This document shows positions 1 through 45,095 of a stretch of DNA of 45,095 nucleotides, piece by piece (within the stretch, counting starts at the first letter, position 1; each line of letters begins with the position of its first letter). The translations under genes and the position numbers were made by a program. The notes under the pieces are model-generated. The model was not told the DNA's origin. It worked only from the letters and a program-made list of their open reading frames with translations, and did no database searches. The stretch is from the IMG/VR virus record IMGVR_UViG_3300022602_000172, positions 1 to 45,095 of that record, one strand, 5' to 3'. This DNA comes from a virus (taxonomy: Duplodnaviria > Caudoviricetes).

Positions 1-1078
1 GGTGTTGTCCTAAACTTCCTCGAATATCATTTTTCATACGCTTTCTTCTATCAGCCGTAAGTTTTCCTTTTGAGTCGCCTTTACTAGAGATACTACCATA
101 ACCCCAGTTCTCAGGATCATTGTGATGCTTAGGTAAATTACTTCTAGTATCTAATGGATCCGTCCATACAGTATCTCTGTCAAATGTAGAGCGTTTTTGT
201 CCTGGATCTTTTTTAGGTCTTTCTTTTATACCGTATCCATAATCTATGCTGTCGTAATCGTCACTGTCGCCTTTCTTTTGAGTAAACAATTGGCCTTTGT
301 ATTTAGGATCGCGCCATTTAGCAGATTCTTCCATATCTTCATAATCTTTAGGATCATGTTCTTCATAGTGATAGTGCTCTAATGCCTCTTGACGACTCCA
401 ACCGTATTTTCGCATTAAGTGTCGAATTTTTTTCTCTTCGTCGTCCTCGTGATGATCGTTTTCTTTAATTGTTTCATACATTGCTGTTAATCTATCAACT
501 AAAGACTCATGCATTGGATGTTGTAGTGCGTTTGTGCCAGGAGCACGAGCTAATGGACTTACTTTGCCTTTACTATTCATATCATCGCCGCTGAATGTAA
601 CAGCATCAATACCGTGCGTATGATGACCTATATCACCGTGAGCACTGTTGCCCCAAGTTTCGCCGTCATCGCCCATTTCTTCTAATTCTTTATCTTGTGG
701 CTCCATCATTTGTTCGCCTGCCATACGTGCGATCATATCGCCCATAATAGGTTCTTCTACATCGCCGTGATGAGGTTCGCCAAATAATTTATCAGCACCG
801 TGATCTGCATCACCCACTTCGCCGTCTTCAATGTCTTTAAGAATATTCATTAGACTACGAACGCCGCCTGATCCCGAACCATTTAGGCTAACGTTCATTG
901 TAACATTGTCTTGTTGCTTAGGCGGTTCTTGATGACCCACCATACCTGGCAAGCCCATTGGGCCGCCGATAATTTCAATACCTTCTTCTTTGGCAGGACC
1001 ATCTGTGTGCACAGGAGCAACTGGCTGTGCGTTTTCATCTATTGCTCTGATTGTTTTATATAGGTCATTAAAATTCAT
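1..1078 (-). CDS. Acidic/His-rich putative head-internal protein, partial (runs off the left edge; absent from the ORF track)
   Basis: ATG at 1078-1076 overlaps the upstream TAA (TAATG). I found no stop to position 1: MNFNDLYKTIRAIDENAQP...DMEESAKWRDPKYKG...MKNDIRGSLGQ. The head-internal function is inferred. Confidence 0.75.
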   Translation of the reverse strand, partial: MNFNDLYKTIRAIDENAQPVAPVHTDGPAKEEGIEIIGGPMGLPGMVGHQEPPKQQDNVTMNVSLNGSGSGGVRSLMNILKDIEDGEVGDADHGADKLFGEPHHGDVEEPIMGDMIARMAGEQMMEPQDKELEEMGDDGETWGNSAHGDIGHHTHGIDAVTFSGDDMNSKGKVSPLARAPGTNALQHPMHESLVDRLTAMYETIKENDHHEDDEEKKIRHLMRKYGWSRQEALEHYHYEEHDPKDYEDMEESAKWRDPKYKGQLFTQKKGDSDDYDSIDYGYGIKERPKKDPGQKRSTFDRDTVWTDPLDTRSNLPKHHNDPENWGYGSISSKGDSKGKLTADRRKRMKNDIRGSLGQH

Positions 1079-1707
1079 TATCTTGCTCCGTGCATTGGGT
1101 CTGGAAGTTTGTTATGGTGTGTACCAATTGCACTGGTTGTACCAAATTTTGTTCCTATGGTCTTAGTTTTATATTCTTTTGCGGCGCCTGGTACACTGTC
1201 AGCTAATAACTCATCGTTGATGCCTTTTACTTGTGTACCGTGATGTTGTTCTTTATTCAACTCTTTCAAAAAACTCATGTTGTACTTTTCACCGTACATG
1301 TCGCTATTGTCACTAGGTTCGTAATCAGTTCCTACAATCGCTTCGTGTGTACGTTCGTCATGTTGATGATTAATTACGTGTTCTGCTTCTTCGCCAAGTG
1401 TTTTTACTTTAACGTTGGCTTGTGCCATACCCAGTCCGCTAGCAACACGTTCACGAACTTGCATGCTGTTAGCTGGATAATTAGTCACAACATCAAAAAT
1501 TGTCATGCTAATATTTTTGTGTTCAGGAAATTCGTTATGACGTTCTTGAATTGGTGTGCGACGTGCAGCACTAACACTAGCCACGTGAAATTCAGCTAAT
1601 GCGCCTTTAATTTGTGCTTGACAATCTTTAGGGCATTCGCCAGCAATCTTTACTTTAAATTCGTAAACTTTTTTGCTTTCTGTTAAGTATTCTTTAAATG
1701 ATTTCAT
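1078..1707 (-). CDS. Putative prohead core/internal protein with a capsid-targeting-like N-terminus
   Basis: 209 aa. It begins MKSFKEYLTES, resembling T4 internal-protein targeting leaders, and has a late promoter at 1726-1731. Confidence 0.55.
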   Translation of the reverse strand: MKSFKEYLTESKKVYEFKVKIAGECPKDCQAQIKGALAEFHVASVSAARRTPIQERHNEFPEHKNISMTIFDVVTNYPANSMQVRERVASGLGMAQANVKVKTLGEEAEHVINHQHDERTHEAIVGTDYEPSDNSDMYGEKYNMSFLKELNKEQHHGTQVKGINDELLADSVPGAAKEYKTKTIGTKFGTTSAIGTHHNKLPDPMHGAR

Positions 1708-1728
1708 AATGTAATCCCAGTATTGTAT

Positions 1729-2211
1729 TTATTTCATCTGCTTGAGTTTTTCTAGCAGACTATTGCGATCTGTAATGATTACACCGTCGCCTTGTATGTT
1801 AATTCCTTCATCAGAATTAACAGCATCTTGATCTAATTTTTGTTTTTTAAGTTGCAAATCGATCATTTTTAACTTTTTATCTAGTTTTGCACTTTTTGCA
1901 TCGATGGCATTTTTAAGCATACTTGCCGCAACTTCAAACATTCTAGCACTGTATCTGGCTTCGACATTCATTCCCAAGTCCATGATATCATCGTAAGCGT
2001 CTGTAGCTTTTTTAGCCAATTCATCTAGCTCGTTATCGCCAGCATCACCCAGTCCTTTTACTTGAGGCAATGCTGCCGCTATTTTATCGTATTCAGATAT
2101 GTCACGAATAAAAGGCTGAGCAAGTTCGGCTTTTTTAGCCTTCTTTTCTTCTTCCTTGACAATCTTCTTGCTTTCGGGTAAGTTTAATATTTCTTCAAGT
2201 CGTTTGGTCAT
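1729..2211 (-). CDS. Probable terminase small subunit-like protein (T4 gp16-like)
   Basis: 160 aa, helical. ARMFEVAASMLK...LIDLQ-like core and C-terminal IITDRNSLLEKLK parallel the gp16 R-x-[YF]-E-V-A pattern. Confidence 0.45.
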   Translation of the reverse strand: MTKRLEEILNLPESKKIVKEEEKKAKKAELAQPFIRDISEYDKIAAALPQVKGLGDAGDNELDELAKKATDAYDDIMDLGMNVEARYSARMFEVAASMLKNAIDAKSAKLDKKLKMIDLQLKKQKLDQDAVNSDEGINIQGDGVIITDRNSLLEKLKQMK

Positions 2212-2225
2212 AATAATACTTATGC

Positions 2226-2654
2226 TTATACTTGGCTGAATATATCATTTTCGTTAAGAACTCTAAATTTTAGGCCTTGTTGTTGGCACCAGAAATTAGC
2301 CGCTTTCCATTTAGCTTGATTCTTAACGAACTGTGCTTGATTATATTTGTTCTTGCCTACACGTTCTAATATACTTTGACTTGCCGGTTTTATTTCAATT
2401 AGCTCTGTTAATATTTTGTTATTTTTATCAAGATACTGTATAAAAAAATCTGGAACATAAACAGTTTGTCTACCTGTAAGTGGATCTCGATAAGGAATTT
2501 GTATAGCTTCGCTAGCCCATTTGAGTATGCTTTTATTAGTGTCGCAAAAATTCATGAATGTTAATTCCCAACTGGAACGATATGTTGGCTGTTTAGTGCC
2601 TACATATTTTGCAGGATTCTTCATTACATATTTTCCACGAGCAAATTTAGCCAT
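2226..2654 (-). CDS. gp4: Head completion nuclease (TnsA-like PD-(D/E)XK)
   Basis: KNPAKYVG, YRSSWE, WASE, YVPDF and EIKP motifs typical of the T4 gp4 family. Confidence 0.88.
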   Translation of the reverse strand: MAKFARGKYVMKNPAKYVGTKQPTYRSSWELTFMNFCDTNKSILKWASEAIQIPYRDPLTGRQTVYVPDFFIQYLDKNNKILTELIEIKPASQSILERVGKNKYNQAQFVKNQAKWKAANFWCQQQGLKFRVLNENDIFSQV

Positions 2655-2655
2655 A

Positions 2656-3027
2656 TTAGATTAGAATATTTCTAGCTTCAAATGTATTGGCTACAGGTGC
2701 TGTCCTATATCCTAGTAAACTTGTTTTGTCTCTACTTGAATTTAATACCTGTGCAACCACTTGGCTAAGTTGTACATCCGTAAGACTTTTTAGTGTATCT
2801 AGTAAAGTAAATACATCGACGTTTTCTTGTCTTGCTTGGTTTAGCATTACTACAGCGACACTGCCTGCACCTAACTGGTCAAAACCGCGTTTTGTAAAAA
2901 ATGCTATTGTCGCATCAATCTGAGCTGCAGGAAAACTCACAGGATGTGCATTACTTTTATAAAAAAAAGATTTTACACTTTCTGTTGTATTATTTTTAGT
3001 TGTATTTGGTAAATTAGTTGTAGTCAT
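2656..3027 (-). CDS. Hypothetical virion-module protein
   Basis: 123 aa ORF tightly packed in the late operon. Confidence 0.7.
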   Translation of the reverse strand: MTTTNLPNTTKNNTTESVKSFFYKSNAHPVSFPAAQIDATIAFFTKRGFDQLGAGSVAVVMLNQARQENVDVFTLLDTLKSLTDVQLSQVVAQVLNSSRDKTSLLGYRTAPVANTFEARNILI

Positions 3028-3029
3028 AT

Positions 3030-4289
3030 TTAAAAGTCAAAACTGTAATCGTCTGTGCTACCGGAATCAAAATCGCTGCTAGGATTGTTATCAGTGCCCG
3101 TGCCTGCGTCTTGATTCCATGGCCCTGCTTCATCAAATCCGCCAGCATTATTTTCTGACTGTGCCGCAGCAATTTGATCTTGTGTGTTTGCATCTTCAAC
3201 AGCTTGTTGATTTGCATCTTCAGTAGATTGTGTTGTATCCTCTTCTTCAGATGATGGATCGTCTCCTTCGTTAGCTGAATCTGTTCCAGTTGTGCCAGCT
3301 TCAGTATTGCTAGAATCAGTTTTATTAGCGCCTGGGAAGGAGAATCCTGAAAGTCCGCTGACAGCACTGCCTATTAGACTAGCAACACCTTTAATTGCTG
3401 CACCTATCAATGGAGCAGCGGCCGCGCCCACAGCTGCACCCACTACCAGACCGTTTGCACTTTGATAATTGTTTACTGTATTAAGAGCATTGCTTAGTAT
3501 TCCTGGTCCTAATAAATTGCCTGGACCAATTCCTGCAAGACTAGGATTATTGCCTGAACTTCCACCGCCTAACGGGCTAGGTGTGTGATCATAATGACTT
3601 TGAGCAAATCCTTCTGGGTCTCCGTCTTCGACCGCACCAGATGCATAACTGATTGCTTCGTATTCAATTTTCATATCCATATCATGAACACCGGAATTGT
3701 AATAATCAACTCTATTATGATTAAAACTTTTTATAATAGGGTTCCATATTTGATACATGATATATTCATGACGGGCCATTTGATAAACTTTTATATAATT
3801 AAAAAATGGTTGGGTACTACCGTTGTCTAATCCGTACGGAACTGGCATTGCCATGCTATACGATCTAGTTGCATTTCTTGCATACGCACCCGGTGCATTT
3901 GCACTTAGAGGATCGGCATAGTAATAACTGTAGTATGCTTGCCACAACTGATTAATTAACCCCATGTTATCATCAATAAATTTTATGCCTATTTCGCCGC
4001 CGTTGTGACGAAATTGTGTGACTTTTCTTCTGTTGTACTGATTAAGTGTTTGTGTTTCTACTCGATAGCTTGGCAAGTCTACACTTTTAACCAACATACC
4101 TATTTCTTCACCATATGCTTGCACTAGCTGTGCATTTTGTAAAGCTGCACGGTTTATTCCAAAAGCTACATGGAATAAAAAATTATGTTTAGGTGCTAGT
4201 CTAAACTGGTCAACATTAAACAAATGATCAGCATGTTGCTGATCTCGTAAAATAGTTGATCCTGTATTATTAAAATTGTATGAGGCCAT
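3030..4289 (-). CDS. Tail-tube-like baseplate/tube initiator protein (gp54/gp19-like) with acidic low-complexity C-terminus
   Basis: LAPKHNFLFHV, LVKSVDLPSY, NQYNRR and MKIEYE tube-fold signatures; lies directly downstream of the tube gene. Confidence 0.6.
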   Translation of the reverse strand: MASYNFNNTGSTILRDQQHADHLFNVDQFRLAPKHNFLFHVAFGINRAALQNAQLVQAYGEEIGMLVKSVDLPSYRVETQTLNQYNRRKVTQFRHNGGEIGIKFIDDNMGLINQLWQAYYSYYYADPLSANAPGAYARNATRSYSMAMPVPYGLDNGSTQPFFNYIKVYQMARHEYIMYQIWNPIIKSFNHNRVDYYNSGVHDMDMKIEYEAISYASGAVEDGDPEGFAQSHYDHTPSPLGGGSSGNNPSLAGIGPGNLLGPGILSNALNTVNNYQSANGLVVGAAVGAAAAPLIGAAIKGVASLIGSAVSGLSGFSFPGANKTDSSNTEAGTTGTDSANEGDDPSSEEEDTTQSTEDANQQAVEDANTQDQIAAAQSENNAGGFDEAGPWNQDAGTGTDNNPSSDFDSGSTDDYSFDF

Positions 4290-4340
4290 AACTTTATTTA
4301 TCGATAAAAATAAAGTACGTAGTTAACGAATTGAGATAAT

Positions 4341-4362
4341 AAAACCCACCGAAGTGGGTTTT
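4341..4362. terminator. Intrinsic terminator after the tail tube gene
   Basis: AAAA-CCCAC-CGAA-GTGGG-TTTT hairpin flanked by A/T tracts. Confidence 0.85.
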
Positions 4363-4366
4363 AGTA

Positions 4367-4996
4367 TTAACTACCTAGTACGCTAGTTCCGCCTGGGAAT
4401 TTTTGTACTGTTTGTGCAGCACCAACTCCGTTACTTGGAGTTGTTTGTACAGCATTGTCAAATCTGATAGTCAAATCAATCATTGCAGGACCGTTTTCAC
4501 TGTATTTAATATCATTATAGTTAGTTGCTTCAAGATAGCAACCATAACATTCCCACACTTCTAAGCTAGTAGGAGTTGTAGAACCGTTACCACCATCCAA
4601 CATTTCAATACGCATAGTGAACTTATAATCTAAGCCGCTGGCCGCTGAACTTTGTTCAAAGAAGTCAAATTGCTTCTGAATTTGTTCACCGACTAGTGTA
4701 GCTACGGCATTAGTAGCATCATCACGTAGTTTAACTATGATTGGTTCCCAGCTTGGTTTGCCTGCGTAGTTGATTTTACTATTGTAAATTTCAATTACTT
4801 GATTTGCAAACTTAACTTGAGGGCGAACAGCTTCTTGAACTTGTTTTGTTAGTTCAGTAGTGCTGCCGCTTGTTCCAAAGTTTTCAAAGCTGATTCTGAA
4901 GCGATACTTCAGTTTAGGCATTAGCATACCCTGACTGCTTGCGCTTTGGTCAGATGCTAATGGTACTGTAAAATTTGATAGAGCTGCGATTGCCAT
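4367..4996 (-). CDS. gp19: Tail tube protein
   Basis: PKLKYRFR, YAGKPSWEPI, WECYGC and IRFDNA; immediately follows the sheath gene. Confidence 0.85.
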   Translation of the reverse strand: MAIAALSNFTVPLASDQSASSQGMLMPKLKYRFRISFENFGTSGSTTELTKQVQEAVRPQVKFANQVIEIYNSKINYAGKPSWEPIIVKLRDDATNAVATLVGEQIQKQFDFFEQSSAASGLDYKFTMRIEMLDGGNGSTTPTSLEVWECYGCYLEATNYNDIKYSENGPAMIDLTIRFDNAVQTTPSNGVGAAQTVQKFPGGTSVLGS

Positions 4997-5010
4997 TTAT
5001 ATTCTCCTAA

Positions 5011-8000
5011 TTAATTTCCAAGACCTTTAATTGCGCCAGTGTTTTCTAAACGCAATGGAATATAGATAAATTCAACAGCTTTCACTGGTTCAATAGCTAT
5101 ATCGACATAGAGTTCGTTCGCATCAATTCTGGCTGGCGTGTTGTTGCTCGAGTCACAAACTACTAAGTAGTCGTACAAAGCACGTTGACCAACTAGTTCT
5201 AATAAGAACTTCTCAATTTGTTGTTTGATCTCATTACGTGTAATGGTATCGTTTGGTTCAAAGATAAACGGTTTAGCAATTACATTTAATTGATAACGCA
5301 TGTAAATTACTAGACGTGCCACGTTGATACGATCTAAACTGCTAGCAACTAATTGACGTGTATATTGTCCGTATGCAACTAGACCTGTTCCAGCTAGATA
5401 TGTGATTGGATTAACATGAACAGCTGCTAGTGTATCGCGCTGTCCGCCGTTTAGAGCAACTGTTTTGAACTCACCTGTTGCACCATCAACATAACCAACT
5501 GAACTTGCATTTGTTACTCCACCACGACGTACACCTGCTGGTGCAAACCATGGATAAGAAACATTATCACTTAGAGCAATTGTACGCAACATTACATGAC
5601 TTGGAGGAACAACAATGTAGTTACCTAACAAATCGCTTGTGTATGCCCAAGGATAGTAAACAGCACTGTAAGCGTAATTTTCAATTAGGCCAACTTCACC
5701 GTCGACAGCAGCACCTGCAGTATTATTACCCCAGTTGCTTAGTGTTGTAGCATCTGGTGTTAAACGAGCTGGAGTATCAGCAACAATGAATGCTGACTCG
5801 CCGTTGTCTGTGTTCAAGCTAATTAATGCACTTGTTGTTTCTAAATATCCTGGGCAACTTAACAAGTTGAAAATAACTGTGTCAGGTTGACGGATATTTT
5901 GATTTTCGTTAATTGTTGATAACAATGCTTTCAATACAACAGCACGTTGAGCTTTACGTCCAAATTGTCCAACTCCATTTAAATCGTTAGGGGCATCGCT
6001 TACCCAAAGGTCTGGATAGAAGTTAGTCATCGGTTGACCTTCTGGATATACGCCGCCGGCTGTGTAACGAATATCATTAGCGCCAGTATCTACATAACCG
6101 GCAACATATTTCTTAACGTTAAATCCGCTACGACGTAAGTTCCATAACAATGTACCTTTTGGATATAGTGCAGGATCTGGAGCATCAAAATCAACAAAGT
6201 TGCTTGATAGTAACGATTGGATTGTGTCAGGAGCACCTAAACCAGTTTGTTCTGCGCCTAGTAAACTTTGGTCACTCCAACGTGCGTCAGCAAAAATGAT
6301 GCCATCGCTTGTTAAATGATCTGTATTGTCAACTAATACCCACTTACCAGTTACACCATTGTATTTGTAAATTGTTGGGAAGTTTTCAGTATCTTGTGGA
6401 TCAATCCATAGGTCTCCGTTAGCCAACTGTCCGCCACCACTTTGTAGTGTAGGCATACTTGCGCTAATGATTGGACCATTAGGATCTGTAGCTAGTGCAC
6501 CACCAACTGCATAAATTTGTTGGTAATAAGCAGCTGCTGTAGTATCGTTGTAACCTACCCATTCGGTACCATTATTAAACATGATATCAATTTCTTCTAA
6601 GAATGTATCATACCATAATGTACCGTCTGCGGGTGTTGTACTTGGAGCGCTTGCCGATGGAGTTGCAAAACCCATTCCAGTTGTGCCTACAGTACTAGAC
6701 CATAGACTTGCAACGAATGAATCTTCGTTACCCCATGTAATTCCACTTTCTTCACCCATATCTATAATTGCTGCTGTAGCATTATAGTAAGCTGTTGTTC
6801 CTACAGTAAATAATAAACTTAGTGTATTGTTATCATAGAAATATATATCACCGCCGTTAGTGTGAGTAATAGTGATAGAATTGTTAGCATTACGTACTGC
6901 TGTAACCGCTGTACCAGCTACTGTTTGTAAAATAGCTGCTACTAATGCTTGTGAGTCAGCTTGAGCATTACCTACTGCTGTAAATGTAACAATACCTGGA
7001 GAGCCAGGATCGCCGTTAACAAATTCTGCCGGAGTTAATGTTTTAGAACCAGTTTCTGTGCTAGCAATAAAGAATTGATATTCTGTTTCAGCTGTAAATG
7101 TATCATTATGAATAATAGCACTAGTGATAGCTGTTTCGCCAGTAGTTACACGACGATATAATTTAAAGTCTGCATATGGTGAATCTGGATGCTCGTCATC
7201 GTTGTATTTTACAAATACTGTATTAGTAGGTAAATTAATACCGCCGCCGATAGGATCTAATGCAGCCAATGCTTCATATGTAGTTGAAAACAATTTAACA
7301 GGTTGTGATACCCATGTTTCGGATGTAGCATTGTAAAGTTTAACAATCCAATCAGCACCTAAGTTTACAGGAGTTGTTTTAACCCAAACGCTGCCAGATG
7401 GTTGACCATTTGCTGAACCTGCTGTTGCAAATGTGCCATACTCTGGTGGTTGATAGTGCGGACTAATTGTTAGTTCAAGTGGCATGTAGAATTTAGATAG
7501 TAAACCTAATTTAGCTACACTTGAACCAGAAAGTGTAATACTTCCTGTTGGATTACTGTTATAACCTGTTGCTGTGCCATCAGAATATAAATTCAAATAA
7601 CCATTAATAGCAGCTGCTGTGATTAAACCTGCTGAACCACCAATATTTGCAGCATTAATTGCTGTGGCTAAATCTGTAATATTTGTTACATTACCAACTG
7701 GAACACCATTAATAAACAAATAATCGCCTGCAGGAGTTAATGTTCCTGAAAGACCGTTTAATGAAAGATCTGTTGCTCCTGATACAATCAATCCGTTAGG
7801 ACCGTTCTGTCCTGTAATTGTATATCCGTCTAATGCTGTACCAGTACCAGTGACAACCCAGTTTTGAATTAACAAACTAGAGCCATTATACATGCTAGCA
7901 TAGTTACCACTAGTAATGTGTAAGGTGGTTCCTGTATTACCTGAACCAGCCCAACCGCCAGTACCTGGAGTACCGTCGATATAACCAGTAAATGACAACG

Positions 8001-8754
8001 GTGATCCGGATCCTGCTATTAGCGTTGGATTTGCGATTGAACCAGTTGCTGCTGGTTGACTCAATGCCCACCCTGGACTACCTACTTTAACCCATGTACC
8101 TGCAGGTGTATCTGTTTGTGGTTTTTTGTACCATAAAATGTTTAGTGTAGTAACGCTAACCATTGCGTAATCGCCAACAGCACCAACACTATCCAATGGA
8201 GCATAAGTGCCGCCTTCAACGGCAACTAGTGCTGTATCTGTAATAGTTGTTACTGTTTGATGTGAAAATGTTTGTCCGCCTTTAACTTTAACGGAATTGC
8301 TGTTCCATTCAAAAACACCAAAGTTAGTAGCACCAACATCTAACCACCAAGTACCATCTGTTGGCAATCCTGTTGGAATGTTTGCACTACCGATTAGTTG
8401 TTTAGTATCTAAATCAGCACGTACAACGTATGCTCTGTTACTTACGCCTAAGTAGCTGTAAGCAGCTTGCAAGCCATATTCGTTTAACTCGCCAGCGTTG
8501 ACTGGGTTGTTTTCTGCATCAGTTTGGAAATATGGAATACCAAAAGTATTTCCAAGATCCATCTGACTTGTGAGCAAATATACGTTGCCTGCATTAGCTT
8601 TAAGCGTGCCTGGTGCAGTACCGGTGCCAGCTGTGTTTTGTTTATCTTGTTGACTAGCAACAACGATTAAAGGAACGGTTCCTGGGGCGCCAGGTGTATA
8701 GAAGGATTCATCTACTACTGTTACGCTTACGCCGGGTGAACTAAGTTGAGCCAT
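5011..8754 (-). CDS. gp18: Tail sheath protein (enlarged, 1247 aa)
   Basis: N-terminal LSSPGVSV; C-terminal YYPW, PWFAPAGVRRG, VNPI, LDRINVARL, FEPND and IEPVKAVEFIYI. Confidence 0.95.
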   Translation of the reverse strand: MAQLSSPGVSVTVVDESFYTPGAPGTVPLIVVASQQDKQNTAGTGTAPGTLKANAGNVYLLTSQMDLGNTFGIPYFQTDAENNPVNAGELNEYGLQAAYSYLGVSNRAYVVRADLDTKQLIGSANIPTGLPTDGTWWLDVGATNFGVFEWNSNSVKVKGGQTFSHQTVTTITDTALVAVEGGTYAPLDSVGAVGDYAMVSVTTLNILWYKKPQTDTPAGTWVKVGSPGWALSQPAATGSIANPTLIAGSGSPLSFTGYIDGTPGTGGWAGSGNTGTTLHITSGNYASMYNGSSLLIQNWVVTGTGTALDGYTITGQNGPNGLIVSGATDLSLNGLSGTLTPAGDYLFINGVPVGNVTNITDLATAINAANIGGSAGLITAAAINGYLNLYSDGTATGYNSNPTGSITLSGSSVAKLGLLSKFYMPLELTISPHYQPPEYGTFATAGSANGQPSGSVWVKTTPVNLGADWIVKLYNATSETWVSQPVKLFSTTYEALAALDPIGGGINLPTNTVFVKYNDDEHPDSPYADFKLYRRVTTGETAITSAIIHNDTFTAETEYQFFIASTETGSKTLTPAEFVNGDPGSPGIVTFTAVGNAQADSQALVAAILQTVAGTAVTAVRNANNSITITHTNGGDIYFYDNNTLSLLFTVGTTAYYNATAAIIDMGEESGITWGNEDSFVASLWSSTVGTTGMGFATPSASAPSTTPADGTLWYDTFLEEIDIMFNNGTEWVGYNDTTAAAYYQQIYAVGGALATDPNGPIISASMPTLQSGGGQLANGDLWIDPQDTENFPTIYKYNGVTGKWVLVDNTDHLTSDGIIFADARWSDQSLLGAEQTGLGAPDTIQSLLSSNFVDFDAPDPALYPKGTLLWNLRRSGFNVKKYVAGYVDTGANDIRYTAGGVYPEGQPMTNFYPDLWVSDAPNDLNGVGQFGRKAQRAVVLKALLSTINENQNIRQPDTVIFNLLSCPGYLETTSALISLNTDNGESAFIVADTPARLTPDATTLSNWGNNTAGAAVDGEVGLIENYAYSAVYYPWAYTSDLLGNYIVVPPSHVMLRTIALSDNVSYPWFAPAGVRRGGVTNASSVGYVDGATGEFKTVALNGGQRDTLAAVHVNPITYLAGTGLVAYGQYTRQLVASSLDRINVARLVIYMRYQLNVIAKPFIFEPNDTITRNEIKQQIEKFLLELVGQRALYDYLVVCDSSNNTPARIDANELYVDIAIEPVKAVEFIYIPLRLENTGAIKGLGN

Positions 8755-8786
8755 ATTGTAATCTCCATGAGTGCATGTTCTTAATG

Positions 8787-8794
8787 TATTTATA
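8787..8794 (-). promoter_or_regulatory. T4-type late promoter TATAAATA for the sheath/tube operon
   Basis: Exact TATAAATA 32 nt upstream of the sheath ATG, followed by a GGAGA Shine-Dalgarno. Confidence 0.8.
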
Positions 8795-8868
8795 GCATTT
8801 TGAATTTTCTGGTGTGTTATACACCTATGAAAAGGTTTTAAAAGGCCAGGTTTTCGTTAAATATATGC

Positions 8869-9204
8869 ATGAGACCACTATGCAGTTGCGGTATGCGCCC
8901 TACCGCTGTTAACTACAAAAAGAATGGAAAAACATTCTACAGAAGTATGTGCAACACTTGTTTAAAGCAAGGTGCTAATGCTGGAGTGCCTAAATGGTTT
9001 TTGTCAGGGTATAGGCCCAAGAGCCAATGTGATAAATGCGGATTTAAAAGTCCGCATAGAGAAGTGTTTACTGTATTTCACGTAGACGGCGATCTGAATA
9101 ATTGCCGTCCTGCTAACTTAAAAACCGTATGTGCAAACTGTGCTCGTGTTCTGCATAAGGAAGGTATTAAATGGCGACAGGGAGATCTTGTTCCGGATTT
9201 ATAA
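8869..9204 (+). CDS. Small Zn-finger HNH protein
   Basis: CxC/CxxC pairs and HVDGDLNNCRPANLKTVCANC; TAAATA 5 nt before the ATG. Confidence 0.8.
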   Translation: MRPLCSCGMRPTAVNYKKNGKTFYRSMCNTCLKQGANAGVPKWFLSGYRPKSQCDKCGFKSPHREVFTVFHVDGDLNNCRPANLKTVCANCARVLHKEGIKWRQGDLVPDL

Positions 9205-9853
9205 TTGCTTGTACTTTGGTATACAAGTCATCGATACTTGTATCATTGGTTAGCACATGGTCAAATTTAGTACCAACCCATGCAGTTTCGCTAGCATGAA
9301 TCTTTAGTTTGTCCATTCTAGTCTTGGCCAACATCCAGTTGATATGATGATCGCCAGCATTCATGTCTACAGCATCTTGATACCAGTCGGGTTCTGGACT
9401 TCTTTTTACACGGATAACAATACCACCCGCATCTTTGATTGATTTAATTTCGTTAGGAAACCGACAATCACTGATAACAATATCATCCTTACTGTTACGC
9501 AATTTGTTTTCTAAACTGGCAATCCACACATCGTCGTGGAAACCTTTGCGGCAAACTTCTGTACCCCAGTATTGTAAGACCCAGCGTGGTGTGAGATTTG
9601 GCATGTCTAATCGTTCTGCCCACCAAGGGTCCACTTGTTCACGCCATTCACGGGCTTGTTTAGTACGACCTTCTAACATGGTTCTATCCCAACCAAACAC
9701 CATACTAACTGCGTCTTTTAAACTGTTGGCAAAACTTTCTCGTCTGTAACCGTGAAAAGTGACAAGGTAGTCCGCTATTGTGTCTTTTCCTGCCCCTATC
9801 AGCCCGCAAATGCCAATAATTCTTTTATTTTTTCGATTTACATTTGTCTCCAT
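9167..9853 (-). CDS. gp1: Deoxynucleoside monophosphate kinase (start uncertain: ATG 9865, ATG 9853 or ATT 9820)
   Basis: IIGICGLIGAGKDT P-loop, FANSLKD, TPRWVLQYWGTE, ISDCRFPNE and HASE. Confidence 0.9.
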   Translation of the reverse strand: METNVNRKNKRIIGICGLIGAGKDTIADYLVTFHGYRRESFANSLKDAVSMVFGWDRTMLEGRTKQAREWREQVDPWWAERLDMPNLTPRWVLQYWGTEVCRKGFHDDVWIASLENKLRNSKDDIVISDCRFPNEIKSIKDAGGIVIRVKRSPEPDWYQDAVDMNAGDHHINWMLAKTRMDKLKIHASETAWVGTKFDHVLTNDTSIDDLYTKVQAIINPEQDLPVAI

Positions 9854-10577
9854 GCCACCTCCCATAGTTCATAGCATCTACTTCCATAGCACAATAGTAA
9901 CATATTTTTTTAGGAGATTCAAGTTTTTCTTTACTCTTTTTAGCTCGTTGTTCAGGTGAATGTTGTTTACCAAAAAAACCATTTGCTGTGCCAATATGTT
10001 TTTGTTTTGCTTTTATCTGATTGGCTTTTTCTTCACCATACATCTCTTCAAACGATTTTCCTTTATTATATGGAATTTTACCTTTCCTATTCTTTGAAGC
10101 AGATTCTTTCCACAACGCTGATTTTGGTTTAGAGGCTGAAATTGACATTTTTTCTTTTGTTTCTTTTGAATGAGTTTTTCCTAAGAATGTTCCTGAAATG
10201 TCTTTAAAACGATTTTGTTGTGCAATACTAAGTTTCTTTCTAGTTTCAGTTGGCATACCTGGGCTAGATTCTTTTAATATTTTGTAAACACGACTTGTTA
10301 TCTTGTATCGTTGTTGGCCAGGACCCACACAGCTGGCCATTAACAGGGCCGCTTTATGCATTTTGTATTTTGCAGACCCGGTTACCATTTTGGTCAAAAG
10401 CAGATGACAAATAAAGTGTTCTTTAGCAGTTAACGAAACTATGTTATCAATTACATCTAAACCGTTAAGACTCCTAGGTATTATATGATGATTTTCAATA
10501 TAACCTTCTAATACTCTGGTCTTGGCATGTTTAATAATTGCGCTATACCATCTTGAATATTTGTTGTTTAAAAACAT
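9825..10577 (-). mobile_element. Free-standing HNH homing endonuclease with NUMOD3-like repeats
   Basis: ENHHIIPRSLNG...LTAKEHFICHLLL, GKTHSKETKEKMS, GKQHSPEQRAK and C-terminal CxxC...NYGRWHGDKC; has its own TATAAATA at 10595-10602. Confidence 0.88.
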
Positions 10578-10612
10578 ATCCTATTCTCCACACATATTTA
10601 TATGAAGTGGGT

Positions 10613-10641
10613 AAGATAATCTTATTTTATTACAAGGTCAA
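10613..10641 (-). promoter_or_regulatory. Putative sigma70-type promoter for the endonuclease/dNMP kinase
   Basis: TTGACC-17 nt-TATCTT, just after the gp13 stop. Confidence 0.5.
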
Positions 10642-10649
10642 GAAATTTC

Positions 10650-11438
10650 TTATCCTAATACAAAATAATAGCCCGAACCGCCAGCGGTATAGTCCATTAA
10701 TTCTTTGTCTAACTTTTCAATTTCTTCTTTTCCGGCAGATAGTAGTGCTGTGCCGTTCAAAGTAATTGGGCTTTGGGGGCCTGCTATACTGGCAAACTTG
10801 CTACGTGCTTCGCCTAAAATTAGTTTAGTAGTTGCTAATGTGTAATCTTTAAGCCACTGTTTGGCATAAACATCTTGCAATAATACCCAGTCTGGGCGGA
10901 AGTTGTAGCATTGTACTAGTATTTGTTCGCCTTGGGCAAACGGACGTTGTAGTATAGTTAAGATATGGCTGGTAGGTTTCCATTTAAATTCAATATAACT
11001 ACCAAACATTCTGCCGACTAGTTTTTGATAACCAGCAAAAGCATCGTATGTGGCTAGCCCTCCCATCATGCTTCCACTCATTAGGTAAGTGTTAGTATAA
11101 GCTAAGTTAAAAGGTTCAAATAGCGTACCTCCTGCACCAATTCCACTTCTTGAGCCAATGGCTCTACGAAATACTTGACGCACTTCGATAACTTCATCGG
11201 GCAATCTGTATTCATTTTGATCCTGTATTAGTTCAAGAAACATATAGCTTTCTTCTACGGCATTTGGGCTTCGTTGACGATAACGGTTTAGTGCGCGATC
11301 TAGTGCTGTTTCTACGTGTATAGGATCTAGCTCTAGATCAATCATGCCGTCGCCCAGCATGGTTTTTACATATTCAAACACTGCATTACGCTCGATAGTG
11401 CTGTTTGATTGGGTTGTTGACGGTAAGGAATCGGCCAT
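10650..11438 (-). CDS. gp13: Neck protein
   Basis: LGDGMIDLEL, YRLPDEVIEV and WLKDYTLA...GEARSKF...ITLNGTALL, the T4 gp13-like C-terminal signature. Confidence 0.85.
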   Translation of the reverse strand: MADSLPSTTQSNSTIERNAVFEYVKTMLGDGMIDLELDPIHVETALDRALNRYRQRSPNAVEESYMFLELIQDQNEYRLPDEVIEVRQVFRRAIGSRSGIGAGGTLFEPFNLAYTNTYLMSGSMMGGLATYDAFAGYQKLVGRMFGSYIEFKWKPTSHILTILQRPFAQGEQILVQCYNFRPDWVLLQDVYAKQWLKDYTLATTKLILGEARSKFASIAGPQSPITLNGTALLSAGKEEIEKLDKELMDYTAGGSGYYFVLG

Positions 11439-11455
11439 TTTTTGTTCTCCTTACA

Positions 11456-11475
11456 TATTTAGCTACTGATAAATA
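11456..11475. promoter_or_regulatory. Back-to-back late promoters
   Basis: TAAATA on the minus strand (11456-11461, for gp13) and on the plus strand (11470-11475, for the HNH/gp14 unit). Confidence 0.7.
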
Positions 11476-11479
11476 TCAT

Positions 11480-12199
11480 ATGGCCATCAATTTTCTAGAT
11501 AACAAATATACAAAATGGTATTTTGACATCGTTAGTAATGCTCAAAAAAGAGATATCATTGGCTATGTTGAAAAACATCATATTATGCCTAAAAGTTTAG
11601 GCGGAAATAACAAAAAAGAAAATCTAGTTAATTTAACGGCAAGAGAGCATTTTATTTGCCACTGGTTATTAACTAAAATGGTATCAAATATTAAACACAG
11701 ATACCAAATGTGGAATGCGTTTAGTTGTATGTTATATCGAGAAAACTCTAATCAGGAGCGATATAAAATTAGCTCAAAAATTTTTGATAATATCAAAAAA
11801 GAAGGAGCATATATTAAAAGTATTAATTTTTCAGGAGAAAATAATCCTATGTACGGAAAATGTGGGAAAGATCATCCATCATTTGGTATACAGTGGACTA
11901 ACGAAATGCGCAAAAATTCTTCAGAGTCGCACAAAGGATTAACTAGAAGTTTAGAATCTCGAAAAAAACAATCTGAAAAAACAAAAGGTAGAAAGCAATC
12001 AGCAGAACATATTGCCAAACGAATTCAACCAGGTAAAACACATTCTACTGAATCAAAAGAAAAAATTAAACAAGCAATATTAAAGATGCCAACAATTGTT
12101 TGTGAACATTGTCAGTTTTCAACAACTAAAGGAAACTATAAAAGATGGCACGGTAGCAATTGTAAACACATCCAAGGAGAATTAAAATTCCACGCTTAA
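11480..12199 (+). mobile_element. Free-standing HNH homing endonuclease with NUMOD3-like repeats
   Basis: Likely start MAINFLDNKY at 11480; EKHHIMPKSLGG...LTAREHFICHWLL, GKTHSTESKEKI and CEHC...NYKRWHGSNC. Confidence 0.88.
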
Positions 12200-13647
12200 G
12201 TTTATACAGGCCAGAAAAAGGGTCAGACTACAAATTTGTAGATAGACAAATATCTGAAATGTTCCAAGCCGGAGGAACTGACCTCTATTGGCACAAATAT
12301 CTTGGATCTAACAATGATCCATCCATGGCTACTGCAGATAAGCCTGCATATGCCAATACTAATCCTGCGAATATTCAGGATCTATTACTGTTAGAAAATA
12401 GAGACAGAACCTACGATAAAGAAATTTATCGTATTCGTGGCATTTACAATGTACAAAATATTGATTTTAATCTAAGTCAGTTTGGCTTGTTCATCGACAA
12501 TGATACATTGTATATGGAAATACATATTAATGATTTTATCAAATATGTTGGGCGTAAACCTATAACAGGCGATGTTATAGAATTACCCCATTTGCGTGAT
12601 GAGTTTGCACTAAATGATTATAACATTGCCTTACCCCGTTACTATGTAGTAGAAGATGTAGGTCGTGCTAGTAATGGATTTAGTAGTACTTGGTTTGCAC
12701 ACATATATAGATTAAAAATTAAACGTGTATTTGATAGCCAGCAATTTTCACAAATTTTTGACGCAGCTGCCACTGATGAAAATGGCGATCCTACTAATCA
12801 ATCTCTACGCGATGTATTGAGCATGTATAATCAAGAATTAGCCATCAATGACCAAGTTGTTGCGCAGGCAGAGTCCGATGCGGCTAAGAGCGGTTATGAG
12901 ACTCGTCAATTTTATACTATTGCTGTTGACGATACCAACGGCAAGACTGTTATTCAAACGGCTGATCAAGATACCATAGATGCCAGCGTTGCAAGCCAGT
13001 TAGCTTCAGGTACATACGGTACAGGACAAAAAACAGGTTACCAAGGATACTTAGTAGGCGACGGTTATCCTATTAATGGTTTAGATTTTGGATTTGGCGT
13101 AAACTTTCCAGCCAATCCCGGACCCGACGATTTCTTTTTAAGATTAGATTTTTTACCTAACAGACTATTTAGATTCGATGGCACGCTGAATACATGGATT
13201 GCTGTAGAAGATGCGGTTCGTATGACCATGACACAGACTGATACTAGAGCTACACAAAAAACTGGCTTTATTAATAATACATCATGGACATTTAATGATG
13301 TGGTTGCTACGGACTTTGTAATTGCTACCGCAGGTCAAACTATAATTAGCACACAAATTGATAGCGGTATTACAGCACCGTATCTTGTGTTTAAACTCGA
13401 CTCATCGGTTCCTGGTGTAACATTGATAGATTTTGAAACTGCATTATATCAAACATTGTTTTCAACGTATGTATACACAGATGGTAATGGTATTACTAGT
13501 AATAAATTACAAATTAATTTACCCGTAATTGATCAAATTCAACAAATATTACCGTATGCAGGTCAATGGACGATTACATTATACAATTACAGAGAAGCTC
13601 AGAGACAAAGTCTTAGCAAAGCACTGCGTCCTAAAGCAGATTTTTAA
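12187..13647 (+). CDS. gp14: Neck/head-closure protein; N-terminus extended to an ATT start
   Basis: IQDLLLLENRDR, FNLSQFGLF and PITGDVIELPH; located between gp13 and gp15. In-frame IPRLSLYRPEKGSDYKFVDRQISE precedes ATG 12259. Confidence 0.75.
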   Translation: MPRLSLYRPEKGSDYKFVDRQISEMFQAGGTDLYWHKYLGSNNDPSMATADKPAYANTNPANIQDLLLLENRDRTYDKEIYRIRGIYNVQNIDFNLSQFGLFIDNDTLYMEIHINDFIKYVGRKPITGDVIELPHLRDEFALNDYNIALPRYYVVEDVGRASNGFSSTWFAHIYRLKIKRVFDSQQFSQIFDAAATDENGDPTNQSLRDVLSMYNQELAINDQVVAQAESDAAKSGYETRQFYTIAVDDTNGKTVIQTADQDTIDASVASQLASGTYGTGQKTGYQGYLVGDGYPINGLDFGFGVNFPANPGPDDFFLRLDFLPNRLFRFDGTLNTWIAVEDAVRMTMTQTDTRATQKTGFINNTSWTFNDVVATDFVIATAGQTIISTQIDSGITAPYLVFKLDSSVPGVTLIDFETALYQTLFSTYVYTDGNGITSNKLQINLPVIDQIQQILPYAGQWTITLYNYREAQRQSLSKALRPKADF

Positions 13648-13658
13648 GGATAAAGAAA

Positions 13659-15155
13659 TTGGAATTTTTTTACGATGGCCAAATAAGACGTTACATTGCA
13701 CAGACTATTCGTGTATTCAGTAACTTTGTAGTACAGTACGGTGATGGACGTTTAGTTCGTGTACCTGTATTATACGGAGACCCTGATAGACAAGTTGCCA
13801 ATATTATGGCCAACAACAGTATGGGCAACAAAGTTAATAGTATACCTCGAATCAGTGTGTATGTTACTAGTTTTGCTTTAGATAGAGAACGATTATCAGA
13901 TGCAACATTTATTAGTAAGATACATGTGCGTGAGCGTGACATACAAGTAGATAACACACCAGGTAGTCCTACATACGGTCAGCCCGTTTATAATCAAGAT
14001 CAAGGTCGTAATTATACTGTTGAAAGATTAATGCCTACTCCATTTAAACTAACCATGAAAGTGGACATTTGGTCTAGTAGTACTGAACAAAAATTGCAGT
14101 TGCTTGAACAAATACTAGTGCTGTTTAATCCTAGTTTAGAAATACAAACTACTGACAATTACATCGATTGGACCAGTTTGAGTGTGTTAAATCTTAACGA
14201 CATAGCTTGGAGCAGCAGACAAGTGCCTGTGGGCAACGATAGTCCTATTGAGGTAGCTACATTAACAGTAGAAGCTCCTGCGTGGATTAGTCCCCCAGTT
14301 AAGGTCAAACGCCTAGGAGTCATGACTAAAATTGTTGCAAATGTATGGAATACTACGAAGCAAAGTAACGACTCGTATATTGAAGGTCTGGCCTTTGATC
14401 CAATAGGTCCTACACAACTGTTTAGCAATATTATCACAACTGTAACTGGAACTAAAGATGGAAACAGTATTGAAGTGTACTCTAATCAAATTATACTATT
14501 AAATCGTGGTGAAAGTGTATATCCAAATGAATCTACTCTGGATGCAGAACCTGTGAGACGAGGCACGCCTTTAAGTTGGTTGACATTTTTAGCATCAAGT
14601 CCTGGCAAATATGTTGCAGGCGCCAGTATGATATATCTTACTCAGCCAAATGGAACTTATGTTGTAGGAACATTTGCTATCAATGCATTAGACGAAACAA
14701 TTTTAACCGTAGAGTGGAATTCAGATACACTGACTAGTAACACTGGAATAGATAGTGCTGGAAAACTAGAAGGCTATCCTGGTTATAATCCATCTGCTGG
14801 TTACAGGCCTAATAGCCCTGGCACATTTGATGCTATTATTAATCCCCAGAGTTTTAATCCTACAGCATCTGGCGCACCTACAGTAGGCACTAGATATCTT
14901 ATTATAGAAGATATAGGCGCACCTGGTATTGAAAACAATACTCTAGCATGGGGTGCACTAGTGGCTGTTGCTAATGACATAATCGAATGGACAGGAACTG
15001 AGTGGCATGTGATTCTTAATACTAATCACGAAACAACTACCATGATATGGCAGACAAATATATATACTGGAGTTCAGTATCTATGGGACGGTGTCCAATG
15101 GAAGAAGAGCTTTGAAGGAGAGTATTTGCCTGAATTATGGAAAATAGTATTGTAA
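13659..15155 (+). CDS. gp15: Tail terminator / tail completion protein with C-terminal extension
   Basis: FFYDGQIRRY, VPVLYG, PRISV, MPTPF and QLLEQILVLFNP; TTG start after AAGGA. Confidence 0.82.
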   Translation: MEFFYDGQIRRYIAQTIRVFSNFVVQYGDGRLVRVPVLYGDPDRQVANIMANNSMGNKVNSIPRISVYVTSFALDRERLSDATFISKIHVRERDIQVDNTPGSPTYGQPVYNQDQGRNYTVERLMPTPFKLTMKVDIWSSSTEQKLQLLEQILVLFNPSLEIQTTDNYIDWTSLSVLNLNDIAWSSRQVPVGNDSPIEVATLTVEAPAWISPPVKVKRLGVMTKIVANVWNTTKQSNDSYIEGLAFDPIGPTQLFSNIITTVTGTKDGNSIEVYSNQIILLNRGESVYPNESTLDAEPVRRGTPLSWLTFLASSPGKYVAGASMIYLTQPNGTYVVGTFAINALDETILTVEWNSDTLTSNTGIDSAGKLEGYPGYNPSAGYRPNSPGTFDAIINPQSFNPTASGAPTVGTRYLIIEDIGAPGIENNTLAWGALVAVANDIIEWTGTEWHVILNTNHETTTMIWQTNIYTGVQYLWDGVQWKKSFEGEYLPELWKIVL

Positions 15156-15586
15156 AAGAATCGATAGTTTGTAGCGGAGCATTATTCTACGCCAAGTCTA
15201 CACGAAGATTTTTATTACTACAAAAAGCACACGGCAAACACGAAGGTACTTGGGGCTTAGTAGGCGGCACTAATATTGCCGGAGAGCGTCCTTGGGAAGG
15301 ATTAACAAGAGAAATTCAAGAAGAAATTGGATTTATCCCTACAATTGTTAAAACAATACCATTAGAAACATTTGTCAGTAACGATCGTGTGTTTAACTTT
15401 CACACGTATCTATGCGTAATTGATTCAGAATTTGTTCCTACACTAAGTGATGAGCATCAAGGCTGGGCTTGGGCAACTATTGATCGGGCACCTAAACCCT
15501 TACATCAAGGGTTACGTAATAGTTTTTCAAGTAAAATTATTCGCACTAAACTGCAAACTGTATTTGACTTAGTTGAATTGATATAA
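15137..15586 (+). CDS. NUDIX hydrolase
   Basis: Nudix box WGLVGG...GE...GLTREIQEEIG. Confidence 0.9.
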   Translation: MENSIVKESIVCSGALFYAKSTRRFLLLQKAHGKHEGTWGLVGGTNIAGERPWEGLTREIQEEIGFIPTIVKTIPLETFVSNDRVFNFHTYLCVIDSEFVPTLSDEHQGWAWATIDRAPKPLHQGLRNSFSSKIIRTKLQTVFDLVELI

Positions 15587-15587
15587 T

Positions 15588-15614
15588 AAAAAAGCCGCTA
15601 TATGCGGCTTTTTT
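15588..15614. terminator. Bidirectional intrinsic terminator between convergent genes
   Basis: AAAAAA-GCCGC-TATAT-GCGGC-TTTTTT. Confidence 0.88.
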
Positions 15615-15618
15615 GTTT

Positions 15619-18600
15619 TTACGCTTGAGCTTCGCCCCATCTTAAAACAACGTTTGCTGGAATTGCAGTTCCTGATGTTTTATAAATGTTAATAGCTAAT
15701 ACGTCTGGACCATTAGGGAATGTACCACGGCCACCAATTGTGGTATTTGTCATTTCTTTCAATCCTGACAAGTCCAAACTACTTAATGCACCCGATGTTC
15801 CAATAAACGAGAATACAGTTTCACCAGGCAATGCATATGGAGGTTGTCCAAATTGGAATGTAACCAATGTCGATCCTGGAGTAATCGTAACACCTGAGTT
15901 TGTACTTTGTGTAAATGATACTTTGTAGTAACTTGTACTAAAATAAGTAGCAGATGTAACGTTATTAACGTTAGTGCCTGCAGGAAAATTGGTATCTGTG
16001 CTAGACACTTGGGTACCAATAGTAGCTGTTGTAGCTGCCCATGCAGTTGCATTAAAGAACAACACAGATGAATTAGATGTGTTATACTTTCTAGTAACTG
16101 TTAGCGTAGTATCTCCTGAAGTATTACCTGTGAAATTACTACTAATTTGTAGACCGTAGTAAGAACCGTTAACAAAAATATTTTGAATCTGATTACCAGC
16201 GCTTGGTACATTAGAGCCTGACAAGTAATCACCTACAGCTAGACCAGCTGCTTGATAGGTTGCATAATCTGCAGCACTTACATATATGTAGTTTATACCG
16301 TTATTGACACTGTTTGAACCAAGTGGTGCTGCACGAGCTGTAATTGATCCCGTAGGAAATGCATTGGTTGCAATTGCTGTTGTGGTAACTACAGCTCCTG
16401 TACTCCAGGTTACACTACCGCCTGGGGCAATTTGTGCAAAGCTAGGTTGTCCGCCTGCTGCTTGACTACTTAAACCGTTCCATGTAATATTACTTGGGTT
16501 AGTAGGATAGTTGCTTGGATTCAAAATACCTTGAATAACAATACCGCCAGTTGATCCGCTATCGATAGTAACATCAATATTTTGTAACAACAATTGAGCG
16601 CGATTTAACAATTCTCTATCGCCTAAATCTCCCACAGTAGCATTACTCACACTGGGTGCTAGTCGAATTAAGAAAGCTGTTTGAATAGTTGTACTAACAC
16701 TGATGTTTGTACCTACATAGTTAAACAAATAGCCGCGGTCGTTATCAAATCCGCCGTCTGTTAAGAATGCTGATCCCCAATGACTAATACTTGGTGTGGC
16801 TGTTTGATTAACTAGATACAGTCCTGTTTGTTGATTGTGTGCAGCAGCTGTTGTGCCAGTAAATGTTCTGTTGATACCTGCGTAAAACAAACTGTAGGTT
16901 GATCCTCGAACACAGTTTAACAAACTCTGATTTGTTTTGCCAGAGTAATTGACAATTTCACCTTCTATGTATATAGTACCTACTGTAGGGAACAAGCTAG
17001 CATCGTTAACTATTAATGTAGTGTCATTGTTACCGGCAGCCGCAGTCAAATATGTGCGAGGACCTTCGTTGAGAACTTCATAGCGTACTGGTTGGTTACC
17101 TGAACGCATATACGCTTCGGTGTTGACATTACCGTTTTTCTGACGATGTACTGTGACATAATTACCGTCTGGGCCTCGCAACATCCAATCAATAAATCCA
17201 GCACCATACCAAGTCCATTGAATACCTACCATCTGCATTTTGCTTACGTTGATTTGATATCCGCTTGGATTGTACACTCCGCTTGACCCGTCCATGCGAT
17301 CCATGTTCCATTGACTTTGCGGAACAAATTTTTCAATAGTTTTAGCAGCTTTAATACCGCTGTTTGAACTTACTCCGCGATAGTCTGGCGTCACATACAT
17401 TAATGTATCACTTGCTACATCCATAACTTTATGTGTCATGCCTTTAATAACAATTCTGTCGCCAGATGCTAATTGTGTAGTGAATCTTGTATTAGATCCA
17501 GTAATTGTATTACTATCTGGAGTTACACTAATTGTTCCTGCAATTTGAAATGTACTGGTTCTATAGCCGATACCAATAGTCTGACCGTCATATTGCCAAT
17601 ATTGTCCGTTTTGTTCGTCAAATGTTCCAGCACGTACTGTAGATCCATACCAATTTACTAAACTAACCTGACAAGGATCTGTAAATGCTGCTGGAGTTGT
17701 ACCTAAAACACTCGTTGCTGCAACGGTAAATGTACGTTCATCACTAATGCTAGTAACATAATAATAACCATTATAACCAGTAGTTGTGCAACCATAGATA
17801 TTTACATATGCGCCTACTTGAAATCCATGGTCAACATCGTCAGTTACTACTGTAATTGTTGCACCATACGTTATTGTTGCATTAACTAAGGCAGTAGTAG
17901 GAGCTACACTAACAGTAATTGTGCTAGGTCCGACATTGGTAATAGTTGTTCCTAATGCGAATGCACCCGTTCCTCCAGATACAATAACTGATTGCCCATT
18001 TACTAGTCCTGATGTACTGCCAACTGTAATAGTTTGTGTACTACCAGAACATCCGGTAACGGTTCCGTAAGCAGTGCTGGGACTTGCTGTTAAACTACGT
18101 AAATTATAACTAGGAGCCATTAACAAACCAGTATTGTAGTTAATAGCTTTACCAGATTGATAACGTATGTATTTTTTACTCATACGTATTGCTTGTGTGC
18201 CATATGCTGGGCCGCCAGTGCCCAACATTACACCACCGTCAAACGGTCTGTGGATATAGAATGCGTCGGGTCTAGCATATACTACACCCACTAGTGTGGT
18301 ACCAGTATCAATTGTTCCCGACGCCCTTGCTGTGTATGTAAATGATGTTAAACTAGTAACTGTTTCAACAAAGAACGGACCTTGTGCAAATGCATGATTA
18401 CTACCAGTGCTTGAAATTGCAACTAGTACAGTTTGTCCAGGAACCAAGCCGTGATTGCTAGCAAATGTAACTGTAACGGTTGCAGGACTACTAGCATTGC
18501 TAGCACTAAATGATGGACTACCAATACTTGCACCTGTATAAAATCCACCTTTACGTACAATAGTATATGCAGAACTAATAACATCGCCATTGTTTACGCC

Positions 18601-19311
18601 GATTTTAGATTTTGCATAGTACGTAAAACTAGTTGAAGTTGTGACACTGTTAACAATGAAAGATCCTTCAGCACGACTGAATCCCAAAATAGTATTTAAA
18701 TAACCTTTAACTGTAATAGGTTGTCCTGCTATAAGTTGGTGGACAGCGACAGTATTAACAGTAATTAAACTTTCACCTGTACCGCCTGACCCAGTGGATG
18801 CATCAGTTGTTACATAACTAATATTTAAATCACTACCAGGAATTTCATAAATTGATGGATAGTTATTCATCAAGTCTACAGTTTGCCACTTAGTAGGTTG
18901 TAGTCCATATTCAAAGTCAGCGTCCAGCATGGATTGTGGATTACTTACACGAATACGTTCAAAAGCATCGTGTCCTACCGCTCCACCAATTTTCATTAGC
19001 TGTTGAGGAGTATCAATGAATATCTGAATGTTATCAGTTGCACTCATTGTGCTAGTATTTGCAGCTAGTGTAAATGTTGTGTATCCGTCGGTAACACCTA
19101 TTTCTTGCGGGAAAGTAGCGTACGCAGTTCTTGAAAAAGTTGCTGTAGTGCCGGTATTTCCAACATTGGCAAAATTGTAAATGATTGCATTACTTGTAGT
19201 ATTGGTTATCAACAACAATTGATTTAGTTGATAAAATCCAGGTACAATAACTGTACCTGCTCCTGCAGTTCCTGGTGTAAACACGTATGTTTTTAAAAGC
19301 TGTTTTGCCAT
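15619..19311 (-). CDS. Large virion structural/fibre-associated protein (1230 aa)
   Basis: Thr/Ser/Gly-rich beta composition, repeated T-V-T...HGL...G-x-x-V small domains, DADFEYGLQPTKW motif. Confidence 0.7.
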   Translation of the reverse strand: MAKQLLKTYVFTPGTAGAGTVIVPGFYQLNQLLLITNTTSNAIIYNFANVGNTGTTATFSRTAYATFPQEIGVTDGYTTFTLAANTSTMSATDNIQIFIDTPQQLMKIGGAVGHDAFERIRVSNPQSMLDADFEYGLQPTKWQTVDLMNNYPSIYEIPGSDLNISYVTTDASTGSGGTGESLITVNTVAVHQLIAGQPITVKGYLNTILGFSRAEGSFIVNSVTTSTSFTYYAKSKIGVNNGDVISSAYTIVRKGGFYTGASIGSPSFSASNASSPATVTVTFASNHGLVPGQTVLVAISSTGSNHAFAQGPFFVETVTSLTSFTYTARASGTIDTGTTLVGVVYARPDAFYIHRPFDGGVMLGTGGPAYGTQAIRMSKKYIRYQSGKAINYNTGLLMAPSYNLRSLTASPSTAYGTVTGCSGSTQTITVGSTSGLVNGQSVIVSGGTGAFALGTTITNVGPSTITVSVAPTTALVNATITYGATITVVTDDVDHGFQVGAYVNIYGCTTTGYNGYYYVTSISDERTFTVAATSVLGTTPAAFTDPCQVSLVNWYGSTVRAGTFDEQNGQYWQYDGQTIGIGYRTSTFQIAGTISVTPDSNTITGSNTRFTTQLASGDRIVIKGMTHKVMDVASDTLMYVTPDYRGVSSNSGIKAAKTIEKFVPQSQWNMDRMDGSSGVYNPSGYQINVSKMQMVGIQWTWYGAGFIDWMLRGPDGNYVTVHRQKNGNVNTEAYMRSGNQPVRYEVLNEGPRTYLTAAAGNNDTTLIVNDASLFPTVGTIYIEGEIVNYSGKTNQSLLNCVRGSTYSLFYAGINRTFTGTTAAAHNQQTGLYLVNQTATPSISHWGSAFLTDGGFDNDRGYLFNYVGTNISVSTTIQTAFLIRLAPSVSNATVGDLGDRELLNRAQLLLQNIDVTIDSGSTGGIVIQGILNPSNYPTNPSNITWNGLSSQAAGGQPSFAQIAPGGSVTWSTGAVVTTTAIATNAFPTGSITARAAPLGSNSVNNGINYIYVSAADYATYQAAGLAVGDYLSGSNVPSAGNQIQNIFVNGSYYGLQISSNFTGNTSGDTTLTVTRKYNTSNSSVLFFNATAWAATTATIGTQVSSTDTNFPAGTNVNNVTSATYFSTSYYKVSFTQSTNSGVTITPGSTLVTFQFGQPPYALPGETVFSFIGTSGALSSLDLSGLKEMTNTTIGGRGTFPNGPDVLAINIYKTSGTAIPANVVLRWGEAQA

Positions 19312-19335
19312 TTTATTTCGTTTCCATTTATAGTA

Positions 19336-20094
19336 TTAACTTAATCCGATTGCTAACGCTGCCGATATCGAATCCACATATTGTTTATTAGTCAAATGAC
19401 TTGCTAGTGTTGGGGCGGTCGCGGCTGTTATGTTTCCTGAAAATGATCCAGTTGTGTGTGTGACATTTGCAGAAAATGATGCTCCAGCAAAACTAGAACT
19501 TCCACTAACTGTTAACGCACTTAGCACACCCACACTGGTTAAACTACTAAACACAACATTACTTGCCAATGTTGTACCTGTAATATTACCTGCTGTAATA
19601 ACAGCACCACCACCGCCTGTATTAAGTGTAGTCCAGCCTAAATTTCCTGCACCGTCATCTACTAGTACTTGTCCAACAGCTCCGTGTGCCAGCGGAAATC
19701 TGTAATTTGGAAAATTAGTTATACCGCTTGCTTGAAAGCTCCAAGTATATGTTGCATTACTAACTATACTTATGTTATTGGATCCATCCACCGTTAGTGT
19801 GCTATTTTGTGAAAAAATACTTCCAGAGTATCCTAAAATACTTCCACTTATTGGATTTGTTACTGTTAAACTAGTTAGTGTTCCCAAACTGGTCAAACTA
19901 CTGCCAGTAATACCTGATCCAAGTGTAGTTGGAGTTAATAGTATTGTTGAACCGTTTGTGATATTACCCGCTGTCAGCACTAGGTTTCCGTTCATGCTGA
20001 TATTACCAGTTGAATCAACAGCAAACCCTGGGCTGCTAAAGCCTGTGGCTGATGATAACGGATCTACAGTAAACGGACTAGCTAAATTTGCCAT
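19336..20094 (-). CDS. Short fibre-like virion protein
   Basis: SSLTSLGTLTSLTV/SSLTSVGVLSALTV repeats, APT...HLTNKQYVD and a hydrophobic C-terminus; late promoter at 20113-20118. Confidence 0.7.
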   Translation of the reverse strand: MANLASPFTVDPLSSATGFSSPGFAVDSTGNISMNGNLVLTAGNITNGSTILLTPTTLGSGITGSSLTSLGTLTSLTVTNPISGSILGYSGSIFSQNSTLTVDGSNNISIVSNATYTWSFQASGITNFPNYRFPLAHGAVGQVLVDDGAGNLGWTTLNTGGGGAVITAGNITGTTLASNVVFSSLTSVGVLSALTVSGSSSFAGASFSANVTHTTGSFSGNITAATAPTLASHLTNKQYVDSISAALAIGLS

Positions 20095-20120
20095 TATAAA
20101 ATTCCTTCAGTATATTTATG

Positions 20121-21623
20121 TTAAATGTGAGCAGACATAAAGAACATCATAGCTGCCATAGTTAAACCAGGTCGTAAGCCTGGATTTGTAGTGGGTGCAA
20201 CTCCAGGAATCGTTGTTAGTACAGTCTGTTGAGAATTTATTGCTGTAATAATATCACTGGGTTGTAAATTACCCGCTGTTCCTGTTGTTAAGCTAGTTCC
20301 GTTATATAGGCCTAAAACACCTGTATTAACGATCTGTACATAATCGCCATAAGTTGGATCTCGAGATACGACTTGTGTACTAATACCTGGAACACGACCA
20401 CCTGGTCCTGTATAGCCAGCGCCTGTACCTAATATTTGAAATGTGCTGGCAATACTGGTAGCAGATGCAAAACCTGCCACTGGATTAGAGTCGCCATACA
20501 ACTTATTATATACACTAACATTATTTGTAATGGTAATTGTATTGGTCCCGCTTTGGCTTGTTGAGATACCATTGGCGCCAGCTATGATATTAGTTGTTTG
20601 AGTTTTGGTTGTTGAATCGTCTGTGGTAATGGTTTGGCCGTTATTAATAATAGTCAAACGATTTTTAGTACTGTCTGTAGTTAATGTGATATGATCGCCA
20701 GCAAATACATTTAGTGTAGTTGATCCAAGATTTTTTGCTGGGTTAATATCATTTTGTCCAAGTACACTGACCTGTGTAATACCTTGATTCTTGATAACAA
20801 TACTTCTATCTGTTTGGGCTGTAGTAATAACAATACCATTTGCAGCTTTCAAATTTATGTAGTCGTCGGCTACTTTAGCATCGATAGTAGTTTGACCTGG
20901 CACAATAATACTACTGATACTGCGTACAGGCTCGATAGTGTTGGTAAGATTATTAAGTTGTTTTGCACTTGTGTTAAAAGTTAAGTTAACATTTGTGTGG
21001 GCTGTAATAGAAGTAGAAAAGAATCCGCCAATTACCAATCTTCCTAATCCAGCTGTCCAGGATTGAACTGTTGCCAATGATGGTATACCTGTGCCGCTCA
21101 CACGTTGACCAACTAGAATATTACCAGTTATCTGTGCTGTAGGAATTGTAATAGTTAATGTAGTAACATTAGTAATGCTAGACCAAGATGCTCCTGTTGC
21201 AATTGCCGCAGCGTTTATTGGCTTAATTGTTTGACTGGTCTTTGCATAATTGGCAAAGAAAGTAACTATGGTGCCTTGCACTGCAACAGTTGCAGGCTCT
21301 ACTACTAGTTGTGCTTGGCTGTTGTTCGAAACGCTTCTAATATTTAATAGGGGTCTAGTAAGACTAGTTCTACCATAAACTGTTATAGTGCTTTGACCAG
21401 GCATAGCTACTAATGTAGCATGGATTGTTTCTCTTTCGTTTAAACCATACTCTGCGTTAATAATATATTCAGCTGAAATAAAGTCGCCAACATACCAAGA
21501 ATCAATAACTGTGCTGTTGTAAATGGCTGTGCCAGTGCTTTGGTATGATAAATTAGTTCCTCGTGACAATTGAACCGTAGAGTTGTTGCCGCGGGAAAAG
21601 AACGAATTTATAATTTGAGTCAT
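20121..21623 (-). CDS. Fibre-like virion protein (500 aa)
   Basis: Repeated AGxxITLTT...ITI beta motifs; late promoter at 21643-21648. Confidence 0.65.
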   Translation of the reverse strand: MTQIINSFFSRGNNSTVQLSRGTNLSYQSTGTAIYNSTVIDSWYVGDFISAEYIINAEYGLNERETIHATLVAMPGQSTITVYGRTSLTRPLLNIRSVSNNSQAQLVVEPATVAVQGTIVTFFANYAKTSQTIKPINAAAIATGASWSSITNVTTLTITIPTAQITGNILVGQRVSGTGIPSLATVQSWTAGLGRLVIGGFFSTSITAHTNVNLTFNTSAKQLNNLTNTIEPVRSISSIIVPGQTTIDAKVADDYINLKAANGIVITTAQTDRSIVIKNQGITQVSVLGQNDINPAKNLGSTTLNVFAGDHITLTTDSTKNRLTIINNGQTITTDDSTTKTQTTNIIAGANGISTSQSGTNTITITNNVSVYNKLYGDSNPVAGFASATSIASTFQILGTGAGYTGPGGRVPGISTQVVSRDPTYGDYVQIVNTGVLGLYNGTSLTTGTAGNLQPSDIITAINSQQTVLTTIPGVAPTTNPGLRPGLTMAAMMFFMSAHI

Positions 21624-21768
21624 CTTTAGATCCTAGATGTAGTATTTAGCTGTTATTGTTTCAAAATTTCGAGCACATGCTTTATTGTAGATAACTAGTA
21701 TAGCGGTTCGTTTAACTGTACTTTTTAGTATGAAGATGTTAAACTTATAAAAACTTTTAATTTTGCCC

Positions 21769-22398
21769 ATGAACCTTAGAAAACTACTAGACGACGATAT
21801 TGATGTTGCAGCATTGCAGACTATACCCAATTTTGGATCTGCCTACACTAAACCAGTAGTTGGTATTTCTAGGGATGGTGTAATCAATTACCCTAAAACG
21901 TCACATGTTACTCGCCCTGACGAATTTGAAATAATTCCGGGTGTTGCGGCCGCGGTTGCTGAAATACGTCGAAAAGGATATAGGATTATTATATTGTCAA
22001 ATCAGTATGGTATCAGTGAAGGAAAGTTAACTCCTGTTGAAGTTGATATGGTCAATCAACGTATGCTTGAACTATTTGGTGAAGCCGGTTGTCCCAGCAT
22101 CGATGCCATGTACTATTCTACCAGTCGAATGAAAGAAGACATGTTTGCTTTGCCTAATATCGGCATGTTTCATCGTGCTGAGCGTGAACATCCGGTTAAG
22201 TTCAAAGAGGGCTGGTTTGTAGGAGATAAAATCAGCGATCTCAAAGCGGCTGAAAATATTAAATCTAAGCCTGTACTGATCAAGACAGGCGACTGGGAAG
22301 AGACTGTTAAAAAATTAGGCACATTTGCTAATAAAGACTTGCGTAAACGCACACAGGTTTTTGATAGCTTAATGGATTTCGCTGAAAGTTTAAGCTGA
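21769..22398 (+). CDS. GmhB/HisB-N-like HAD protein with degenerate active site
   Basis: SRDGVIN (normally DRDGxIN), LSNQYGI, ALPNIGM (normally KPxxGM) and VGDKISDLKAA. Confidence 0.85.
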   Translation: MNLRKLLDDDIDVAALQTIPNFGSAYTKPVVGISRDGVINYPKTSHVTRPDEFEIIPGVAAAVAEIRRKGYRIIILSNQYGISEGKLTPVEVDMVNQRMLELFGEAGCPSIDAMYYSTSRMKEDMFALPNIGMFHRAEREHPVKFKEGWFVGDKISDLKAAENIKSKPVLIKTGDWEETVKKLGTFANKDLRKRTQVFDSLMDFAESLS

Positions 22399-23238
22399 TC
22401 TAAATTCTTCTGGTATATCCAGTACAATTTCTTCCAAAGGAAAATCGTAGTAAAAATACTGAGTTCCGGTTCTAGGAACTGAGGTTACCCACTCACCATT
22501 AATGACTACTCCGCTTTGACTGGATGTGTCTCCATGGTACTCGGAACCGTCCATCATATAGCAATTATCTACTGTAATAATGGCCATCTTGTTTATAAAC
22601 GAAAATCTTCTTAGATTAATGTCGTGCCAAGTTTCTTGTATTTCTTTATCTAATTCCATGCTGAGGCCGTTTTGCGGAGCAACATTTCTATGTCCGTTAG
22701 TAGCATGTATTAACAAGTTTGCTCCTAATTTCCTCAATTCTCCAGGAACACAGGGCTGACCGTCGATACCGTACATGTCTATACATATTAGTCCGCCAAC
22801 GGGAACAAATCTAGAGCTGTCCACTATTAAAGGTAACGCATGTGTTCTATAATCACCGATAACTCCAATTTCTTGATCTCTTTCTATAGCATAATGCTTA
22901 TTAACATACCCTAAAAAATTTCCATTATTTTGATAAAATCGAATTTGATTGCGTCTTACGGAGTTCCCATCCTCATTCTCATCCCATAATGTTCCTAAAC
23001 ACAACCCAACATTTTTTGCAGCTGCATATTTTTCTATTTCAGCCAAGCCGTCAACAGTTCTGTTGAAATCGTTATTAAAATCAGCTGTATAACCGCTTAG
23101 AGATGCTTCGGGTGTTACTAAGTAGTCAACATTGTTTTCACTTGCCCAATCGATGGCCCTTCTTATTTCCATAACATTGGTTTGTGTGTATGGAGTAACT
23201 GGGATTTGTGCGCCTGCTAGTCTTATATTTGTTTTCAT
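22390..23238 (-). CDS. Nitrilase-superfamily carbon-nitrogen hydrolase (paralog B)
   Basis: Glu-Lys-Cys triad pattern: LVTPEASLSGY, VNKH, GLICIDMY. Confidence 0.85.
   Translation of the reverse strand: MKTNIRLAGAQIPVTPYTQTNVMEIRRAIDWASENNVDYLVTPEASLSGYTADFNNDFNRTVDGLAEIEKYAAAKNVGLCLGTLWDENEDGNSVRRNQIRFYQNNGNFLGYVNKHYAIERDQEIGVIGDYRTHALPLIVDSSRFVPVGGLICIDMYGIDGQPCVPGELRKLGANLLIHATNGHRNVAPQNGLSMELDKEIQETWHDINLRRFSFINKMAIITVDNCYMMDGSEYHGDTSSQSGVVINGEWVTSVPRTGTQYFYYDFPLEEIVLDIPEEFRSA
23108..23151. repeat. 44-bp perfect repeat, copy 1 (copy 2 at 23938-23981)
   Basis: TCGGGTGTTACTAAGTAGTCAACATTGTTTTCACTTGCCCAATC is identical in both nitrilase paralogs. Confidence 0.9.
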
Positions 23239-24083
23239 TCTATAGGTTCTTTTAAAATTATGTCATCTAATTCAAGGTCATGATAAAAGTATTGAGTATC
23301 TGTTCTTGGAACACTAGTAACCCATACTCCGTTGATCAATACTCCACTTTGTGTCAAGGTATTTCCGTGATATTCTGTACCATCCATCATATAACAGTTA
23401 TCCACAACAATGATAGGGCAACGTTGATACATGGATACTCTTCGCAACCATGCTTCTACCCAAATTTCTTCAATTTCATTTTTGACTGGATCTGTATTAC
23501 GTTCTCCGTTGGTAGCATGAATGAATAACTTTACACCCATATCATGATATTGTTGAGGTAAACCGCCCTTGGCGCCACCCCAACCGTAGATATCTGCACA
23601 AATGAGACCAGCTGTAGGAATAATATTATCTTTAAAAGGTACGGCTATACCAGATAGCACAATATCAGGGGCTACGCCAATTGCAGTGTCTAACTCAGTC
23701 ATTACTGTTTTGCCGCTTGACCCTAAATATATTCCGTCTGGTGTATAATATCTAATTTGATTTTTGTTGACAGTAGACAGCTCGCCGGTATCTGTTTTAT
23801 AGATTTCTTGCCATATTGTGCCTAGGCATAATCCAACTGTTTTTTCTTTAGCATACGCTTCAATTTCACCAAGTGCTAATATTAAATCGGGTAGCTTTTT
23901 ATCAAGACAATTGATACTATATCCACTTAATGATGCCTCGGGTGTTACTAAGTAGTCAACATTGTTTTCACTTGCCCAATCAATGGCTTGTTTAATGGTA
24001 TCGGCATTTGTTTGGATTGAAGGAGTAACAGGAATCTGTGCCCCTCCAATTCTTATTGTTTTATTCATAGGTTTATTCTTCAT
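23235..24083 (-). CDS. Nitrilase-superfamily carbon-nitrogen hydrolase (paralog A)
   Basis: LVTPEASLSGY, SGKT and GLICADIY; colinear with paralog B. Confidence 0.85.
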   Translation of the reverse strand: MKNKPMNKTIRIGGAQIPVTPSIQTNADTIKQAIDWASENNVDYLVTPEASLSGYSINCLDKKLPDLILALGEIEAYAKEKTVGLCLGTIWQEIYKTDTGELSTVNKNQIRYYTPDGIYLGSSGKTVMTELDTAIGVAPDIVLSGIAVPFKDNIIPTAGLICADIYGWGGAKGGLPQQYHDMGVKLFIHATNGERNTDPVKNEIEEIWVEAWLRRVSMYQRCPIIVVDNCYMMDGTEYHGNTLTQSGVLINGVWVTSVPRTDTQYFYHDLELDDIILKEPIE

Positions 24084-25872
24084 TGAGAATTCTAATTAAT
24101 TTGTTGTACTCTGGAAGATACAGATATTCTATTTCACTTCGTGATAGAGTCTCTAATGCATCTTCCAATGTCTCAACCAATGGATCGCCGCCTAGATTAA
24201 AACTGGTATTAAACAAAATAGGAACACCAGACACATTGTAAAATTCTTTAATCAAATTGTAAAAATGTTTATTCTGATCAGGTGTAACTGTTTGTATTCT
24301 GCATGTGCCGTCCACGTGAATAATACTGGGTACTTTTTCAACAACTCCTGGTTGACAATTTACAGCATACATCATGCTAGGACTTTCTTCCATGCCTCGT
24401 AGGTCAAACCATTCGTGCACATGTTCTTGCAATATACTTCCGGCAAATGGACGGAAATACTCTCGATGTTTTACATTGTTAACAAAATCTTTACCGTCTA
24501 TAACAGTTGGGTCAAATAATATGCTTCTATTGCCCAGTGCACGGGGGCCGTTTTCGCTGCGTCCTTGAAACATTGCAACAATATTTTTATTTTTAATTAA
24601 TGTTGCAATATCTGCACAAGTAGCATCAATATATTCTGCTTCGTATGCGGCACAAGCAGATTCAATATCATCCATTGAATATTGATATTCAAACCCTAAA
24701 TATAAATTATCTGTAAATTTAGTGATTGTAGAATCGTTGTACAACATACGGTGCACTATCATTGCTGCTCCCATTGCAGTACCGGCATCATTGCTAATTG
24801 GTTCAACATACAAATTGATGCCTTTTTCCCTTAGGGTGTTTAGATAAAAATAGTTTGCCACGCAATTTAATCCGTACCCGCCACTTATTACAACATTATT
24901 TTTTCCAGAAATTTCCACTGCTTTCAATATCAATTGTAGAACTTGTTCTTGAGTTTGAGTTTGACAAGCATATGCCAAATCTCTACGATTCTCCATTGTG
25001 CTGAGGTCTTGAGCATTTTTATCGGCTAGATATTCAAATAGATCTTCGTTAATAACTGCACCGTTAGGATAACGGGGAATTACTAAATTTCTATTAGAAG
25101 TTGGGTATGTACCGGTTGTATCAAACAATTTTGGTATTCGGTCTGATTCTTTTCCGTAAGGAAACAAGCCCATGGTTTTGCCAGCTTCGATTGCGGTAAA
25201 TCCACAGTACTCTGTAACTGCTTCGTACACTTTAACAATACCGGCATGGTCTCCAATTCTAGCTTCGTGTGTTGTATTTTCTTTATATCGATCGCCTGAA
25301 AAATTCTTAACAATTGCGCCTAGGCGAGGTTCTTTGATACCGATATGTTTGTACAAAGTTCTGAATTCGGCTGGATAGGCACACTCAAAAATTGACTCAG
25401 TTTCCCAGCCTGTTAAATGTTCTCCTTGGAACTCTAAATCCAAGAATGTTCCTGCACCGTCTACAATAACTGAAACAGCATCTTCAAATCCTGAACGATA
25501 AAATGCGCAGGCTGCATGTAATTTATGATGAACAAAACTGAGATCAATCACCTGATGATGATTGAATCTATCGCCCTTTCTATCTATTAACCCTAATTTA
25601 CGAGCAAACCCGGTATACATGTCTTCGCCACTAAAGTCAATTTTTCCAGCTGTTTCTTTAGGAGTAGTATGCGCAATAACAAGATAATCCAGTTTGTCAG
25701 TATAATCAAGGATTTTCAGCATACTTGCTAACGGACCCCCGTCATATTTTTGACGAGTAATACGTTCTTCTTCAATACTGAAAACAATTTCTCCATCTTT
25801 TAGTAAGCAAACTCCAGCATTATGCCCTCGAGTGATACCTGCTATCCAAATACTTCTTTTTTGTTCTGTCAT
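24073..25872 (-). CDS. Carbamoyltransferase (NodU/CmcH/TobZ family)
   Basis: EEERITRQK, HHKLHA, GKTMGL, GGYGLNCVAN, NDAG, GPRALGNRSIL, REYFRPFA, HVDGTCRIQTV and NTSFN. Confidence 0.95.
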   Translation of the reverse strand: MTEQKRSIWIAGITRGHNAGVCLLKDGEIVFSIEEERITRQKYDGGPLASMLKILDYTDKLDYLVIAHTTPKETAGKIDFSGEDMYTGFARKLGLIDRKGDRFNHHQVIDLSFVHHKLHAACAFYRSGFEDAVSVIVDGAGTFLDLEFQGEHLTGWETESIFECAYPAEFRTLYKHIGIKEPRLGAIVKNFSGDRYKENTTHEARIGDHAGIVKVYEAVTEYCGFTAIEAGKTMGLFPYGKESDRIPKLFDTTGTYPTSNRNLVIPRYPNGAVINEDLFEYLADKNAQDLSTMENRRDLAYACQTQTQEQVLQLILKAVEISGKNNVVISGGYGLNCVANYFYLNTLREKGINLYVEPISNDAGTAMGAAMIVHRMLYNDSTITKFTDNLYLGFEYQYSMDDIESACAAYEAEYIDATCADIATLIKNKNIVAMFQGRSENGPRALGNRSILFDPTVIDGKDFVNNVKHREYFRPFAGSILQEHVHEWFDLRGMEESPSMMYAVNCQPGVVEKVPSIIHVDGTCRIQTVTPDQNKHFYNLIKEFYNVSGVPILFNTSFNLGGDPLVETLEDALETLSRSEIEYLYLPEYNKLIRILNEE

Positions 25873-25884
25873 GTTGTTCCTCTA

Positions 25885-26838
25885 TTATTTTTTAATAAAT
25901 GTGTTGTAAAGCTCTAATACTGACTCTACTACAATATTTTCTACTTTGTCATTCATGGCCATGATGCCATCGTTGTTCATATCAGCATATTCATCTGGTG
26001 CTATCCTGATAGGGCTATAAATTCTTGCGCCTTCGCCCATGTCTAATATTTTAATATTTTCACAGTTGGGGTATGATACATTTACAGGAAATGTAGATCC
26101 CATAACTGATACTGCAGGTTTGTTTAGTGCGTATGCAACATGCTGGGCAACACTGTCGCAAGATAATAATATATCTGCAGATTTGATAATGCCTGCCCAT
26201 TGTCGTAAAGGTATGTTTGTAGGAACCGCAACTGGGTCTTTACAACCAAGTGTTTGAAAATTCAATGGCAATTCTGTCATAACAATAACAGCAAAATCTT
26301 TTTGTAGTTTGTTAATAATATTGATTACATTACCTAATTCAAAACTTCTACCTGATGGATCTGTAACTATATCGCCTTTCATATTCACACCACGGCCGAA
26401 TGGTTGAAAAACAACTGTTTTAGTTTTTCCAGCTCTGGCTAATACATCTTTTACTCCAACTTTTCCGTTGGTAATTTCATCTTGTGTTAGTTTTAGAGTT
26501 GGACGTGGCAGATCTCTAATGCCTTTGTTATTGATTTCAATATCAAATGCTTGGCTTAGACTGCATTTTTGATTATAGTATTCCCAAACTCTATAAGGTT
26601 CAGGAGTTACAATAGTCATATCAACTAACTTGTCATGAAATAAGTTTTTATGCCAATTATCGTATACACGGTTGTGCAATTTTGGATGGGCTTTAAAGAA
26701 GTCTGTGCCGCCTTCGCAGATGATTAGAAATTTTTCATCTGGATGATCCTCTGCATATAATTCTAATGCAGGAACAGAGCATATTACTCTACCTGCTCCG
26801 CCATTGATAAAGAATGCTTTTGCTCTTTTTGAACTCAT
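25885..26838 (-). CDS. GT-B glycosyltransferase, family 9 (heptosyltransferase)-like
   Basis: N-terminal INGGAGRVICSVPAL, VVFQPFG and IIKSADILLSCDSVAQHVAYALNKPAVSVMGST (GT9 DSxxxHxAxA motif). ATG 26838 follows AGGAG. Confidence 0.75.
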   Translation of the reverse strand: MSSKRAKAFFINGGAGRVICSVPALELYAEDHPDEKFLIICEGGTDFFKAHPKLHNRVYDNWHKNLFHDKLVDMTIVTPEPYRVWEYYNQKCSLSQAFDIEINNKGIRDLPRPTLKLTQDEITNGKVGVKDVLARAGKTKTVVFQPFGRGVNMKGDIVTDPSGRSFELGNVINIINKLQKDFAVIVMTELPLNFQTLGCKDPVAVPTNIPLRQWAGIIKSADILLSCDSVAQHVAYALNKPAVSVMGSTFPVNVSYPNCENIKILDMGEGARIYSPIRIAPDEYADMNNDGIMAMNDKVENIVVESVLELYNTFIKK

Positions 26839-26867
26839 GAAAAATGCCTCTCCTAGCTGATAATGCA

Positions 26868-26896
26868 ATTATATATGCATTTAATCAGCTAGTCAA
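26868..26896 (-). promoter_or_regulatory. Near-consensus sigma70 promoter, overlapped by a palindrome (26853-26892)
   Basis: TTGACT-17 nt-TATAAT, 29 nt upstream of the GT9 ATG. Confidence 0.85.
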
Positions 26897-26928
26897 GGCA
26901 AATATGACTCAAATTTAATTTAACTTGA

Positions 26929-28161
26929 TTATGTTGAAGTTGTTGCAGTAGTACCGGTAGTGCCAACAGTTGAAGTTGTTGCAGTAGTACCGGTAGTGCC
27001 AACAGTTGAAGTTGTTCCTGTTGTTCCAGTAGTTCCGGTAGTACCAGTGGTTCCTGTTGTACCGGTCGTGCCTGTTGTACCAGTGGTTCCGGTAGTACCA
27101 GTGGTACCTGTGGTTCCTGTAGTGCCAGTGGTTCCTGTAGTACCTGTGGTTCCTGTAGTACCTGTGGTTCCTGTAGTGCCAACAGTTGAAGTTGTTGCTG
27201 CTTCTTGCGCCAGTTGCTGTGTATAAGCCGCTTGTACCATTTCAGTAGTTAAACTAATGTCAGGGTTGCTGTCAATTAAACTCTGACGAACTTCTTCAAA
27301 TTTAGCAACGGATGCAGAGTGTGTTGGATGACCGTCATGCAACTCGTCCCACGGTGCTAGTTTTGCTGCGTCTTCGGCTGTTACGGGGCAAATTGAATCT
27401 AGCACAAAATCTTCATCGTCGGTGTCATCGATGTGATATGCTGTTTCATGAGGTGTGGCGCCCCATGTTTCAGTACGCTCCAAATTTCTTGGTTCGTTTG
27501 GAATACCGTCGGGAATTCCGATTGGCATTGAATTATCTAAGCGCACCTGATCCATCATGGGCCACGCAACTTTCCAAGGATGCTTTTTACTAATTTGATT
27601 TAATATAACATAGTCAATTATTTCAAGACAATAGTTACCTATATCGCGCTGCTCTTGTGTTAAAATATCTTTTGATAGTCTTTCTGCAATCTGAGCTCTG
27701 TGACTTTTTCCTTGATTCATTAACATTTCCCAAGAAAATACCAGTTGCCACCATGCGTAGGTTACAATTCCATTTTCATCAACAGTGCATTTGCGTAAAT
27801 CGTAAGTGTGATCCAACGATGGTGGTTCGTGGCGTTGATAAACCATGTTGTATTTTTCGCAAACTGTTTCAACTTGATTGTCAGCTTTGTGATCTTCATG
27901 ATTGCAAATCATGGCCATTAAGGCAATATGATTTGGATTATGTGAATGCAAATAGATATCATCTTGTGTATCGTTGCTACTATCTGTACCACCATGAATT
28001 TCAGGATGACCGTCATGGTCATACTCCGTACTTTCAATCATTCGTGTTTGCTTGTTAACTCTAATTTTAAAATCGTGTGGACCATGATATTCGCTTGTTA
28101 TGGTTCTAAACCCGCTGGACAAGTCGTTATATTCGTTTGGTGCTAGATACGTGAATTTCAT
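26929..28161 (-). CDS. Putative tail-fibre assembly chaperone-like protein with acidic extension and Gly-Thr-Thr repeat tail
   Basis: Follows the fibre-tip genes. A helical segment ending HPWKVAWP resembles Tfa-type C-termini. His/Asp-rich, with a (GTT)n tail. Confidence 0.5.
26933..27190. repeat. Coding tandem repeat: degenerate 9-bp unit x19 plus a perfect 36-bp duplication
   Basis: 27010-27180 encodes (Gly-Thr-Thr)19. GTTGAAGTTGTTGCAGTAGTACCGGTAGTGCCAACA is repeated at 26933-26968 and 26969-27004. Confidence 0.92.
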
Positions 28162-28189
28162 TTATTTCTCCTAATTCTTTTTAATATTT

Positions 28190-29185
28190 TTATGACCAGC
28201 TGATTAACACAAGCGAAGTGCCGCCGGCGCCGCCTAAACAACAACCACCAGATATCGTGGTTCCACTTGCACTTGATCCGCCGCCGCCTGGCGTATTGCC
28301 TTGTGTTCCGCCAAATTGAGTACAACTATTTGAGCCGCAATCACAACATTGTGCTGCACCGCCTGCATAAGATGCGCCACCGCGGCCAAAGCCCGCACCC
28401 TGCCAAGAAGCAGTAGGCACTAGAAAACATGCGTTATCAGTTGCATATACAAGTTGTTGATCAGGTGCTGTAAACCCGCAACCGCCTCTTACATAAAAGT
28501 TAAAGTTGGTACAACAACTGCAAGATATTATGTTGCCAGTTCCGCCAGTTCGGTCACTAGTTCCTTGAATCAGTTGGAATGGCATGTTATTGTCTTGTCT
28601 AAATGGATTGGCTTGAGTTAAGAAACAAGCACCATCCATACAGTAGTTGTTAGACGCAAAGCCCCACCAGCAACAATTGATAGCCAGTGTACTATGATAA
28701 GGATTAAAATTTATATTAGTCCAACCGTTAGTACTACCACCTCCAGCATAGGCACACTGACACACAGTAGTACCGCCACATGCGCTAGTAGTGTTAACTA
28801 CCCAGCAAGTAATACCTGAGCTGCCGCAATCACAAACTCGTGCAAGTTGCCCTGGTGAGCCTGTCTGTGCACCAGCAGTTGGGGTAAAACATGCGCATGC
28901 GCATGCACAAATACAAAAAGTATGACTTGTAGCACTAGTAGCACATGCAACCCACCCATATTCGCCACCCATGCCGCCATTCGGTGAACCCATACAACAG
29001 CAACTGGCTGCACCGCCACCGCCTTGTCCCCACATTTCTATTACAAAACATGTAGCACTAGCAGGAATGCAGATACAACAGGCATTGCCGCCGGCTACAT
29101 ATGCACAGTTAGTTCTGTGAGTAGGCCTACACCATGTTCTACCAGTAGTTGCTCCAACTGTAAATAAACTTGTTATTAAACTCAT
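28190..29185 (-). CDS. Cys-rich glycine-rich-domain fibre-tip/adhesin-like protein B
   Basis: IPASATCFVIEMWGQGGGGA...GGMGGEY...PGGGG...GGAGGTSLVLISW; about 36 Cys in 331 aa. Confidence 0.75.
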   Translation of the reverse strand: MSLITSLFTVGATTGRTWCRPTHRTNCAYVAGGNACCICIPASATCFVIEMWGQGGGGAASCCCMGSPNGGMGGEYGWVACATSATSHTFCICACACACFTPTAGAQTGSPGQLARVCDCGSSGITCWVVNTTSACGGTTVCQCAYAGGGSTNGWTNINFNPYHSTLAINCCWWGFASNNYCMDGACFLTQANPFRQDNNMPFQLIQGTSDRTGGTGNIISCSCCTNFNFYVRGGCGFTAPDQQLVYATDNACFLVPTASWQGAGFGRGGASYAGGAAQCCDCGSNSCTQFGGTQGNTPGGGGSSASGTTISGGCCLGGAGGTSLVLISWS

Positions 29186-29194
29186 AATGTATCC

Positions 29195-30250
29195 TTAACA
29201 CCAACTAATTAAAATTAAACCATAGCCGCCGCAACTACCAGTTCCTTGTGCTGTTTGGGTCCATGCGCTCATCCCGCCGCCTGCTGGAAAGCTTCCGTTT
29301 TGTACCCAACAACCAGATGAATAACACAAGCCAATGCTGGTGCCAAAGAATGCTTGATTGCCGCCTGCATAAGCTGCTCCACCAACTCCAATACCAAATC
29401 CGCAAGCGGCATTTGGGATGCCAGTTTGAGCGCTTGTGCTATTTAGGCATGCATACGGAGTACTAGTCGTAGACACATCACTCCAACCGCATGCTCCTAG
29501 CCACACATAGGGACTATTGAAACAAGCACATGTGCACAAACAGCCCCATAACTGTGTTGTATTTAATCCAGCAAAACTACTAGTTACTGGTGCAGAGCAT
29601 GAACAGCATCCTGTGTACGAAATTGCGGCATTAGTAAACGATTGGCTGCTACAACCTTGTAAAAATAATCCAGAACTACTGCTGGTACTTGCCGGAGCGA
29701 CAGCTAAGGTTGCTGAACAGTTTTTCCAGAACAAATATGTGTTGTATTTGCCTTGATTGCTTGAACTAGCAACAGTTGATCCTTGATAACACCAAGGATT
29801 TGGCGTGCTTGGGGTGCAACACCACATGCCGCAGCTGCCGCCGTTAAGAATCCATGTGTTACTTGGACTATTACATTGTGTTACTATAGAACATTGTCCC
29901 TGATGCCCATAACAGATAGTGTTGCAATTCATACATTGACATATGCAAGCACATGCACACAAAATTTGATTGGTAGCACTGGTTGTGCATGTAACCCAGC
30001 CATATGTTCCACCTTGACCGCCATAGCTGCCAACTCCGCAACAACATCCGCCAGCGCCGCCGCCGCCTTGACTCCACATTTCGATAATAAAACATGTTGC
30101 TGATGTTGGCACACATACGCAACAAGAGTTGCCGCCAGTTATGTATACACAGCATGTGGGTTTGTGTTGTGGTCGGCACCACGCGCCAGCAATGGTGGAA
30201 GCACCTGAGCTAACTGATCCTGTGTTAATATATCCTAATACTGTTGTCAT
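29195..30250 (-). CDS. Cys-rich glycine-rich-domain fibre-tip/adhesin-like protein A
   Basis: VPTSATCFIIEMWSQGGGGA...GGQGGTY...PAGGG...GGYGLILISW; about 40 Cys in 351 aa. Confidence 0.75.
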   Translation of the reverse strand: MTTVLGYINTGSVSSGASTIAGAWCRPQHKPTCCVYITGGNSCCVCVPTSATCFIIEMWSQGGGGAGGCCCGVGSYGGQGGTYGWVTCTTSATNQILCACACICQCMNCNTICYGHQGQCSIVTQCNSPSNTWILNGGSCGMWCCTPSTPNPWCYQGSTVASSSNQGKYNTYLFWKNCSATLAVAPASTSSSSGLFLQGCSSQSFTNAAISYTGCCSCSAPVTSSFAGLNTTQLWGCLCTCACFNSPYVWLGACGWSDVSTTSTPYACLNSTSAQTGIPNAACGFGIGVGGAAYAGGNQAFFGTSIGLCYSSGCWVQNGSFPAGGGMSAWTQTAQGTGSCGGYGLILISWC

Positions 30251-30259
30251 TTTTTATCC

Positions 30260-30610
30260 TTATAATAATTGAGTAACAACCCAATCATTTTTATTAGCTG
30301 AGTATTGTAATCGAACATTGGCACGGGCTAAATTTATTGTTAAATTATCAGCAAATCCGCCCACTGTAGATCCATCACCGCTGGGATTGACAATGCAATT
30401 GTTGGTATCAAATTTGCCGTAAGCGTCAAAAATATCTACAAATTCGCCAGGTGCTGGGCTTTGTGGTAAAGTTAATGTTATTGCCCCGCCCGAAGTATTG
30501 ACAAAATATGCACTATTAACAGATAATGTTATATTTGATACAACATCGTTCGTTTGATTAAATGTATTTGGAATAGATCTAAATTGTGATGCGCCAAGAA
30601 AACGTCCCAT
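30260..30610 (-). CDS. Small fibre-domain protein
   Basis: YFVNTSGGAITLTLPQSPAPGEFVDIFD motif, as in T4-like proximal fibre domains. Confidence 0.7.
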   Translation of the reverse strand: MGRFLGASQFRSIPNTFNQTNDVVSNITLSVNSAYFVNTSGGAITLTLPQSPAPGEFVDIFDAYGKFDTNNCIVNPSGDGSTVGGFADNLTINLARANVRLQYSANKNDWVVTQLL

Positions 30611-30622
30611 TAGTTACTCCAA

Positions 30623-30934
30623 TTAAGTTTCAATACCGTATACAGCTGCACTAACACCAGTAGCACTGGCATAAGCAACTAAGTTTTGCGTGGCGCCTAC
30701 TACCAGTCCAGTACGTTCTAGTACACCGTTGGCTGGAATAACTGTACCGTATTCAATATATTCCGAGTTGCCTGGCGTTGCTGTTGCACTTAGTGCTAAA
30801 CGTATTGATACGGCGGTTGAATTTCTGTTGCATAGCGTAACTGATGCCACGGCATAAGTTGTAGCATTGGTATACAAAGTTGTATTTGTAGTTGCTGCCA
30901 AGTCAGCAGCTGTTCCTAATCTTCCTGCGGCCAT
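30623..30934 (-). CDS. Small beta-rich fibre adaptor-like protein (family member 1)
   Basis: TTLYT...SVTLCNRN...IPANGVLERTGLVV...YGIET; late promoter at 30957-30962. Confidence 0.65.
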   Translation of the reverse strand: MAAGRLGTAADLAATTNTTLYTNATTYAVASVTLCNRNSTAVSIRLALSATATPGNSEYIEYGTVIPANGVLERTGLVVGATQNLVAYASATGVSAAVYGIET

Positions 30935-30972
30935 TTAAATCTCCATTATCTTAATGTATTTAGCTGAAACAA

Positions 30973-33900
30973 TTAATGTGCTCCAACAAAAAATGCAAAA
31001 CTCTTAACGCCATCGACGTAAGTTTTATTAGTCAAATCATTACCCGTTGCTGGAACATAACTACTTTGAGCTTGTGTAAATACTGCCAACTTAGTTACAG
31101 AAATCTGTGTGCCAGTAGCTGTAATTGTCAAGTTATTGCTATTTGTAGTTGTAATAGTAGTACCTGAAATGTAAACACTTCCAGCTGTCAAACTATTAGC
31201 AGTAATATTTGAACCGCCTGCACCCAGCTGACTGGCAATATACGCACGAATAGCACGTTGTGTTGGTACTAGACTATCGCTATTGGCTGTCATGTTACCG
31301 TCTGTACTGAACTGTGTTATGTTGGCTCCGCCTGTTGCAAATTGTAACTGATTCAATCCGCTTAGATTGAACAAGCTGGCATTCAAGGTAGCAATACCAG
31401 TGGCCTGGGCAACGTTGAACAAGTTACCAACGTTGAAGTTACCGTCTTGATCAGTGGCTGTAAAGAACGCACGACCGCCACCGCTATTAACAGTTTGATT
31501 GGCTGTAATGTGATTAGCTGTACTAAAGTTATTTGGATAACCTGTATTGTAGAAATTACCTGAGCCTACATACAAGAAGTCATGTCCAGTTAAACGTACT
31601 TGGCTGTATTGAATTGTTATTGCAACTGTTGTACCATTCACAGGAGCATTGAGCACTGTAAGTCCTGGATTGATCTGTAGATAAGCGTTGTAAGCTCCTA
31701 CGCTACCACTATAGCTGAGTACTTGTACCACAATGTAATATGTACTATTACCGTTAAACACAATGTTTGATCCAGCTACTGGAATTGCTGTGAGATTGCT
31801 TAGGTTAATGAAGAATCCAGCAGCTTGAAAATCCGCATAACCGTTACCAGTAATAGTAACTTGTGCATCTGTGTAACTAGTTCCTCTGCTGGTCCAACTT
31901 GGTTGTCCTAGAACACCTGATGCTGCTGTACGAACTGTAAATGTTGCTGCACTGGTAGCATTAGGATCTGTAATTGTAATACTTGGCGCAGCACTATAAC
32001 CACTTCCAGGATTGATAATTCGTATTGCTGAAATTTGATTGTTTGTAACAACTGCACGGGCAAATGCGCCAGTACCGGTTCCGCTAAATGTAACTCTTGG
32101 TTCAATAACATAACGTGTACTGCCATCAAGTGCAGACTGTACTGAAGTGCCTGATACCGCCACATCCCAACCTGCTACATATATGCTCATTGTGCCTGAA
32201 CCAGATCCTGTTGGAAACGCTGGTGCGCCGCCTGAAAGCGTTGCTACTGAGAATGTAGTAGCAGTAAAATTCAAACTTGCCACATAGTAAACTGTGTTGA
32301 TAGAAACTCCACCAAATGTTGTTCCTGTGAATACAATTGGTGTTCCAACTGGTATCGTGCTAGTACTAGACACGTTATAAACACTTGCTGTACATGAACT
32401 TGTAGTAATTGGAGCAACAGATTCTTTTAACACAATTGCTTGTTTATTAGCAGGATTATAATAGTTAATAAATCCATATTGACCTGCTCCTGTACCAGCA
32501 ATCAACACAATTCGTTCGCCATTGTATGCAGGAGTAAGAGCAAGATCAGCTGCAGATATAGTGATACCCGTATTTGTACCAGTTTGTGCCACGTTGGTAG
32601 CTGTCACATAGCCGGCGCCTCCTGAGATAACACGAACTTCGGTTACAGCATTTGTAAAGAAATTAGCGCCGCTTACAGATGCACTTGCGCCACTACCGCT
32701 CGTAATGCTGTAAGTTGCTGATGTATAAGTTTGACCAGCATTGCTGTATTCTAACCAAAGAATCTGTCCGCCACCAGTTAGTACATAAGTCACTTGAGCC
32801 TGTTGAGTTTGTGTATTGACTGTAGCAGTAATTGGTATTTCAGCTGGGCTTGTACCTTCAGCTACAACACCATATGTACCATATGAACTGTTACCGTTAG
32901 TAGCACGAATTGCGCCGCCGTACTCTGACAAGTAACCAGCATACGCATAGTATGAGAACACAGATACCGCTTCAACTCTTGATATATTTGTGCTCCAAAC
33001 AGCAATACCGTCTGATAAAATATTTGTAAAGTCATTTAGAGTCATTGACTTATTGCCGCCGTTATGCAAACTTCCATCAATCTTAGCGCCAACACAACCT
33101 GTTCCAAATAGTGAAACGTTTTGAATATATGGACTTCTACTGTAGATCCATACCGAGTCGTCATCTGGACCATTTCCTGGATCTAGACTAAAGAATGCAC
33201 CTGCTGTTGGACGTTTAGTACCATAAGCATTGGCCGCTGTCAACGTTCCAAACAAACCAGTAACGCTGAAGTTTCTTGCACCAGTACCATTTCTCATATA
33301 GAACATGTTACTATTGGTATATCCTGCTACCAAAGCACCTGTAACTGTGCCTGTAGTAGCTGCACTTAAAGTAAGAACACTACCTGCTATAGCTGTAATA
33401 TAAGTGCCGTCTGGGATATAAGCATTTCCGCTGATACCCATGTTAACTGTTAAACCTGCGGCATTGCTCACTGTCAAACTTGTTCCAGAACTTGTAGTGG
33501 CTGTAACACTAAATGTATATGGTTGGATTACCGTGGATCTTAATTCATCGCCCACAATAACGGTAAATGCTGGAACACTGATTGGCAATACTTCCGAATA
33601 TGTACCTGTTTTAATATATATAGTCACATTGGGATTCTGAGGAGGGCTAATATATGCAGTAGTACCTGCATTCAATCCGCTGGTAATTATAGAAAATAAT
33701 GATGTTACTTTGGTTGCTGTGCCTGATTCAGCTGTATAACTTCCATTAATAACTTGACTCACAGCACTTGAAACACCGTTCAGTGTTTGATAATTATTTG
33801 ATGGTGCTGTATTACCCAACACATTGGTTGAAGTCAATGTTGATGCATAGTTCAATGCTGAAATAAAATATGGTAGCAAATATTGTGTAGCTGTGGAAAC

Positions 33901-36900
33901 ATATGTTGTTTCTGTAGCATAATACAATTTAGTAATCAATGTAGTTTCTAAATTGCCGCCGCGGCCAAGATCATATATTTGTGCATCAAGTACTTCACCG
34001 ATATCTCGAACAGTTTTGAATCCGTTGTAGGCTAATACCCCAGTTATTGTACCCGATCCAGCTGCTGTAGCTGCAGATCCACCGTATGTTTGGCTTACTG
34101 TGAAACTAGTATTTGTAGTAATAGCTTTTACATAGTAAGTTATGCCTTGATTAACAGTCATTGTGCCTGTAGCACCTGTGATTGTTGAAACACTTGGGCC
34201 ACCGGTAGTTGTACTAATTTGAAACAATGTACCAGTTAATACTCTAGTAATATAATATGTTGTGGTAGTATTTACGCCACCAAATGTTGTTCCGCTAAAT
34301 GTAAAACTACTGCCTGCTACCAAGTTTGTAGTAACACCTGCTACCAATACTGCTTGTACTGTCGCTGTAGTTGATACAGTTCCAATGCCAACTACAAATG
34401 CCAATCCGTTAATACTTAAACTAATACTTAAACTAGTTCCTGATGCAGATTGTACGTAATAAGTTGTTCCAGCAACTACATTACCAAAACTGGCTGCAAA
34501 TGTGATTGGCTGGTTAACTTGTACACCAGACATTGCACTTGCTGTTGTAATTACTGTACCTGTACTACTTGAGATAGTAAATGACTGAGCAGCGTATGTA
34601 GCCGAAACTGTGGCCGCTGCTGTAGTCAATGCAGAAGCTGCTACAGTTAACGTATTAGTTGTGGTCAAAGTCATCGATCCACTTGTGGCTGTGATGCCTG
34701 TAAGTACCGGTGAACCTGTAGGACTTGTGCTAATTGTAAACAAGGTTGAATTAATAATATTGGCCACATAATAAGTTGTACTAGTGTTTAATCCGCCCAG
34801 TGTTCCTGATACAGTAAATGGTACATTTAATGTTAGACCAACAGTTGAACTGATTACAAATGTTCCTTGAACACTGGCTGTACCACTGCCGCCGGAACCT
34901 ACTGTGTATGCAACCCCGCTTGGAGTTAAACTGATAGTAAACTGTGTACCACTCACGCTTTGTATATAATAAGTGACACCAGATGATACATTACCAAATC
35001 CAACTGAGAATGTAACTGGTTGGTTGACATTCACACCTGAGATAGTCGAAGCTACGGTTATTAGCGTACCTGAACTACTTATCACTGACAAGTTTTGGCT
35101 AGCATAGCTTTGTGTAATTGTAGCAATATATCCACCAAATGTGTTAAACACAATTGGCATATTAACAGATAGTCCACTGGTATTTGTTGTAGTAAACGCA
35201 CCACCGGCTGTTGTTCCTGTTACACTTACTTTATTAGTATAAGCAAGATAATTGTTGGCTTCATTACCAACAAAACTTCTATTAGCACTAATTAAATATT
35301 GTGCATTTGGATTTGCTGGGCCTTGTGCTACGCGAGCGCAAGCATACGCAATGGTTTTCCATGGCTTATCTAAAGTGATACCGTAATCAGTAGCATCAGT
35401 TCCGTTAGGTGCAACGTAATAAACGTTACTTACTTGTCCCCAGAAATTCCAAGTTGGAACACTGCCAGTAACACGCAATACTTGGCCGTCTGAGCCAATT
35501 GGCAATCTTGCGGCTCCGCTAGCACTGTAATATAGTGTATCACCAAGTGTGGTAAGTACATTGGATGCACTGCCAGATGCCAATGCGTTCCAATAAATTG
35601 CTGTAGTATCTACATCTGGTCTATTATTAGTTGAAGTAGCTGGGCCTGTTATTGTTGTAAATCCTGCTGTGTGAGCTAGAATACAAATATAACTGTTTGG
35701 TCCGTAAACCACAGCATCGCCTAGTCTATAATTAGTAGTAGCTGTTAATGTTACTTGACCAGCGCCGCTGGCTCCAATAGTTTGACTATTATTAATACTA
35801 TATACACCAACTCCGCCAGTTGTTCCAGATACTTGACTTGTAATAACTGTATTTGCACTGGTTCCATTTCCGGTAATAGTCTGTTCAGTATGTAAATAAG
35901 TCGATCCTACAACGCTGACTGTTAAAGTTGTACCACTAATGTAGCCTGTAAAATTGCCGCCAGCAGTCCATACCCCTTGCCAAGATACACCTGTATTTAA
36001 TAATGACCAGTACGTTGGGCTGCTGCCTGGATTGTTTCCTGTGCCATCTAAAATAGCAACATACACATAAGAACCGTAAGTAACTACATTGCCAACTTTA
36101 TATGCAATTGTTGTATTCCATGCACCTTGTACACTGAACCCTGTAGTTACCAAACTCCAATAACTTGGACTTGTACTAGGTGTGTTGCCTTGATTGTTTG
36201 TAACAATAGACTGATATACATATCCGCCATATGTCACTACATCTCCTAATGCATAATTTGTTCCTGATCCGTAACTGTTAGAAAATTCAAGACCTGATAC
36301 AAACAAATTCCATTTGGTTAAATCTAAAGTATTTGTACTAGATGTATAAGCTGTTGTACAAATATAAGTGTCAGCACCAAATTTTACAATATCATTTACT
36401 TTATATGTATAAGGATTGCTGTATGTACCAGTCCAATTAAAACCTTGAATAAACGTAGTCCAATTAGCTTGATTGCTTTCTAACGTACCGCCACTAGTAT
36501 GACCAATAGTACAAATATAAGTGGTTCCGCCGTAACTAGCAATGTCACCAATTTTGTAATAAGTCGAAGCTGTCCAGGCGCCGGTCCATGTTTGGCCGTC
36601 AAGAAATAATTGCCAATTAGCGGCTGTTAAATCACTATAAAATCCACTGTTAGGAGTTGCACTACTTGTATGACTTTGAATACAAATATATTCTTTAGCA
36701 CCAAACTTTACAACGTCGCCTAAATTATAATATGTGCTATTAGACCATGTTGATTGCCAAGAAATACCATCTAACACTAGTTGCCATTTACTAGCTGATA
36801 GATCAGTGTAAAATCCTTGACTAGCTGGACTAGCTGATGTAGGAGTATGACCTACTATACAAATGTAATCTTTACCACTAACACGAACAATATCATTAAG

Positions 36901-37134
36901 TTTATAATAAGAAGTTGAACTGGACCAAGCACCTTGCCATGCAATACCATCGGACATTTGTGCCCAGTCGCCGTTAGTAAGGTCAGTATAAAATACCGAG
37001 CTCGATGTATGTCCAACTAAACATACATAAGTTTTACTACCATATGATACTATGTCGTCCTTGACATAGTTGTGACTAGTAACCCATGGACCTTGCCATA
37101 CAAATCTTAGTCTACCTAGTTTAAATTCAGCCAT
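30973..37134 (-). CDS. Giant multidomain tail fibre/spike protein (2053 aa)
   Basis: N-terminal tandem W-x-G-x-W...Y...D-x-V repeats (CBM5/12-like), YYVAPNGTD...KPWKTI and TGTYSE...GDELRST beta-helix-type motifs, multiple TTYYV repeats, C-terminal LTNKTYVD. Confidence 0.8.
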   Translation of the reverse strand: MAEFKLGRLRFVWQGPWVTSHNYVKDDIVSYGSKTYVCLVGHTSSSVFYTDLTNGDWAQMSDGIAWQGAWSSSTSYYKLNDIVRVSGKDYICIVGHTPTSASPASQGFYTDLSASKWQLVLDGISWQSTWSNSTYYNLGDVVKFGAKEYICIQSHTSSATPNSGFYSDLTAANWQLFLDGQTWTGAWTASTYYKIGDIASYGGTTYICTIGHTSGGTLESNQANWTTFIQGFNWTGTYSNPYTYKVNDIVKFGADTYICTTAYTSSTNTLDLTKWNLFVSGLEFSNSYGSGTNYALGDVVTYGGYVYQSIVTNNQGNTPSTSPSYWSLVTTGFSVQGAWNTTIAYKVGNVVTYGSYVYVAILDGTGNNPGSSPTYWSLLNTGVSWQGVWTAGGNFTGYISGTTLTVSVVGSTYLHTEQTITGNGTSANTVITSQVSGTTGGVGVYSINNSQTIGASGAGQVTLTATTNYRLGDAVVYGPNSYICILAHTAGFTTITGPATSTNNRPDVDTTAIYWNALASGSASNVLTTLGDTLYYSASGAARLPIGSDGQVLRVTGSVPTWNFWGQVSNVYYVAPNGTDATDYGITLDKPWKTIAYACARVAQGPANPNAQYLISANRSFVGNEANNYLAYTNKVSVTGTTAGGAFTTTNTSGLSVNMPIVFNTFGGYIATITQSYASQNLSVISSSGTLITVASTISGVNVNQPVTFSVGFGNVSSGVTYYIQSVSGTQFTISLTPSGVAYTVGSGGSGTASVQGTFVISSTVGLTLNVPFTVSGTLGGLNTSTTYYVANIINSTLFTISTSPTGSPVLTGITATSGSMTLTTTNTLTVAASALTTAAATVSATYAAQSFTISSSTGTVITTASAMSGVQVNQPITFAASFGNVVAGTTYYVQSASGTSLSISLSINGLAFVVGIGTVSTTATVQAVLVAGVTTNLVAGSSFTFSGTTFGGVNTTTTYYITRVLTGTLFQISTTTGGPSVSTITGATGTMTVNQGITYYVKAITTNTSFTVSQTYGGSAATAAGSGTITGVLAYNGFKTVRDIGEVLDAQIYDLGRGGNLETTLITKLYYATETTYVSTATQYLLPYFISALNYASTLTSTNVLGNTAPSNNYQTLNGVSSAVSQVINGSYTAESGTATKVTSLFSIITSGLNAGTTAYISPPQNPNVTIYIKTGTYSEVLPISVPAFTVIVGDELRSTVIQPYTFSVTATTSSGTSLTVSNAAGLTVNMGISGNAYIPDGTYITAIAGSVLTLSAATTGTVTGALVAGYTNSNMFYMRNGTGARNFSVTGLFGTLTAANAYGTKRPTAGAFFSLDPGNGPDDDSVWIYSRSPYIQNVSLFGTGCVGAKIDGSLHNGGNKSMTLNDFTNILSDGIAVWSTNISRVEAVSVFSYYAYAGYLSEYGGAIRATNGNSSYGTYGVVAEGTSPAEIPITATVNTQTQQAQVTYVLTGGGQILWLEYSNAGQTYTSATYSITSGSGASASVSGANFFTNAVTEVRVISGGAGYVTATNVAQTGTNTGITISAADLALTPAYNGERIVLIAGTGAGQYGFINYYNPANKQAIVLKESVAPITTSSCTASVYNVSSTSTIPVGTPIVFTGTTFGGVSINTVYYVASLNFTATTFSVATLSGGAPAFPTGSGSGTMSIYVAGWDVAVSGTSVQSALDGSTRYVIEPRVTFSGTGTGAFARAVVTNNQISAIRIINPGSGYSAAPSITITDPNATSAATFTVRTAASGVLGQPSWTSRGTSYTDAQVTITGNGYADFQAAGFFINLSNLTAIPVAGSNIVFNGNSTYYIVVQVLSYSGSVGAYNAYLQINPGLTVLNAPVNGTTVAITIQYSQVRLTGHDFLYVGSGNFYNTGYPNNFSTANHITANQTVNSGGGRAFFTATDQDGNFNVGNLFNVAQATGIATLNASLFNLSGLNQLQFATGGANITQFSTDGNMTANSDSLVPTQRAIRAYIASQLGAGGSNITANSLTAGSVYISGTTITTTNSNNLTITATGTQISVTKLAVFTQAQSSYVPATGNDLTNKTYVDGVKSFAFFVGAH

Positions 37135-37170
37135 GTTATTATACCCTTAGCGTATTCTATTTTTTATTTA

Positions 37171-37530
37171 TCAAAGATTGTCAGGCTGAGTGTAGCTATA
37201 CACAGCCCCAATTCTTGCCACCAATTCCCCATTGGAATTTATATAATAGTAGATACTTCTACTATCCCAGCGCATCTGTTCGTAATTTAAATTTGGATAT
37301 ACTAGATTATGATACACATCACGCCCTTCAAAAAAATCAGAGCCGCTAGCAAAGTCAATAAAATCGTTGCTGGCATCCCCAGGTGCATTAATTTGGATAG
37401 TGTCTGATCCAAACATAGTGTCTGATCTGACAAAATACAATGTACCATCTGCTGTGCGACGTAAGCCGTAAAAGAATCTAGGTTCTCCGCCTAAAAATTC
37501 TGTACTTGCATTATTACCAATATAACTCAT
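37171..37530 (-). CDS. Hypothetical virion-module protein
   Basis: ATG 37530 after AAGGA; MSYIGN...FFYGLRRTADG. Confidence 0.7.
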   Translation of the reverse strand: MSYIGNNASTEFLGGEPRFFYGLRRTADGTLYFVRSDTMFGSDTIQINAPGDASNDFIDFASGSDFFEGRDVYHNLVYPNLNYEQMRWDSRSIYYYINSNGELVARIGAVYSYTQPDNL

Positions 37531-37540
37531 GATCGTTTCC

Positions 37541-37888
37541 TTAACTAATTTCAACCCAACTCATAACTACATCTAAACTACTAGCTACTGTTGACTGCAT
37601 TTGCATAACTGTACTAGGACCTAGAATTAATTTTTCGCCACCGTTAATAACTCGTAAACTTTGATTAGCAGGAACTGCTACATTTTTTATGTAATAAGCT
37701 GTTGTAGGAATACCTGTGCCACCACCGTTAGGATCGGTTAGTACAATAGTTGCCAGTACTTGTTCTGTAGTGGTATTAGTTAGACTCATACCAATAATAG
37801 TTGTTGTAGCACTAGCATTTGAAGTCAGCACTGTAGTGAGACTAGTACCTATATTTGCTGATAATACATTTTTAAAAACTGATGTCAT
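37541..37888 (-). CDS. Small beta-rich fibre adaptor-like protein (family member 2)
   Basis: TTIIGMSLTN...VPANQSL...EKLIL...SWVEIS. Confidence 0.65.
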   Translation of the reverse strand: MTSVFKNVLSANIGTSLTTVLTSNASATTTIIGMSLTNTTTEQVLATIVLTDPNGGGTGIPTTAYYIKNVAVPANQSLRVINGGEKLILGPSTVMQMQSTVASSLDVVMSWVEIS

Positions 37889-37894
37889 TTTCTT

Positions 37895-38962
37895 TTATCC
37901 AAATGTTAAAACTGTTGCAATACCTACATCACTAGCCTGCGAAGTACTAATCCCGCCAACTGAACCTGCAATACTAGCCCATGCAGCTCCATTATACACT
38001 TCAACAGCTTGTTGAACAGTATTGTAACGAATCATACCAACTTCGTCTGAAGTAAGACTTGGTCTAGTAGTGTTATCGCCTGACGGAATTACAACACCGT
38101 ATGTCCCGCCAAACTTATAATAGCCTGATCCAGTTGAAACAAAATTTGAAACAGCACCTACGCTTGTATTTGTAATGGTGTTGTTATTAAACTGAAAATT
38201 GCCTAAAACTACGCTGCCGGTCCCGTTAGGTGTAAGGTTAATATCGGTATTATCTGTATACGTACTTATCGTATTTCCGCTAATATCCAAATTTGTTGTC
38301 TTAACGTCAGAAGTTAATATTGTAGTGGCATTAAGTGTGTTAGTATTAACTGTGCCTACATGGATATTATTCCATTGCAGGCTATTGCTACCTAAATTAT
38401 ATGTATTAGTTGCACTGGGTAAAATATCGCTGTTTACTTCAGCATCAAAAGTAACTGTGTCAGTTGATTGATTACCTAGTGTAATATTGCCGCCGGAGCC
38501 AGCATCGGCTGTAATATTACCGGTTACGTGTAAATCGCCATTAATTAAGGTATTAGAATTTAAATTAACTGATCCAGTGCCGCTTGGACTTACGTTAATA
38601 TCAACGTTTGTGCCTGCACTACTGATTGTATTAGCTGTAACTCGCAAACTGCCTACACTAATAGTTCCTTGATAAACTACAGCATTTGGGCTTGCTGGTG
38701 TAAGATTAATAGTTGAATTAGTGCTGCTAAGTGTATTACCGTTAAAGGTAAAACTAGCTAGCGTTGCGGTTGTTGTTGCTGTTAAATTGGTACTACGGAT
38801 TGTACCTGATACATCTAGGTCATATTGCGGCGTGGCGGTATTGATACCAACTCGGCGATTAGTTACATCTAGATAAAGAAGGCTCGTCTCGAAGGCCAAA
38901 TCCACGCCGTTGCGTAGGAGGTTGTCCTTTAAGAGCGGACCTGAAATTCGACCAACAGCCAT
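37895..38962 (-). CDS. Fibre-like virion protein, paralog of 39109-40200
   Basis: GRISGPLLKDNLLRNG, RVGINT, DINLTPNGTGSV repeats and GMIRYN. Confidence 0.75.
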   Translation of the reverse strand: MAVGRISGPLLKDNLLRNGVDLAFETSLLYLDVTNRRVGINTATPQYDLDVSGTIRSTNLTATTTATLASFTFNGNTLSSTNSTINLTPASPNAVVYQGTISVGSLRVTANTISSAGTNVDINVSPSGTGSVNLNSNTLINGDLHVTGNITADAGSGGNITLGNQSTDTVTFDAEVNSDILPSATNTYNLGSNSLQWNNIHVGTVNTNTLNATTILTSDVKTTNLDISGNTISTYTDNTDINLTPNGTGSVVLGNFQFNNNTITNTSVGAVSNFVSTGSGYYKFGGTYGVVIPSGDNTTRPSLTSDEVGMIRYNTVQQAVEVYNGAAWASIAGSVGGISTSQASDVGIATVLTFG

Positions 38963-39090
38963 TTACGCTCCCGTATACCCCGTGTTTCACGGTTAACCAA
39001 ATTTGGACAACATCGTCCGCAGCCCTTGGGCTCTTTGCTGGTTTACCACAGTATAATCTCGTAAAAACTTGGTCAGTCTTTACAGTAATA
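38963..39090 (-). ncRNA. Candidate structured cis-regulatory 5' leader RNA
   Basis: GC-rich leader of about 125 nt between TATAAATA (39092-39099) and the GGGAG RBS, with five to six predicted helices. Confidence 0.6.
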
Positions 39091-39108
39091 GTATTTATAG
39101 CTTTTTGG

Positions 39109-40200
39109 TTATAACCCTAGCATAAGGGTATAAACGAGAGATGTGTCGTCAAACTGTTGCGGGCTAACTATAGTACTCGGTGGTCCGACCCAATCAATCC
39201 AACCGTTGCTGGTTGAATAAACTTCGCCATTTTGACTTACAGGATTATATCTTATTGTGCCTTCTTCTGGAGTATAATCGGTAGCTGAGCTAGATGGAAT
39301 TACCAAGGCATTACTTCCAGTACCGCTAGTATCGCCTGTTTTAAAATTCCAATGTCCGCTGAGAATTTGGTTACTAGTTGCGGCAAATGTCAATGCGCCG
39401 TTACTGGTATTTGTTATAGTATCGTTATTAACTGTAACAAAATTTAAAAAATTAACTGTACCACTACTGGGTACAAATTGAATTGTATCGCCAGCTGTAG
39501 TAGTTTGTATTCTGTTGTTGTTGAAGTTTATATTGCCTATAGTAATATTATTACTGTAAAAACTAGTTATATTTGTAAGACTGGTATTGGTTGTATTTGA
39601 ATATATAGTTTTCCATACATTGGTGCCGGATCCAAGATTATATAATTTATTTTGATTTGGTAGTATGTCGCTATTGATTTCTGCACCAAATGTGACAGTA
39701 TCAGTAGGTTGATTACCTAGTGTGATATTACCGTCAAGTGTGATATTACCAGTTGCATGTAAATTACCAGTTACCAGTGTATTAGCATTTAATACAACTC
39801 GGCCTGTTGCTGTGATATTAATATCATCGCTTGCTTGAGTATTTTGTATATAGTTTGTGCCAAAATTTAAATTATCCGTACTAACACTTGGAGCAATAAT
39901 AGTAGGATTACTGGCTTGATTAGGCTGTATTGTTATAGCACTCAGGCCGTTATAAATTGTATTGCCTGAAACTATAAAATTAGCTAGATCTGATTCAGTA
40001 GTTACATTGAGATATTGACTGTTTGTACTTGTGCTGACAAATAAATCAACATTTACAGCATCGGCTGTGTTGTTGATGCCAACTCTATTGTTTACAACAT
40101 CAAAGTAAAGTAGTTCAGTATCAAAGGCAAGATTTGTTCCACGACGCAGCAGATTATCTGCTAGTAACGGTCCACTAATTCTGCCTAGTTCTCGTCCCAT
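39109..40200 (-). CDS. Fibre-like virion protein, paralog of 37895-38962
   Basis: GRISGPLLADNLLRRG and GNITLGNQPTDTVTFGAEINSDILP are shared with the paralog. Confidence 0.75.
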   Translation of the reverse strand: MGRELGRISGPLLADNLLRRGTNLAFDTELLYFDVVNNRVGINNTADAVNVDLFVSTSTNSQYLNVTTESDLANFIVSGNTIYNGLSAITIQPNQASNPTIIAPSVSTDNLNFGTNYIQNTQASDDINITATGRVVLNANTLVTGNLHATGNITLDGNITLGNQPTDTVTFGAEINSDILPNQNKLYNLGSGTNVWKTIYSNTTNTSLTNITSFYSNNITIGNINFNNNRIQTTTAGDTIQFVPSSGTVNFLNFVTVNNDTITNTSNGALTFAATSNQILSGHWNFKTGDTSGTGSNALVIPSSSATDYTPEEGTIRYNPVSQNGEVYSTSNGWIDWVGPPSTIVSPQQFDDTSLVYTLMLGL

Positions 40201-40213
40201 CTAGGACTCCTAA

Positions 40214-41251
40214 TTATTGATCGAAACCAATAAGTGCTGTTACTGTTTTTCCGTAAGGCACTGGACTATTAAAATACAAATAATAACCGCTACCAGTTTG
40301 TGTACTGGCTGTGATTGTAAATGATGTATTAGCTGAAATAGTACCTGTAATTGTTGGCTGACTTAATACAATACTAGTAAGTGCATCTGTATAAGGATCT
40401 GTAGTATATGATAATACAGTTGTACCATTTTGGATATCTGCACTGCCGGTTACAGCAGCGCCTGTGATATTAACACTTGGATACACAGCTAAATTTGCTG
40501 CGATTGTACCAATTACACTAGCAGGTGCGCCTGGTCCAGAATTAGCTGTATACACTAGTGTAGTTGTATTGCAACTGGTTACGGTATATGTTCCATTGTA
40601 AGCTGCTGGAGTAAAACCAGTTACAACAATAGTAGATCCTGCAGAAAATGGTGCTGCTGTTTGACTAGCATAAGTCACTGTTACTGTTACTCCGCTAGCT
40701 GTTGCTCCAGTAATTTCCAATGGTCCGGCGCTGATACTAGTGTTAAAATACACAGTTGTAGATCCTGAACTAGTATCGGTACTAGAATATGCTGTATAAG
40801 TTTCAGTACCAATACTTGGATTTTGTACAACAGTATAATTTATTCCGCTTAATTGGATAACATTTTCAACAACTACAATAACATTTTGTCCTGTAAAATT
40901 AGTTACATTACTGCTAATGTTTGTAGGACCATATGCACTATTCAATGGACCAAAATAAAGAGTACTGTTATCACCGGCACCTAAATTTTGTTGAATAATC
41001 TGTGTCGATTCTTTAAATCTTAAACTGCGCCATTTGTTACTTTGATATACTTGAACTTCGCCGTGGTCAACATTGTAACGCATCATGCCGTTTACTGGGC
41101 TTGAAGGAATTTGTGCATCAGTACCTTGAGGCAATGCTAAACTTCCACTACGTCTAGGATTAATATAGACATTGGCATCAGCCGCATCTGAGTAAACTGT
41201 GGTACTTTGCGGAATTCTGCGATTGATATTTTGACGCTTTAAGTATCTCAT
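40214..41251 (-). CDS. Virion structural protein
   Basis: LALPQGT...NGMMRYN...VYQSNKW fibre-junction motif; Thr-rich inserted domains. Confidence 0.65.
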   Translation of the reverse strand: MRYLKRQNINRRIPQSTTVYSDAADANVYINPRRSGSLALPQGTDAQIPSSPVNGMMRYNVDHGEVQVYQSNKWRSLRFKESTQIIQQNLGAGDNSTLYFGPLNSAYGPTNISSNVTNFTGQNVIVVVENVIQLSGINYTVVQNPSIGTETYTAYSSTDTSSGSTTVYFNTSISAGPLEITGATASGVTVTVTYASQTAAPFSAGSTIVVTGFTPAAYNGTYTVTSCNTTTLVYTANSGPGAPASVIGTIAANLAVYPSVNITGAAVTGSADIQNGTTVLSYTTDPYTDALTSIVLSQPTITGTISANTSFTITASTQTGSGYYLYFNSPVPYGKTVTALIGFDQ

Positions 41252-41252
41252 A

Positions 41253-41594
41253 TTATACTGGAATCCAACTTACTAGTACAGTTAACATATTTGAAGTATC
41301 ACTAGAAACTACTAGCGTGTCGTTGTTAGCAAATACTAATTTTTCTTGATCTAAACTTACAGTTTCGCCTGCAGGAATAGACAATACATTTATAATTTGA
41401 TTGCTTGTACTTGCAGCACCAATTGCACCAGTATTATTAGGCACCGCCCACATGCTTAACACACAATCGGTATTGCCAGTATTACAAATCATAATTGTAG
41501 TAATTGCATTTCCAGTGACTGGTGCAACGGTTTGACCTGTGAATGCTGTATAAGGTGTATTTAATACTGCTATTCTTGTTGTTGATATTGCCAT
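41253..41594 (-). CDS. Small beta-rich fibre adaptor-like protein (family member 3)
   Basis: ITTIMICNT...IPAGETVSLDQEKLVF...VSWIPV. Confidence 0.65.
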   Translation of the reverse strand: MAISTTRIAVLNTPYTAFTGQTVAPVTGNAITTIMICNTGNTDCVLSMWAVPNNTGAIGAASTSNQIINVLSIPAGETVSLDQEKLVFANNDTLVVSSDTSNMLTVLVSWIPV

Positions 41595-41603
41595 TATTGT
41601 TCC

Positions 41604-42581
41604 TTATAGTAAAATACTTAGTGCTACTGCACGGGTTCTACTAATTAATTCGTCTGCTGTATGAGCTGCTTGATTGTTAGTAAAAAATACACCAGATCCT
41701 CCAGGGCCTGCAGCTGCTTTAGAATAAACTCGAGTTTTTCCAGTTGTATAACTAGGTGTGGATGCTTGATCGTCTAGGTTCAAAACACCATTAATTTCGA
41801 TGTTATTATTAACAGCGGTCAATACAAGATTATTTGAGCCAGAATTGATAATAGTATCTTGATATAGATTAATATTATCAACTGAAAATCCAGAAGAGGT
41901 AATCAATGCTCTTGTCTGTTGACTAATTTGAAAAACTATGCTATATCCAAACGCTTCAATACTGCTGGTAGAGCTACCTACTCCGCCTGTAGTTGGATAA
42001 TAAATCCTATCTACTGTAGCAACACCGTTACTGGCTGCAACATAGTTGTAAAGATATTTTCTGTTAGGAATATCGTTGTCATGCAAAACATTATTTTCAT
42101 ATCCAGATGCGTTAGCTACACTAAGCACATATGGATCATTTTTCATGTCAAAGTAAAAATTAGTTCCGCCGAGATTCTGTATACTAGCTACTTGTAGTCC
42201 AGACAGTGTTCCGTCTGACGTTTGCATAACGAATGTACCGTTTACAGTAGTTTGCAAGTTAGGATCAAAATGTGTTACAGCTTCGTTGAACAATATCTGT
42301 GCTGGATAATAACCAGCGCCTGTACCGCGTTCAATTTCAATGCCTGATTGTCTATTATTAGCAACGCTAATACCAGTAGGATTTGTATCTCCTACATTTA
42401 ATTGTAGGATATTATCTTTAATCTGTGTATTAGTGCTTTCTAAATATGTCAATTGTCCTTTGACGTCAAGTCTACCAATAACAGTAACTTGCCCGTAAGG
42501 GCTTTGTGTATCCAGAATAATGTTACCATTCTGTTTAACACGAAGTATATAATCGCCGTTGACGTTAAGGACTTTTGACAT
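41604..42581 (-). CDS. Fibre-like virion protein
   Basis: IKDNILQLN...SGIEIERG, DIPNRKY and C-terminal AVALSILL. Confidence 0.65.
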   Translation of the reverse strand: MSKVLNVNGDYILRVKQNGNIILDTQSPYGQVTVIGRLDVKGQLTYLESTNTQIKDNILQLNVGDTNPTGISVANNRQSGIEIERGTGAGYYPAQILFNEAVTHFDPNLQTTVNGTFVMQTSDGTLSGLQVASIQNLGGTNFYFDMKNDPYVLSVANASGYENNVLHDNDIPNRKYLYNYVAASNGVATVDRIYYPTTGGVGSSTSSIEAFGYSIVFQISQQTRALITSSGFSVDNINLYQDTIINSGSNNLVLTAVNNNIEINGVLNLDDQASTPSYTTGKTRVYSKAAAGPGGSGVFFTNNQAAHTADELISRTRAVALSILL

Positions 42582-42593
42582 TGATTTACTCTA

Positions 42594-43526
42594 TTAATCG
42601 CTTTCAATTACAACTGTTACATTTTGTGTGGCGGCAGTATCAATTACCCAGCGTACTGTTGTACCTGTGGCAAATTGACCGGACCCTGCTGATTTACGAA
42701 CTAACAATGCTTTGTGAGCAGTTAATTTTAAAACCCAGTAGGCATTGCTGTCACTGTCAGTTGCTGTGATATCCATCTCGCCTGCGGCTGCGCTTGCATG
42801 GTCAACCAAACGAGCTACCACTGGAGCTAAACTATCAGTTTTAACTCGATAACGACGACTGCTTTCTTGTTTAAGAATATCAACATCGTTGCGAGCACCA
42901 TTGATAAAAGCACGAGCAAGAATAACAGCGTTGTCATAACCGTCAACTGTGGCTACTATTTTGACAAATGTTGTGGCATCCAATGTGGCATTGCCCGCAA
43001 TGGTTGTTGTGGTATCAGCTGGTACATAGCCTTGATTGGCAGTGCTGTTTGTTACTGCTACTGATTTAACACGATATGTAACTGTTACTGTGTTGTTGCC
43101 ATCACCACCTGCTTCGATAACATGAATTCCTGTAGTTGCTGTTATTGCTGTAAAGTCTCCGCGATTCATTCCTGTGCCGCTGAAATCAATAGTTTGAGTT
43201 TCACCTTGGCCTGAACCAACTGAGGTAATTTGAGCAATAACTCCTGGCAATTCTGTAAAAGTACAAGGACCAATTGAGTAACCATGTCCAGCTAGCAGTG
43301 TGCCTGAAACTGTAATAGTATCAATTTCCATGTGTACAGCATAAGTGGCCGCTACACCGTTGGGCAGTTGCGGTGCTGTGATTGTTACAGCTGGCACAGT
43401 TGTATAACCGCTACCTTGTGCGTTCAAGTTGATGGCTGTGATTCTTGAGCCACCTTCGCCGGTATCACCTGCTGTGTAAGGTGCTACTAAATTACCAAAA
43501 TATTTCTTCTTTAAAGGACGTCCCAT
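42594..43526 (-). CDS. Putative virion (head-decoration-like) protein
   Basis: MGRPLKKKYFG; GSGYTTVPAVTITAP repeat; strong AAGGAG RBS; near the capsid gene. Confidence 0.55.
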   Translation of the reverse strand: MGRPLKKKYFGNLVAPYTAGDTGEGGSRITAINLNAQGSGYTTVPAVTITAPQLPNGVAATYAVHMEIDTITVSGTLLAGHGYSIGPCTFTELPGVIAQITSVGSGQGETQTIDFSGTGMNRGDFTAITATTGIHVIEAGGDGNNTVTVTYRVKSVAVTNSTANQGYVPADTTTTIAGNATLDATTFVKIVATVDGYDNAVILARAFINGARNDVDILKQESSRRYRVKTDSLAPVVARLVDHASAAAGEMDITATDSDSNAYWVLKLTAHKALLVRKSAGSGQFATGTTVRWVIDTAATQNVTVVIESD

Positions 43527-43615
43527 TTTATTTTCTCCTTATGAAAACACGGCGTTCTAGGCCGTACGCGGTTGGATTTCCGCATAAAACTCACCCCATG
43601 TGAGTCATTACTATG
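43527..43615 (-). ncRNA. Candidate three-hairpin 5' leader RNA
   Basis: Three contiguous GC-rich hairpins between TAAATA (43616-43621) and the AAGGAG RBS. Confidence 0.55.
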
Positions 43616-43618
43616 TAT

Positions 43619-44200
43619 TTATGCGTAGGTAGTTCTCACGGCTACTTGGTCAACATAAGCTATATCACTATGCGGATAAGTTGTATTGCTTTTAAAACTG
43701 ATCACAACTCCAAATGTAGGATTAGTAACATCTACATTTGACAATGTTGTGCCCCACAAGTTAGTTGGACCGCCGTATATATTATAATCACCTATTGGAT
43801 TTAAAGGTTCTGTAAAATCGCCAGTATACATATCGCTTTGTACAGGATTTACCCAGCTAGCTTGATTGTCGCCTATTAGCTCACCGTTCAATGTTAATTG
43901 TATTATTAAATCTTCAATGCGAGCGGCACGTTGAATATTAAGTTGAAATTCTATACCAGTTAATGTACTAGAATTTGTAGGTATGTTAAAACCAGTCAAC
44001 CATATTTGACTAGTATTACTTAGGAATTTTTCCATCCACAAACCGCTAATAGTATAAAGTGGTCGTTTACTAACAGCATAAGAACCTGTATCTGCAATAT
44101 ACTCTAGACCATTCCAATCGATACTCGACATCCCTGTTATCTCGTTAGGAATTGTTACTTGATTAATTGTGGTTGGAGGTAAAAAAGAAATAGTAGTCAT
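43619..44200 (-). CDS. Hypothetical beta-sandwich protein
   Basis: Likely start MTTISFLPP at 44200, 4 nt after TAAATA; the longer ORF-track start overlaps the opposite gene. Confidence 0.7.
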   Translation of the reverse strand: MTTISFLPPTTINQVTIPNEITGMSSIDWNGLEYIADTGSYAVSKRPLYTISGLWMEKFLSNTSQIWLTGFNIPTNSSTLTGIEFQLNIQRAARIEDLIIQLTLNGELIGDNQASWVNPVQSDMYTGDFTEPLNPIGDYNIYGGPTNLWGTTLSNVDVTNPTFGVVISFKSNTTYPHSDIAYVDQVAVRTTYA

Positions 44201-44267
44201 ACAGTATTTACATAAAAAAAAGGGCTCCGATGATAAATAAAAAGGTATCCTATATACCTTTCTCACT

Positions 44268-44681
44268 ATGAAAACTTGTAAAAAATGTAACACAGAAAAA
44301 TCAATTACTGATTTTTATAAAGATAAAAATTCAAAAGACGGAACAACTTCTAGTTGTAAAGAATGTCGAAAGTCTGCCGAAAGATCTTACTATCATAAAC
44401 ATATTGATAAACGAAGAATATTATATAAAAATAGAAGATTGAGTAGAACAAATGGTGAGCAGTTGACCTTAGAAAGTTATCAAACAATGTTAACAGTACA
44501 AGAAAATAAATGCGGAATTTGTCAAGATAATATGAAAACTCCGTATGTTGATCATAATCATATAACTGGAAATATTCGAATGTTGTTATGTCATCATTGT
44601 AACTGTTTAATAGGCAATGCTAAAGAGAGTATTACTATTTTAGAAGACGCAATAAAATATATTAAAAAATTTAACTCATAA
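44268..44681 (+). mobile_element. Endonuclease VII-like HNH homing endonuclease
   Basis: KTCKKC...CKEC Zn finger, QENKCGIC and VDHNHITGNIRMLLCHHCN...AIKYI; own TAAATA at 44234-44239; antisense to its neighbours. Confidence 0.85.
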
Positions 44682-44706
44682 AAAAACCCACCGAAGTGGG
44701 TTTTTT
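44681..44706. terminator. Bidirectional terminator after gp23 and the endonuclease
   Basis: AAAAAA-CCCAC-CGAA-GTGGG-TTTTTT, the same hairpin as 4341-4362. Confidence 0.88.
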
Positions 44707-44733
44707 ATTCTGTTTACAAACCTTAGGTTTGAA

Positions 44734-45095
44734 TTAGCTAAACTTAACGTTACCGCTATTGATTGCTACTAGACCTAAGTAGTCAGCTGCATTACCTAGA
44801 GATGATGCAGTATTACTGAGCTCGACATATCCATAACGTGTCATAAATGAAACGACTGGTTCGAATGTTGATGGATCCAATACAACACCACTGCTCATCA
44901 ATGGGATATATGGGCAATAGAAAGCAGGAGCATCGCTCTCGCTTGAGCCTTTGTATCCAATTAGGATTGGAGCTGTGTCATATGCATAGCTGTTTACATA
45001 AATCTTCATAGCACCGTTCAATGTACCAACAAACTTAGTGTTTGTAGGAGCTTCGAAAGTACCTTCTGTTGTACGAGCAAATGCGCTTGTAGTAG
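44734..45095 (-). CDS. gp23: Major capsid protein, C-terminal part (continues beyond the window)
   Basis: FVGTLNGAMKIYV...IGYKG...AFYCPYIPL...DPSTFEP...FMTRYG, the T4 gp23 C-terminal signature. Confidence 0.95.
   Translation of the reverse strand, partial: TTSAFARTTEGTFEAPTNTKFVGTLNGAMKIYVNSYAYDTAPILIGYKGSSESDAPAFYCPYIPLMSSGVVLDPSTFEPVVSFMTRYGYVELSNTASSLGNAADYLGLVAINSGNVKFS

Follow-up and report, generated by a model that had tools for sequence, protein, structure and literature searches.

Comparison of homologous leaders indicates that the gap between two paralogous genes of aquatic, uncultured jumbo phages is filled by a real, widespread, conserved, and uncatalogued cis-regulatory RNA, which is tied to one gene and extends 26 codons into it. 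On balance, we lean toward reading this leader as a translational operator, a brake that would limit initiation and whose compact core is likely where a late protein of the phage binds. All coordinates given here are positions in the window, which is the whole 45,095-nt stretch of viral DNA that was analyzed, and the leader reads on its minus strand (Table 1).

The window has the look of a T4-like jumbo phage's virion module. The C terminus of its capsid protein is 67-77% identical to the counterparts in Phosso, PA5oct, XaC1, and GAP32, and related records reach 345-400 kb. The leader occupies the 146 nt that separate the two paralogous genes, both of whose proteins open with the peptide GRISGPLL. 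The original prediction had placed TATAAATA upstream of the element and had described the paralog starting at 40200 as lacking it; we find the former at 39099-39092, and the absence from the paralog is confirmed. At 11 of 39 sites in the window, the TAAATA core of this predicted late promoter stands 5-38 nt before a listed gene start, and ATAAATA is the predicted late motif reported for the Rak2-like jumbo phages CBB and GAP32 (PMC5259590). TAAAT[AG] served as the anchor for cutting leaders, so selection accounts in part for their having it. A sigma-70 scan did no better than chance. The two small downstream ORFs are probably on the same transcript as the 355-aa gene, and the next edge beyond them is a TAAATA at 37170.

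The 355-aa product is likely a fiber-like virion protein, as judged from gene order, its neighbors in the Atlas, a weak PDB sequence match to 8ojn (E 0.001), and a low-confidence model. PF26696 PTL_trimer is found on 49% of members among its Atlas neighbors. The AlphaFold monomer (pTM 0.39) matches cyanophage virion proteins and has no PDB fold match at E ≤ 0.001. Pfam assigns the protein to no family, the PHROGs that it matches are of unknown function, and neither resource finds an RNA-binding domain in it.

Several other features of the window stood out. Downstream of a 2053-aa tail-fiber gene, two adjacent ORFs of 331 and 351 aa (28190-30250, minus strand) are very cysteine-rich and glycine-rich, and the C terminus of a 410-aa ORF carries a long TTG(T) tripeptide repeat (26929-27200, minus strand). 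Inside the structural region (22390-25872, minus strand) lie two tandem ORFs that we take, from their motifs, to be nitrilase-like and one that we take to be carbamoyltransferase-like, which possibly modify virion proteins or glycans. Three ORFs among the neck and capsid genes (9825-12199 and 44268-44681), two of them on the opposite strand, are presumably homing-endonuclease-like, again judging by motifs.

Table 1. Features of the leader and its surroundings (window positions)
Feature	Position	Strand	Remarks
Regulated gene, MAVGRISGPLL..., 355 aa	37895..38962	-	likely trimeric fiber-like virion protein
Upstream paralog, 363 aa, same GRISGPLL peptide, without leader; natural control	39109..40200	-	
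Pair of small ORFs downstream (115 and 127 aa)	37171..37888	-	7-nt gap and overlap
Predicted late promoter TATAAATA, conserved core TAAATA	39092..39099	-	motif
P1 hairpin, 9 bp, loop GACCA at 39074-39070	39061..39083	-	two-sided changes at 9/9 pairs in 65 homologs
Closing stem P2, 5' strand	39051..39055	-	AC (39052-39051) general, partner GU 38978-38977
Core pseudoknot UGU (39050-39048)/GCA (39038-39036), around conserved GGUA and P3 5' strand	39036..39050	-	
P3 stem AACC-A (39043-39039)/U-(bulge)-GGUU (39000-38995)	38995..39043	-	encloses variable region
Two optional hairpins, 39032-39021 and 39018-39005	39005..39032	-	both present in window
P4 hairpin CCGUGAAACACGG (type 1)	38980..38992	-	13/121 leaders carry the GGGACAGGAUCCC type
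Shine-Dalgarno GGGAG plus CG, helix A 5' strand	38966..38972	-	
UUGGUCG in codons 3-5 (+8 to +14), kissing target for the P1 loop	38949..38955	-	
Shared coding strand, codons 9-13	38926..38937	-	helix A 38937-38931 or helix B 38934-38926
Helix B 3' strand, codons 23-26 (+68 to +76)	38887..38895	-	one A.C mismatch in window

We collected homologs by three protein searches and one DNA pattern search, which yielded 39, 80, 80, and 119 loci. All 119 pattern matches, which lie in viral contigs, have a GRI[ST]G gene start after the leader. Among protein-found orthologs with a short N terminus and 120 nt of upstream sequence present, the leader precedes 113 of the 114 distinct ones (111 recognized by the pattern and 2 variants by eye), the single start without it being L027. 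It is missing from 9 of 12 starts with a longer N terminus. We kept 171 distinct full leaders, or 121 after reduction to <93% identity, and the distance from TAAATA to the start codon ranges across leaders from 96 to 149 nt. Each of five long records carries a single copy, and the window holds no second one; a weak second match in G005 proved to be the start of a leaderless paralog. About 170 stored viral stretches fit one strict leader pattern; the peptide pattern, common to the paralogs as well, is found in about 1200.

Two irregularities emerged among the collected loci. Twenty-one of 37 contigs cut short upstream (L159-L318) break off inside the leader, no more than 150 nt from the start codon; these ends are probably assembly breaks at long, near-identical sequence shared by co-occurring phages. 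At L050:544-700 (minus strand), P1 and the 5' part of the core appear deleted and the promoter region joins the variable region, by either natural deletion or misassembly.

Outside this set of phages, a BLASTN search against cultured phages returned only 21-nt chance matches, and tblastn found no full-length ortholog. In bacterial and archaeal genomes, of which 28 of 64 parts were scanned with a loose pattern, none of at least 120 loci listed matches the leader model at E ≤ 1. Rfam 15 has 0 matches at E ≤ 10 over 38700-39400 and none at the gathering threshold, and on eight diverse homologous loci, its four weak matches all fall outside the leader. An undescribed cis-element had been proposed here, and this proposal is borne out by the empty Rfam result, by homologous leaders that are conserved and covary, and by their tie to the regulated gene. 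The parts of the literature consulted do not describe the leader RNA, part of which may be an unnamed candidate in the supplements of Fremin 2023 (PMC10690425) or Weinberg 2017. A term search of four tables accompanying the 10,006 candidate alignments of Fremin 2023 (PMC10690425) found no match.

Covariation across the 121 non-redundant leaders supports a fold in which a compact core, containing a pseudoknot of 3 bp, is flanked by a 5' hairpin (P1) and a 3' hairpin (P4). The folding energy of the 161-nt stretch is −46.7 kcal/mol (z −2.5), a value matched by 2 of 200 shuffles. For the window, we discarded the minimum-energy folds of the single sequence, in which the core pairs with the coding region, as they are unconserved. 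In a 65-row MAFFT alignment, the revised structure has 88.1% of cells paired, a level reached by 0 of 500 shuffles and well apart from the 41-50% of slid controls. The fold originally drawn pairs 72.7% of cells as a whole in the same homologs, a comparison that is unfair to its two inner hairpins, which MAFFT aligns poorly.

The sequence of P1 varies freely while its pairing is kept, and a GACCA-like loop is present in 105 of 121 leaders. The closing stem P2 reaches 4-6 bp in 12 of the 16 leaders without this loop versus 6 of the 105 with it. Within the core pseudoknot, the W/W' pair is U-A in 106 leaders and A-U in 15, with 0 exceptions among the 121, and the third pair is U.G in 107, U-A in 11, and C-G in 3. 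On a protein tree built from the protein minus its first codons, the pseudoknot shows 13 changes on each side, and seven of seven independent pairs agree (p 0.016). The N1/M2 pair of P3 (C-G 75, A-U 29, G.U 9, G-C 2, U-A 1, unpaired 5; n = 121) is the top mutual-information pair of an all-against-all scan and has changed 28 times on each side. In P4, the second pair is C-G in 102 leaders and G-C in 19, with 11 changes on each side, and a noncanonical pair beside the hairpin covaries as well (A.G 83, U.U 21, G-C 13). The parsing pattern fixed some core letters, so that invariance at those positions is partly by selection; pair combinations were left free.

All helices of the original prediction can be drawn at their minus-strand places, and the closing stem does stop with GGUAUA 1 nt before GGGAG. 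Conservation and covariation in orthologous leaders uphold the element as real but lend no support to the long closing stem, the outer pairs, or the switch that had been drawn. In the closing stem UAUACU/GGUAUA, AC/GU is general, whereas the outer three pairs fail in 37, 32, and 47 of 65 rows. The stem GGUAAACCA/UGGUUAACC contains an A.A mismatch, its outer pairs (GGU/ACC) are without covariation support, and, because CC is common to both, it and the CCGUG hairpin cannot both form fully. The two inner hairpins are present in the window but optional: by length class, 54 of 121 leaders have neither and carry a 6-nt loop there, 33 have one, and 34 have two. The alternative pairing CUGUG/CACGG, drawn as a switch, is perfect in 77 of 108 type-1 leaders and impossible in the 13 type-2 leaders, with no compensation. 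The description of the element as a GC-rich island fits the core, at 51% among the top 3% of 90-nt windows, but not the leader as a whole (42% versus 39% for the window). Finally, the element does not end at the ribosome-binding site, as had been supposed, but continues into the gene, to +33 at the least and probably to +76. Since the RNA pairs into the coding sequence, the link to translation is stronger than had been guessed.

The first of these contacts joins the P1 loop to codons 3-5, a kissing interaction that is shown by comparison, with three independent compensatory changes. The loop was located blind to the coding sequence, and this contact is the top match of a leader-versus-CDS scan. 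Its five central pairs, between loop GACCA and UGGUC of codons 3-5, hold in 95-104 of 105 leaders, and 199 of 210 variable cells are paired versus 182 ± 1.5 on permutation (0/10000). Three of the four genes that use the glycine codon GGA carry the loop GUCCA (L103, L213, and L226), each on its own branch, and the loop is gone from the fourth, L042. On the tree, A-U has become U-A three times independently. Other combinations are GACCG with GUC in five leaders and GACCU with GUA in L022; in five rows, a C at +9 is not compensated by a G in the loop. A sign test with six doubtful loop rows dropped has three pairs (p 0.25). We also considered pairing of the P1 loop with the core UGGU, which was rejected: all three GUCCA leaders keep the core UGGU while the codon changes.

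The target codons are themselves constrained. GGT CGN is present in 117 of 121 leader genes versus 7 of 39 paralogs, a contrast for which the Fisher value overstates the case because the rows are related by descent. All 16 loop-less leaders keep GGUCG, so the kiss is not the sole possible cause of this constraint. These leaders are L046, L055, L064, L067, L069, L078, L081, L082, L100, L104, L107, L110, L114, L123, L142, and L152; several have GAUC-like words 3' of P1, for which weak pairing with the same codons is possible.

Synonymous constraint continues through codon 12 and reappears at codon 25, and the leaderless paralog encodes the same peptide without the codon constraints of the leader gene. 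CTC is used at codon 10 in 105 of 121 leader genes versus 2 of 39 paralogs and 12 of 436 leucine codons in nine large window genes, and GAG at codon 25 in 104 of 118 versus 39 of 311 later glutamate codons and 2 of 16 paralogs. We find moderate support for a helix, B, in which codons 10-13 would pair with codons 23-26. It tops an unbiased CDS-wide helix scan of 106 genes (0.75 versus 0.08) and is absent from 26 paralogs; a candidate inner hairpin, formed by codons 16-20, was dropped because it scored only 0.30 in the same scan. In the alignment, 93.4% of helix B cells are paired (row L286 counted as a gap), with 291 of 354 paired versus 268 ± 3 on permutation (0/10000). Codon choice is coupled across the helix: AAA (codon 12) is matched by GCT (codon 23) in 20 of 23 rows, and GCC by AAG in 42 of 44. 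There is one two-sided covarying pair, tree tests are short of significance (p 0.125) though never in the wrong direction, and the covariation score is about equaled by two slid controls.

Supported, albeit more weakly, is a competing helix, A, in which codons 9-11 can cover the Shine-Dalgarno (SD) sequence; A and B overlap at +29 to +32. Helix A ranks second in the leader-versus-CDS scan, and its duplex, at −8.6 kcal/mol, is more stable than that of synonymous recodes (−4.8). Partner permutation gives −8.45 versus −8.62 (6/300), with little covariation, and the helix is weak in several clades. A strong SD is found in 121 of 121 leaders, and GAGC occurs in the spacer of 104 of 121 versus 5 of 13 paralogs with GGAG. 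The 3' strand of helix B resembles the SD, and helix A could therefore be partly incidental; the retention of GAGC in those 104 spacers argues that it is not wholly a by-product of B. When growing fragments of 117 homologs were folded, the probability of A was 0.66-0.90 at +35 to +65 and 0.06 at +80, and that of B was 0.72-0.76 from +80. After B forms, the SD is 0.36-0.66 free in these fragment folds, which omit the core and the kiss, and is thus not reliably freed.

These pairings can be arranged into a mechanism for a translational operator. Because the predicted promoter lies upstream of everything, late transcripts would carry the full element. During transcription, P1 and the core would fold first and leave the ribosome a short interval; the loop would then close on +8 to +14, helix A would form from about +33, and B would replace it from about +76. 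In the finished mRNA, the SD and AUG would lie inside a loop closed by the kiss, which would enclose the core, SD, and AUG, cover the ribosome's downstream footprint, and have to melt for initiation. Initiation would stay low until the structure is opened, either by a phage protein or by the ribosome, as in entrapment-type operators. The invariant unpaired bases of the core are a putative binding site for a trans factor that would set the firmness of this clasp and that would most likely be a late phage protein, either the gene's own product or an assembly partner. RegA (PF01818) was found in 0 of 5 records, and the control likewise gave no match. The purpose may be to set the dose of a minor virion component against that of its paralog. 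The base pairs in this scheme rest on comparison; the direction of control, its effector, and its purpose are our inference.

The same helices might instead limit initiation by folding order alone, as an effector-free kinetic timer in which the core is a scaffold for geometry or timing, an explanation that we consider unlikely. The A-then-B order does track transcript length in the fragment folds, the gene product has no RNA-binding domain, and the MS2 maturation-gene leader is described as yielding a low copy number by folding delay (PMC4615214). The SD partner in MS2, however, is upstream and here lies within the coding sequence, and invariant unpaired bases together with a 3-bp pseudoknot maintained through 13 double changes exceed a timer's needs.

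Slightly less likely, in our estimate, is an RNA switch with its expression platform in the coding sequence. Here the pseudoknotted core would sense a ligand, be it a small molecule or an assembly protein of the phage, and decide during transcription whether codons 9-13 cover the SD or pair with codons 23-26, while the kissing loop clamps the start. If this were true, one fiber would be tuned against its paralog in hundreds of aquatic jumbo phages.

We give lower credence still to a translation enhancer or mRNA stabilizer, in which P1 would protect the 5' end, the core would recruit 30S or S1, the kiss would position the start, and B would keep the SD open. The kiss covers +8 to +14, which fall within the ribosome's initiation footprint, and GAGC, which lengthens helix A, is kept in 104 of 121 spacers; both speak against enhancement. 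In its favor are the strong SD of all 121 leaders, the status of B as the best-conserved coding helix and one that removes the anti-SD strand, and the reported binding of S1 to pseudoknots (PMC10931766).

A riboswitch-like sensor, whose core would bind a metabolite or ion, stack via P2 on helix A, and so choose A or B, seems to us improbable. The leader shares with riboswitches its conserved junction nucleotides and pseudoknotted multi-stem core, to which a noncanonical covarying pair, two competing helices downstream, and a P2 that ends 1 nt before helix A can be added. The core, however, shares no nucleotides with helices A or B; the element has a single gene context, that of a structural gene; no Rfam riboswitch matches it; and the model matches none of the at least 120 loose-pattern bacterial loci listed (28 of 64 parts scanned). 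Most improbable of all is a mainly nontranslational role, as a self-processing, trans-acting, or packaged RNA or as a conserved DNA anchor for fiber-module swapping, for although the element has its own predicted promoter and a compact tertiary core, and 21 of the 37 upstream-truncated contigs stop no more than 150 nt from the start codon, its pairing with coding sequence binds it to this mRNA, G.U pairs and compensation indicate RNA, all ribozyme models are without a match, and the contig breaks would be explained by near-identical sequence among co-occurring phages.

Structured translational operators are, to our knowledge, hardly known from the late virion genes of DNA phages. A 2010 review of T4 describes the gene 32 pseudoknot as possibly the only viral pseudoknot in translational autoregulation (PMC3014915). 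The present family is widespread and comes with exact base pairs and a leaderless paralog as a built-in control. It offers a handle on how paralogous fibers may be dosed from one strong late promoter type in jumbo phages, a clean case in which RNA structure would impose rare codons along a 26-codon stretch of a gene, and a new, compact tertiary fold of potential use to structural work.

Among known phage RNAs, the T4/T2/RB69 gene 32 operator is likewise a leader of a T4-like phage mRNA with a pseudoknot upstream of the site where the ribosome binds, but its product is a single-stranded DNA-binding protein and an unstructured AU-rich tract covers the site (PMC3014915). Here, no single-stranded DNA-binding family is found in the product, and the ribosome-binding site is complementary to codons 9-11. 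The hairpins of T4 gene e and I-TevI also limit late-gene translation through RNA structure, but a late promoter within the 5' arm bypasses that structure (PMC3014915). In the present leader, TAAATA stands upstream of P1 with no other TAAATA before the start, and a predicted promoter upstream of the whole leader rules out a bypass of the gene e type.

The freshwater-2 RNA of Rfam (RF02980) occurs in the same phages, likewise directly after TAAATA and before a late gene, but it precedes a different gene, is composed of simple hairpins, and does not match the leader model. RF02980 matches the window only at 43524-43605 (minus strand; 74.7 bits), between a TAAATA at 43621, which directly precedes it, and a 310-aa gene located after the capsid region, and our leader model R1 scores that site at 10.4 bits (E 2.7). 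Only weak pairing, of −3 to −6 kcal/mol, is possible between the SD there and the first codons of that gene. Freshwater-2 RNA is present in four of five long records, and its occurrence alongside the fiber-gene leader means that these phages have two different structured late leaders.

The 5' UTR of the MS2 maturation gene is similar in being a multi-hairpin leader of a low-copy virion gene with SD sequestration (PMC4615214), and its synthesis-ordered alternatives have a computed counterpart here in the predicted swap from A to B; in contrast, the present leader belongs to a dsDNA jumbo phage, and its SD helix is predicted to be transient rather than the final state. The levivirus maturation-gene leader has an upstream SD partner that closes a cloverleaf, whereas in our leader, the SD partner lies at +26 to +32 and the closing stem stops before the SD.

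In the operators of uS4 and uS15, the loop of a 5' hairpin base-pairs within the first few codons. The E. coli alpha operon and rpsO form pseudoknots over the ribosome-binding site that are described as repressing by entrapment, and the likeness to our leader is a pseudoknot that encloses the ribosome-binding site and start region (PMC10931766). Such a pseudoknot, spanning both elements, is what the P1 loop forms with codons 3-5, with compensation. The leader differs from these operators in having no sequence or model match to them, in preceding a phage structural gene rather than a ribosomal-protein operon, and in containing an extra pseudoknotted core inside the loop and two competing coding-region helices. 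By analogy, it would work most like the uS4/uS15 entrapment operators and resemble the MS2 leader in purpose, while belonging to neither.
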